A stretch of 38,105 bases of DNA from an uncultured Bacillales bacterium (GTDB lineage Bacteria > Bacillota_I > Bacilli_A > RF39 > UBA660). Below, one piece after another: positions 1 to 38,105 of the stretch. Position numbers and translations under genes: made by a program. The number at the start of each line of letters is the position of its first letter. The stretch's first letter is position 1. The notes beneath the pieces are model-generated. The model made no database searches and had not been told where the DNA came from. It saw nothing but the letters and a program-made list of their open reading frames with translations. Location of the stretch: positions 1 to 38,105 of the forward strand of contig CAMOXZ010000002.1 of the NCBI GenBank assembly GCA_946629545.1, in the 5' to 3' direction.

Positions 1-2
1 AT

Positions 3-770
3 GATGGAATAATAGTATGGAACTATAGACCAGATAGATTAAGAGAAATGTTTACGGCTATTACCAATCCAGAAGAGTCTCCTATGGAAACAACAACATT
101 TAATAATATTAAGTTTGTTTCTATGATGCCTATTTGTGATACAGTTAAAGGATTAACTGCATTCACTCATCAAGAAATAACTAATGGTTTAGGAGAATAC
201 TTATCTAACTTAGGATTAAATCAATTAAGAATAGCTGAAACAGAAAAGTATGCTCATGTTACACATTTCTTTGATGGAGATAAAGATGTAGATTTAAATG
301 GAAAGAAACAAATACTTATCCCATCTCCTAAAGTAGCTACTTATGATTTAAAACCAGAAATGAGTGCAGAAGAAGTAACTGATACATTATTAGCTGAATT
401 AGATAAAGATTATTTAGACTTTGTAGTATTAAACTATGCTAATGGAGATATGGTAGGGCATACTGGAGTATATGAAGCTGCTAAAACAGCAGTAGAGTTT
501 GTAGATAAATGTTTAAAAAGAGTTTATGATAAAGTTACTGAATTAGATGGAACAATTATAGTAACAGCTGATCATGGTAACTGTGATGTAATGTTAAATC
601 CTGATGGAACAATCTGTACAACACATACAACAAACCCAGTACCATTTATGATAAATAAGAAATTAGAATTAAAAGAACATGGTAAATTAGCAGACGTAGC
701 TCCAACAATTCTAACACTTATGAATATTCCAATTCCAGTAGAAATAAATGGAGAAAGTTTAATTAAATAA
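3..770 (+). CDS. gpmI: 2,3-bisphosphoglycerate-independent phosphoglycerate mutase, C-terminal part (5' end lies outside the window)
   Basis: The frame is open from the window edge (DGIIVWNYRPDRLREMF...). Motifs LNYANGDMVGHTG and VTADHGNCD are typical of iPGM. A terminator follows. Confidence 0.9.
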   Translation, partial: DGIIVWNYRPDRLREMFTAITNPEESPMETTTFNNIKFVSMMPICDTVKGLTAFTHQEITNGLGEYLSNLGLNQLRIAETEKYAHVTHFFDGDKDVDLNGKKQILIPSPKVATYDLKPEMSAEEVTDTLLAELDKDYLDFVVLNYANGDMVGHTGVYEAAKTAVEFVDKCLKRVYDKVTELDGTIIVTADHGNCDVMLNPDGTICTTHTTNPVPFMINKKLELKEHGKLADVAPTILTLMNIPIPVEINGESLIK

Positions 771-792
771 AGAGATAATATCTCTTTTTTTA
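771..792 (+). terminator. Intrinsic terminator after gpmI
   Basis: AGAGAT/ATCTCT hairpin followed by a T-run. Confidence 0.6.
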
Positions 793-838
793 TGTCATAA
801 AATAGTATATAATTATATATATAAAGTAGGTGATGGCT

Positions 839-1948
839 ATGGCAAAAGAAGAAACTAAAAAGAAGAAAAAAGAAGACACATTAGAGAATAGATGTCCTTC
901 TTGTAAAGCCTCAATCAAATTCAATCCTAAATTAGGTAAATGGAAATGTGATTACTGTGGCAGTGAATTTACATTAGAAGAAATGCAAGCACATTCTGAC
1001 AATGCATCAGGTGAAAAGAAAAACAGAAAAGATGCTAAAGTAGAAGATGATAATATTGAATATGTAGAGTACCATTGTGAAAGTTGTGGAGCAGAAATCA
1101 TAGCTGACTCTGAAACAGCTGCAACATTCTGTGTATATTGTGGTAATACTGCTATACTTCAAAGTAAATTATCAGGTAAATTTTCACCAGATTTAGTTAT
1201 TCCATTTAAGAATACAAAAGAAGATGCAATAACTGCATTTAAAGGTTTATCTAAAGGTAGACCATTAATGCCTAAAGACTTTAATAATGAACAAAACATT
1301 GAAAAGATTAGAGGTATCTATATACCATTCTGGCTATTCGATATAAATAATAGTGGAGATATAGAAATGAGTGCTACCACTGTAGAAACATGGAGAATAG
1401 GAGATACTCATTACACTAAAACTAATTATTATAGAGTAATTCGTGGTGGAACTATGGATTATATTAAAGTACCAATAGATGGTTCAACAAGATTTGATAA
1501 TGCAATTATGAATACAATAGAACCATTTGATTATAATGAATTAGTAAAATATAATCATGCATATCTATCAGGTTTCTATGCTGAAAAATATGATCAAGAA
1601 GCAAAAGATGTTTATGCAGAAGCTGCAGATAGAAGTATTAATTCAACTAAAGAAGTATTTAAAAATGATACAAGAGTATATGCTACAAAAACAATTGTAA
1701 AAGATAGTATAATTGCTAAAGAAAATAATAGATACTATGCAATGTTACCAGTATGGATGGTAAATGTTAAGTATAAAGATAAAATGTATATATTTGCTAT
1801 GAATGGTCAAACAGGAGAATTCATAGGAGATATACCATTAGATGTAGGCAAAGCAATTCTATACTTCATATTAATATTTGCAGCAGCATTTGCGGGTGTT
1901 ATGATCTTAAGCCTAATAGTTTATGGTTTAGGAGGTGTAGTATTCTAA
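839..1948 (+). CDS. Double zinc-ribbon protein with a C-terminal transmembrane anchor, function unknown
   Basis: Two CxxC...CxxC pairs (CPSCK..CDYCG; CESCG..CVYCG) and a C-terminal hydrophobic helix. An AGGTGA RBS at 828-833 favours ATG 839 over GTG 830 or ATG 833. The stop overlaps the next start (TAATG). Confidence 0.6.
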   Translation: MAKEETKKKKKEDTLENRCPSCKASIKFNPKLGKWKCDYCGSEFTLEEMQAHSDNASGEKKNRKDAKVEDDNIEYVEYHCESCGAEIIADSETAATFCVYCGNTAILQSKLSGKFSPDLVIPFKNTKEDAITAFKGLSKGRPLMPKDFNNEQNIEKIRGIYIPFWLFDINNSGDIEMSATTVETWRIGDTHYTKTNYYRVIRGGTMDYIKVPIDGSTRFDNAIMNTIEPFDYNELVKYNHAYLSGFYAEKYDQEAKDVYAEAADRSINSTKEVFKNDTRVYATKTIVKDSIIAKENNRYYAMLPVWMVNVKYKDKMYIFAMNGQTGEFIGDIPLDVGKAILYFILIFAAAFAGVMILSLIVYGLGGVVF

Positions 1949-2889
1949 TGAAAAAAATATTTAATACAGTATTTATAGTACTTTTAGTATTCTTAAGTAC
2001 AATAAACGTATATGCCTCAACTAATACATTTAATAGAAATGAATTAGAAAACTATGGTGTTAATAAAAATATAGAAAACATTAATAGTAAACTTAGTTAT
2101 ATATTAAATACTAAGAAAGTAGATGCAAGTGAAAAAATATATGACTTCTCAGATATCTTAACAGACGAAGAAGAAGAACTTTTAAAGACACAAATAGACA
2201 AGTTCATAGAAGATAATAATATGGATATGGTAATTGTAACTGACAGTTTTGCTTATTCTTATGATAAAAAGAATGAAGAATATGCAGATGACTTTTATGA
2301 TTATAATGACTTTGGTCTTAATATTCAGTATTACAGTGGAGTGTTACTACTTAGAAATACATATTCATTAGATCCATATTATCATATGAGTACTTCTGGT
2401 AAAGCTCAATTATATTTAAATGATTCAAGAATAAATTATATATTAGATAATATATATGACGATATACATGAGGGTCGTTATTATGAAGGATTCAGTAAGT
2501 GGATTGCATATACAGATAATTATGTAAAGCAAGGAATGCCTTCAACAGCAGGTAATTACTATTTAGATAGTAATGGTAATATGCATAGAGCTAAACTTAA
2601 GTATCATGCACCATGGGGCATAGCATTTATTGCAGGTATAGTTGTAGCTTTAACAATTATCCTAATAATGGTAGCTAAAAACAAAATGGTTAAGAAAGCT
2701 AGAAAAGCTTCTGAATACTTAGATCAAGGTTCAATAAATATCACTAAAAGAGAAGATACATTCTTACGTTCTCATACAACAAGTTATACAGTATCATCAA
2801 GTAGTGGTGGTGGTCATGGAGGTGGAGGACATTCATTCCACTCAGGATCATCTGGATTTAGTCATGGTGGCGGAGGCCGTCACGGTTAA
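1948..2889 (+). CDS. TPM-domain (YgcG-like) membrane protein with a Gly/His-rich C-terminal tail
   Basis: Signal peptide, then a TPM-like domain (IYDFSDILTDEEEELL..MVIVT), one TM helix, and the tail SSSGGGHGGGGHSFHSGSSGFSHGGGGRHG typical of YgcG-type proteins. Confidence 0.65.
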   Translation: MKKIFNTVFIVLLVFLSTINVYASTNTFNRNELENYGVNKNIENINSKLSYILNTKKVDASEKIYDFSDILTDEEEELLKTQIDKFIEDNNMDMVIVTDSFAYSYDKKNEEYADDFYDYNDFGLNIQYYSGVLLLRNTYSLDPYYHMSTSGKAQLYLNDSRINYILDNIYDDIHEGRYYEGFSKWIAYTDNYVKQGMPSTAGNYYLDSNGNMHRAKLKYHAPWGIAFIAGIVVALTIILIMVAKNKMVKKARKASEYLDQGSINITKREDTFLRSHTTSYTVSSSSGGGHGGGGHSFHSGSSGFSHGGGGRHG

Positions 2890-2961
2890 AAAAAACTATT
2901 TAATTTTCATTTAATATTTTAGTATTATATTAATAAAGAATAAATTGAAAAGAGGGATAAT

Positions 2962-4152
2962 ATGAACGAAAATAAGAAAAGTTCAAAAATAGTTATAATT
3001 ATAGTAATATCATTTATAGTATTAATACTAGTATCATTTGTAATAGCACTAAATAATGTAGGACTATTAAAAATAGATGCATTAAAAAACTTAGGAACAA
3101 CACAAAAAGCAGAATTAACATATACAGAAACAAATACTAAGATAAAAGAAGGAATATACATAATTGATGTATCAGACATAGTTGAAGAAGTAATGCCTTC
3201 AATAGTATCAATTACTAGTAAGACATTAGTAAGATCAGGATACTATGGTCCATTCTATAATTATGGTAATAGTAATACATATGCTACAGGAGCAGGTTCT
3301 GGAATTATTATTAGTAAAACAGATAATGAATTATTAATACTAACAAATAACCATGTCATTGAAGATGCTGAAGAATTATCAGTACAATTCGTAAATGAAA
3401 AAAGTGTAGATGCTACAGTAAAAGGAGCATCAGAAGATCGTGATGTAGCAGTAATAGCCATCAAAATGAGTGATTTAGATAATGATACTATTAACGCAAT
3501 TAAAATAGCTACACTAGGTGATAGTAATGAATTAAAAGTAGGTAACGGAATTATTGCTATAGGTAATGCCTTAGGTTATGGACAATCAGTAACTACTGGT
3601 GTAGTAAGTGCTCTAAATAGAGAAGTAAAAGTAGATAATGTATCAACTAAAATGATTCAAATAGATGCTGCTATAAATGGTGGTAATAGTGGAGGAGCTC
3701 TATTAAATAACAAAGGTGAAGTAGTAGGAATCAACTCTGCTAAGTATTCATCAAGTGTAACAAGTACAAGTGCTTCAATAGAAGGAATGGGATTTGCAAT
3801 TCCAATATCTGATGTAAAAGATTTAATAACTGCATTAATGAATGGTGAAGAAGCACCACAAAATGGAGTAATTGGAATTGAAGGTTATATGGTAACTTCC
3901 ACTCAGGCATCATCATACAATATGCCAGAAGGATTATATATATCTAAGATAGTTTCTGGTAGTGGTGCAGATAAAGCAGGATTAGAAATAGGAAATATAA
4001 TTGTTGGAATAGATGGTAAAGAAGTAACAAAAATCTCTGTCATAACAGATTACTTAACTACAAAGAAAAAAGGAGATAAAATAACTTTAAAAATTAAATA
4101 TATTTCAGGAAAAGAATATAAAGAAAAAGCAGTTGAAGTAACATTATCATAA
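2962..4152 (+). CDS. HtrA/DegP-family serine protease (S1C) with a C-terminal PDZ domain
   Basis: N-terminal TM anchor. Catalytic triad contexts are NNHVIED, DRDVAVI and GNSGGALLN. A PDZ-like C-terminus is present (GLEIGNIIVGIDGKEV). Confidence 0.9.
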   Translation: MNENKKSSKIVIIIVISFIVLILVSFVIALNNVGLLKIDALKNLGTTQKAELTYTETNTKIKEGIYIIDVSDIVEEVMPSIVSITSKTLVRSGYYGPFYNYGNSNTYATGAGSGIIISKTDNELLILTNNHVIEDAEELSVQFVNEKSVDATVKGASEDRDVAVIAIKMSDLDNDTINAIKIATLGDSNELKVGNGIIAIGNALGYGQSVTTGVVSALNREVKVDNVSTKMIQIDAAINGGNSGGALLNNKGEVVGINSAKYSSSVTSTSASIEGMGFAIPISDVKDLITALMNGEEAPQNGVIGIEGYMVTSTQASSYNMPEGLYISKIVSGSGADKAGLEIGNIIVGIDGKEVTKISVITDYLTTKKKGDKITLKIKYISGKEYKEKAVEVTLS

Positions 4153-4179
4153 AAAAGCAATTAATAGTTGCTTTTTTTA
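4153..4179 (+). terminator. Intrinsic terminator after the protease gene
   Basis: AGCAA/TTGCT stem followed by TTTTTTT. Confidence 0.6.
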
Positions 4180-4188
4180 TGCTATAAT
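4180..4188 (+). promoter_or_regulatory. Extended -10 element (TGcTATAAT) upstream of the XRE-regulator operon
   Basis: Exact TGnTATAAT about 90 nt upstream of ATG 4281. Confidence 0.4.
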
Positions 4189-4280
4189 CTAATTGTTAAT
4201 ATAAGTTGACAAATTTCCAAGAACTGTTGGTAGAACGCAACCGGTTAATAGTGTAATATTTTTGTCATGGAGGTGATAGT

Positions 4281-4919
4281 ATGTCTTTAGGAGAAAGACT
4301 ATACGAATTGAGAAAAAAGAAAGGATTATCTCAAGAAGAAGTAGCAGAAAAATTAAATGTTACTAGACAATCAGTATCAAAATGGGAAACAGATGAATCT
4401 AAACCTGATTTTGATAAAATAGTTCCTATATGCGAACTATATGAAATATCAACTAATGAATTACTTAGTGGAACACAAGAAGAAAAGGAAGAAAAAGAAG
4501 TAGAAGTTATTAATAAGGATAATAAAAAGAAAAGAGCTATCTTTATTTCAATAGCTGTATTCCTATACTTCCTAGCGATTATTTGGATTATGATATCTGA
4601 AACTACATTCAATCTAAATGATGGTATTGTAGTAGGAGGATTCTTCCTAATATGTGGTATAGCTACATGTTTATTAATTTATCAAGGTATTGTAATAAGT
4701 ACTACAATAGCCAAAAAGAAAAAAGAAAAAACAGTAAATGAAAAGAAATTAGATGGAATTATAGAATTAACTGCAATCATATTTACAATTATCTATTTAT
4801 TAGTCAGTTTCTTTACTGGTGCATGGCACATCACTTGGATATTATGGTTAGTATTTGCTGCAGTAGAAGCAATAATTAAAATAGTATTTGCTTCAAAAGG
4901 AGAAGATAATAATGAATAG
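4281..4919 (+). CDS. XRE-family helix-turn-helix regulator fused to a multi-pass membrane domain
   Basis: N-terminal HTH_3 signature (LRKKKGLSQEEVAEKLNVTRQSVSKWE), followed by about 4 hydrophobic helices. Confidence 0.8.
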   Translation: MSLGERLYELRKKKGLSQEEVAEKLNVTRQSVSKWETDESKPDFDKIVPICELYEISTNELLSGTQEEKEEKEVEVINKDNKKKRAIFISIAVFLYFLAIIWIMISETTFNLNDGIVVGGFFLICGIATCLLIYQGIVISTTIAKKKKEKTVNEKKLDGIIELTAIIFTIIYLLVSFFTGAWHITWILWLVFAAVEAIIKIVFASKGEDNNE

Positions 4920-5742
4920 TGCATTAAATATTATTAAAATAATTCTATTAGCATTCATTGCAGTAGCTCTAACAATAGTATTAATAGTATTATTAAATGG
5001 AAAAATTAAAATTAAAGGAATAGACTTATACGAAAAAACAGAATTAGTATATGAAAATAATTTTACTGAAGAAATATCTAATTTAAATATTATAACTACA
5101 AACAATGATGTAAAAATTGAAGAAAAAGAAGTAGAAGCAATTGAAGTAAGAATCTATGATAGAAAAGATGCTAAACCAGAAGCATATGTAGAAAACAATA
5201 CATTATATATTAATAATAAAGATGAAGTAAGAATAGGATTTTCATTTGGAATAAATGGTAGTTCAAGAATAGTAATTACTGTTCCAAAAAATACAACTTA
5301 TAATTTAGATGTAGAAGGTACTTCTTCTGATATAGATTCATTAATTAATTTAAAAGATGTAAATATTAATGTAGTAAGTGGAGATATTAATTTAAAAGAT
5401 TCTCTTGATACAGTAATTAAAACAACAAGCGGAGATGTTGAGTTAGGAACTACTAATAAATTATCTATAAATACAAAGAGTGGAGATGTAGATATTAACT
5501 CAGTAAATTCTAAATTAACAATAGAAGTAATAAGTGGAGATATTAATATTAATAAAGTAAATTTAACAAAAGATTCTACTATTAAAACAATAAGTGGCGA
5601 TGTAACAATAGGTACAACAAATAGAATTTATGTTGATGCACATACTGTTTCCGGAGATATAAAAGTAAATACTAATGATCGTAAATCTGACTATGAATTA
5701 AAAATTAATACAACAAGTGGAGATATAAAAGTAAATAACTAG
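4912..5742 (+). CDS. DUF4097-like (putative adhesin / beta-helix repeat) membrane-anchored protein
   Basis: N-terminal TM helix, then repeated (T/V)SGD(I/V) units (SGDINLK, SGDVELG, SGDVDIN, SGDININ, SGDVTIG, SGDIKVN x2). A GGAG RBS precedes ATG 4912. There is an 8-nt ATGAATAG overlap with the upstream gene. Confidence 0.7.
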   Translation: MNSALNIIKIILLAFIAVALTIVLIVLLNGKIKIKGIDLYEKTELVYENNFTEEISNLNIITTNNDVKIEEKEVEAIEVRIYDRKDAKPEAYVENNTLYINNKDEVRIGFSFGINGSSRIVITVPKNTTYNLDVEGTSSDIDSLINLKDVNINVVSGDINLKDSLDTVIKTTSGDVELGTTNKLSINTKSGDVDINSVNSKLTIEVISGDININKVNLTKDSTIKTISGDVTIGTTNRIYVDAHTVSGDIKVNTNDRKSDYELKINTTSGDIKVNN

Positions 5743-5766
5743 TAAGAATACTTACTAGTTTTTTAT
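5738..5766 (+). terminator. Intrinsic terminator
   Basis: ACTAGTAAG/CTTACTAGT 9-bp stem followed by a T-run. Confidence 0.7.
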
Positions 5767-5777
5767 TTAAAAAAGTA

Positions 5778-5805
5778 TTGACAAAGCAAACAAATTTAGT
5801 ATAAT
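5778..5805 (+). promoter_or_regulatory. Sigma-A-type promoter for tRNA-Gly
   Basis: TTGACA (5778-5783), 16-nt spacer, TATAAT (5800-5805). Confidence 0.6.
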
Positions 5806-5874
5806 TAAATATGTCTACTTTTTTAGTCGACTTAGCTGTTCGGAAATTTTAGGCTGAGGCGATTAAAGACATAT

Positions 5875-5948
5875 GCGGATGTAGTTTAATGGTAGAACCT
5901 CAGCCTTCCAAGCTGACTACGTGGGTTCGATTCCCATCATCCGCTCCA
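5875..5948 (+). tRNA. tRNA-Gly (anticodon UCC), CCA encoded
   Basis: Cloverleaf read by hand. Acceptor GCGGATG/CATCCGC, anticodon stem TCAGC/GCTGA, loop CTTCCAA, T-arm TGGGTTCGATTCCCA, 3' TCCA. Confidence 0.93.
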
Positions 5949-5960
5949 TTAAGTAGATTA

Positions 5961-5989
5961 AGATCTATCTTCGGATAGGTCTTTTTTTT
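5961..5989 (+). terminator. Intrinsic terminator after tRNA-Gly
   Basis: 9-bp stem AGATCTATC/GATAGGTCT (one G-U pair) with a UUCG tetraloop and 8 T. Confidence 0.8.
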
Positions 5990-6018
5990 GTAATAAAATG
6001 AACCCAACGTAGTAAATC

Positions 6019-6047
6019 TTGGAATTCCTTATTATATATGTTATAAT
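6019..6047 (+). promoter_or_regulatory. Promoter for the orphan ATPase gene
   Basis: TTGGAA, 17-nt spacer, TATAAT with an upstream TG (TGtTATAAT at 6039-6047). Confidence 0.5.
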
Positions 6048-6068
6048 TCAAATAAGGGAGTTTTAGGT

Positions 6069-7043
6069 ATGGAAACAAAAAGTATAAAAATAAAAAATGG
6101 AAGAGATCTAATTAATAGTGAAGAATATGTAAGAGAACCAGTAGATAAGAAAATAAACGAAATACTTTCATCAAATAAAAGAAGAATTATTTTAGCTGGA
6201 AATAGAGGAACAGGCAAAAGTACTGTTTTATATGCTATGCAAAATAGAGGATTAGGTACAAAAGAACAAACAATTATTATGACGCCTGATCCACTCACAT
6301 TTATGACAAAAGAACCATCAGAAAAATTTAATGAAGAATTATTTGATTATATTTATGGAGCAATATTTGTAAATAATATATTATGCTATGTAAAAAATAA
6401 TTATCCACTAGCTTTTGAAAAGTATTTTAAAAAAGATAAAGAATTATTAAGTAAATTATTACATGAATTTGATGAACAATTAAATAACTGCTGGTATGAT
6501 GATACCGTTTTTACAACTAGTAAAGCAGCAAGTGAAATATTATATAGAACTGTAGAAAAGATTTATGATAAATTAAATGTAAAAAAATTAAATATAGCAA
6601 TTGATAGATTTGATGAAATTAATAGTTCTAGTGAATATGTACAAAAATTATATGAAAAATACTTTGATTTATTTGATCAAACAATAATAGCGATAAAAGA
6701 TCCCCATATAGATAAAATAAAATTATCTACTTCTGGATATGATATTCAAAAAATCACATATGGTAAGAATAAAGATGTCTTAAGAGAAATAATAAAGAGA
6801 AGAATAGCAAACGATGACGGAAAACAACAACTTTATACACAAGATATCTTTATAAATAAACTAACAAAAAAAGGCGATAATATTAATTTTTCACTGAATG
6901 TTTTAAGATATGTGGATAGAATTTTAGATTGGGACGGAAAAAGTGATGATATTGAAGAATTAATAGATAAAGCTGCAAAATATCAAAAAGATGAAGATAA
7001 AAAACTACAAAAAATAATAAGAAAATCAACTTTATACATATAA
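6069..7043 (+). CDS. Orphan P-loop NTPase (AAA/ORC-like ATPase), function unknown
   Basis: Walker A at ILAGNRGTGKSTVLY and a Walker B-like NIAIDRFDE. I recognise no other domain. AAGGGAG RBS. Confidence 0.6.
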   Translation: METKSIKIKNGRDLINSEEYVREPVDKKINEILSSNKRRIILAGNRGTGKSTVLYAMQNRGLGTKEQTIIMTPDPLTFMTKEPSEKFNEELFDYIYGAIFVNNILCYVKNNYPLAFEKYFKKDKELLSKLLHEFDEQLNNCWYDDTVFTTSKAASEILYRTVEKIYDKLNVKKLNIAIDRFDEINSSSEYVQKLYEKYFDLFDQTIIAIKDPHIDKIKLSTSGYDIQKITYGKNKDVLREIIKRRIANDDGKQQLYTQDIFINKLTKKGDNINFSLNVLRYVDRILDWDGKSDDIEELIDKAAKYQKDEDKKLQKIIRKSTLYI

Positions 7044-7056
7044 AGTTGGTTTTTTA
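7027..7056 (+). terminator. Intrinsic terminator
   Basis: CAACTTTA/TAAAGTTG 8-bp stem overlapping the stop codon, followed by a T-run. Confidence 0.65.
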
Positions 7057-7126
7057 TTTTTATTATATAAATAATTATTGTTAATATAATAAAAATTTGT
7101 TAAAATAAGGTGAATGAGGTGTTAAT

Positions 7127-8551
7127 ATGAATAATGATTCAATAACAAAAAGAAGCGAAGACTTTGCTAAATGGTATACAGATGTAGTACGTGCAGCAAA
7201 ACTAGCAGACTATACTTCAGTAAAAGGATGTATAGCTATTGAACCTAATGGATATGCTATTTGGGAAAAAATACAATCTATTATGGATAAAAAATTTAAA
7301 GAACTAGGACACGTAAATGTACAAATGCCGTTACTTATCCCAGAAAATTTATTTAATCAAGAAAAAGAACTAATTGAAGGATTTGCTCCAGAACTAGTTT
7401 GGGTTACTGAAGTAGGGGATAAGAAATTTGATGAAAGATTCGCAATAAGATCAACTTCTGAAACAGTATTCTGTGATTATTATAAAAAACATATCACTTC
7501 TTATAAAGATTTACCAAAATTATATAATCAATGGTGTAACGTATTTAGATATGAAAAAGAAACTAGACCATTTTTAAGAAGTAGAGAATTCTTATGGCAA
7601 GAAGGTCATACTGTTCATGCTACAGCAGAAGAAGCAGAAAAAGAGACTAAACAAATGATGGATGTATATGAATGGTTCAATCATGAAATATTAGCTATCC
7701 CATCAATTACTGGTAAGAAGACAAATAAAGAAAAATTTGCAGGAGCTGAATATACATTAACTAATGAAGACTTAATGTATAATGGTGTATGTCTACAAGA
7801 TGGAACTAGTCATTACTTTGGACAAAAATTCTCTAAAGCATATGATGTTAAATTTACTAATAAAGATAATAAAGATGAATATGCATACTATACTACTTGG
7901 GGAAAAACAACTAGAGCTATTGCTGCAATCATTATGGTACATGCTGATGATTATGGATTAGTATTACCTCCAAGAATTGCTCCAAAACAAGTAGTAATTA
8001 TCCCAATAGGAAATGATCCTAAAGTAGATGAACTTGCTAATAAGTATAAGGATGAATTATTAAAGAATGATGTAACTGCTTATATTGATGATTCAGAAAA
8101 ATCTCCAGGATTTAAATTTGCAGAAGCAGAAGTAAATGGTATTCCTATTAGAATAGAAGTAGGTAAGCGTGATTTAGAAAATAATAAAGTTACTTTTGTA
8201 AGACGTGATACAAGAGAAAAAATAGAAAAAACATTAGATGTTAATGTAGTAGAATTTACTAAAGAACTATTAGAAACAATTCAAAAAGATATGTATGATA
8301 GAGCACTAGAAAGAAGAGAACAATTAACTTTCGAAGCACACAATCTAGAAGATATGGAAAGAATTCTTAATACACAACCAGGATTTATTCATGCTATGTG
8401 GTGTGGTGATGAAGCTTGTGAAACAAGAATTAAAGAAATTAAGGGTTGTAAATCAAGATGTATTGTTGAAAACGGTGAAAAGATTGATGATAAATGTGTT
8501 TGCTGTGGAAAAGAAGCTAAACATCATGTTATCTGGGGAATTCAATATTAA
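7127..8551 (+). CDS. proS: Prolyl-tRNA synthetase, archaeal/eukaryote-like type (no INS editing domain)
   Basis: Class II aaRS motifs (FRYEKETRPFLRSREFLWQEGH; GTSHYFGQ). The 474-aa length and the C-terminal Cys cluster (WCGDEACE...CVCCGKEA) are typical of the short ProRS form. Confidence 0.92.
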   Translation: MNNDSITKRSEDFAKWYTDVVRAAKLADYTSVKGCIAIEPNGYAIWEKIQSIMDKKFKELGHVNVQMPLLIPENLFNQEKELIEGFAPELVWVTEVGDKKFDERFAIRSTSETVFCDYYKKHITSYKDLPKLYNQWCNVFRYEKETRPFLRSREFLWQEGHTVHATAEEAEKETKQMMDVYEWFNHEILAIPSITGKKTNKEKFAGAEYTLTNEDLMYNGVCLQDGTSHYFGQKFSKAYDVKFTNKDNKDEYAYYTTWGKTTRAIAAIIMVHADDYGLVLPPRIAPKQVVIIPIGNDPKVDELANKYKDELLKNDVTAYIDDSEKSPGFKFAEAEVNGIPIRIEVGKRDLENNKVTFVRRDTREKIEKTLDVNVVEFTKELLETIQKDMYDRALERREQLTFEAHNLEDMERILNTQPGFIHAMWCGDEACETRIKEIKGCKSRCIVENGEKIDDKCVCCGKEAKHHVIWGIQY

Positions 8552-8577
8552 AACTTATCAATTGATAAGTTTTTTTA
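8551..8577 (+). terminator. Intrinsic terminator after proS
   Basis: Perfect 20-nt palindrome AACTTATCAATTGATAAGTT followed by a T-run. Confidence 0.75.
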
Positions 8578-8603
8578 TGATATAATAACAATAGGTGATA
8601 AGA

Positions 8604-9182
8604 ATGGAACTTAAAAGAATGAGAGATTATACTCATGAAGAATTTGTAAATTTAGTATTAAGTTTAAGTGAAGAAGAATTATTAGAATTAAGTGCTAAAC
8701 ATGGAGGATATCCTGTATTATTTAGAATGGCTTTAGATGATAGAATTAATCACATACCTTTTATTCAAACAGGTGCAGCTATTATAATAAGAAATGAAAA
8801 CGGAGAAATTTTACTTCAAGAAAGAACTGATAGAAATAAATGGGGGTTACCAGGTGGATGCCAAGATCTAGGTGAAGATTTAAGAGATACTGCTGTTAGG
8901 GAAGCATATGAAGAAACAGGTATTAAATTAAATCCTAATGAGATAATATTAATAGATACTCTATCAGGAGAATCTAGAAAAAATAGTTATCCTAATGGAG
9001 ATATAGTTTATAATAATACATCACTATATCTAGCAGATGTTTCATTAGAAGATGCATCTAATTTAAAAGGAGATTCTGAAACAAAAAGATTAAAATTCTT
9101 TAAACCAGAAGAAGTACCAGAAAACTTAATGGATGCTGATTTAATAAAATCATATTTAAACTATAAAGGAAAATCAAGATAA
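8604..9182 (+). CDS. NUDIX hydrolase
   Basis: Nudix box GLPGGCQDLGEDLRDTAVREAYEETGI. An AGGTG RBS at 8593-8597 favours ATG 8604 over GTG 8595. Confidence 0.85.
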   Translation: MELKRMRDYTHEEFVNLVLSLSEEELLELSAKHGGYPVLFRMALDDRINHIPFIQTGAAIIIRNENGEILLQERTDRNKWGLPGGCQDLGEDLRDTAVREAYEETGIKLNPNEIILIDTLSGESRKNSYPNGDIVYNNTSLYLADVSLEDASNLKGDSETKRLKFFKPEEVPENLMDADLIKSYLNYKGKSR

Positions 9183-9183
9183 T

Positions 9184-9214
9184 AAAAACACCTATTAAAA
9201 AATAGGTGTTTTAA
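9184..9214. terminator. Bidirectional terminator between convergent genes
   Basis: AACACCTATT/AATAGGTGTT 10-bp stem flanked by an A-run and a T-run. It overlaps the stop codon of the minus-strand gene. Confidence 0.75.
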
Positions 9215-9557
9215 ATACAACAATTAATATATATCTAATTATTGTAACTAAGCATGTAATTATGAATAAAACCGGAAACGGTTTTATTTTTAATGGCTTA
9301 ATATATCTATCTATTATAAATAATAAAATAGTTAATAACCAAAATATACATGAATAATTATAATGTAATGAAGATTTTATATCTCCAGTAAATAAAGCAA
9401 TTGTTGCTCTTGTTAATCCACAACCTGGACAATCTATATGGAATAATATTTGAACAATACATGTTTTATGAAATATTAATTCTGTAACTACTAAATAAAT
9501 AATAGCTATTAGTAATACATACCAATAGTTTTTTATATCTTCTTTAAGCTTTTTCAT
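9195..9557 (-). CDS. DUF2752-like membrane protein
   Basis: CPGCGLTRA motif plus 4 hydrophobic helices. The start is placed at MKKLKEDIK, 1 nt after the upstream gene's stop. The longer ORF in the track overlaps that gene. Confidence 0.65.
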   Translation of the reverse strand: MKKLKEDIKNYWYVLLIAIIYLVVTELIFHKTCIVQILFHIDCPGCGLTRATIALFTGDIKSSLHYNYSCIFWLLTILLFIIDRYIKPLKIKPFPVLFIITCLVTIIRYILIVVFKTPIF

Positions 9558-9558
9558 T

Positions 9559-9858
9559 TTAATTATTAGCGTATGTTGCAAATACTGCAGCACCACCAAA
9601 TACAAAGAAGAATAAAGCAAATATAATAGCAGCAATAATCATGTAACAGAAATAACTTCTAGCAAAGTTCTTTAGATTTATATTCTTAGTACCACCAAAT
9701 GCAAATACTAATAATAGGATAAATCCAACACATGGAATAGAGAATAATAATTCATATCCAAAATATCCCCACATACTAATTGGTTTATATTCTTCTGGTA
9801 TATTAACAGTTTTAGTAGTATAAGTTAAAACTCCATTTTCATTTTTTTCTTCAGTCAT
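9559..9858 (-). CDS. Small two-pass membrane protein, function unknown
   Basis: AAAGGTGG RBS and two long hydrophobic segments. Co-oriented and contiguous with the DUF2752 gene. Confidence 0.55.
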   Translation of the reverse strand: MTEEKNENGVLTYTTKTVNIPEEYKPISMWGYFGYELLFSIPCVGFILLLVFAFGGTKNINLKNFARSYFCYMIIAAIIFALFFFVFGGAAVFATYANN

Positions 9859-9985
9859 AAACGCACCACCTTTCTTATATTAAAAATAACATATATTAAA
9901 AAAATAGTAAATAAAATGAGACTATTTCTTGATTTAATGTATAATATATTATATAATATCTAGTACAAAAAAAGGGGAGAAGTAG

Positions 9986-10633
9986 ATGACAGATCCATAT
10001 ATAAATCAGAATAGTGTACTAATAAATAAATTAGGTATAACTGATTATGATGAATTAAATAGAGCAGAACAAATGATAGGTCATGTAAAATTACAAAACT
10101 TAAATCAAATAAAAATCACTTCATTCAATGAAGAATTAATTCAAGATATTCATGGTTTTATATTTAAAGATATATTTGCGTGGGCTGGTAATTATAGAGT
10201 TACTCCATTATTTAAAGAAGAATTAGTATTACCTAGATATAGTGTTCCATATAGTGAACCTAAAATGATATCACATGATTTAAATAAAAGACTAGAAGAT
10301 GTAAATAATACTAAATGGAGTGGAATGAGTGAAGAAGAATTAACAATGTTATTTGCAAGAAAAATGGCATTAGTTTGGAAAGTACATCCATTTAGAGATG
10401 GTAATACAAGAACAATAGTATCTTTCTCATATTTATTTGCTCGTGAATATGGATTTAATATGGATATGAATGTATTCATAGATAATCTGATGAGAATATA
10501 TAAAGAAGAAAAAATAGTTAGATACAGTATAAGAGATAAATTCGTATTAGCATCATTAGATGATAAGGATTATCCTGAAGTTCAAGCACTTGCTAAAGTA
10601 TATAAAAAAGCAATAAATAATTATAGACAATAA
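9986..10633 (+). CDS. Fic/DOC (Fido) domain protein with a non-canonical active-site motif
   Basis: HPFRDGNTRTIV aligns to the Fic motif HxFx(D/E)GNGRxxR but has G to T and a final R to V. GGGGAG RBS. Confidence 0.8.
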   Translation: MTDPYINQNSVLINKLGITDYDELNRAEQMIGHVKLQNLNQIKITSFNEELIQDIHGFIFKDIFAWAGNYRVTPLFKEELVLPRYSVPYSEPKMISHDLNKRLEDVNNTKWSGMSEEELTMLFARKMALVWKVHPFRDGNTRTIVSFSYLFAREYGFNMDMNVFIDNLMRIYKEEKIVRYSIRDKFVLASLDDKDYPEVQALAKVYKKAINNYRQ

Positions 10634-10673
10634 GACTTCCTATTATTATAATAATATTAGTAGGAGGTCTTTT

Positions 10674-12227
10674 ATGTATATAAATGATAAAGTATTAGTA
10701 GGAAAAAGTAATGAAAAGGAATTATCAATTTTACTAAATAAAGCAAATAGACATGGTTTAATTACAGGAGCTAGTGGTAGTGGTAAAACTATTACTTCTA
10801 AAGTAATGGCTGAGAGTTTTTCAGATGCAGGAATACCAGTATTTATGGCTGATGTTAAAGGAGATTTAGCTGGTACTGCATTACAAGGAGAACCAAATGA
10901 AAATATAGATTCAAGAGTAACTAAACTAGGTTTAGATGGATTTGAATATAGAAACTTCCCAGTAAGATTTTGGGATATATTTGGAGACTATGGTCATCCA
11001 ATAAGAACATCACTAGATTCAGTAGGACCAGAAATTCTATCTATGATGTTAGGATTAAGTGAAACTCAAGAAGGAGTTTTAACAGTAGTTTATAAAATAG
11101 CAAGAGACAATGACTGGGAATTAGATGATATAAAAGATTTAAGATTATTACTACAATATGTAGGTGATAATAGAGAAAAGTTTACAACTTCTTATGGTAA
11201 TGTAACTACTCAATCAGTAGGAGTTATTCAAAGATGTTTATTAGCATTAGAAAATCAAGGAGGAGACAAATTCTTTGGACAACCTGAACTTGATATAAAT
11301 GATTTTTTAACAGTAGATTCTAATGGTAAAGGTATGATTAATATACTTCATGCAGTTAAGTTATTTGAATCACCTGATTTATTTGCATCATTCTTATTAT
11401 GGTTATTAACTACTCTATATAATAAAATGCCTGAAGTAGGGGATTTAGATAAACCTAAAATGGTATTCTTCTTTGATGAAGCACATTTATTATTTAATGG
11501 AATGCCAGAATATCGTTTAAAAAGAATTGTACAAGTTGTTAAATTAATAAGATCTCGTGGTATTGGATTATACTTTGTATCACAATCTCCAGCAGATATT
11601 CCAAATGATATAATTGCTCAATTAGGAAATCGTGTACAACATACTTTAAGAGCATATACTCCAACAGAATTAAAAGCAGTTAAAGTAGCTGCAGATTCAT
11701 TTAGAACTAATCCAGAATTTAATACATATGATGCAATTCTTAACTTAGGTACAGGTGAAGCATTAATTAGTTTCCAAAATGAAAATGGAGAACCAGAAGT
11801 AGTACAAAAAGCAACTATTCTTCCACCACAAAGTAAAATGGGAGTAATTGATGATATCTCAAGAAATAAAATAATTAATTCTTCAAGTCTATTAGGTAAA
11901 TATGATGAAGTAGTAGAAAGAGAATCAGCATATGAAGAAATAGAAGAAATTAATAAATTAATAAAAGAAAAATATGAGGCTGAAGCAGCAGCTAAAGAAG
12001 AAGAAAAACAAAGACAATTAGAAGAAAAAGAAGCTGAAAAACAAGCTAAGTTAGAAGAAAAAGCTAAAAAGGAAGAAGAACGTGCAGCTGAGAAGAAAAA
12101 ACGTGAAGAAGAAAAGAAAAAGAAAAATTCTATAGAATATAAATTAGGTAAAAAGGTATTTAATTCTGCAAGTAATAAAGTAATTAATAAAGGATTAAAT
12201 GCTATATTTAAAAACTTCTTTAAGTAG
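10674..12227 (+). CDS. HerA-like / DUF853 (YjgR-type) P-loop ATPase with a K/E-rich coiled-coil tail
   Basis: Walker A GASGSGKT and Walker B MVFFFDEAH. The length and layout match YjgR-type proteins. The C-terminal roughly 100 aa are E/K/A-rich. Confidence 0.75.
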   Translation: MYINDKVLVGKSNEKELSILLNKANRHGLITGASGSGKTITSKVMAESFSDAGIPVFMADVKGDLAGTALQGEPNENIDSRVTKLGLDGFEYRNFPVRFWDIFGDYGHPIRTSLDSVGPEILSMMLGLSETQEGVLTVVYKIARDNDWELDDIKDLRLLLQYVGDNREKFTTSYGNVTTQSVGVIQRCLLALENQGGDKFFGQPELDINDFLTVDSNGKGMINILHAVKLFESPDLFASFLLWLLTTLYNKMPEVGDLDKPKMVFFFDEAHLLFNGMPEYRLKRIVQVVKLIRSRGIGLYFVSQSPADIPNDIIAQLGNRVQHTLRAYTPTELKAVKVAADSFRTNPEFNTYDAILNLGTGEALISFQNENGEPEVVQKATILPPQSKMGVIDDISRNKIINSSSLLGKYDEVVERESAYEEIEEINKLIKEKYEAEAAAKEEEKQRQLEEKEAEKQAKLEEKAKKEEERAAEKKKREEEKKKKNSIEYKLGKKVFNSASNKVINKGLNAIFKNFFK

Positions 12228-12233
12228 TAAAAA

Positions 12234-12267
12234 GAAACAAATTATGTAAAAATAATTTGTTTTTTTC
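12234..12267 (+). terminator. Intrinsic terminator
   Basis: AAACAAATTAT/ATAATTTGTTT 11-bp stem followed by a T-run. Confidence 0.75.
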
Positions 12268-12288
12268 ATATACTTTATTGGTGATTAG

Positions 12289-12876
12289 ATGTCTAACTTT
12301 GTACTAGATTTAATAGGAAACTTTGGATACTTTGGAATGTTTATAGGTATGGTTTTAGAAGCAGTAATTATAGTAATACCAAGTGAACTAATTCTAGCTA
12401 CAGGAGGTATATTAGCTAGTCAAGGTATATTTACTTTTTGGGGTTCATTTTTTATAGGCTTAATAGGTAGTGTATTTTGTGCCATAGTAATTTATTTAAT
12501 GGGTTATTTTGGAGGTAGACCATTCATAAAGAAATATGGTAAATACTTTTTTATGAAAGAAGAAGATATATTAAAGTCAGATTCTTGGTTTAATAAATAT
12601 GGTATGTTAAGTGCACTAATAGGTAGAAACTTTCCTATAGTAAGAACACTAATATCTCTACCAATAGGTATTACAAAACAACCATTTATAAAGTTTATTA
12701 TTTATACCACAATAGGTTCTATTCCATGGACGTTAGCTTTTGTTTATGTAGGTTATACTCTAGGAGAAAATTGGATAATACTAAGTACTTATGTAGGTTA
12801 TTTAAAAACACCTATAAGAGTAATAATTATTCTCTTACTATTTACTTTTATTTATAAGAAATTAAAGAAGCAATAA
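12289..12876 (+). CDS. DedA-family membrane protein
   Basis: Typical DedA/SNARE-associated pattern (GYFGMFIGMVLE..IPSELIL; FIGRNFPIVRTLISLPIG). Confidence 0.8.
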   Translation: MSNFVLDLIGNFGYFGMFIGMVLEAVIIVIPSELILATGGILASQGIFTFWGSFFIGLIGSVFCAIVIYLMGYFGGRPFIKKYGKYFFMKEEDILKSDSWFNKYGMLSALIGRNFPIVRTLISLPIGITKQPFIKFIIYTTIGSIPWTLAFVYVGYTLGENWIILSTYVGYLKTPIRVIIILLLFTFIYKKLKKQ

Positions 12877-12925
12877 ATTGACTATTATATAAAATACTAA
12901 TATAATAAAACTAATAGGAGGATAT

Positions 12926-13402
12926 ATGAAAAAAATAGTTTTAAGTATATTAGCTGTATTCGGAATAGTATTATTAACAGGATGTGGTGCAAAACTAGAT
13001 TTAAGTAAAACATCACATATTATATGTAGAAAGACAGAAACAAAATCAAGTGATATTACTACTACAGTATTAGCTCTAGCATATGATAAAAATGAAAAAA
13101 TTACAGATTTCAAAGTAGACACAGATGTTCAATACATTAAACAAATGTCACCTGAAGCAATTAAAATAGTTGAAAAAACAATGAAACTAATTGGTAAAAT
13201 TCCTGGAATAAGTTTTGAATCAAAAGTAGGTGACAGTAGTCTTTACTATAGTTTCTCAGGTAATATTAAAATGTTTAAAACAATAATGAAACAAGCTAAT
13301 AAAGATTATGATGAAACAAAAGTAACAGGTGATACTAAATCTGAAGCCTTAAAAGAATTAACTAAAGATGGTTATACTTGTGAAGATTATGTAAAAGAAT
13401 AA
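12926..13402 (+). CDS. Lipoprotein (YehR/DUF1307-like)
   Basis: Signal peptide with lipobox LLTGC. AGGAGG RBS. Confidence 0.6.
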   Translation: MKKIVLSILAVFGIVLLTGCGAKLDLSKTSHIICRKTETKSSDITTTVLALAYDKNEKITDFKVDTDVQYIKQMSPEAIKIVEKTMKLIGKIPGISFESKVGDSSLYYSFSGNIKMFKTIMKQANKDYDETKVTGDTKSEALKELTKDGYTCEDYVKE

Positions 13403-13407
13403 TAAAT

Positions 13408-13438
13408 AAAATACTAGAAAATTCTAGTATTTTTTTTT
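13408..13438 (+). terminator. Intrinsic terminator
   Basis: ATACTAGAA/TTCTAGTAT stem followed by 8 T. Confidence 0.75.
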
Positions 13439-13444
13439 GTTTTG

Positions 13445-13453
13445 TGTTATAAT
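13445..13453 (+). promoter_or_regulatory. Extended -10 (TGtTATAAT) upstream of typA
   Basis: Exact TGnTATAAT 28 nt upstream of ATG 13482. Confidence 0.5.
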
Positions 13454-13481
13454 GAGTAGGCGTGTGTAAAGAGGTGTAATT

Positions 13482-15299
13482 ATGGAAAAAAGAAATGTTG
13501 CAATAATCGCCCATGTAGACCATGGTAAAACTACACTTGTAGATGGTATATTAAAACATTCTGGAATGTTCAGAGATAATGAAGATTTATCTAACTTATC
13601 AATGGATTCAAATGATCTAGAACATGAAAGAGGAATTACTATTTTAGCTAAAACAACTGCATTAGATTATAAAGGAGTAAGAATTAATATTTTAGATACT
13701 CCAGGACATGCAGACTTTGGTGGAGAAGTAGAACGTATTATGAACATGGTTGATGGTGTTCTATTAGTAGTAGATGCTTATGAAGGAGCAATGCCACAAA
13801 CTAGATTCGTACTTAAAAAAGCTTTTGAAGCTGGAGTTAAACCAATAGTAGTTATTAACAAGGTTGATAAACCAAGTGCTAGATGTAAGCAAGTAGTAGA
13901 TGAAGTATTAGATTTATTTATTGAATTAGGTGCAGATGATGATCAATTAGACTTTGATGTTATTTATGCATCAGCTCTAAATAATACTTGTTCATTAAGT
14001 GATGATTTGTCTACTCAAACTGAAGGATTCAGTGAAATTTTAGACAAGATTATTGAAGTAATCCCAGCACCAAAAGGTAGTGTAGATGAACCACTACAAT
14101 TCCAACCAGCATTATTAGACTATAATGAATTCGTTGGACGTATTGGTATTGGTAGAGTACACAATGGTAAAATTAAAACAGGTGAAATGGTTACTTGTTG
14201 TAGATTAGATGGTACTACTAAACAATTTAGAATTCAAAAACTATTTGGATACATGGGATATAGTAGAATTGAAATAGAAGAAGCAGAAGCTGGAGATATC
14301 GTAGCTATATCTGGATTAGCTGACATTAGTGTAGGTGAAACAGTATGCAATAATGATAATATTCTTCCACTTCCAAAACTTCACATTGATGAACCAACTC
14401 TTCAAATGACATTTGGTGCTAACTCAAGCCCAATGGTAGGAAGAGACGGTAAAATAGTAACAGCTAGAAAGATTGAAGAAAGACTATATAAAGAAACTCA
14501 AAGAGATGTATCTTTAAAAGTAGAACCAGCTACTAATGAATCATTCTTAGTAAGTGGTCGTGGAGAACTTCATTTAGGAATCTTAATTGAAAATATGAGA
14601 CGTGAAGGCTTTGAGTTAGAGGTTTCAAAACCAACAGTTATCATTAAAGAAATAAATGGTCAAAAATATGAACCATATGAAGAATTACAAATAGAAGTAC
14701 CAGAAGAATCTGTAGGACCAGTTATTGAACAATTAGGTATCCGTGGTGGTAAGATGGATAATATGACTAACTTTGAAAATCAAGTTAGATTACTTTATAC
14801 AATCCCTTCACGTGGATTAATTGGTTTCTCAACAGACTTCATGACATTAACTAAAGGTTATGGTATTATGAACCATACATTTAAAGAATATATGCCATAT
14901 GAAAATGTTGATATTGGTGAAAGAAAACTAGGAGTTCTAGTTTCTATGGAAAATGGTAATTCAACTGCATACTCAATTGGTAACCTAGAAGATAGAGGTA
15001 TCATGTTCATTGAACCAGGTACTGAAGTATATGAAGGTATGATTGTTGGAGAATGTAATAGAGATAATGACCTAGCAGTAAACGTAGTTAAAGGTAAACA
15101 ATTAACTAATACTCGTGCTGCAGGAAGTGATCACACAGTAGTATTAAAAAGACCAAGACCAATCACACTTGAATATGCCTTAGATTATATTAATTCAGAT
15201 GAGTTAATTGAAGTTACACCTAACTTTATTCGTTTAAGAAAGAGAATACTTAATACAGAAGAAAGAAAGAAATTTGATGCAAAATATAAAAATAACTAG
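13482..15299 (+). CDS. typA: Translational GTPase TypA/BipA
   Basis: G-domain motifs [17 protein letters not shown] and NKVD. The 605-aa length and the C-terminal region ([13 protein letters not shown]) are characteristic of BipA. Confidence 0.93.
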
Positions 15300-15318
15300 A
15301 AATAGTTATTTTTTTTTG
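15292..15318 (+). terminator. Intrinsic terminator after typA
   Basis: ATAACTA/TAGTTAT stem with a GAAA loop, followed by a T-run. Confidence 0.65.
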
Positions 15319-15325
15319 ATTTTTC

Positions 15326-15355
15326 TTGTATATATAATTTGTATTTTGTTATAAT
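15326..15355 (+). promoter_or_regulatory. Promoter (TTGTAT, 18-nt spacer, TGtTATAAT)
   Basis: Read directly. It precedes ATG 15379. Confidence 0.45.
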
Positions 15356-15378
15356 GAAAATGGTAGAGGTGAGTAAAA

Positions 15379-16056
15379 ATGAATAATCAAGAAGTTAGAC
15401 AAATATCAGATGAAGACATCAGACAAGAACTAACAAAAGAAGAATTACAACAAACTCAAGTACTTAACTTTCAAGAACTACAAGAAACAGTAAAACTAGA
15501 AAAAAAAGCACATAGAAGTCCAGCTGTTTTAGTAGCTGTCATTGGAATCATTTCTATATTATTTGGTGGTTCACTTCAAATAGCTAATATCTTAAATATA
15601 GAACCTCAAGGCATTCAAAAAAGGGATACAAAACAAAACACAAAAATTGAAATAAAAGAACTTAATTGTACAAAAACATCTTTAAATAATACTGATGGTA
15701 CAAATACAATATATAAAATAGTTTATAATTTTGAAAATAAAAAATTAGTAGGATTTACTAAAGAATATAGTATAAGTGCTACACCAGGTAAAGAAGAAGG
15801 AAAAAAATCTATTGAAAAGTATTCTAAAGAATATGAATCATTATTAAATGAAATACCTGGATATAAAATAAAAATAAATACAACTTCAGATACTACAATG
15901 AGTATAAAAGTAGTAGTAGATTATAAAAAATTAGATTTAACTAAATTAAATGAAATACAAAAAACTAAACCATTCACTAAAGTAGACTATTATAGAAATG
16001 CCTCTTATTACACTATAAAAAGTGAAACTATAGGTGATGGATTTACAGTAGAATAA
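15379..16056 (+). CDS. Membrane-anchored extracytoplasmic protein, function unknown
   Basis: AGAGGTGA RBS, one TM helix (AVLVAVIGIISILFGG), and a hydrophilic C-terminal domain. Confidence 0.5.
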   Translation: MNNQEVRQISDEDIRQELTKEELQQTQVLNFQELQETVKLEKKAHRSPAVLVAVIGIISILFGGSLQIANILNIEPQGIQKRDTKQNTKIEIKELNCTKTSLNNTDGTNTIYKIVYNFENKKLVGFTKEYSISATPGKEEGKKSIEKYSKEYESLLNEIPGYKIKINTTSDTTMSIKVVVDYKKLDLTKLNEIQKTKPFTKVDYYRNASYYTIKSETIGDGFTVE

Positions 16057-16064
16057 TAAAAATA

Positions 16065-16090
16065 AAAGCTGCAATTATGCAGCTTTTTCA
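16065..16090. terminator. Bidirectional terminator; the rpmB stop codon sits in the loop
   Basis: AAAGCTGCA/TGCAGCTTT 9-bp stem with loop ATTA. Confidence 0.7.
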
Positions 16091-16254
16091 TTTTTCTTTA
16101 AAGTTCTAATTTCTTTAGCAGAAAGTCTAACTTTAGTACCGTCTTCTAATCTATATACTTGTAAATTAACATTTTGTCTAGTCTTAGTAGCGTTTAAAGC
16201 ATGAGATCTAATGTTTTTTACATTACCTTTTCTTCCTGATATATTTACTGCCAT
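16075..16254 (-). CDS. rpmB: 50S ribosomal protein L28
   Basis: MAVNISGRKGNVKNIRSHALNATKTRQNVNLQ matches the L28 core (GN..SHA.N..KR....NLQ). A GGAGGG RBS precedes this ATG. The longer ORF in the track has no RBS. Confidence 0.88.
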   Translation of the reverse strand: MAVNISGRKGNVKNIRSHALNATKTRQNVNLQVYRLEDGTKVRLSAKEIRTLKKNEKAA

Positions 16255-16285
16255 GTTATTCCCTCCTTTGGCTCCTCGCTTAATA

Positions 16286-16314
16286 ATATTACCATATAAA
16301 CTATATAAAGTCAA
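16286..16314 (-). promoter_or_regulatory. Promoter for rpmB
   Basis: On the minus strand: TTGACT, 17-nt spacer, TAATAT. Confidence 0.5.
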
Positions 16315-16342
16315 ATAAAATAAGGAAAAAATAAGCATTATA

Positions 16343-16351
16343 TGTTAAAAT
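16343..16351 (+). promoter_or_regulatory. Extended -10 (TGtTAAAAT) upstream of dnaE
   Basis: Read directly, 20 nt upstream of ATG 16372. Confidence 0.4.
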
Positions 16352-16371
16352 AATCTAAAGGAGGTATTATT

Positions 16372-19323
16372 ATGTATATTCCATTATTTAATAAAAGTAA
16401 TTATACAATGCTATCTAGTTTATTAAAGATAGATGATATAGTAAACTTTGCTAAGAATAATAATATCTCTAGTATAGCTCTAACTGATACTAATATGTAT
16501 GGTACTATGGAGTTTATAAAGAAATGTGAATCTAATAATATTAAACCAATTATTGGATTAGAATTAGTATTAGAAGATTTTAATATATTACTATATGCAA
16601 AGAACTATGAAGGATATAAAAGTTTAATTAAACTATCTACTATTCAAAATGAAAGAAAAGTAGTGTTAGATGATTTAAAAAAATATAATAAAGAAGTAAT
16701 TAGTATTTTACCTTTCAAATATAATAAGTATTATGAAGAACTAGGTAAAATATATTTAGATTTATATTTAGGATTTAGTAATAAAGAAGAATTAAAAGAA
16801 TCATTAGTAATTACTAAAAATATAGTATTCTTAAGAGAAACACTTTATCTTAATAAAATAGATAAGAAAATACTTCCATACTTATATTGTATAAGAGATG
16901 GTAAAACACAAGATAATATTAACGATTATGTTATAGATAATTTTGAATTAAATATAACTGATATAGATGAATTAAGTAATAATGTTGGTCTATCTAATAC
17001 AATCTTAATAGGAGATAAATGTAATATAAAGTTTCCTGAAAGAGAAAATTTACTTCCTATATATGATTGTGATGATCCTAAGAAATATTTATTTGAACTA
17101 TCTAAAAAAGGTTTAAGTAAAAGATTAAATAATGAAGTAAATGATACTTATAAAAATAGATTATTATATGAATTAAATGTAATTAATGAAATGGGATTTT
17201 CTAATTACTTTTTAGTAGTGTATGATTTTATAAGATTTGCTAAAAAGAATAAAATATTAGTTGGTCCAGGTAGAGGTAGTGCTGCAGGAAGTTTAGTAGC
17301 TTACTCATTAGGTATAACTGATATTGATCCATTAAAATATGATTTATTATTTGAAAGATTCTTAAATCCAGAAAGAAAAACAATGCCTGATATAGATACA
17401 GACTTTCCAGATAATAAAAGAGATGAAGTTATAGCTTACGTTCAAAAAAAATATGGAGAAAAACGAGTAAGTGGAATCATTACTTTTGGTACACTTGCTG
17501 CTAAACAAGTAATAAGAGATGTATCTAGAGTATTAAATATACCTCTATATAAAGTAGATGCACTTACTAAATATATTCCAAATATGTCTCATGACAAATT
17601 AGAAGATATTTATAAAAATAATCCTAACTTTAAAGTAAAAATAGATAGTGATAGTCTATTAACTGATATGTATAAAATAGCTATTAAGTTAGAAGGATTT
17701 CCAAGACATACTTCTCAACATGCTGCTGGTATTGTAATGAGTAGAGTAGATTTAGATGAAGTAATACCTTTAACTAAAGCAGATAATATGTATCTAACTA
17801 GTTATTCTATGGAATATCTTGAAGATTTAGGACTTCTAAAGATGGATTTCCTTGTATTAAAAAACTTAACATTAATAGATAATATAATTAATGATATTAA
17901 AACTATTGAAGGAGAAGAAGTAGACTTTAATAAAATACCATTAGATGATAAAGAAACTCTAAAAATATTTGAAGAAGCTAATACTTGTGGAATATTCCAA
18001 TTTGAATCTACAGGTATGAGAAATTTCTTAAAAAGATTAAAAGCTAATACTTTTGATGATATAGTAGCAGCCATTGCTTTATTCCGTCCTGGTGCTGCAC
18101 TAAACATTGATTCTTATATTAAACGAAAACATGGTGAAGAAAAGATAACATATCTTGATCCATCATTAGAATCTATTACTAAGAGTACTTATGGATTTTT
18201 AATCTATCAGGAACAAATAATGCAACTAGCTAATGTTTATGCAGGTTATTCTCTAGGAGAAGCTGATATACTTAGAAGAGCTATGTCTAAGAAGAAAAAA
18301 GAATTATTAAAGAGTGAAGAAGATAAATTCATAAAGAAGAGTATGGAAAATAAACATTCTATGCAACAAGCTAAAGCTTTATTTGAACTTGTCTTAAACT
18401 TCGCAGGATATGGATTTAATAAATCACACTCTGTAGTATATAGTATTATTGCTTATAAAATGGCTTATTTAAAAGCACATTATAAAACTATATTCTTTGC
18501 TAATTTATTAAGTAATGTAATAGGTAGTTCTACTAAAACAAATGAATATATAATGGAAGCAAAAGCTAATGGTATTGAAGTAGTAAAACCAACAATCAAC
18601 AATAGTACAACAAAATACATAGTAAAAGATAATAAAATAATATATCCATTATCTAATATAAAAGGATTAGGAGTAGTATCTTGTGAAACTATTGAAAAAG
18701 CTAAATCTAATGGAGAATTTACTGATATCTATGATTGCTTTAGTAGACTATATATAGAAGGAATAACTAAAAAAGTATTTGAAGATTTAATCATGGCAGA
18801 TACTTTTAAAGAATTTAATATTAATAGAGCTACTTTAATGTATAATTTAGATAGTTTATATAATTATGCAGAATTAACTAAAGATATAGATCCATCATTA
18901 GTAGCTAAACCAGTTATAGAAGAACAAAAAGAATATACTGATGAAATACTATTAGAAAAAGAAAAAGAATTATTTGGATTCTACTTATCATCTCATCCAA
19001 CTACTCAGTATAGAAAAGATAATCCATACTGTATTACTCTAAATAAAGTAGAAGAGCATTTTGATAAAACAGTAGATGTTTTAATAGTAGTAGATAAGAT
19101 TAAAGTAATTAATACTAAGAAAGGTGATAAAATGGCTTTCTTAACTGGAAGTGATGAAACATCTTCTTTTGAATTTACTTTATTCCCTAAGATATTTATT
19201 GATTATCAAGAAATATCTAAAGGAGATTTATTAAAAATAAGAGGTCATGTAGAAAAAAGACTAGATGAATACCAAATAATAGTAGAAAGAATAAAAAGAT
19301 TGAAGGATGATACTAATGAATAA
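16372..19323 (+). CDS. dnaE: DNA polymerase III alpha subunit, DnaE type (short, 983 aa)
   Basis: Pol III alpha palm and fingers motifs (GPGRGSAAGSLVAYSLGITDIDP; PDIDTDF; FNKSHS) and a C-terminal OB fold region. Confidence 0.93.
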   Translation: MYIPLFNKSNYTMLSSLLKIDDIVNFAKNNNISSIALTDTNMYGTMEFIKKCESNNIKPIIGLELVLEDFNILLYAKNYEGYKSLIKLSTIQNERKVVLDDLKKYNKEVISILPFKYNKYYEELGKIYLDLYLGFSNKEELKESLVITKNIVFLRETLYLNKIDKKILPYLYCIRDGKTQDNINDYVIDNFELNITDIDELSNNVGLSNTILIGDKCNIKFPERENLLPIYDCDDPKKYLFELSKKGLSKRLNNEVNDTYKNRLLYELNVINEMGFSNYFLVVYDFIRFAKKNKILVGPGRGSAAGSLVAYSLGITDIDPLKYDLLFERFLNPERKTMPDIDTDFPDNKRDEVIAYVQKKYGEKRVSGIITFGTLAAKQVIRDVSRVLNIPLYKVDALTKYIPNMSHDKLEDIYKNNPNFKVKIDSDSLLTDMYKIAIKLEGFPRHTSQHAAGIVMSRVDLDEVIPLTKADNMYLTSYSMEYLEDLGLLKMDFLVLKNLTLIDNIINDIKTIEGEEVDFNKIPLDDKETLKIFEEANTCGIFQFESTGMRNFLKRLKANTFDDIVAAIALFRPGAALNIDSYIKRKHGEEKITYLDPSLESITKSTYGFLIYQEQIMQLANVYAGYSLGEADILRRAMSKKKKELLKSEEDKFIKKSMENKHSMQQAKALFELVLNFAGYGFNKSHSVVYSIIAYKMAYLKAHYKTIFFANLLSNVIGSSTKTNEYIMEAKANGIEVVKPTINNSTTKYIVKDNKIIYPLSNIKGLGVVSCETIEKAKSNGEFTDIYDCFSRLYIEGITKKVFEDLIMADTFKEFNINRATLMYNLDSLYNYAELTKDIDPSLVAKPVIEEQKEYTDEILLEKEKELFGFYLSSHPTTQYRKDNPYCITLNKVEEHFDKTVDVLIVVDKIKVINTKKGDKMAFLTGSDETSSFEFTLFPKIFIDYQEISKGDLLKIRGHVEKRLDEYQIIVERIKRLKDDTNE

Positions 19324-19792
19324 AAAAGAAGATATATTTAAAATAACTGTATTAGTACTTTGTTTGGACCAATTAATTAAATACTATATTAATAGGTTTA
19401 TGGAAATAAATACTGAATTAAAAGTAATACCTAATTTCTTTAGTATATTCTATGTAAGAAATAAAGGAGCTGCTTTCTCTATACTAGAGAATTATAGTTT
19501 CTTAATAGTAATAATAAGTGTAGTATTCTTAGTAGTATTAGATTTATATATAAAGAAAGAAAAGAAGTTTGATAAATTAAGTATTATATCTCTAGGTATG
19601 ATAATGGGTGGTATATTTGGTAACTTAATAGATAGAATAATTTATCATAGCGTAATAGATTATCTATCATTTACTATTTTTAATTATAGTTTTCCAATAT
19701 TTAATCTAGCAGATATAGGTATAACTGTAGGAGTATTTTTATTAATAATAAATGAATTAATAAAGATTAGAAAGGATAATAAAAATGGATAG
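19316..19792 (+). CDS. lspA: Lipoprotein signal peptidase II
   Basis: Motifs NKGAAFS and FNLADIGITVG. The start may be 19307 or 19316; 19316 gives better RBS spacing. It overlaps the dnaE stop. Confidence 0.88.
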   Translation: MNKKEDIFKITVLVLCLDQLIKYYINRFMEINTELKVIPNFFSIFYVRNKGAAFSILENYSFLIVIISVVFLVVLDLYIKKEKKFDKLSIISLGMIMGGIFGNLIDRIIYHSVIDYLSFTIFNYSFPIFNLADIGITVGVFLLIINELIKIRKDNKNG

Positions 19793-20663
19793 ATTTAAAA
19801 GAGTTAAGAGGGCTAGTATTCTAGGAATAATAGGAAATGTATTTTTATCTATTATTAAAGGTGTGATAGGATTTATTACTAATAGCCAAGCTATGATAGC
19901 GGATTCATTTAATAGTTTTGGAGATGTATTTTCTTCATTTATGACTTATATAGGTAATAGAATAAGTTCTAAAGAAGCAGATGAAGATCATAACTTAGGC
20001 CATGGTAAAGCAGAATATATATTTTCACTTTTAATTAGTATTGTAATGTTTTTAACAGCTATTATAGTTATTAAGAATGCTATTTTAACTTATATTAATA
20101 AAACACCAATTAACTTCAATTATTATTTAGTAATTGTATGTATCATAACTATACTAGTTAAATTTAGTTTATTTTTATATACAAATTCTATCTATAAAAA
20201 AGATAAAAATATCTTAGTAAAAGCAAATTCTAAAGATCATAGAAATGATTGCTTTATCACAACATTAACTTTAGTATCTTCAATATGTGGAATATATGGA
20301 TACTATATTATAGATATTCTTATTGGTATAACTATAGCTATATGGATAGGTTATACAGCTATTAAATTATTTATAGAGAGTTTCGATGTATTAATGGATA
20401 AATCTATTGATGATTCTACTAAAGATGAAGTATTTGAAATTATAAATAGACACAAAGAAATAGAAAAAGTAAATCACTTCAATTCAACACCAGTAGGTTA
20501 TAAATATCAAATATCATTTACTATATTTGTAGATGGAAATTTATCTACATTTGAGAGTCATGATATAGCTAATTCTTTAGAAAGAGAAATTGAAAAAGAA
20601 ATTGATGAGGTTTACTTAACTGTTATACATGTAAATCCCGTTACAAAAAATAAGAAAAAATAA
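19785..20663 (+). CDS. Cation diffusion facilitator (CDF) family metal efflux transporter
   Basis: Six TM helices, the signature IADSFNSFGD, and a cytoplasmic C-terminal domain. 8-nt overlap (ATGGATAG) with lspA. Confidence 0.85.
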   Translation: MDRFKRVKRASILGIIGNVFLSIIKGVIGFITNSQAMIADSFNSFGDVFSSFMTYIGNRISSKEADEDHNLGHGKAEYIFSLLISIVMFLTAIIVIKNAILTYINKTPINFNYYLVIVCIITILVKFSLFLYTNSIYKKDKNILVKANSKDHRNDCFITTLTLVSSICGIYGYYIIDILIGITIAIWIGYTAIKLFIESFDVLMDKSIDDSTKDEVFEIINRHKEIEKVNHFNSTPVGYKYQISFTIFVDGNLSTFESHDIANSLEREIEKEIDEVYLTVIHVNPVTKNKKK

Positions 20664-20670
20664 AAAAGTA

Positions 20671-20679
20671 TGTTATAAT
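20671..20679 (+). promoter_or_regulatory. Extended -10 (TGtTATAAT)
   Basis: Read directly, upstream of ATG 20703. Confidence 0.4.
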
Positions 20680-20702
20680 TATAATGATTAGGACGTGATA
20701 AT

Positions 20703-21671
20703 ATGGAATTAGAAAACCAATTTGATATTAAATCAAGAAGAATAAATATGCTTGATAGTTATGGAGAAGATTTCTGCGAAAAAACTTATATTACTAATCC
20801 AGCAATTGGAAGAGACAAACAAATTAAAGAAATGATTTTAATATTATTAACTCCTGATAAATCAGCAGTATTAATAGGTAAACCTGGTGTTGGTAAAACT
20901 GCTATAGTTGAAGGACTTGCTTATCGTATTCAAAAAGGTGCAGTACCAGATATATTAAAAGATTATAAAGTTATCAAATTAAATACAGCAGCTCTATTAG
21001 GAGTAGATCCAGTAACAGGAGAATCTAAAGTACAAATCTTAATAGAAGAATTAAAAAGTAAATCTAAGTTAATATTATTTATAGATGAAATTCATACTCT
21101 TATGGGTTCAAAAGATGAATCAATGGATTTTGCTAATATGTTTAAACCTGCCCTAGATAGAGGAGATATTAAAGTAATTGGTGCTACTACTATAGATGAA
21201 TATGAAAGATATATTTTAAGAGATAAAGCCTTTGTAAGACGTTTTCAAAAAGTAGAAGTACAAGAACCAACTAGAGAAGAAAATATTGAAATTCTAATAG
21301 GTACTCTTCCTAAAATTGAAAAAAGAACAGGTGCAAAAATGATGTATACTGCATTCATTCAAAAGAAAATGATGGAGTTTATTACTGATATAACTAGTGA
21401 ATATAAAAGAATATATGAAATAGGATCACGTTATCCAGATGTTTCTTTAACTATAATTCAAGAAGCATTCTCAAATGCATTATTTGATAATAGATTTGAA
21501 GTAAATGTAATGGATTTCAAAAAAGCTATAATGAGTAGTAAGAATATCTATCCAGATGTTATCGCTAAATCTATGCCTATCTTTGATGCAACATTTAAAG
21601 ATCAAATAGCTGAATATGAAAATTCAAAACAAAACAATATAGAAAGACTATCAGATGATACTATTGAATAA
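20703..21671 (+). CDS. Stand-alone AAA+ ATPase resembling the D1 module of ClpA/ClpB/ClpC (no N-domain, no D2)
   Basis: IGRDKQIKEM..LIGKPGVGKTAIVEGLAYRI (Walker A), LFIDEIHTL (Walker B), and GATTIDEYERYILRDKAFVRRFQKVEV (sensor-1 and Arg finger region). All match Clp/Hsp100 D1, but the protein ends at 322 aa. Confidence 0.8.
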   Translation: MELENQFDIKSRRINMLDSYGEDFCEKTYITNPAIGRDKQIKEMILILLTPDKSAVLIGKPGVGKTAIVEGLAYRIQKGAVPDILKDYKVIKLNTAALLGVDPVTGESKVQILIEELKSKSKLILFIDEIHTLMGSKDESMDFANMFKPALDRGDIKVIGATTIDEYERYILRDKAFVRRFQKVEVQEPTREENIEILIGTLPKIEKRTGAKMMYTAFIQKKMMEFITDITSEYKRIYEIGSRYPDVSLTIIQEAFSNALFDNRFEVNVMDFKKAIMSSKNIYPDVIAKSMPIFDATFKDQIAEYENSKQNNIERLSDDTIE

Positions 21672-21685
21672 ATAGGGGTGATTAA

Positions 21686-22867
21686 ATGAAATGTGTTAAG
21701 TGTGGTAAAAAACTAAAAAGTAATGAAAAATTCTGTACATATTGTGGATATTATAATGATAATGGTGAAGAAGAAACTTGGAGTACAGAAGCACCTCAAG
21801 AAGAAGATTTACTAGAAGAAAACTGGTATGATGATGATGTAGAAGCAAATGAAGATGAAGAAGTAAAAGTAGAACCAGTTAAGAAAGAAAAAATAAAAAA
21901 AGAAAAAGAAACTAAAAAAGAAAAAATTAAAAAAGAAAAGCCTGTAAAACCAGAAAAAACTAAAGAAATAAAAGAAATAAAAATAAAAGAAGATAATGAA
22001 GTATATGATCAAAATGAGAAATATATAGAAGCCTATATAGGAGAAGACTATAAACTAATTAAGAAAAGTCCATTTAATATTTGGGCATTCTTATTAAACT
22101 GGATGTATTTACTATATAGAAAACTATATATAACAGGAGTTATAGGTTTAACATTAACTGTCATAATAGCATTATTCTTTACTAAGTATTTTCTTATTTA
22201 TTTTATAATCACAATAATAGTATTAGGCTTTGCATTTAATAAATATTACATATATATAGTAAAAAGAAAAGTAGATAGTATTCTAAAAGAATATGAAGGA
22301 ACAGATTCTTTCTCATTAGAAAAAATGTGTAGTGAATTTGGTGGAGTAAATATACCAATGGCACTTATAATATACATAGTATTCTTAATTGTCATAATAA
22401 TAAGCATAGTAAAACCAACAGTAAACACAACACATAATACTAAGTTTTGGAAAGAAAACAGTGAGAATGAAGCTAACTGTTTATCATTAATAAAACTAAT
22501 ATATAAAAAAGCACCATCAGTAAAATTAACTGAAGCATTATGCAAAGTTAATAAAGATACTAAAAATTATGATTTATATATAAAAATAGACAAAGATGGT
22601 AAAGTAGTTTATGAATACTACACAACAGAAAGTGATTATATAGTATATAAAAATAATACAGAATTCTTAGAAAATCTAAATAAGAAAAAAGCAGAAAATA
22701 GAATTACTGTAGAAGAAGAAAAAAATCTAAGTGATATAAAAATGATTATGAATAATTATGAAACTATTCATAGTAATTCATTAAAAGAAGATAAATTAAT
22801 AAAATCAAAAAAAGATAAATCAGAAAAATTAAACTATATATTTGAACGTGAAGTAATAATAAGATAA
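21686..22867 (+). CDS. Zinc-ribbon / K-E-rich linker / DUF2628-like membrane protein with a C-terminal soluble domain
   Basis: CVKCGKKL..CTYCG zinc ribbon, the low-complexity stretch KKEKIKKEKETKKEKIKKEKPVKPEK, then NIWAFLLNWMYLLYRKLY and TM helices. Confidence 0.6.
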   Translation: MKCVKCGKKLKSNEKFCTYCGYYNDNGEEETWSTEAPQEEDLLEENWYDDDVEANEDEEVKVEPVKKEKIKKEKETKKEKIKKEKPVKPEKTKEIKEIKIKEDNEVYDQNEKYIEAYIGEDYKLIKKSPFNIWAFLLNWMYLLYRKLYITGVIGLTLTVIIALFFTKYFLIYFIITIIVLGFAFNKYYIYIVKRKVDSILKEYEGTDSFSLEKMCSEFGGVNIPMALIIYIVFLIVIIISIVKPTVNTTHNTKFWKENSENEANCLSLIKLIYKKAPSVKLTEALCKVNKDTKNYDLYIKIDKDGKVVYEYYTTESDYIVYKNNTEFLENLNKKKAENRITVEEEKNLSDIKMIMNNYETIHSNSLKEDKLIKSKKDKSEKLNYIFEREVIIR

Positions 22868-22893
22868 GAGATTTTGAAATCTCTTATTTTTTT
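22866..22893 (+). terminator. Intrinsic terminator
   Basis: AAGAGATTT/AAATCTCTT stem followed by a T-run. Confidence 0.7.
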
Positions 22894-22901
22894 GATATAA
22901 T
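22893..22901 (+). promoter_or_regulatory. Extended -10 (TGaTATAAT) for glmS
   Basis: Read directly, 31 nt upstream of ATG 22933. Confidence 0.5.
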
Positions 22902-22932
22902 AAATTTATACTGATAGTAAGGAGAATACATT

Positions 22933-24675
22933 ATGTGTGGAATAATAGGTTATATTGGTGATAAAAGACCAGAAAAGATATTAATAGAAGGATTAAAAAA
23001 ATTAGAATATAGGGGTTATGACTCTGCAGGAATAGCTTTATTTAATAATGAAGTTCAAATAATAAAGAGTCTAGGGAAAATATCTAATTTAGAAGATAAA
23101 ATAAATAATACAGATTTAATAGATTCAAATATTGGTATAGCTCATACTAGATGGGCTACTCATGGAGAACCAAGTGAAGTAAATGCACATCCTCATAGAA
23201 TAGGACATATTACTTTAGTACATAATGGTATTATAGAAAATGCTAAAGAATTAAAAGAAGATCTACAAGAAAAAGGTGTTAAATTTAATACTAATACAGA
23301 TACAGAAGTAATCGCAGGTTTAATAGATTATTACTATAAAGGTAATACTAAAGAAGCTATTGAAAAAGCAATTAAAGATTTAAAAGGAAGTTATGCGTTA
23401 GCTATTATTAATGATGAAGAAGATAAACTATATGCAGTAAGATGTGAATCTCCATTAATACTAGGAATAGGGGATAATGAGTATTTTGTAACTAGTGATA
23501 TAGGAGCAATCCTACCTTATACAAATAAATATGTATTACTAGGTAAAGATGAAATAGTTACTCTAACAAAAAATGATTATGTAATAGAAAAAGATGATAT
23601 TAAAGTATATAGAGAAGTAGAAGAAAGTACCTTAACTTTAGAAGATACTAGTTTAAATGGATATGATCATTATATGATGAAAGAGATTAATGAAGAACCA
23701 GTACTAGTTGATAATTTAGTAAAGAAATATATTAATAATTTAGATAAATTACCAGATTTAAGTAAATATAAAAATATTCATATAGTAGGATGTGGATCTG
23801 CATACTATGCAGGTATGATTGGTAAAAATTTATTTGAAGATGATGGTATAAAAGTAGAATGTGATGTAGCTAGTGAATATCGTTATCGTAATATTGTTTA
23901 TGATAAAGATACATTAGTAATATTAATATCTCAATCTGGAGAAACTGCTGATACTATAGCTGCTATGAGAAAAGCAAATGGTGATCAAGTCGACACTTTA
24001 GCTATAGTAAATGTAGAAAGCTCTACTATAGAAAGAGAATGTACTTATAGTGTATTAATAGAAGCAGGTAAAGAAATTGCTGTAGCTACTACTAAAGCAT
24101 TTATACTACAAGTATTAATTTTATCTCTATTATCTTATAAAATAAATCAAGATGATAAGTATATAGAAGATATTAAGAAATTACCACAACAATTAAAAGT
24201 ATTATTAGATAAAACAGGTTACTATAAAAAACTAGCAGATTCTATTTATAAACATGAAGATGTCTTCTTTATAGGAAGAAAGATAGATTATGCTATTTCT
24301 ATGGAAGGTAGTTTAAAATTAAAAGAAGTTTCTTATATTCATAGTGATTCATACCAAGCAGGTGAATTAAAACATGGTACTATTTCACTTGTTAAAGAAG
24401 GTACTATAGTATTTGCAATAGTAACAGATGATGAAATAAGAGATAAAACAATATCTAACTTAGAAGAAGTAATATCTCGTGGAGCTAAACCAATATATGT
24501 AGGTAATGTAGATGTAGATTATGAAGATAAAATAGTAATACCTAGAGTTCATAAAAAACTACAACCAATTCTAGCAGTTCCACCTCTACAAATGATTGCT
24601 TACTTTGTAGCATTAAAAAGAGGTTGTGACATAGATAAACCTAAGAACTTAGCTAAAAGTGTAACAGTAGAGTAA
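22933..24675 (+). CDS. glmS: Glutamine--fructose-6-phosphate aminotransferase (isomerizing)
   Basis: N-terminal MCGIIGY catalytic Cys, two SIS domains (GCGSAYYAG; SQSGETADT) and a C-terminal KSVTVE. Confidence 0.95.
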   Translation: MCGIIGYIGDKRPEKILIEGLKKLEYRGYDSAGIALFNNEVQIIKSLGKISNLEDKINNTDLIDSNIGIAHTRWATHGEPSEVNAHPHRIGHITLVHNGIIENAKELKEDLQEKGVKFNTNTDTEVIAGLIDYYYKGNTKEAIEKAIKDLKGSYALAIINDEEDKLYAVRCESPLILGIGDNEYFVTSDIGAILPYTNKYVLLGKDEIVTLTKNDYVIEKDDIKVYREVEESTLTLEDTSLNGYDHYMMKEINEEPVLVDNLVKKYINNLDKLPDLSKYKNIHIVGCGSAYYAGMIGKNLFEDDGIKVECDVASEYRYRNIVYDKDTLVILISQSGETADTIAAMRKANGDQVDTLAIVNVESSTIERECTYSVLIEAGKEIAVATTKAFILQVLILSLLSYKINQDDKYIEDIKKLPQQLKVLLDKTGYYKKLADSIYKHEDVFFIGRKIDYAISMEGSLKLKEVSYIHSDSYQAGELKHGTISLVKEGTIVFAIVTDDEIRDKTISNLEEVISRGAKPIYVGNVDVDYEDKIVIPRVHKKLQPILAVPPLQMIAYFVALKRGCDIDKPKNLAKSVTVE

Positions 24676-24723
24676 TGTCATTATTAAACATTCTTCATAG
24701 AATATATAGAAAGGAGAATGTTT

Positions 24724-24861
24724 ATGTATTATGGATATCCATACCCAACTACAAACAATGAAGGTTTTAATGGTTGGTGGGCAGTATTTATAGTTATTAT
24801 AATTATTTTCTTCCTATTCTGGGGTTGGGGAAATAATAATAATACAAATAATTGTAGATAA
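24724..24861 (+). CDS. 45-aa small membrane protein (YjcZ-like tiny Gly/aromatic plus TM protein); not in the ORF track
   Basis: AAGGAG RBS at 24711-24716. Translation by hand: MYYGYPYPTTNNEGFNGWWAVFIVIIIIFFLFWGWGNNNNTNNCR. A terminator follows. Confidence 0.55.
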   Translation: MYYGYPYPTTNNEGFNGWWAVFIVIIIIFFLFWGWGNNNNTNNCR

Positions 24862-24890
24862 AAAAAGAAAAGCATTTGCTTTTCTTTTAT
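24862..24890. terminator. Bidirectional terminator between convergent genes
   Basis: AGAAAAGCA/TGCTTTTCT stem flanked by an A-run and a T-run. Confidence 0.7.
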
Positions 24891-25678
24891 TGTTGAGTAT
24901 AAAGAGTTTTAGTTAATACTTTATATTCAGCAGGTCTTATTTTTTTCATTCTATATTCATCATCATGTTTAGATAATTCAAAGAAACTATATTCCTCAAT
25001 ACCATCAATTAATTCATGAAAATTATAATCTTCATCAAAATATGTTACATGGTTACCACAATAATCTCCAACTATCTTATCAAAGAAATATTTAATATCA
25101 CTAAAATGATATTTAATATTACTATCTTCTATTATAGGAATTATATTTTCATTAGTTTCTGTATAAGTAAGTGCAGACATTCTTTTTACATAGTCTTCTT
25201 CAGATATATCAAAATATCCTAAACTCATATCAATTTCTTCAATTAATTTATCATAATCCTTTGAGCCACATTTAAAACCTCTAGTAGGTACATTTAATTT
25301 AACACGAGCTAGATCACCTAAAGTAGCATCTAATTCCCATTCTTTTCCAAAACAACCATTACCATTAATATATGCCCAACTATGACCAGAACCTAAATGT
25401 ACATCACAATCTAGACAAGTTAATTCATCAATTAAACGCTTCATAATATGTTTAGAAAAACTATGACATATAACTAATCTACTATCAATATTTTCAATAT
25501 CAAATTTTTTATTACGAATTTCATTATATAATTTCTTATCTCCAAGGAATGGAGCATAATCCCATCTAGCATCAAATGAAAATATTTCACAACATCTTCT
25601 ATATATATATCGTGCCTTTTCAAAATCTGTTAAATGTACTTGTCGTAATTCTCTATCTAGTGTTTCTACAAGATTCAT
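24887..25678 (-). CDS. Transglutaminase-like (Cys-His-Asp) superfamily protein, function unknown
   Basis: Ordered candidate triad contexts LVICHSFSK, GSGHSWAYING and WELDATLGD. GGAGG RBS. Confidence 0.5.
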   Translation of the reverse strand: MNLVETLDRELRQVHLTDFEKARYIYRRCCEIFSFDARWDYAPFLGDKKLYNEIRNKKFDIENIDSRLVICHSFSKHIMKRLIDELTCLDCDVHLGSGHSWAYINGNGCFGKEWELDATLGDLARVKLNVPTRGFKCGSKDYDKLIEEIDMSLGYFDISEEDYVKRMSALTYTETNENIIPIIEDSNIKYHFSDIKYFFDKIVGDYCGNHVTYFDEDYNFHELIDGIEEYSFFELSKHDDEYRMKKIRPAEYKVLTKTLYTQQ

Positions 25679-25737
25679 AAAATACCTCCTTTTTTACGCC
25701 AGTAGTGATATCATATCACAAAAAAACAATAAATGTA

Positions 25738-25764
25738 AATAAAAAACCAACTCATAAGAGTTAG
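25738..25764 (-). terminator. Intrinsic terminator after tRNA-His
   Basis: Minus-strand RNA CUAACUC-UUAU-GAGUUGG followed by UUUUUU. Confidence 0.65.
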
Positions 25765-25777
25765 TTTAGTACCAATA

Positions 25778-25854
25778 TGGGGCGTCGTATGAGAATCGAA
25801 CTCATGCGTACTAGTGCCACAAACTAGCGTGTTAACCACTTCACCAACGGCGCC
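25778..25854 (-). tRNA. tRNA-His (anticodon GUG) with encoded G-1 and CCA
   Basis: Folded by hand. Anticodon stem CTAGT/ACTAG, loop TTGTGGC, T-arm ATGAG-TTCGATT-CTCAT. The extra 5' G pairs with C73. There is one C-A mismatch in the acceptor stem. Confidence 0.9.
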
Positions 25855-25872
25855 ATTTCAAAATACATATAT

Positions 25873-25901
25873 ATTTTAGCAATAAATCTCTCTTTTGACA
25901 A
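25873..25901 (-). promoter_or_regulatory. Promoter for tRNA-His
   Basis: On the minus strand: TTGTCA, 17-nt spacer, TAAAAT, about 18 nt upstream of the tRNA 5' end. Confidence 0.55.
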
Positions 25902-25977
25902 GTATTATTTTTACTTTTTAGGTATTTGTCTATACAGATATTTACCCAGTGAATAAATTAAAAAGAAGGGAGAAATT

Positions 25978-26391
25978 ATGAATAACTATAAATACTATGA
26001 TTATTTGTATAGAAATAATATGAGTATGAATAATCAAAATTTGTTTAATCAACAAGAAGGTTTTTTTAAAGGAAATATGTTTTCAAATTTATATAGTGGG
26101 TATAAAAACTATATGCCACAAAGATTAAATCCAAGAAACGAACAAGAAAAAATGCTTTATGAATTAGATTCTATTAGTTTTGCAGCACATGAATTAAATC
26201 TATATTTGGATTTACATCCTGAAGATCAAAGTATGGTTACTTTATTTAACGATTATAGAAAAAAATTAGAGGAATTAACTAACACTTATGAATCTATGTA
26301 TGGACCATTAACAGTAAATTCCAATGAGATGGAAAATAAAACATTCTCATGGGTAAATACTTCTTGGCCATGGGAGGGAAGCAATGTTTAA
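25978..26391 (+). CDS. cotJB: Spore coat protein CotJB with a CotJA-like N-terminal extension
   Basis: The C-terminal half (FAAHELNLYLDLHPEDQ...YGPL...WPWE) matches CotJB. The N-terminal GFFKGNMFSNLYSGY resembles the CotJA GT(I/L)(F/W)P.LY..Y segment. AGGGAG RBS. Confidence 0.8.
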   Translation: MNNYKYYDYLYRNNMSMNNQNLFNQQEGFFKGNMFSNLYSGYKNYMPQRLNPRNEQEKMLYELDSISFAAHELNLYLDLHPEDQSMVTLFNDYRKKLEELTNTYESMYGPLTVNSNEMENKTFSWVNTSWPWEGSNV

Positions 26392-27028
26392 ATACGTTAA
26401 GAGATTACAATATCCAATTAATATTAAAAATAAAGATTTAAGAATGGCTAAATACTTAGTAACTCAATACGGAGGAGCCAATGGAGAATTAGGAGCAGCA
26501 TTACGTTATTTAAATCAAAGATTAACTATGCCAGATAATAAAGGTAAAGCTCTACTAAACGATATTGGTACAGAAGAACTAGGCCATGTTGAAATGTTAG
26601 AAACAATGATCTATCAATTAATGAAAGATGCTACTTTAGAAGAAATAAAAGAAGCAGGCCTTGATACTCATTATGCAGAACATGCAAAAGCCTTATTTCC
26701 AACAGATGCTAATGGTGTACCTTTCACAGCAACTTATTTTGCCACTACAGGAGATCCTCTAGCTGATCTTTCTGAGGATATGGCTGCTGAACAAAAAGCT
26801 AGAGCTGTTTATGAAAACTTAATAGACCTTACTGATGATCCTGATGTAATAGGACCACTTCTATGGTTAAGGCAAAGAGAGATAGTTCATTATGCTAGAT
26901 TTAAAGAATTATTTGAACACTATGAAAAGAAATTAAAAAATGGTAATAATGAAATAAAGAATACTAAATACATTCCAAACAATGACTACTTTATAACTAA
27001 TTTAAATAACTATGAAAACTATATGTAA
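26384..27028 (+). CDS. cotJC: Spore coat protein CotJC (manganese-catalase family)
   Basis: KRLQYPINIK..AKYLVTQYGGANGELGAALRYLNQR..DIGTEELGHVEM closely parallels B. subtilis CotJC. 8-nt overlap with cotJB. Confidence 0.92.
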   Translation: MFKYVKRLQYPINIKNKDLRMAKYLVTQYGGANGELGAALRYLNQRLTMPDNKGKALLNDIGTEELGHVEMLETMIYQLMKDATLEEIKEAGLDTHYAEHAKALFPTDANGVPFTATYFATTGDPLADLSEDMAAEQKARAVYENLIDLTDDPDVIGPLLWLRQREIVHYARFKELFEHYEKKLKNGNNEIKNTKYIPNNDYFITNLNNYENYM

Positions 27029-27054
27029 AAAGATAGAGTAATCTATCTTTTTAT
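27028..27054 (+). terminator. Intrinsic terminator after cotJC
   Basis: AAGATAGA/TCTATCTT stem followed by T-rich sequence. Confidence 0.6.
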
Positions 27055-27078
27055 GTTATATTAATAATAGGTGATTTT

Positions 27079-27636
27079 ATGGAATACAAAATAACAGTAA
27101 AGAAATTTTTTGGTCACTTACACACAGTAAATAAACATAGATTTAAAGTGCTTTGTTTATGTTGTAGAGTAGGTATACCTTTCCAAGGATTGGTTCATGA
27201 TTTATCCAAATATAGTCCTGAAGAATTCTGGGAAAGTGTTAAATACTTTCAAGGTAGTTATAGCCCAATAAGAAACTGTAAACAAACAGAAGGTTATAGT
27301 AAAGCATGGTTACATCATAAAGGAAGAAATAAACATCACTATGAATATTGGTCTGATCTACATGCTCCAGAACCACATCCAGTAATGCCATTTAAGTATT
27401 TCTTAGAATTGGTATGTGACTCTTATGCTGCAGGTAAAGTTTATTGTGGAAAAGGATGGACAGAATCATACCAAGAAGACTATTGGAAGAAAACAAGAGG
27501 GGATAAATACCTTAATCCTAAAATGGTCAAATTATTAGATGAAGTATACGCTAATGGAACTAAATATGGATTAAAGAAAATATTAAAAAAGAAATATTTA
27601 AAAAAATTATATGATAAATATATAAAGGAGGATTAA
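27079..27636 (+). CDS. DUF5662-like protein (HDLSKYSPEEF / WLHHKGRNKHHYEYW motifs), function unknown
   Basis: The motif pattern is recalled from the DUF5662 family. AGGTGA RBS. Confidence 0.55.
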   Translation: MEYKITVKKFFGHLHTVNKHRFKVLCLCCRVGIPFQGLVHDLSKYSPEEFWESVKYFQGSYSPIRNCKQTEGYSKAWLHHKGRNKHHYEYWSDLHAPEPHPVMPFKYFLELVCDSYAAGKVYCGKGWTESYQEDYWKKTRGDKYLNPKMVKLLDEVYANGTKYGLKKILKKKYLKKLYDKYIKED

Positions 27637-27637
27637 T

Positions 27638-28651
27638 ATGATATATCCGAATTTTCTAAAAGAAAAAGATTGTATAGGTGTACCAGCACCTTCAGATACA
27701 GCTAAAGATAGTAAGAAAGTAAAAAAGTATAAACATTCAATTAAGTATTTTGAAGATAACGGTTATAAATTAAAATTATCTAAGAATTTATTCACGTCTA
27801 CTATGGGTAGAAGTGCTGATGCTAAAACTAGAGGTAAAGAATTAAATGAAATGTTTAAATCAAAAGATATAGATTTTATTTTATGTGCTAGTGGAGGAGA
27901 GTTTTTAGTAGAATGTTTACCATACGTAGATTTTAATCTAATTAAAGATAATCCCAAGTTTGTTGCAGGATTTTCAGACCCTACAGGAATTCTTTTTCCT
28001 ATAACTACTAAATATGATATTGCCACTATTTATGGAAATAACTTTGGCCCATTTGGTATGGAGAAATTTTCAAGAAGTCATTATGATTTTCTAGATTTAA
28101 TTACTGGAAAGAAATTTGATTTTAAGAGTTATCCATTATATGAAAATGAAAGATTAAAAACAGTAACTGGATTAGAACCATATAACTTAAAGAAAAGAGT
28201 TAAATGGAAAACATTAAATGGTAAAGATTTAAAATTAGAAGGAAGAATCATTGGAGGATGTTTTGATCTTATATCTGAACTTATGGGTACTAAATATGAT
28301 GGTATGAAAGAATTTAATGAAAGATATAAGAAAGATGGAATTATTTGGTTCTTTGATAATTGTGAATTATCTATGGAAGAAACAATAAGAACACTATGGA
28401 AGATGAATGAATTTGATTACTTTAAATATTGCAAAGGAGTAGTATTTGGTAGATTTGGAGTAGAAGCATCAGGATTAGGATATGATGTAAAAAAATGTTT
28501 AGAAGATAGTATTTTAAATGAATTAAAAATACCAGTAATCTATGATGCAGATATATCTCATAAAGCAGAAACGCTACCTATATTAATAGGAAGTATTGCC
28601 ACAATAGAATGTATTAAGAATAAAGGAACTATAAGTTTTGAAATGAAATAA
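27638..28651 (+). CDS. LD-carboxypeptidase / S66 peptidase (LdcA/MccF-like)
   Basis: Nucleophile motif GFSDPTG and a C-terminal DADISHK (His) with an upstream Glu. AAGGAGGA RBS. Confidence 0.8.
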   Translation: MIYPNFLKEKDCIGVPAPSDTAKDSKKVKKYKHSIKYFEDNGYKLKLSKNLFTSTMGRSADAKTRGKELNEMFKSKDIDFILCASGGEFLVECLPYVDFNLIKDNPKFVAGFSDPTGILFPITTKYDIATIYGNNFGPFGMEKFSRSHYDFLDLITGKKFDFKSYPLYENERLKTVTGLEPYNLKKRVKWKTLNGKDLKLEGRIIGGCFDLISELMGTKYDGMKEFNERYKKDGIIWFFDNCELSMEETIRTLWKMNEFDYFKYCKGVVFGRFGVEASGLGYDVKKCLEDSILNELKIPVIYDADISHKAETLPILIGSIATIECIKNKGTISFEMK

Positions 28652-28678
28652 AAAAAGGAAATTAAATTTCCTTTTTTA
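28651..28678. terminator. Bidirectional terminator between convergent genes
   Basis: GGAAATT/AATTTCC palindrome flanked by an A-run and a T-run. Confidence 0.65.
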
Positions 28679-29387
28679 TTTGTTCAAATACTTTACCAAT
28701 AGAATCATGTATAACTAAATCACATAAATGATCATATTGAGTAATATCTTTGTTAATTAGAACCATATGTTTACCTCTAAAGTAATTAATAAATCCTGCA
28801 GCAGGATATACATTTAAACTAGTACCACCAATTATTAATAAATCACAACTAGCTATAGCTCTAATAGAATTCTTAATAGTATCTTCATCTAGACCTTCTT
28901 CATATAATACTACATCAGGTTTAATTATTCCTCCACAACTACATTTAGGAATACCATTAGATTCAAATACATATTTATCATCATAAAACTTATGACAGTC
29001 CATACAATAGTTTCTTTTTATAGATCCGTGTAGTTCATATACTGTTTTACTTCCAGCATCTTGATGAAATCCATCAATATTTTGAGTAATAACACAATCT
29101 AATTTATTTTTTTCTTCCATTAAACTTAATACTTCATGTGTAATATTAGGTTTAAAGTTTCTAGTATCTAATTTATCTTTATAGAATTTATAAAATTCTT
29201 CTGTCTTTTCTATAAAGAAAGAGTGCGATAATATCTCTTCTGGAGGATAATCATATTTCTCATTATATAATCCATCTTTACTTCTAAAATCTTTTAAACC
29301 AGACTCTGTGGAAACTCCAGCTCCACCAAAAAATACAGTAGAATTAGACTCTTTTATATACTTGATTAATGTCTCAATATCAGTCAT
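28662..29387 (-). CDS. cobB: NAD-dependent protein deacylase, Sir2 family
   Basis: GAGVSTESGLKDFRS, TQNIDGFH and HGS motifs, with a Zn module CMDCHK...CSCGG. Confidence 0.9.
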   Translation of the reverse strand: MTDIETLIKYIKESNSTVFFGGAGVSTESGLKDFRSKDGLYNEKYDYPPEEILSHSFFIEKTEEFYKFYKDKLDTRNFKPNITHEVLSLMEEKNKLDCVITQNIDGFHQDAGSKTVYELHGSIKRNYCMDCHKFYDDKYVFESNGIPKCSCGGIIKPDVVLYEEGLDEDTIKNSIRAIASCDLLIIGGTSLNVYPAAGFINYFRGKHMVLINKDITQYDHLCDLVIHDSIGKVFEQIKKEI

Positions 29388-29438
29388 AAAATCACCACTT
29401 TAATTATACTATATTATAGGTTGTGGAAAACTCCAAAA

Positions 29439-29467
29439 TTGACTTTTTTGCCATTTTGGTGTATAAT
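29439..29467 (+). promoter_or_regulatory. Sigma-A-type promoter
   Basis: TTGACT, 17-nt spacer, TATAAT. Confidence 0.55.
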
Positions 29468-29493
29468 GGTACATATCATTTGAGGTGATTGAA

Positions 29494-30087
29494 GTGAGAA
29501 AAACTAAAATTTTTAGTTGTCTTATCATAGTAGTTGCTGTAATGATGTTATCTATTGGCTTAATATTAGAAAGTGATAATAAGTTAACATCAGGTGCATT
29601 AGACATGAAAAACGCAGTTGCCAGTGCAATGAATGTTCAAGAAGGTAATAAAGAAGAAGTAGTTTCTGATTTATCTACTAATATTGAAATGGAAGCTGCA
29701 CCAGCTGCTTATTTAAAAATAGAAAAAGTATTTAGTGAAATAAGTACTGAAGAAGCCATTGCTGCTTTAAATGATGGAACATTAAAAATGGAATACTCTG
29801 CAGTATATTCATATAATGGTCTTAATAAAAGACGTGGTGCTATGTACTTTAATGGACATAGAGAAACTTACTATTCTGAAAAAGTATTACCTGGTAATGG
29901 ATTAAGAATTCCAGGAAGACACGTTGCAGACGATGGTACAATAAGAGATGAAAATGGATTTATCTGTGTAGCTGCAGATCCAGCATTCTTAGCTAAAGGA
30001 ACAATCCTAATCACATCATTAGGTCCTGCTAAAGTATATGACTGTGGATGTGCATATGGTACAGTAGATATCTACGTAAACTGGTAA
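29494..30087 (+). CDS. Secreted/membrane-anchored protein with a C-terminal 3D/DPBB-like (MltA/RlpA-type) domain
   Basis: N-terminal TM or signal sequence. The C-terminal VAADPAFLAKGTILITSLGPAKVYDCGCAYGTVDIYVNW resembles 3D-domain barrels. A GAGGTG RBS favours GTG 29494 (alternative start 29485). Confidence 0.5.
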   Translation: MRKTKIFSCLIIVVAVMMLSIGLILESDNKLTSGALDMKNAVASAMNVQEGNKEEVVSDLSTNIEMEAAPAAYLKIEKVFSEISTEEAIAALNDGTLKMEYSAVYSYNGLNKRRGAMYFNGHRETYYSEKVLPGNGLRIPGRHVADDGTIRDENGFICVAADPAFLAKGTILITSLGPAKVYDCGCAYGTVDIYVNW

Positions 30088-30091
30088 GACA

Positions 30092-30117
30092 AAGACTACA
30101 AAAGTAGTCTTTTTTTA
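30092..30117 (+). terminator. Intrinsic terminator
   Basis: AAGACTAC/GTAGTCTT stem followed by a T-run. Confidence 0.7.
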
Positions 30118-30130
30118 TACCTATAAATCA

Positions 30131-30139
30131 TGGTATAAT
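30131..30139 (+). promoter_or_regulatory. Extended -10 (TGgTATAAT)
   Basis: Read directly, upstream of ATG 30168. Confidence 0.45.
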
Positions 30140-30167
30140 AAATTATGTAATAATTAGGAGGTATAAT

Positions 30168-30734
30168 ATGATATGCCCAAAATGTAAAATGAAGATAAAT
30201 AATCCGGATTATTGCTTTCATTGTGGTTATATGTCCAATGGAAACGTAATTGAAACTAAAAAAACTGTTCCTACAATGCTAGAATTATACTTCAATGAAA
30301 AAGATGATAAATACATAAGAAATAGAAATTGGCTTGTTGCAGGTATTTTAGGACCAGTATATATTTTTTGTCATGGGTATTATGTAGTTGGATTATTACT
30401 AATTGTTTTAGATTATTTAGTTTCATTATTTTTCCTAATATTCAATCATGCATTATTGTATTACTATGTTGTCTTATTATTAAATGTTATTTACTTTGTA
30501 GTGAATAGAGTATTATGGGCAACAATTGGTAATATGATTTATCTTAAACTATTAACAAATAGACTAACAAAAATGAAAAATGATAACTATGAGTATTACA
30601 CAAAAGAAATCCAACAACTATATAAAAAAGATAATAAGTTAATAATATTAAAATATATTATATTTGGAATACTATTTATATTAATATTCTATTATATAAA
30701 AGAAGCTGTATATAATAATCTTGGACTTTTATAA
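30168..30734 (+). CDS. Zinc-ribbon plus DUF2628-like membrane protein (short paralogue of 21686-22867)
   Basis: CPKCKMKI..CFHCG zinc ribbon, then NWLVAGILGPVYIFCHGYY and TM helices. AGGAGG RBS. Confidence 0.6.
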   Translation: MICPKCKMKINNPDYCFHCGYMSNGNVIETKKTVPTMLELYFNEKDDKYIRNRNWLVAGILGPVYIFCHGYYVVGLLLIVLDYLVSLFFLIFNHALLYYYVVLLLNVIYFVVNRVLWATIGNMIYLKLLTNRLTKMKNDNYEYYTKEIQQLYKKDNKLIILKYIIFGILFILIFYYIKEAVYNNLGLL

Positions 30735-30747
30735 AAGTCTTTTTTTA
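30723..30747 (+). terminator. Intrinsic terminator
   Basis: GGACTTTT/AAAAGTCT stem followed by TTTTTTT. Confidence 0.55.
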
Positions 30748-30780
30748 TTACTAAAAACATATAATATGGTAGGTGTAAAT

Positions 30781-30809
30781 TTGACATTTTAGTCATTTTA
30801 TGCTATAAT
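30781..30809 (+). promoter_or_regulatory. Near-consensus promoter driving the candidate ncRNA
   Basis: TTGACA (30781-30786), 17-nt spacer, TGcTATAAT (30801-30809). This is the best promoter match I found in the window. Confidence 0.7.
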
Positions 30810-30815
30810 TATATA

Positions 30816-31444
30816 CGTAATTGATGGCACATTATTCTAGTCAATTACTTTATTATGAAGACGAGCTTAAAAATTCGTTAAAAGGCATATCTGTGAAACC
30901 TTTGGTGTTTGCTTCTTACGCCCAGTTTGGGGTGAATGCTGAAGATGAGAATCTTGGGAGATTCATAATGGCATATGAATTAGACCCATTATTCGTGGAG
31001 ACCAATTGTTGTGGTAAATCTATACGAACAACTTCTGATGATTTTATTACGAAATTGGATAGAACCTGTATTGTGGCGAAAGCTATGTGCAGTGTAGCCT
31101 GTCTTGCGTGAAGATTCTGGGATAAATGATCTCTTTTATTTTGGACGGCCACCTAAAATAAAAATTGCATTTTGAAATAGTCTTTGCAAAAAAGAATTAA
31201 TAATAGAGTGTTGGAGAGGAAATCTCCTAGAGTGTATTTTAATATAAGATTGCAGTGGGCACTAAGTGGTAATCAAGTCATATGAATGGAAACATCATAT
31301 TGATTCTTTTAAAGGGGAACCACAATATTGGTAACGATATTGTAAGAATCAGGGAAATCCTACTTGACCTATGGCTCAAAGTTAATTATATTGAATGCTA
31401 AACAATTTTAACAAAAAATAAGTAGTCAAACTACTTTTTTTTTT
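30816..31444 (+). ncRNA. Candidate large (about 630 nt) structured non-coding RNA; family not assignable by eye (size class of OLE/ROOL-type RNAs)
   Basis: It has its own promoter and terminator and no RBS-preceded ORF. G+C counted by hand is 28/60 (30901-30960) and 24/60 (31081-31140), against 14/60 in neighbouring coding DNA (31501-31560). Helices found: 30817-24/30841-48 (8 bp); 30949-54/30959-64; a GAAA-capped stem at 31072-87; GGAGA-GGAAA-TCTCC at 31213-27; 31280-85/31295-300; and 31301-08/31344-51 (8 bp) enclosing 31322-28/31337-43 (7 bp). Confidence 0.6.
31420..31444 (+). terminator. Intrinsic terminator ending the candidate ncRNA
   Basis: AAGTAG/CTACTT stem followed by 10 consecutive T. 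Confidence 0.65.
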
Positions 31445-31452
31445 GCTATAAT
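31444..31452 (+). promoter_or_regulatory. Extended -10 (TGcTATAAT) abutting the ncRNA terminator T-run; promoter for the downstream operon
   Basis: Read directly, 22 nt upstream of ATG 31475. It is the same TGCTATAAT 9-mer as the ncRNA promoter. Confidence 0.5.
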
Positions 31453-31474
31453 TATTATAGTATGGAGGTCTATT

Positions 31475-31963
31475 ATGGAATTAGATGATTGGAAAGACTT
31501 GGATTCTAATATAGAAGTCAAACTAGATAGAAAAGAATTTAAAATAACTGAGTTAAAACTAGAACACTATTGGAATTATGATATAGATGAAGGTATGCCT
31601 ATAAAGACAAGTGTAGAGTTAACTAGTAAACTTAATTTTGAAACAGATAAACTAGATTGGAAAAAGATTATTTCTCATACTTATAAAGATTTAGAAAACA
31701 ATGATGTAACTGACACATATGAAGAATTAGTAGATGATAGTATTATTAGTGAAATAGAAAAATATGATTTACGAGATTTAAATAATAATTATTATAATGA
31801 TTCAACACCTGAAAGTTATACTCACTGGGAATTAACATATAATAATTATTTTAAAATAGTAGGAACATATGATCTTGAAATAGAAGAAGTAACAAGAATT
31901 AAAAGACTACTAGATTTTAAAAGAATAATAGAAGAAGCAAAAGATAAAAACAAACTAAATTAG
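31475..31963 (+). CDS. Acidic 162-aa protein, function unknown
   Basis: GGAGG RBS. Rich in D/E/N/Y. No motif I recognise. Confidence 0.5.
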   Translation: MELDDWKDLDSNIEVKLDRKEFKITELKLEHYWNYDIDEGMPIKTSVELTSKLNFETDKLDWKKIISHTYKDLENNDVTDTYEELVDDSIISEIEKYDLRDLNNNYYNDSTPESYTHWELTYNNYFKIVGTYDLEIEEVTRIKRLLDFKRIIEEAKDKNKLN

Positions 31964-31973
31964 GAGTGATTGT

Positions 31974-33524
31974 ATGGGATTAATGAATATATATAATAAT
32001 GCAAGAAATCCTATTGATGACATTAATATAATTAATAAAATATTAGAATTATATGCAAATGGTAAATCATTATATCACAATATTGTACGTGTCTATAATA
32101 GAGTAGACTCAAGAAAGTATTCGATACCAGATTATAATGAATTATATGCTATGTTATTTAATAAATGGAAACAAAGTGTTGTTAGTATGACATATGAAGA
32201 ATATGTTAATTTATGTTCTAAAGGAGTATTAAAACAAGATTTTAAAAAACTAAGAAGCTTTTTAAAAACAGTACCTGATGTAAGTACTAAAGAAGAAGCT
32301 GATAAAATTTTATCTATAGAGACAAAAGATAAAGAACTACAAGATGCTATGTATAGATATAGATATAATTCATTTGGTGAAGCATCAGGTTGGGAACATT
32401 TTTATTCTAGATATATTCATGCTAAAAAAGATAAAGATGAACAAATAGATCATAGATTATATTTAAGTGTAGATAGTAGAGGACTTTTTCAAGTAGCAAA
32501 GTATTTTACTGAAATATGTGAAAAAGAAAATATACCATATTATTTTAAATATGATGTAGGTACATCTAGAGATGATTCAATGGTAGTATATTCATCTACA
32601 AAAAATTTAGAAAAATATATAGATATACTTAGAACTATTAAGAAAGAACATCCAGAATTAGAACAATTTTTAAATAAACCTCCAGTTCTTTCAGCACCAA
32701 TTGATGAATGGATTGGCTATGGTTCAGAACCAGTTTGTACTAAAGAAAATGGTGATAGATATTCATTTAATTCAATGAGAGAAGAAATAATTGAAAATGC
32801 AATTTCAAGTGTTACCGGTAAGTGGGTTAATGATCATAGAAATATGAATATAAATTTCCGTGGTAATAAAATTACTTTTGAAGAATATATTATTAATTGC
32901 ATAACAGATAGACAACGTATAGAGTTAAATAAGAAAATTAATTATTGGGAAAGTGAAAATATAAGAGTTGCTAAAGTTAAGGGAAAAGATTTTATACCAT
33001 ATGTTATTGAAGATATGGTTGGATGTACAAAAGCAGATGTTACAAATCCTAAATTTAGAGATTATTTATATAATAACCTATATAGTCAAAAAGATAGAAT
33101 TATGGATACTATAATTAGTGGAAATTATAAAGGAACACCTGACTTTAAAATTAATGGTAGAAATAATAAAAGTATTGGAGTTACAGGACAAGATATAAAG
33201 AAAACAATGTGTGTAATATATACTCAAATTTCAAAATTTGATCCTAATTATGCTAAAGATATTCAAACATATATAAAAGAAATTTCTGTTCAATATGGAG
33301 TAGATCCTAATAACTTTAGTTTTGATAAAAAAAGAGTACAAGATATGATGGTATATGATAAAAAAGTAGCAAGTCAAAACCAAGTACAAGAAGATAAAAA
33401 AGAGTTAAATGAAATGTTAAAAAAAGAAGTAGTTAAGCCTCGAAATAGATGGGCAAATGAAACAGATGAAGAGTATGAAAAATACTTAAAAGAGTTTTAT
33501 GGTGGGGAAGGTAATAGAATATGA
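31974..33524 (+). CDS. 516-aa protein with a central HopA1 / LanKC-N-terminal(lyase)-like segment, function unknown
   Basis: AGGAG RBS. DHRLYLSVD...IPYYFKYD...SRDDSMVVYSS...PPVLSAPI..GYGSEP follows the strand/FK/R.D..V.Y pattern I associate with the HopA1 and class III lanthionine synthetase N-terminal family. This is a resemblance only. Confidence 0.4.
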   Translation: MGLMNIYNNARNPIDDINIINKILELYANGKSLYHNIVRVYNRVDSRKYSIPDYNELYAMLFNKWKQSVVSMTYEEYVNLCSKGVLKQDFKKLRSFLKTVPDVSTKEEADKILSIETKDKELQDAMYRYRYNSFGEASGWEHFYSRYIHAKKDKDEQIDHRLYLSVDSRGLFQVAKYFTEICEKENIPYYFKYDVGTSRDDSMVVYSSTKNLEKYIDILRTIKKEHPELEQFLNKPPVLSAPIDEWIGYGSEPVCTKENGDRYSFNSMREEIIENAISSVTGKWVNDHRNMNINFRGNKITFEEYIINCITDRQRIELNKKINYWESENIRVAKVKGKDFIPYVIEDMVGCTKADVTNPKFRDYLYNNLYSQKDRIMDTIISGNYKGTPDFKINGRNNKSIGVTGQDIKKTMCVIYTQISKFDPNYAKDIQTYIKEISVQYGVDPNNFSFDKKRVQDMMVYDKKVASQNQVQEDKKELNEMLKKEVVKPRNRWANETDEEYEKYLKEFYGGEGNRI

Positions 33525-34114
33525 AACAAGAAACTAAAAAAACAGAATTAAAACAATTAGTAGAAGAGACTAAGAAAAAAGAAAGAATAAAAAAAGAAAA
33601 AGTAGATATTAAATGGCTAATCACAATAGTCATAGTAACATTTATTATCTCTTTTGGATTATCGTTTGTAGCTAATTCTACAATACCTAATTTATCTTTA
33701 ATATTTGGTATTATTATCACATTATTATTTATAGTAATAGGTATTATATTTGATATTATAGGAGTTTCCGTAACTAGTGCCGATGAAAAAGTATTCCACT
33801 CAATGGCTGCTCGTAAAGTAAAAGGTGCATCAACTGCAGTTAAACTAAAAAAGAATGCTGATAAAACAAGTAGTTTCTGCTGTGATGTAATAGGAGATAT
33901 TTGTGGAGTAATTTCAGGTGCTGCAGGTACTACAATATGTGCCATATTAGTAACTAAATATCATACAGATTTATTACTAACAGGTTTAATAATTACAGCT
34001 ATAATTTCATCATTCACAATAGGTGGAAAAGCATTAGGAAAAAGTTTTGCTATTAATAAAAGTGATATTATTCTATATGAATTTGCTAAAATTTTATCAA
34101 ATTTCTATCATTAG
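33521..34114 (+). CDS. 197-aa four-TM membrane protein with a Lys-rich N-terminal tail; DUF21/CNNM-transmembrane-like
   Basis: ATGA start/stop overlap with the upstream gene. The N-terminus is MKQETKKTELKQLVEETKKKERIKKEK. There are four hydrophobic helices. The segment TSADEKVFHSMAARKVKGASTAVKLKKNADKTSSF..GDICGVISGAAG resembles the SE.AL.S...L...G...A motif of DUF21. Confidence 0.45.
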   Translation: MKQETKKTELKQLVEETKKKERIKKEKVDIKWLITIVIVTFIISFGLSFVANSTIPNLSLIFGIIITLLFIVIGIIFDIIGVSVTSADEKVFHSMAARKVKGASTAVKLKKNADKTSSFCCDVIGDICGVISGAAGTTICAILVTKYHTDLLLTGLIITAIISSFTIGGKALGKSFAINKSDIILYEFAKILSNFYH

Positions 34115-34170
34115 TTTACAAAAAACAACTTATGTGTTATAGTAATGCACAAAACGAAAGGGAGTATTTT

Positions 34171-34839
34171 ATGGGATACAAGTTAGATGATAAAGATATC
34201 AAACTTACTGGAAAACAATGGACCAAAATAGGTACTGGTGTTAAAGGTGATGTTTATAAGTATCGTAATATGGCTTTAAAAGTATTTAAAGAAGATAGAG
34301 ATACTCCTATTGACGTTTATACTGCAGAATACTTAACAAGCATTTCAACAGATAGAATATTACTTCCACAAAATCTATTATTTTATAATAATTCATTTAA
34401 AGGTTATACATACAAACTAGTATCTAAAAGAGGATCTGGTCAAAGAATGATTATGTTACCAAAACAAGATCTAATTCAAGATATTAGAGTATTAGAAGAA
34501 GATATAAAAACATTAAGTAATAAGAGTGTATTATTAAATGGAATATCTCCAGAAAATAGTATATTTAATGGAGAACTATATTTAGTAGATCCAACAGAAT
34601 ATAGAGTATTAGAAAACTGTTCTACAAAAGAATTAGAAGAATTAAATAAATTCCAATTACACTTATTATTAACTACATTAATCTCACTAGAATTAAGAAG
34701 AAATAATTTTACTTCTAAAACAGAAAGAGATGTAAAAGAATTATTTAATTTAAGAGAAGTAGAAGAAAATAGTAGTAGATTCTTTAATGATATTATTGGT
34801 AATAATGAGTCAATAAAAGAATTTGTAAAGAAGATATAA
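34171..34839 (+). CDS. Small protein-kinase-like fold protein with an atypical catalytic loop
   Basis: GAAAGGGAG RBS before ATG 34171; the track start at 34132 has none. G-loop GTGVKG, beta3 Lys in MALKVFK, a catalytic-loop analogue LNGISPENSIF (the HRD Asp position is Gly), and YLVDP in place of DFG. Confidence 0.5.
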   Translation: MGYKLDDKDIKLTGKQWTKIGTGVKGDVYKYRNMALKVFKEDRDTPIDVYTAEYLTSISTDRILLPQNLLFYNNSFKGYTYKLVSKRGSGQRMIMLPKQDLIQDIRVLEEDIKTLSNKSVLLNGISPENSIFNGELYLVDPTEYRVLENCSTKELEELNKFQLHLLLTTLISLELRRNNFTSKTERDVKELFNLREVEENSSRFFNDIIGNNESIKEFVKKI

Positions 34840-34860
34840 TATTTAAGGAGGGTTAAGTTC

Positions 34861-35013
34861 ATGAATAAAGAACAAGTAGAAGAAATACTAAAAATGCATA
34901 ATGAACTTCTAGATGCAATGACAGAAGAAGAGAGAATACAGTTTTATGCAAAGTATGGAATGATAATAAAACCTAGAAAAGAAAATAACGAAGAAAAACC
35001 AAAGAGTAGATAA
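34861..35013 (+). CDS. 50-aa hydrophilic helical peptide, function unknown; not in the ORF track
   Basis: AAGGAGGG RBS at 34845-34852. Translation by hand: MNKEQVEEILKMHNELLDAMTEEERIQFYAKYGMIIKPRKENNEEKPKSR. A terminator follows immediately. Confidence 0.5.
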   Translation: MNKEQVEEILKMHNELLDAMTEEERIQFYAKYGMIIKPRKENNEEKPKSR

Positions 35014-35040
35014 AGACAAGAAAACTTGTCTTTTTATTTT
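35013..35040 (+). terminator. Intrinsic terminator closing the five-gene operon
   Basis: AGACAAG/CTTGTCT stem followed by TTTTTATTTT. Confidence 0.7.
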
Positions 35041-35078
35041 GTATATAGTAAAATATAATAAGTTTTGAGGTGATAAAA

Positions 35079-36668
35079 ATGATACAAGTAAGTAATGTAA
35101 GCCTAAAATTTGGAAAGAGAACACTTTTTGAAGATGTTAATTTAAAATTTACTAATGGAAACTGTTATGGTCTAATAGGAGCTAATGGTAGTGGTAAATC
35201 TACTTTCTTAAAACTATTAAGTGGAGAATTAGAAACTACTAGTGGTGAAATATCTATTACTAAAGGAGAAAGAATCTCTATCTTAAAACAAGACCATTAT
35301 GAATTTGATGATAAACGCGTAATGGATGTTGTATTAATGGGTAATACTAGATTATATGAAATAATGGTAGAAAAAGATAAGATGTATTCTCAAACAGAAT
35401 TCACTGATGAAGATGGTATGAAGTTAGCAAACTTAGAAGCTGAGTTCATGGAATTAGATGGATGGAATGCTGAAGCAGATGCTGCTACTTTATTAAATAA
35501 TTTAGGAGTAAATGAAGAATACCATTATATGGATATGAAAGATATACCAGTTAAATTAAGAGTTAAAGTATTACTTGCTCAAGCATTATTTGGTAACCCA
35601 GATATACTTCTATTAGATGAACCAACTAACTCATTAGACTTAGAAGCAATACGTTGGTTAGAAGAATTCTTAATTAATTTTAATAATACAGTAATTATAG
35701 TATCTCATGATAGATACTTCTTAAATAAAGTTTGCACACATATTGTGGATATTGATTATTCTAAAATGAAACTATATGTAGGTAACTATGATTTCTGGTA
35801 TGAATCAAGTGAATTATTACAAAAACAAATGAGAGAATCAAATAAAAAGAAAGAAGAAAAAATTAAAGAGTTACAAGCATTCATTGCAAGATTCTCAGCT
35901 AATGCATCAAAGTCTAAACAAGCCACATCTCGTAAGAAAATGCTAGAAAAGATTGAATTAGATGAAATAATTCCATCTTCAAGAAAATATCCATATATAG
36001 ATTTTAAAATAGAAAAAGAATCCGGAAAAGAAATATTAAAAGTAGAAAACTTAACTAAAGAAGTAGATGGAAAGAAAATACTAAATAAAGTAAGTTTCAC
36101 AGTATTAAAAGGTGATAAGATTTGCTTTATAGCATCTGATGACATGGTAAAAACAACACTTTTCAACATCTTAAGTGGAAAAGAAAAATATGATAAAGGA
36201 ACTATAGAGTGGGGTAAAACTATGAACCATGAATATCTTCCTCAAGATAATACAGAATACTTTAATAGTGATAAAAATATACTTGATTGGTTAGGGCAAT
36301 ACTACGATATTAAAGATGAAACAGTAACAAGAGGATTCTTAGGAAGAATGTTATTCTCGGGTGAAGATGTATTCAAAAAAGTAAATATTTTATCAGGTGG
36401 AGAAAAAGCAAGATGTATGTTATCAAAAATAATGTTACAAGAACCAAACTTCTTAATCTTAGATGAACCTACAAACCATTTAGATCTAGAAAGTATTACA
36501 TCTCTAAATAAAGGATTAGTAAACTTTAAAGGAGAAGTATTATTCACATCACGAGATTATGAATTAAATAGAACAGTAGCTAATAGAGTAATAGAAATAA
36601 AAGATGATGGAACTATTATTGATAGACCAATGACTTATGAACAATATCTAGAAGAAAGTAAAAAATAG
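35079..36668 (+). CDS. ABC-F family ATPase (two ABC cassettes, no TMD; YbiT/EttA-like translation factor class)
   Basis: Two Walker A, signature and Walker B sets (GANGSGKST, LLLDEPTN; LSGGEKARC, LILDEPTNHLD) with a charged inter-domain linker. A GAGGTG RBS favours ATG 35079. Confidence 0.88.
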   Translation: MIQVSNVSLKFGKRTLFEDVNLKFTNGNCYGLIGANGSGKSTFLKLLSGELETTSGEISITKGERISILKQDHYEFDDKRVMDVVLMGNTRLYEIMVEKDKMYSQTEFTDEDGMKLANLEAEFMELDGWNAEADAATLLNNLGVNEEYHYMDMKDIPVKLRVKVLLAQALFGNPDILLLDEPTNSLDLEAIRWLEEFLINFNNTVIIVSHDRYFLNKVCTHIVDIDYSKMKLYVGNYDFWYESSELLQKQMRESNKKKEEKIKELQAFIARFSANASKSKQATSRKKMLEKIELDEIIPSSRKYPYIDFKIEKESGKEILKVENLTKEVDGKKILNKVSFTVLKGDKICFIASDDMVKTTLFNILSGKEKYDKGTIEWGKTMNHEYLPQDNTEYFNSDKNILDWLGQYYDIKDETVTRGFLGRMLFSGEDVFKKVNILSGGEKARCMLSKIMLQEPNFLILDEPTNHLDLESITSLNKGLVNFKGEVLFTSRDYELNRTVANRVIEIKDDGTIIDRPMTYEQYLEESKK

Positions 36669-36686
36669 ATTTTTACTTTCTTTTTA
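36653..36686 (+). terminator. Intrinsic terminator after the ABC-F gene
   Basis: 12-bp stem AGAAAGTAAAAA/TTTTTACTTTCT followed by a T-run. Confidence 0.75.
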
Positions 36687-36706
36687 ATTGAATAATATTT
36701 TATATA

Positions 36707-36715
36707 TGCTATAAT
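36707..36715 (+). promoter_or_regulatory. Extended -10 (TGcTATAAT)
   Basis: Read directly, upstream of ATG 36737. Confidence 0.45.
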
Positions 36716-36736
36716 AAAGTTGAAAGAGGACTTGAT

Positions 36737-37246
36737 ATGAAAAAGAAGATATTTGGAATAATAGGAATAATACTATTGATTGTATTAATAATTATTTGTT
36801 GTTCTATTAAACCTGATGAAGACAATGAGTCATATGCAGGAGAAGAAATTATTACAAATGCAACTGCAGAAGCACTAAAAGTAAAAGAAGATGAAATGAA
36901 AGAATTTACTAGCATAAATGTTGATGAATATCTAAATATATATAATGGTGAAGAGAAAACATTAGTGTTAGTTGCAAGACCAACATGTCAGTATTGTCAG
37001 ATAGCAGAACCAATTCTTCATAATATTGCATACAAGTATAATCTAAGTATTAATTATCTAAATACTGATGAATTTCAAGAAGAAGATAGTAGTAAGTTTA
37101 TTGGATCTAATTCATTCTTTAGTAGTGGTTTTGGTACACCAATGTTATTAATAGTAAGTAATGGAAAAATAAATGATATATTTGATGGAGTTACAGATAC
37201 AAAACATTATATAGAATTTTTAAAGACTAATAGTTTTATTAAATAA
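36737..37246 (+). CDS. Membrane-anchored thioredoxin-fold protein (CxxC)
   Basis: N-terminal TM helix. The ARPTCQYCQ active-site-like motif sits in a thioredoxin-like context (TLVLVARPTCQYCQ...GTPMLLIV). Confidence 0.7.
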   Translation: MKKKIFGIIGIILLIVLIIICCSIKPDEDNESYAGEEIITNATAEALKVKEDEMKEFTSINVDEYLNIYNGEEKTLVLVARPTCQYCQIAEPILHNIAYKYNLSINYLNTDEFQEEDSSKFIGSNSFFSSGFGTPMLLIVSNGKINDIFDGVTDTKHYIEFLKTNSFIK

Positions 37247-37259
37247 AAGGAGTGATATT

Positions 37260-37706
37260 ATGGGGCAAGTATATAAAAGAGTAATGAGATTTAAAAAGAA
37301 ATATCCAAGTACAGTAGCTTGGAGATTAGAGAAGAATGCAAGTGTTATTGAAAAACATTTAAATCCAGGTGAAGAAGTTAGATATGTATTTGCAGCACAA
37401 AAGAATGATAGTATATTTAATATCTTTGAAACTGCAGTAGTATGCTTAACTACAAAAAGAATACTATTAGGAAGAAAAAGAGTATTCTTTGGTTATTTCT
37501 TAAATTCAATCACACCAGATATGTTTAATGATTTAAAAGTACAAGGTGGACTATTATGGGGTAAAGTATTCATAGATACAGTAAAAGAATATGTAATACT
37601 TTCCAATATAAGTAATGAAGCATTGACTGAAATTGAAACAGAAGTTTCTACATATATGATTGAAGAAAAGAAGAAATATGTAAATGAATTAAGTGATGGA
37701 GACTAG
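37260..37706 (+). CDS. Bacterial PH-domain-like protein (YokE/bPH-like), function unknown
   Basis: The pattern LNPGEEVRYVFAAQ...VVCLTTKRILLG...G..WGKVFIDT is typical of bPH domains. AAGGAG RBS. Confidence 0.45.
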   Translation: MGQVYKRVMRFKKKYPSTVAWRLEKNASVIEKHLNPGEEVRYVFAAQKNDSIFNIFETAVVCLTTKRILLGRKRVFFGYFLNSITPDMFNDLKVQGGLLWGKVFIDTVKEYVILSNISNEALTEIETEVSTYMIEEKKKYVNELSDGD

Positions 37707-37725
37707 AAACTAGTCTTTTTTTTTG
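37701..37725 (+). terminator. Intrinsic terminator
   Basis: GACTAG/CTAGTC stem followed by 9 T. Confidence 0.7.
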
Positions 37726-37732
37726 TTATAAT
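37724..37732 (+). promoter_or_regulatory. Extended -10 (TGtTATAAT)
   Basis: Read directly, upstream of ATG 37748. Confidence 0.45.
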
Positions 37733-37747
37733 TTAAATGGTGATAAT

Positions 37748-38105
37748 ATGGATAGAATTAAAAAAATATTTTTAGTAGTATTTCTATTAGTATTAGTCTA
37801 TTGCGGATATAGAATTCTTTATAAAGAACATGAAGTATCATATTCAATAGATAAATACAACATTAAGGAACACTTCTATATTAATAAGAATCATTACTAT
37901 GATTTCATTATCACTAAAGATAAAGAAAACTATACTTATACATTAGAAAAAAACTTTTCTAAACAAAAAAGAATAATTAAAAGTATTAAAACATTTAAAA
38001 GTAATAACTTAGTATGTATAATACCTTTTTATAAGAAAGATATGGATAAGAATATATATTGTGATTTAGATAATGAAGAAGTATCAATAGATTACTTATT
38101 AAAAA
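37748..38105 (+). CDS. Membrane-anchored hypothetical protein, 5' part (runs off the window end); not in the ORF track
   Basis: GGTGA RBS. MDRIKKIFLVVFLLVLVYCGYRILYKEHE... The frame stays open to the window end, checked codon by codon. Confidence 0.5.
   Translation, partial: MDRIKKIFLVVFLLVLVYCGYRILYKEHEVSYSIDKYNIKEHFYINKNHYYDFIITKDKENYTYTLEKNFSKQKRIIKSIKTFKSNNLVCIIPFYKKDMDKNIYCDLDNEEVSIDYLLK

What the first reader, a model, noticed from the sequence alone, without database searches (positions are those of the whole stretch)
30781..31444. Promoter-to-terminator unit encoding a roughly 630-nt, G+C-enriched, helix-rich RNA with no credible ORF
The sequence shows several things directly. A near-perfect sigma-A promoter (TTGACA, 17-nt spacer, TGcTATAAT) is the best promoter match I found in the window. 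About 630 nt downstream there is a hairpin followed by 10 T. Between the two, G+C is clearly elevated: hand counts give 28/60 and 24/60, against 14/60 in adjacent coding DNA. The only ORFs in the interval start on TTG or lack an RBS, and their composition differs from the K/N/I-rich proteome. There are many exact helices. An 8-bp stem sits right at the predicted 5' end (30817-24/30841-48). A UGGG-capped 6-bp stem lies at 30949-64 and a GAAA-tetraloop stem at 31072-87. A GGAGA-GGAAA-UCUCC hairpin is flanked by the direct 8-mers TAGAGTGT (31204-11 and 31228-35). An 8-bp helix (31301-08/31344-51) stacks on a 7-bp helix (31322-28/31337-43), leaving an unpaired UUAAAGGGGAACC strand. It is established that in very AT-rich Firmicutes, local G+C spikes with their own promoter and terminator are the classic signature of structured RNAs. 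The known large bacterial RNAs of this size are OLE, ROOL, GOLLD, RNase P RNA and tmRNA. I looked for RNase P (GAGGAAAGUCC), the tmRNA tRNA-like end, group II intron domain V, the T-box sequence, and several riboswitch cores, and found none of them. I therefore infer that this is either a divergent member of an ornate large-RNA class or an undescribed one.
Basis: partly seen in the sequence, partly recalled or inferred. Interest (0 to 1): 0.88.

Follow-up and report, generated by a model that had tools for sequence, protein, structure and literature searches.

The report
Known OLE RNA gene, split locus
The flagged stretch is a textbook copy of OLE RNA, a large structured bacterial RNA that has been studied since 2006, so it is real but not new; the only unusual point is that two extra genes sit between it and its usual partner gene oapA.

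Summary
A perfect sigma-A promoter (30781-30809), a hairpin plus T10 terminator (31420-31444), the highest G+C in the window and no conserved ORF bracket a structured RNA of about 630 nt. It is not an undescribed class. Rfam's OLE model (RF01071) matches 30808-31417 end to end at 376 bits (gathering score 50). Across 73 distinct homologues from uncultured gut and rumen Bacilli MAGs, 89% of model base-pair cells are paired, against about 40% in slid controls, and 101 of 160 pairs show compensatory changes. All stems of the "full-length" type are present, as are the OapB-site hairpin and the dimerisation loops. The partner gene oapA is at 33521-34114 (four TM segments, DxxxD motif, weak CNNM-like match). 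In 69 of 77 related species ole ends 150 nt or less before oapA. Here, and in a small subclade, a two-gene module lies between them: a 162-aa protein and a 516-aa HopA1/phospholyase-like protein. The second gene's stop codon overlaps the oapA start. Verdict: a known RNA family with ordinary biology and a minor locus variant. In passing, I found truncated OLE 3'-domain RNAs in the tRNA islands of metagenomic viral contigs.

The parts
30781..30809 (+). Sigma-A-type promoter of ole: TTGACA (30781-86), 17-nt spacer, extended -10 TGcTATAAT (30801-09). The predicted transcription start is about 30815-30817.
   Evidence: 12/12 match with TG. The same promoter, at 10/12 or better, sits at the same distance in 70 of 76 related loci, most of them 12/12 with TG.
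30808..31417 (+). OLE RNA (Rfam RF01071), full-length type. The predicted primary transcript runs from about 30816 to about 31444.
   Evidence: 376.3 bits, E 3.2e-107, model 1-616/616; 140 of 152 model pairs are canonical; covariation in 73 homologues.
30817..30848 (+). 5'-terminal stem (30817-24 with 30841-48) enclosing the invariant GGCACAUUAUUCUAGUC loop. It is not in the Rfam model and is probably P1 of the published model.
   Evidence: helices 1-2: outer 5 pairs 83% paired, 4/5 with compensatory changes.
30848..31208 (+). Long-range helix 30848-56 with 31200-08 that closes the 5' two-thirds of the RNA (stems with loops CUUAAAAA 30866-73, GCCCA 30920-24, AAUGGC 30968-73, CGGCCA 31146-51). 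Its position fits the P3 stem of the current OLE model.
   Evidence: 91.3% paired, 8/9 pairs compensatory, 0/500 shuffles reach the observed values. The loops are invariant or nearly so. Equating it with P3 is inference from the text of PMC12265935.
31280..31300 (+). P13-type hairpin: 5 bp, a single bulged A, 3 bp and a GAAA (GNRA) loop. These are the features required for OapB binding in H. halodurans. A GUAA-capped P14.1 hairpin lies next to it at 31322-43.
   Evidence: helices 17 and 19 (95% paired). Requirements taken from PMC7936274.
31420..31444 (+). Intrinsic terminator: 7-bp stem, CAA loop, T10.
   Evidence: A perfect hairpin plus T-run is found at the same place in 71 of 84 related loci.
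31444..31452 (+). Second extended -10 element (TGCTATAAT) immediately after the terminator, with a weak -35 (TAGTCA 31423-28) inside the terminator. It is the likely promoter of the downstream genes. An RBS (GGAGG) lies at 31464-68.
   Evidence: 10/12 with TG. It is conserved in L004, where it directly precedes oapA. Promoter function is inferred.
31475..31963 (+). Inserted gene 1: 162-aa protein with no family match, the partner of the HopA1-like gene.
   Evidence: no hits. It is absent from L004. Homologous ~165-aa genes precede the HopA1-like gene in L087 and L091-93 and, at 36% identity, in L082; an unaligned 183-aa gene occupies the same upstream position in L089.
31974..33524 (+). Inserted gene 2: 516-aa HopA1-like protein with a C-terminal tail KPRNRWANETDEEYEKYLKEFY. 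Its stop codon overlaps the oapA start (ATGA at 33521-24).
   Evidence: PF17914, 37.6 bits, cutoff 22.7. (AF2 pLDDT 85). (fold matches to lanthipeptide-synthetase lyase domains, LxmY and HopA1)..
33521..34114 (+). oapA (OLE-associated protein A), 197 aa.
   Evidence: Four hydrophobic segments, DVIGD (DxxxD) at residues 122-126, and a basic loop between TM2 and TM3. Weak CNNM match, PF01595, E 2.5e-4. Homologues lie 150 nt or less downstream of OLE in 69 of 77 species.

Best explanation
The interval is the ole gene. It encodes a full-length OLE (ornate, large, extremophilic) RNA of an uncultured, very AT-rich gut or rumen member of the Bacilli. What is shown here: the RNA matches the OLE covariance model end to end, its helices covary, and it has its own consensus promoter and intrinsic terminator. 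The membrane-protein gene oapA lies 2.1 kb downstream on the same strand. What is inferred from work on Halalkalibacterium halodurans and Clostridium OLE RNAs: the RNA is made in large amounts and folds into two domains. It dimerises through its A-rich loop, its GCCCA/UGGC kissing loops and its GGCC loop. OapA dimers hold it at the cell membrane, together with OapB (at the GNRA-capped, bulged P13 hairpin) and OapC. The resulting RNP helps the cell cope with stresses such as short-chain alcohols, cold, excess Mg2+ and poor carbon sources. Its biochemical activity is still unknown for every member of the family. In this lineage ole is a separate transcription unit. oapA is probably expressed from a second promoter embedded in the ole terminator, together with two inserted genes.
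For: Rfam RF01071 scores 376.3 bits against a gathering score of 50, E 3.2e-107, model 1-616/616, with no other non-tRNA family hit in the window. 140 of 152 model pairs are canonical. In 73 distinct homologues, 89.3% of pair cells are paired against 38-47% for slid partners. 101 of 160 pairs carry compensatory changes against 43-62 in slid controls, and 0/500 shuffles reach the observed values. An additional long-range helix is supported. The P13 hairpin has a GNRA loop and a 1-nt bulge, and the dimerisation-loop sequences are present (criteria from PMC7936274 and PMC12265935). The oapA candidate has four TM segments, a DxxxD motif, a basic loop and a weak CNNM match (criteria in PMC11332333). 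Its homologues lie immediately downstream of OLE in 69 of 77 species-level loci, and in the close relative L004 the gap is 66 nt. The promoter is conserved in 70/76 loci and the terminator in 71/84.
Against: oapA is not the immediate downstream neighbour here, since two genes intervene. No expression data exist for this organism. OapB and OapC cannot be looked for, because only 38 kb of the genome is available. All functional statements are transferred from distant species. The OapA structure model was of low confidence (pLDDT 55), so fold similarity to CorB/CNNM was not tested.
Confidence: 0.96

Rival explanations
1. It is a previously undescribed class of large structured RNA.
For: None after testing.
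Against: There is a full-length, 376-bit match to Rfam OLE. The conserved OLE sequence blocks are shared with 72 other loci that sit next to oapA.
Confidence: 0.01
2. It is the remnant of a decayed protein-coding gene, or it encodes the 96-aa TTG ORF.
For: A 96-aa stop-free frame exists at 30821-31111.
Against: The frame contains stops in 72/72 relatives and net frameshifts in 44. Substitutions are compensatory across helices rather than codon-periodic. There is no RBS.
Confidence: 0.01
3. It is an OLE gene that has been functionally uncoupled from oapA by the insertion and is decaying or redundant.
For: A 2.1-kb insertion separates ole from oapA, whereas 69 of 77 relatives keep them 150 nt or less apart.
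Against: The RNA scores as well as its relatives, with 140/152 canonical pairs and a perfect promoter. The same split arrangement persists in at least four further genomes (L087, L091-L093). Their inserted proteins have diverged to 44-47% identity, while ole still scores 497-538 nhmmer bits against the window's copy. That pattern implies long-term maintenance.
Confidence: 0.03
4. It acts mainly in cis, as a long structured leader controlling read-through into the downstream 162aa/516aa/oapA genes.
For: In H. halodurans ole is part of a polycistronic transcript (PMC12265935). Here the terminator is AT-rich, so some read-through is plausible.
Against: The hairpin plus T-run terminator is conserved, and a separate extended -10 element follows it. 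OLE is known to act as a stable trans-acting RNP component.
Confidence: 0.02

Closest known systems
OLE RNA (Rfam RF01071), 'full-length' type as defined by Fernando & Breaker 2024 (PMC11332333). Reference members are Halalkalibacterium halodurans OLE and the Clostridium acetobutylicum and C. botulinum OLE RNAs solved by cryo-EM (PMC12286853, PMC12265935).
   Same: It is about 610 nt long and has all the model helices, including the P7- and P8-position stems. It has the conserved junction sequences, the GNRA-capped bulged P13 hairpin, and the A-rich, GCCCA, UGGC and GGCC loops. It is linked to oapA on the same strand, and the host is a member of the Bacillota.
   Different: It is an independent transcription unit with a perfect consensus promoter and its own terminator, rather than part of a long isoprenoid/DNA-repair operon. 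The neighbours are SIR2, an LD-carboxypeptidase, cotJB/cotJC and an ABC-F ATPase. Two genes are inserted between ole and oapA. The short 4-bp hairpin at model positions 424-435 is absent.
OLE variant 1 (TANB77) and variant 2 (RF39) RNAs (PMC11332333)
   Same: The hosts are the same kind of organism: uncultured, genome-reduced gut Bacillota known only from MAGs.
   Different: The variants lack or shorten P7-P9 and the OapB site. The window RNA keeps them all. Some relatives in alignment A3 do carry deletions in the P7-position stem (for example L008, L030, L045, L061).
ROOL, GOLLD, HEARO, raiA-motif, RNase P and tmRNA
   Different: None of these models scores at its gathering threshold anywhere in the window.

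Membership tests
OLE RNA (RF01071) | Match to the curated covariance model above the gathering score, over the full model | tested here: met
   376.3 bits against 50; model 1-616/616; E 3.2e-107.
OLE RNA (RF01071) | Conserved multi-helix secondary structure maintained by covariation | tested here: met
   89.3% of cells are paired against 38-47% in slid controls. 101/160 pairs have double changes. 0/500 shuffles reach the observed values. The alignment was made by MAFFT and was not fitted to the structure.
OLE RNA (RF01071) | 'Full-length' architecture: P7- and P8-position stems and the long P9-position stem are present (their absence defines variants 1 and 2) | tested here: met
   The stems are 31002-19/31042-58, 31066-79/31080-92 and 31101-31196. 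Mapping them to the P-numbers is inferred from stem order and from the loop descriptions in PMC12265935.
OLE RNA (RF01071) | [quoted passage not shown] | tested here: met
   31280-31300: AUAUG-A-AUG GAAA CAU CAUAU. Criteria from PMC7936274. Binding itself was not tested.
OLE RNA (RF01071) | Conserved loops used for RNA dimerisation (A-rich P4 loop, P5.1/P6.1 kissing loops, palindromic P9 loop) | tested here: met
   CUUAAAAA 30866-73, GCCCA 30920-24, AAUGGC 30968-73 and CGGCCA 31146-51. They are invariant or nearly so in 73 sequences. Description from PMC12265935. Dimerisation was not tested.
OLE RNA (RF01071) | Alternative k-turn flanking P5 (OapC site) | not tested
   The flanking joining sequences match the Rfam consensus. 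I did not model the k-turn.
OLE RNA (RF01071) | Genetic linkage to oapA on the same strand | tested here: met
   oapA lies at 33521-34114, 2.1 kb downstream on the same strand.
OLE RNA (RF01071) | oapA as the immediate downstream neighbour (described as 'most common', not universal; PMC12265935) | tested here: not met
   Two ORFs (31475-31963 and 31974-33524) intervene. This is a frequent feature of the locus, not a defining feature of the RNA family. 8 of 77 related species also exceed 150 nt.
OLE RNA (RF01071) | Host belongs to the Bacillota, typically an anaerobe or extremophile | tested here: met
   The closest loci are gut and rumen MAGs labelled Bacilli, Erysipelotrichaceae, Tenericutes or Mollicutes. 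The exact GTDB order was not determined.
OLE RNA (RF01071) | Presence of oapB (ybzG) and oapC (ybxF) in the genome; membrane localisation; stress phenotypes | not testable with these tools
   Only a 38-kb window (40.6-kb contig) is available. No such genes are in the window.
OapA | About 200-aa protein with four transmembrane helices and a basic cytoplasmic cluster | tested here: met
   The hydropathy windows and AF2 helices 30-52, 56-86, 119-147 and 153-179 give four hydrophobic segments at roughly residues 30-52, 56-86, 120-147 and 150-175. Loop 87-118 has 8 K/R against 3 D/E.
OapA | DxxxD motif (absent from CNNM domains) | tested here: met
   DVIGD at 122-126, within the invariant block FCCDVIGDICGVISGA in 14 homologues. 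Criterion from PMC11332333.
OapA | Distant similarity to the CNNM/MpfA transmembrane domain | tested here: inconclusive
   PF01595 gives E 2.5e-4 and 21.2 bits, below the cutoff of 28.4. The paper describes OapA as scoring in this sub-threshold zone. There is no PDB sequence hit, and the AF2 model was too poor for a fold search.
ROOL / GOLLD / HEARO / raiA / RNase P / tmRNA | Match to the family covariance model at its gathering score | tested here: not met
   At gathering thresholds, only OLE and two tRNAs are reported in the window.
HopA1 effector family (PF17914), for the inserted 516-aa protein | Pfam match above the cutoff and a HopA1/phospholyase-like fold | tested here: met
   37.6 bits against 22.7. 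Foldseek matches HopA1 (4rsx/4rsw), LxmY (9dk1-3) and class III lanthipeptide synthetase lyase domains at E 5e-4 to 1e-2 over about 150-250 alignment columns. Catalytic residues were not examined.

The most novel reading that the evidence does not exclude
The RNA itself is ordinary. In this subclade, however, the ole-oapA pair has stably captured a two-gene module: a 162-aa protein and a HopA1/phospho-Ser/Thr-lyase-like 516-aa protein. The second gene overlaps the oapA start codon, which suggests translational coupling. Its added C-terminal tail (KPRxRxxNETDEEYxxYLxEFY) is shared with an unrelated, very rare transglutaminase-like family. That family's closest members occupy exactly the same ole-oapA slot in other lineages (L058, L067, L096). 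The most novel reading not excluded is that these are lineage-specific accessory or cargo proteins, recruited to the OLE ribonucleoprotein or to OapA through that tail.
Probability: 0.1. Interest if true: 0.5.

Novelty: already known. Interest (0 to 1): 0.15.

Why it matters
For the RNA itself, the main value is correct annotation. The finding adds one more full-length OLE representative, from an uncultured low-G+C gut or rumen Bacilli lineage, to a family already catalogued in thousands of genomes (2,822 GTDB hits in PMC11332333; 8,585 non-redundant sequences in PMC12286853). There are two modest points of value. First, in this clade ole is a self-contained, consensus-promoter-driven transcription unit. 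That makes these sequences convenient for expression and structural work, and it gives 73 closely spaced sequences rich in compensatory changes. Second, the ole-oapA spacer appears to be a recurrent insertion site for effector-like genes, which might hint at new partners of an RNP whose biochemical function is still unknown. Neither point changes what is known about OLE.

Tried and rejected
(1) I considered a new RNA class and rejected it on the Rfam hit.

(2) I considered a coding or pseudogene origin and rejected it, because the ORF is broken in 72/72 relatives.

(4) I tested whether the window is a phage or plasmid. The neighbours are chromosomal housekeeping genes (proS, dnaE, bipA, lspA, glmS). 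The OLE sequence has no blastn match in GenBank phages. The plasmid collection was not searched.

(5) I looked for a defence-system or phage origin of the inserted genes. PADLOC gave no hits and PHROGs only insignificant ones.

(6) The OapA AF2 model had pLDDT 55, so I ran no fold search. PDB sequence searches with OapA, the 222-aa downstream protein and the HopA1-like profile gave nothing significant.

(7) I tested the hypothesis that the ETDEEY tail is specific to proteins encoded next to oapA. It is weakened: distant members of the transglutaminase-like family carry the motif in loci without oapA (L094 beside ffh/ftsY, L095 in a Mob/recombinase element). HopA1-like relatives of 716-755 aa, one of which (P0147, L089) sits in a mobile-element context, lack the tail.

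(8) The 14-mer scan of IMG/VR returned mostly chance hits, and only 10 of 120 loci had real OLE similarity.

Full report
**Observation.**
- The promoter is TTGACA (30781-86), a 17-nt spacer and TGcTATAAT (30801-09). It is a 12/12 match and the only perfect one in the 3.5 kb scanned.
- The terminator is a 7-bp stem (AAGTAGT/ACTACTT, 31420-36) with a CAA loop, running into ten T (31435-44). The consensus scanner missed it only because the stem has two G-C pairs.
- G+C is 0.338 for 30808-31417, against 0.266 for the window and 0.23-0.25 for the flanking genes. Only 0.4% of 610-nt windows reach that value.
- The only ORFs are a 96-aa TTG frame and a 78-aa antisense GTG frame.
- The predicted transcript folds better than shuffles, with z = -4.5.

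**Identity.** A scan of the whole window against Rfam 15 gives one non-tRNA hit. It is OLE (RF01071) at 30808-31417, scoring 376.3 bits against a gathering score of 50, E 3.2e-107, covering model positions 1-616 of 616. ROOL, GOLLD, HEARO, RNase P and tmRNA do not match. When the model's base pairs are mapped onto the window, 140 of 152 are canonical.

- the GAAA-capped stem (31066-92);
- the GGAGA-GGAAA-UCUCC hairpin (31216-26 core);
- the stacked helices 31301-08/31344-51 and 31322-30/31335-43, which leave UUAAAGGGGAACC unpaired.

**Comparative test.** I used the candidate partner protein (below) to fetch 80 species-level loci from GTDB representative genomes. All are uncultured gut or rumen MAGs labelled Bacilli, Erysipelotrichaceae, Tenericutes or Mollicutes. 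nhmmer finds OLE in 83 of the 86 loci held at that point.

- 89.3% of cells are paired, against 38-47% when partners are slid by 1-3 columns.
- 101 of 160 pairs show changes on both sides, against 43-62 in the slid controls.
- No shuffle out of 500 reaches the observed values.

The UGGG hairpin (30949-64) is not supported: 46.7% paired, no different from shuffles. Its bases pair with 30985-94 instead.

I also found a long-range helix, 30848-56 with 31200-08, that is not in the Rfam model. It closes the 5' two-thirds of the RNA and is 91.3% paired, with 8/9 pairs compensatory. Its position fits the P3 stem of the current published model; that assignment is my inference.

The 96-aa frame is interrupted by stops in all 72 relatives, so a coding or pseudogene origin is excluded.

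**Type.** Fernando & Breaker (PMC11332333) distinguish full-length OLE from variant 1 (short P7-P9, no OapB site) and variant 2 (no P7/P8). The variants are common in TANB77 and RF39 gut MAGs. The window RNA has all of these stems. It also has a P13-type hairpin with a GAAA loop and a single bulged A (31280-31300), which are the features required for OapB binding (PMC7936274). It carries the loop sequences described as dimer contacts in the cryo-EM structures (A-rich loop, GCCCA and UGGC loops, GGCC loop; PMC12265935). It is therefore a canonical full-length member, not a divergent one.

**Partner gene and context.** The 197-aa ORF at 33521-34114 has:
- four hydrophobic segments;
- DVIGD (the DxxxD motif that distinguishes OapA from CNNM domains);
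- a basic loop between TM2 and TM3;
- a sub-threshold CNNM match.

These results come, with the criteria taken. Its homologues lie directly downstream of OLE in relatives. The spacer is 150 nt or less in 69 of 77 species, with a median of 56 nt, and 66 nt in the close relative L004. It is oapA.

The window is chromosomal, with proS, dnaE, bipA, lspA, glmS, cotJB/cotJC and SIR2. The classical isoprenoid and DNA-repair neighbours of ole are not present.

**Transcription unit.** The consensus promoter is conserved at the same distance in 70 of 76 relatives, mostly 12/12 with the TG extension. A hairpin plus T-run terminator is found in 71 of 84. In this clade ole is therefore an autonomous and presumably very strongly expressed unit. 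In H. halodurans, by contrast, it lies in a polycistronic transcript. A second extended -10 element (TGCTATAAT, 31444-52) directly after the terminator is conserved in L004, where it precedes oapA.

**How it works.** The mechanism is inferred from the literature, not shown here. OLE RNA dimerises, is bound by OapA dimers at the membrane and by OapB and OapC, and is needed in H. halodurans for growth in ethanol, cold, high Mg2+ and poor carbon sources. Its chemistry is unknown.

**What is different here.** Alignment with L004 shows two insertions flanking ole:
- 30119-30735, a 188-aa zinc-ribbon/membrane protein that is also present in L021;
- 31456-33535, which separates ole from oapA.

The second insertion encodes a 162-aa protein with no family match and a 516-aa HopA1-family protein (PF17914). 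The 516-aa gene's stop overlaps the oapA start. Its AF2 model (pLDDT 85) matches the lyase domains of class III lanthipeptide synthetases, LxmY and HopA1.

The same ole-165aa-515aa-oapA arrangement occurs in four further metagenomic contigs. Their HopA1-like proteins are only 44-47% identical to the window's, while OLE remains highly similar. It therefore looks like an old, maintained insertion.

**The tail motif.** Residues 1-482 align with a homologue in L082, which is encoded divergently upstream of ole and lacks the tail. They are also homologous to the N-terminal ~480 residues of a 716-755-aa group; one member looked up (P0147, L089) lies in a mobile-element context and also lacks the tail.

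The last ~35 residues (KPRNRWANETDEEYEKYLKEFY) are shared only with a rare transglutaminase-like family, which has 40 clusters among 5.8 billion proteins. Three members of that family occupy the same ole-oapA slot in L058, L067 and L096. Its distant members carry the motif in loci without oapA. The motif is therefore not specific to the OLE locus, and a role as a docking peptide remains a low-probability idea.

**In passing.** A 14-mer scan of IMG/VR returned mostly chance hits. Ten viral contigs, however, carry truncated OLE matches of 99-124 bits:
- They span about 150-340 nt and cover essentially the 3' domain (model ~280/439-595). They retain the invariant ACUAAGUGGUAAUC, the P13 and P14.1 hairpins and CUUGACCUAAG.
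- They sit inside dense tRNA arrays, three of them with tmRNA and one with a complete ROOL RNA.
- No oapA is nearby, and there is no match in GenBank phages.
- The papers I could read describe ROOL and GOLLD, but not OLE, as phage-borne.

**Verdict.** The RNA is a known family member with a strong database hit. Novelty for the flagged feature is nil, and interest is low. The split ole-oapA locus and the viral mini-OLE RNAs are side observations that may merit separate follow-up.

Noticed in passing
window 31456-33535 (genes 31475-31963 and 31974-33524); also L087, L091, L092, L093: A two-gene module (a ~162-aa unknown protein plus a ~516-aa HopA1/phospholyase-like protein) is inserted between ole and oapA, and the second gene's stop overlaps the oapA start. 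It is conserved in a subclade, where the inserted protein has diverged to 44-47% identity. It is absent from 77 other species-level loci.
   Followed up: yes
window 33462-33500 (tail of the 516-aa protein); L058 4621-4659; L067 2523-2561; proteins P0241-P0280: The motif (I)PGTxIxKPRxRxxYE(T/S)DEEYxxYLxxYY, often in 2-3 copies, is shared by the HopA1-like protein's tail and a very rare transglutaminase-like family (40 clusters). That family's closest members also sit between ole and oapA (L058, L067, L096). Distant members (L094, L095) are elsewhere, so the link to OLE is suggestive but not exclusive.
   Followed up: partly
IMG/VR loci L177 4198-4349, L113 4169-4320, L148 2499-2650, L206 2901-3058, L166 1851-2050, L169 5520-5719, L156 1175-1379, L165 5822-6158, L173 11595-11987, L108 1039-1328: Truncated 'mini-OLE' RNAs (99-124 bits to RF01071) consist essentially of the OLE 3' domain. 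They are embedded in large tRNA arrays of metagenomic viral contigs, with tmRNA in three loci and a full ROOL RNA in L173 (3625-4261). No oapA lies within the fetched flanks, and there is no match in GenBank phages. I found no description of phage-borne OLE in the searchable literature.
   Followed up: partly
window 30119-30735 (ORF 30168-30734): A second lineage-specific insertion lies just upstream of the ole promoter. It encodes a 188-aa protein with an N-terminal zinc-ribbon-like CxxC...CxxC and hydrophobic segments, and it has its own terminator-like hairpin. It is present in L021 (76% identity) and absent from L004.
   Followed up: partly
window 34132-34839 (gene call 34171-34839, 222 aa): A conserved gene of unknown function lies immediately downstream of oapA. 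A homologue starts within 250 nt after oapA in 37 of 76 related loci. It has no significant Pfam, NCBIfam or PDB match. Its N-terminal GxGxxGxVY...ALKVF pattern looks kinase-like, but that is unverified.
   Followed up: partly
alignment A3 (L008, L030, L045, L047, L048, L053, L060, L061, L075, L084; L040): Several relatives have natural deletions of the distal part of the P7-position stem, and L040 lacks the distal P9-position stem. These are intermediate forms between the 'full-length' and 'variant' OLE types within one clade.
   Followed up: no
window 5875-5945 (+) and 25781-25853 (-): There are two tRNA genes (71.7 and 55.6 bits), which are ordinary chromosomal features.
   Followed up: no
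window 10674-12227, 20703-21671, 21686-22867: A HerA-like ATPase gene (PF05872, E 8e-183) lies at 10674-12227. Separately, at 20703-22867, an AAA/STAND-like ATPase gene sits next to a zinc-ribbon protein gene. These could be defence-related or housekeeping genes. I did not examine them.
   Followed up: no

Follow-up and report, generated by a model that had tools for sequence, protein, structure and literature searches.

The closest described system is the OLE/OapA pair of Halalkalibacterium halodurans (RF01071; Breaker laboratory), in which a full-length OLE RNA is found in a Bacillota host and a membrane protein of ~195 aa, with four helices and a basic loop, is encoded 3' of ole (PMC12265935, PMC11332333). 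Published ole and oapA genes are directly adjacent (PMC12265935, PMC11332333), the H. halodurans ole gene lies within a long polycistronic isoprenoid/housekeeping operon (PMC12265935), and OapA is reported to be weakly homologous to the transmembrane domain of CNNM proteins (PMC11332333). Other described systems touch on the neighbouring genes studied here. LanY homologues are usually accompanied by a kinase, and residues R187, K219, R229, and Y236 of CaoY have been mutagenised (PMC9486802). Phosphothreonine-lyase effectors irreversibly remove the phospho-Thr phosphate of target kinases (PMC9486802, PMC10604976).

The window, the whole stretch of 38,105 nucleotides that we analysed, comes from an uncultured gut Bacilli lineage of very low G+C content (27%). 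We consider that it probably contains ole and oapA, which together encode the OLE ribonucleoprotein, with lineage-specific additions. Two components were already known: the large RNA is OLE RNA and the membrane-anchor gene is oapA. The novelty lies in a dead-kinase gene trailing oapA across the lineage and in an optional two-gene insert between ole and oapA. The locus shares with the H. halodurans system the full-length RNA, the four-helix protein with a basic loop encoded 3' of ole, and a Bacillota host. In relatives of the window ole and oapA are directly adjacent, matching the published description, whereas in the window two extra genes part them. The ole gene of the window is served by a strong promoter and a terminator of its own (both predicted), in contrast with its position inside the H. 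halodurans operon. The neighbourhood also differs: published OLE genes lie near functions of isoprenoid synthesis, translation, and DNA repair, and this one near SIR2, a glucosaminidase-like protein, the mini-kinase, and an ABC-F gene.

A previous sequence-only reading had described the RNA, five downstream open reading frames, and their signals, taking OLE as a precedent for a module of RNA and membrane protein. The T-run, the TGcTATAAT element, the five frames (gaps of 10, -4, 17, and 21 nt, the third being 56 nt from the start at 34171), and the closing terminator were all found at the coordinates it gave. The module of RNA and membrane protein also stands, literally as OLE/OapA, the RNA being OLE itself and not an analogue of it.

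OLE RNA, OapA, and the junction behind ole

The OLE gene (30808..31417, + strand) is of the full-length type and matches Rfam RF01071 over model positions 1-616 of 616, scoring 376.3 bits (gathering score 50, E 3e-107). Its nucleotide identity to the OLE of related loci is 89-98%. The match begins at 30808, where the predicted ole promoter ends (30781..30809, + strand; TTGACA, a 17-nt spacer, and the extended -10 TGcTATAAT, a 12/12 consensus match with the TG), and this strong promoter would drive the RNA.

Gene 3 (33521..34114, + strand), whose start overlaps the gene 2 stop by ATGA (-4 nt), is oapA, encoding OLE-associated membrane protein A, the known membrane partner of OLE RNA. We sampled its 80 best genomic relatives, all of them gut metagenome-assembled genomes (MAGs) labelled Bacilli, Erysipelotrichaceae, Mollicutes, or similar. 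Orthologues with 57-98% identity lie directly 3' of OLE in 67 of 73 species representatives, and OLE is upstream of oapA in 72 of the 73. The protein has 197 aa and the four hydrophobic helices announced by the sequence-only reading, but not the poly-Lys tail, since its Lys-rich stretch is N-terminal (residues ~18-27). A second basic cluster occupies the loop 98-115, and the basic loop R98-K115 is invariant in the alignment. Like the MpfA/CorB/CNNM (DUF21) Mg2+ transporters, the protein matches PF01595, weakly and below the Pfam cut-off (residues 65-195, E 2.5e-4); unlike them, it has no CBS or CorC domains. A profile search of PDB sequences with OapA returned no matches. Membrane anchoring was established in H. 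halodurans and, by analogy, would be the function of OapA in the window.

The intrinsic terminator of ole (31420..31444, + strand), as read from the sequence, consists of the stem AAGTAGT/ACTACTT, the loop CAA, and 10 T (31435-31444). The end of this T-run overlaps an extended -10, TGcTATAAT (31444..31452, + strand), which is the predicted promoter of the oapA operon. The 9-mer TGCTATAAT at 31444-31452 recurs identically at 30801-30809, within the perfect TTGACA-17-TATAAT promoter of ole, as the sequence-only reading had noted. The terminator-into-promoter junction is more than a product of chance and is conserved across the clade. A hairpin followed by a T-run occurs 3' of OLE in 77 of 88 loci, and these hairpins use 29 different stem arms among 74 distinct sequences. 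Folding at <= -3.5 kcal/mol is found for 89% of the 74 distinct junction sequences and for 8% of shuffles, and 39% of the distinct junction sequences, against 3% of random windows, have an extended -10 behind the T-run. The element is kept in four loci where oapA directly follows (L010, L012, L014, and L016).

In several relatives (such as L055, L069, L047, and L092) the ribosome-binding site of oapA lies immediately 3' of the T-run. This leaves no room for a promoter between them, so that read-through must occur there, and it makes plausible the earlier proposal that read-through places RNA and operon on one transcript. In the window, OLE would end at the conserved but weak terminator at 31420-31444, and the predicted extended -10 fused to it, together with predicted read-through, would give expression of the genes that follow, as far as the closing terminator (35012-35040).

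A kinase-fold gene behind oapA

The conserved core order of the locus is ole, oapA, a gene of mini-kinase fold, and then an ABC-F gene. In the window, the third of these is gene 4 (34171..34839, + strand; 222 aa). Its reading frame is open from 34132, but the true start is the ATG at 34171, which has a GGGAG ribosome-binding site and is where all homologues begin. The AlphaFold model (pLDDT 91) has a minimal protein-kinase fold, with 1422 PDB kinase matches at E<=1e-3. Gene 4 thus resembles bacterial pseudokinases and minimal kinase-like proteins, with a bilobal kinase fold in ~220 aa that keeps the Gly-rich loop, the ATP-binding Lys (Lys37), the catalytic-loop Asn (Asn129), and the metal-binding Asp (Asp140) and has lost the catalytic Asp. 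The earlier description of a kinase-like protein with an altered catalytic loop was accurate: with Gly124 in place of the catalytic Asp, the protein is a pseudokinase in the window's sub-lineage. Of 40 close homologues, 34 carry Gly at this position; all 31 distant ones carry Asp, and distant members also retain the catalytic Asn and DPG residues. Unlike known minimal kinases, the family is matched by no Pfam model, even in members with intact catalytic residues. It is small (535 clusters among 1.84 billion representatives, nearly all of ~220 aa) and, as far as sampled, found only at the position after oapA. We regard gene 4 as a credible, unreported, and clade-specific candidate for an OLE-associated protein; as a pseudokinase, its product may have a regulatory or scaffolding role and a link to OapA and the OLE particle.

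An accessory cassette between ole and oapA

Genes 1 and 2 form the two halves of an accessory cassette. Gene 1 (31475..31963, + strand) encodes a 162-aa acidic protein (pI 4.5) with the conserved core NYFTEExPExYTHWELTYNNxFKIVGTYD and without a match in Pfam, NCBIfam, or PADLOC. It is the obligate upstream partner of gene 2: it is 54-55% identical (E 1e-55) to a 183-aa protein that precedes gene 2 homologues of 727 and 755 aa. Upstream of hopA1 there is likewise a gene for a small acidic chaperone, shcA, which is only a lead for gene 1 and not a test.

Gene 2 (31974..33524, + strand) encodes a 516-aa protein resembling the HopA1/LanY-type phospho-Ser/Thr lyases, with 304 homologue clusters and a C-terminal motif KPRxRxxNETDEEYEKYLKEFY. 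The proposed likeness to HopA1 and the LanKC N-terminal region was borne out. Gene 2 matches Pfam HopA1 (PF17914) at E 2.7e-9 (37.6 bits, cut-off 22.7), and the best PDB fold matches of its AlphaFold model (pLDDT 81) are the class III lanthipeptide synthetases SalKC and ThurKC, LxmY, and HopA1, although these matches score poorly (E 0.02-0.6; TM-score <0.2 across the full 516 residues). The residues R161, K192, R199, and Y206, invariant in the alignment, are spaced like R187, K219, R229, and Y236 of CaoY; from this spacing, rather than a structural superposition, they would be the catalytic residues. The protein shares its Pfam family and fold class with HopA1 and the OspF/SpvC/HopAI1 phosphothreonine-lyase effectors, but it belongs to a Gram-positive gut bacterium, and the loci examined showed no type III secretion genes. 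The LanY/LanKC-type lyases are similar in family and best fold matches, and LanY-type systems also in having a kinase-fold protein in the operon. Yet, gene 2 has large additional helical regions at both termini, its constant partner is the acidic protein and not a kinase, and the kinase-fold protein of the window, predicted to be catalytically dead, is distributed independently of it. No precursor peptide, cyclase, or exporter is recognisable at the locus.

The cassette is separable, fast-evolving, and optional. A nearly identical locus (L016; identities to the window of 98% for OLE, 92% for OapA, 93% for gene 4, and 97% for ABC-F) is without genes 1, 2, and 5, and so are the ole-oapA slots of 80/80 species representatives. 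In another locus (L106) gene 2 has decayed to a 204-aa C-terminal remnant. The 727- and 755-aa homologues, each accompanied by a gene 1 homologue, occupy a KilA-N/resolvase island or the space between ftsZ and tsaE, and neither OLE, oapA, nor gene 4 is present within 7 kb of them. Compared with the window, gene 2 shows 44-50% and gene 1 52-68% identity, whereas OapA shows 81-92% and ABC-F 90-97%. The slot itself is variable, and in other species carries unrelated genes. The cassette would have entered the stretch that separates the promoter of oapA from its start codon.

Competing readings of the operon and its downstream boundary

The sequence-only reading saw all five proteins as dedicated partners of the large RNA, acting as one machine from one read-through transcript. 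Genes 1, 2, 4, and 5 and oapA are not one such module. The association with the RNA held for oapA and, within the clade, for gene 4, and failed for genes 1, 2, and 5, which are missing beside the RNA in the 80 species representatives and in L016. The five genes are tightly packed between a single promoter and a terminator, their order is identical in L001-3 and L101, and a cassette also lies close to OLE in a deep outgroup (L087). Against this stand the empty slots, the decayed gene 2, the cassettes at unrelated sites, the unrelated genes filling the slot elsewhere, and the independence of gene 5, which is missing from two loci with the cassette (L018 and L019); we thus find the single machine very unlikely. 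Even less credible is that genes 2, 4, and 5 are a split LanK/LanY-type dehydratase and its precursor peptide (in the style of class V lanthipeptides or thioamitides), unrelated to OLE and inserted beside it. The PF17914 and LanKC/LxmY matches of gene 2, and a kinase fold followed by a 50-aa frame, recall such systems, in which a kinase usually accompanies LanY. The gene distributions largely refute it: at least 44 species have gene 4 but not gene 2, and L004-L009 have gene 2 but no kinase-like gene. Gene 4 is without the catalytic Asp and does not resemble APH proteins (PF01636); the peptide of gene 5 contains only 2 Ser/Thr and not a single Cys and is missing from other cassette-bearing loci; and neither cyclase, protease, nor exporter gene is present.

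We slightly favour the view that the cassette hitch-hikes at this locus, for instance as a conflict or regulatory module, in which gene 2 would strip phosphate from phosphoproteins by beta-elimination and the acidic gene 1 protein would serve as its inhibitor or adaptor. That it is an accessory factor of the OLE particle is less likely, though not negligible. The tie to OLE may nevertheless exceed what hitch-hiking implies. All window-clade gene 2 homologues whose context was examined are in the ole-oapA slot, the ATGA overlap with oapA suggests translational coupling, the outgroup cassette lies on the strand opposite to OLE and ~1.4 kb away from it, and the genomes with unlinked 727- and 755-aa forms are equally low in G+C and may bear OLE elsewhere. 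As for gene 4, its adjacency to oapA could reflect common ancestry in one clade, and not function, the gene being an unrelated decaying kinase. It is missing in 31 of 75 species, where ABC-F is often directly after oapA, it evolves fast (50-93% identity), its catalytic residues are progressively lost, and all the evidence is from one clade of gut MAGs. We think such inertia improbable. Among loci from the OapA search, the family is downstream of oapA in 44 of 75 species and directly after it in 43, including species with 2-3 tandem copies, and the position is kept across OapA divergence down to 57% identity. All six loci from the gene 4 protein search have OLE-oapA immediately upstream, the surrounding +/-8 kb held no copy at any other place, and the proteins remain full-length and well folded, with 33 invariant columns in 28 sequences.

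Gene 5 (34861..35013, + strand) has a ribosome-binding site and is an orphan small frame of 50 aa, seen in two lineages only: homologues occur in L001-3 and in L101, which is identical to the window. At this position it is absent from L010, L012, L014, L016, L018, L019, and the 80/80 species representatives. The operon closes with an intrinsic terminator (35012..35040, + strand; a 9-bp stem in the hairpin 35012-35033 and a T-tail), and this hairpin is also kept after gene 4 in L010 and L012, both lacking gene 5. Beyond it, as its own transcription unit, is the ABC-F ATPase gene (35070..36668, + strand), a near-constant neighbour whose orthologues have two ABC_tran domains and ABC_tran_Xtn and, in 59 of 75 species representatives, are encoded 3' of oapA.

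OLE RNA and its membrane protein

What we describe here is a known RNA-protein pair, rediscovered in a new locus variant that brings one good new candidate partner. OLE is among the largest conserved bacterial RNAs without known biochemical function and, to our knowledge, every protein partner known for it was found in one model species. The sequence-only reading had proposed that a large RNA and the five genes following it form a dedicated RNA-protein module, with OLE as a precedent. The large RNA is real, but the RF01071 covariance model identifies it as OLE itself, not merely as OLE-like, with a match at 30808-31417 that scores 376.3 bits (gathering score 50) and covers model positions 1-616 of 616.

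The small membrane protein encoded by the third gene (33521-34114, 197 aa) fits the same system. In published work oapA is the gene found most often immediately downstream of ole, and its product has four transmembrane helices, conserved positive charges clustered on a cytoplasmic loop and weak CNNM homology (PMC12265935; PMC11332333). In gene 3, a Kyte-Doolittle scan finds hydrophobic segments at residues 33-51, 58-76, about 119-145 and 151-169, which gives four predicted transmembrane helices; R98, K101, K110, K111 and K115 of a basic loop are invariant in 23 sequences; and the match to PF01595 (CNNM/DUF21) is weak (E 2.5e-4, 21.2 bits, under the cut-off of 28.4). An OapA profile had no match among PDB sequences. 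Homologues of gene 3 number more than 7,400, and the best 120 are 76-98% identical to it. A scan seeded with OapA, at one genome per species, gave 80 loci, all from uncultured gut MAGs with record titles naming Bacilli, Erysipelotrichaceae, Mollicutes or Tenericutes. Upstream DNA was long enough in 73 of these loci; searched with a profile built from five OLE sequences, 72 of them have OLE upstream of oapA on the same strand, and in 67 the gap is less than 160 nt. Immediate adjacency is a trait of the family, not of this copy, since the window's own oapA lies 2.1 kb downstream of ole with genes 1 and 2 in between. By these predicted features gene 3 is OapA. The pairing of RNA and membrane protein that had been singled out is therefore real, yet it is the known OLE-OapA pair and already textbook for OLE; the poly-Lys tail ascribed to the protein is in fact an N-terminal Lys-rich stretch. 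Binding of OLE RNA by an OapA dimer, and the localisation of OLE to the membrane by OapA, are established for H. halodurans only (PMC12265935).

The OLE/OapA ribonucleoprotein is the closest known system and the window holds a member of it, which nevertheless differs from the published form by its autonomous transcription unit and by a two-gene insert. In H. halodurans ole lies within a long polycistronic operon, whereas here it is a self-contained unit. The neighbours also differ: SIR2, glucosaminidase-like, mini-kinase and ABC-F genes are found here, whereas published neighbours are linked to isoprenoid synthesis, translation and DNA repair. The locus exemplifies a different, self-contained ole-oapA form found in a sizeable clade of uncultured gut bacteria, with what would be a promoter of its own, a terminator that attenuates and a second promoter fused to that terminator.

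The junction between ole and the downstream genes

Upstream of ole is a perfect sigma-70 promoter sequence (TTGACA-17-TGcTATAAT, 30781-30809, + strand). A predicted intrinsic terminator of ole (31420-31444, + strand) combines a 7-bp hairpin (31420-31436) with ten T (31435-31444), and a second TGCTATAAT (31444-31452, + strand) starts at the last T of this run. The five ORFs downstream are separated by gaps of 10, -4 (an ATGA overlap), 17 or 56, and 21 nt, and are closed by another predicted intrinsic terminator with a hairpin and T-tail (35012-35040, + strand). Promoter, T-run, second -10, ORFs and closing terminator had all been recognised by the sequence-only reading and are all present, with three details amended.

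The same order of hairpin, T-run and TGnTATAAT occurs in the related loci L010, L012, L014 and L016, where oapA directly follows ole, and a hairpin precedes the T-run in 77 of 88 loci. A fold energy of -3.5 kcal/mol or better is reached by 89% of the 74 distinct junction sequences and by 8% of shuffles. The hairpins use 29 different stem arms, so it is the structure that is conserved at the junction and not the sequence, and the stems covary across loci. Of the distinct junctions, 39% have an extended -10 after the T-run, versus 3% of random windows. In L047, L055, L069 and L092 the ribosome-binding site of oapA lies about 10-20 nt past the T-run, where a promoter would not fit, so that oapA would be expressed there only via read-through. 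Such junctions (for example L047 and L055) lend support, for the clade, to the terminator read-through that had been suspected in the window. Together, the junctions suggest that the ole terminator may act as an attenuator setting a high OLE:OapA ratio.

A kinase-fold family downstream of oapA

Gene 4 (34171-34839) had been described as kinase-like with an altered catalytic loop; fold and loop stand, but the start is now placed at 34171, giving 222 aa. The AlphaFold model (pLDDT 91) has 1422 PDB matches at E<=1e-3, all those listed being kinases, and predicts a bilobal kinase fold with a Gly-rich loop and an ATP-binding Lys. G23, G26 and K37 are invariant, and the window protein retains the Gly-rich loop, Lys37, Asn129 and Asp140. 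Because the position of the catalytic Asp in the HRD-type loop is taken by Gly124, this copy would be a pseudokinase. Gly is found there in 34 of 40 close homologues, and Asp in all 31 distant ones, which also retain Asn and the DPG motif; an L018-type sub-branch has lost Lys, Asn and the metal-binding Asp as well. No Pfam, NCBIfam or PADLOC model matches gene 4, and no Pfam kinase family matches even the catalytically intact homologues, so the family cannot be placed in a known kinase group.

The family is small: among 1.84 billion representatives an exhaustive search with its profile found only 535 clusters, nearly all of about 220 aa, with a few tandem fusions. It evolves fast (50-93% identity, versus 90-97% for the neighbouring ABC-F protein). 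The six loci reached by searches with gene 4 homologues all have OLE-oapA immediately upstream. Reciprocally, among 75 OapA-seeded species loci the family lies downstream of oapA in 44, and 11 hold two or three tandem copies. We found no report of a kinase-like or HopA1-like neighbour of ole in the literature searched. Gene 4 is a conserved, clade-specific oapA neighbour and a good new candidate OLE partner, a mini kinase or pseudokinase whose gene has kept its place immediately behind oapA in 43 of the 75 species.

Two or three tandem copies were seen downstream of oapA in the more distant species L022, L034, L041, L043, L044, L054, L075, L088, L094 and L097, and L061 encodes a fused double-domain protein resembling gene 4 (3414-4826). 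These tandem or fused copies keep the catalytic Asp, Asn and DPG, whereas the sub-lineage of the window has a single copy without the catalytic Asp.

The wider neighbourhood includes an ABC-F ATPase gene (window 35070-36668; L010-L100), 90-97% identical and downstream of the oapA/kinase-like unit in 59 of 75 species. ABC-F proteins are usually ribosome-associated factors, and since the OLE particle has reportedly been linked to ribosomal protein bS21, this neighbour may deserve attention. Immediately upstream of ole, a 188-aa gene (30168-30734) encodes an N-terminal zinc-ribbon-like CxxC...CxxC and hydrophobic segments; this gene is itself variable, being confined to the window, L012/13 and L029, and in L014/15, L115 and L116 unrelated 359-365-aa or 1002-aa genes take its place. 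A membrane-anchored 200-aa protein encoded upstream of ole (29485-30087) is conserved in the clade, and its counterpart in L087 (6532-7227) matches the Glucosaminidase family (PF01832, E 4e-8), which makes a cell-wall hydrolase-like gene a steady OLE neighbour here. Next to it, a SIR2 deacetylase gene (28662-29387) is divergently transcribed. ORFs at 25978-26391 and 26384-27028 are the positional counterparts of the CotJB and manganese-catalase (CotJC-like) spore-coat genes found 4-5 kb upstream of ole in relatives, in keeping with the published correlation between OLE and sporulation genes. Some records label the organisms carrying these spore-coat genes Mollicutes or Tenericutes.

A two-gene cassette in a variable slot

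Genes 1 (31475-31963, an acidic 162-aa protein) and 2 (31974-33524, 516 aa) separate ole from oapA in the window. Gene 2 matches Pfam HopA1 (PF17914) at residues 152-279 with 37.6 bits (gathering score 22.7); among its homologues that of L087 passes (27.3 bits), and the 727- and 755-aa forms fall just under the cut-off. Its AlphaFold model (pLDDT 81) gives weak Foldseek matches, the top six (SalKC, ThurKC, LxmY, HopA1) having E 0.025-0.29 and probability 0.47-0.97, with about 150 aligned columns in the best-superposed ones. SalKC and ThurKC are class III lanthipeptide synthetases, and LxmY is the lyase of the LxmKY dehydratase. Neither the single sequence nor the profile of gene 2 gave anything useful against the sequences of solved structures. 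PF17914 (LanY) proteins are phospho-Ser/Thr lyases, partnered by a kinase in class V lanthipeptide biosynthesis and related to the OspF/SpvC effectors (PMC9486802; PMC10604976). Gene 2 is a member of this HopA1/LanY family by Pfam and may work in a lyase-like manner: R161, K192, R199 and Y206 are invariant, and from their spacing, similar to that of the mutagenised CaoY residues R187, K219, R229 and Y236 (PMC9486802), we infer that they map to the catalytic residues of CaoY.

Wherever gene 2 occurs, gene 1 appears to come with it; the 727- and 755-aa forms follow 183-aa proteins with 54-55% identity to gene 1. In L004-6 these longer forms belong to a KilA-N/resolvase island, and in L007-9 they are flanked by ftsZ and tsaE, next to tRNA genes; no OLE, oapA or gene 4 was found within 7 kb. 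Where the cassette does occupy the slot between ole and oapA (the window and its identical copy L101, L001-3, L018, L019/20 and L117), it sits between TGnTATAAT and oapA and is by far the most divergent part of the locus, with 44-50% (gene 2) and 52-68% (gene 1) identity to the window. Contig AUXO010245757 is identical to the window. L016 lacks it between flanks 92-98% identical to those of the window, and L106 keeps only a 204-aa C-terminal remnant of gene 2, the catalytic half being gone. Gene 5 (34861-35013, 50 aa) has homologues only in L001-3 and L101; its absence from L018, L019 and L117, which carry the cassette, makes it independent of genes 1 and 2. On this comparison of loci, genes 1 and 2 form a cassette that is separable, and the idea of a single five-gene RNA module has to be given up: the cassette is missing from the slot in all 80 species representatives as well as in L016, in L004-9 it has no OLE within 7 kb, and gene 5 follows its own distribution.

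A lyase-like protein, a kinase fold and a small peptide might be thought to form a split LanK/LanY RiPP cluster. We rejected this, because the kinase is dead, the genes are distributed independently and the peptide is unsuitable. Class V lanthipeptide synthesis needs an active APH-type kinase, whereas gene 4 has neither a PF01636 match nor the catalytic Asp, and no kinase-like gene accompanies the cassettes found at other sites; the precursor should have a Ser/Thr/Cys-rich core, whereas the gene 5 peptide has no Cys and two Ser/Thr. A second reading makes the kinase-fold family a true component or signalling output of the OLE particle, catalytically active in certain species and a pseudokinase in the window, with the cassette lyase irreversibly erasing phosphate from the same phosphoproteins. 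It would provide the first kinase and phospho-lyase arm for the proposed 'bTOR' stress-regulator model of OLE, and we consider it improbable.

Either the cassette hints at phospho-signalling around the OLE particle, or it illustrates how selfish genes exploit a highly expressed site. The gene 2 proteins of the slot type group as a clade of their own in a neighbour-joining tree, and gene 2 and oapA share an ATGA overlap. Genomes that hold the unlinked 727- and 755-aa forms have an equally low G+C (~26%) and may carry OLE elsewhere. A cassette in L087 (4516-6388, - strand) that has diverged deeply, with 33-37% identity to every other copy, is found ~1.4 kb upstream of OLE (7319-7906) on the opposite strand, with the glucosaminidase-like gene between the two; it is a second, possibly independent, placement near OLE. 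Given these observations we hold it rather doubtful that the cassette has an accessory role connected with the OLE particle, and lean slightly towards a hitch-hiker, in which a conflict or regulatory phospho-lyase and an acidic inhibitor or adaptor would use a strongly expressed, permissive site. PADLOC matched no defence or toxin-antitoxin model to the five proteins or to the 727- and 755-aa homologues. As to phage origin, the cassette had no significant PHROG match and no meaningful viral-structure match, and no gene 2 relatives were found in viral contigs; its G+C matches the host.

The motif KPRxRxxNETDEEYEKYLKEFY at the C-terminus of gene 2 was considered as a docking peptide for OLE or OapA. 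Across 101 loci its 8 matches all fall between ole and oapA, one of them in an unrelated 916-aa protein of L074, but a metagenome scan finds it, frequently as tandem copies, in many proteins of 337-1613 aa that are unrelated and have no OLE close by (L103-L114), and the idea was dropped. The module, encoded at 33440-33524, has the general form (PGT..)KPRxRxxxE(T/S)DEEYxx(Y/F)LxE(F/Y)Y; the uncharacterised proteins sharing it (L074 156-2906 and L103-L114) come from low-GC gut metagenomes, are otherwise unrelated and mostly not near OLE, and none of them has a Pfam match.

In other species too, the spacer between ole and oapA is variable in content and gathers fast-evolving genes. In L039 (7591-7902), L041 (3291-3746) and L043 (7593-7988) it holds a family of 103-151-aa proteins, of which L074 has a member (2966-3289) after its 916-aa protein. 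Proteins of this family end in ...LEEMFKDDDKVVVF..K, lack a Pfam match and are encoded directly upstream of oapA in these four species; they could represent a further lineage-specific protein of the OLE locus. The 916-aa protein of L074 (156-2906), unrelated to gene 2 and without a Pfam match, has an internal repeat of ~90 aa flanking the ETDEEY motif and a Cys/His stretch that, by eye, resembles a transglutaminase-type cysteine-protease core. In L063 the slot encodes a Cys-rich 201-aa protein with many CxxC-like spacings (7409-8014).
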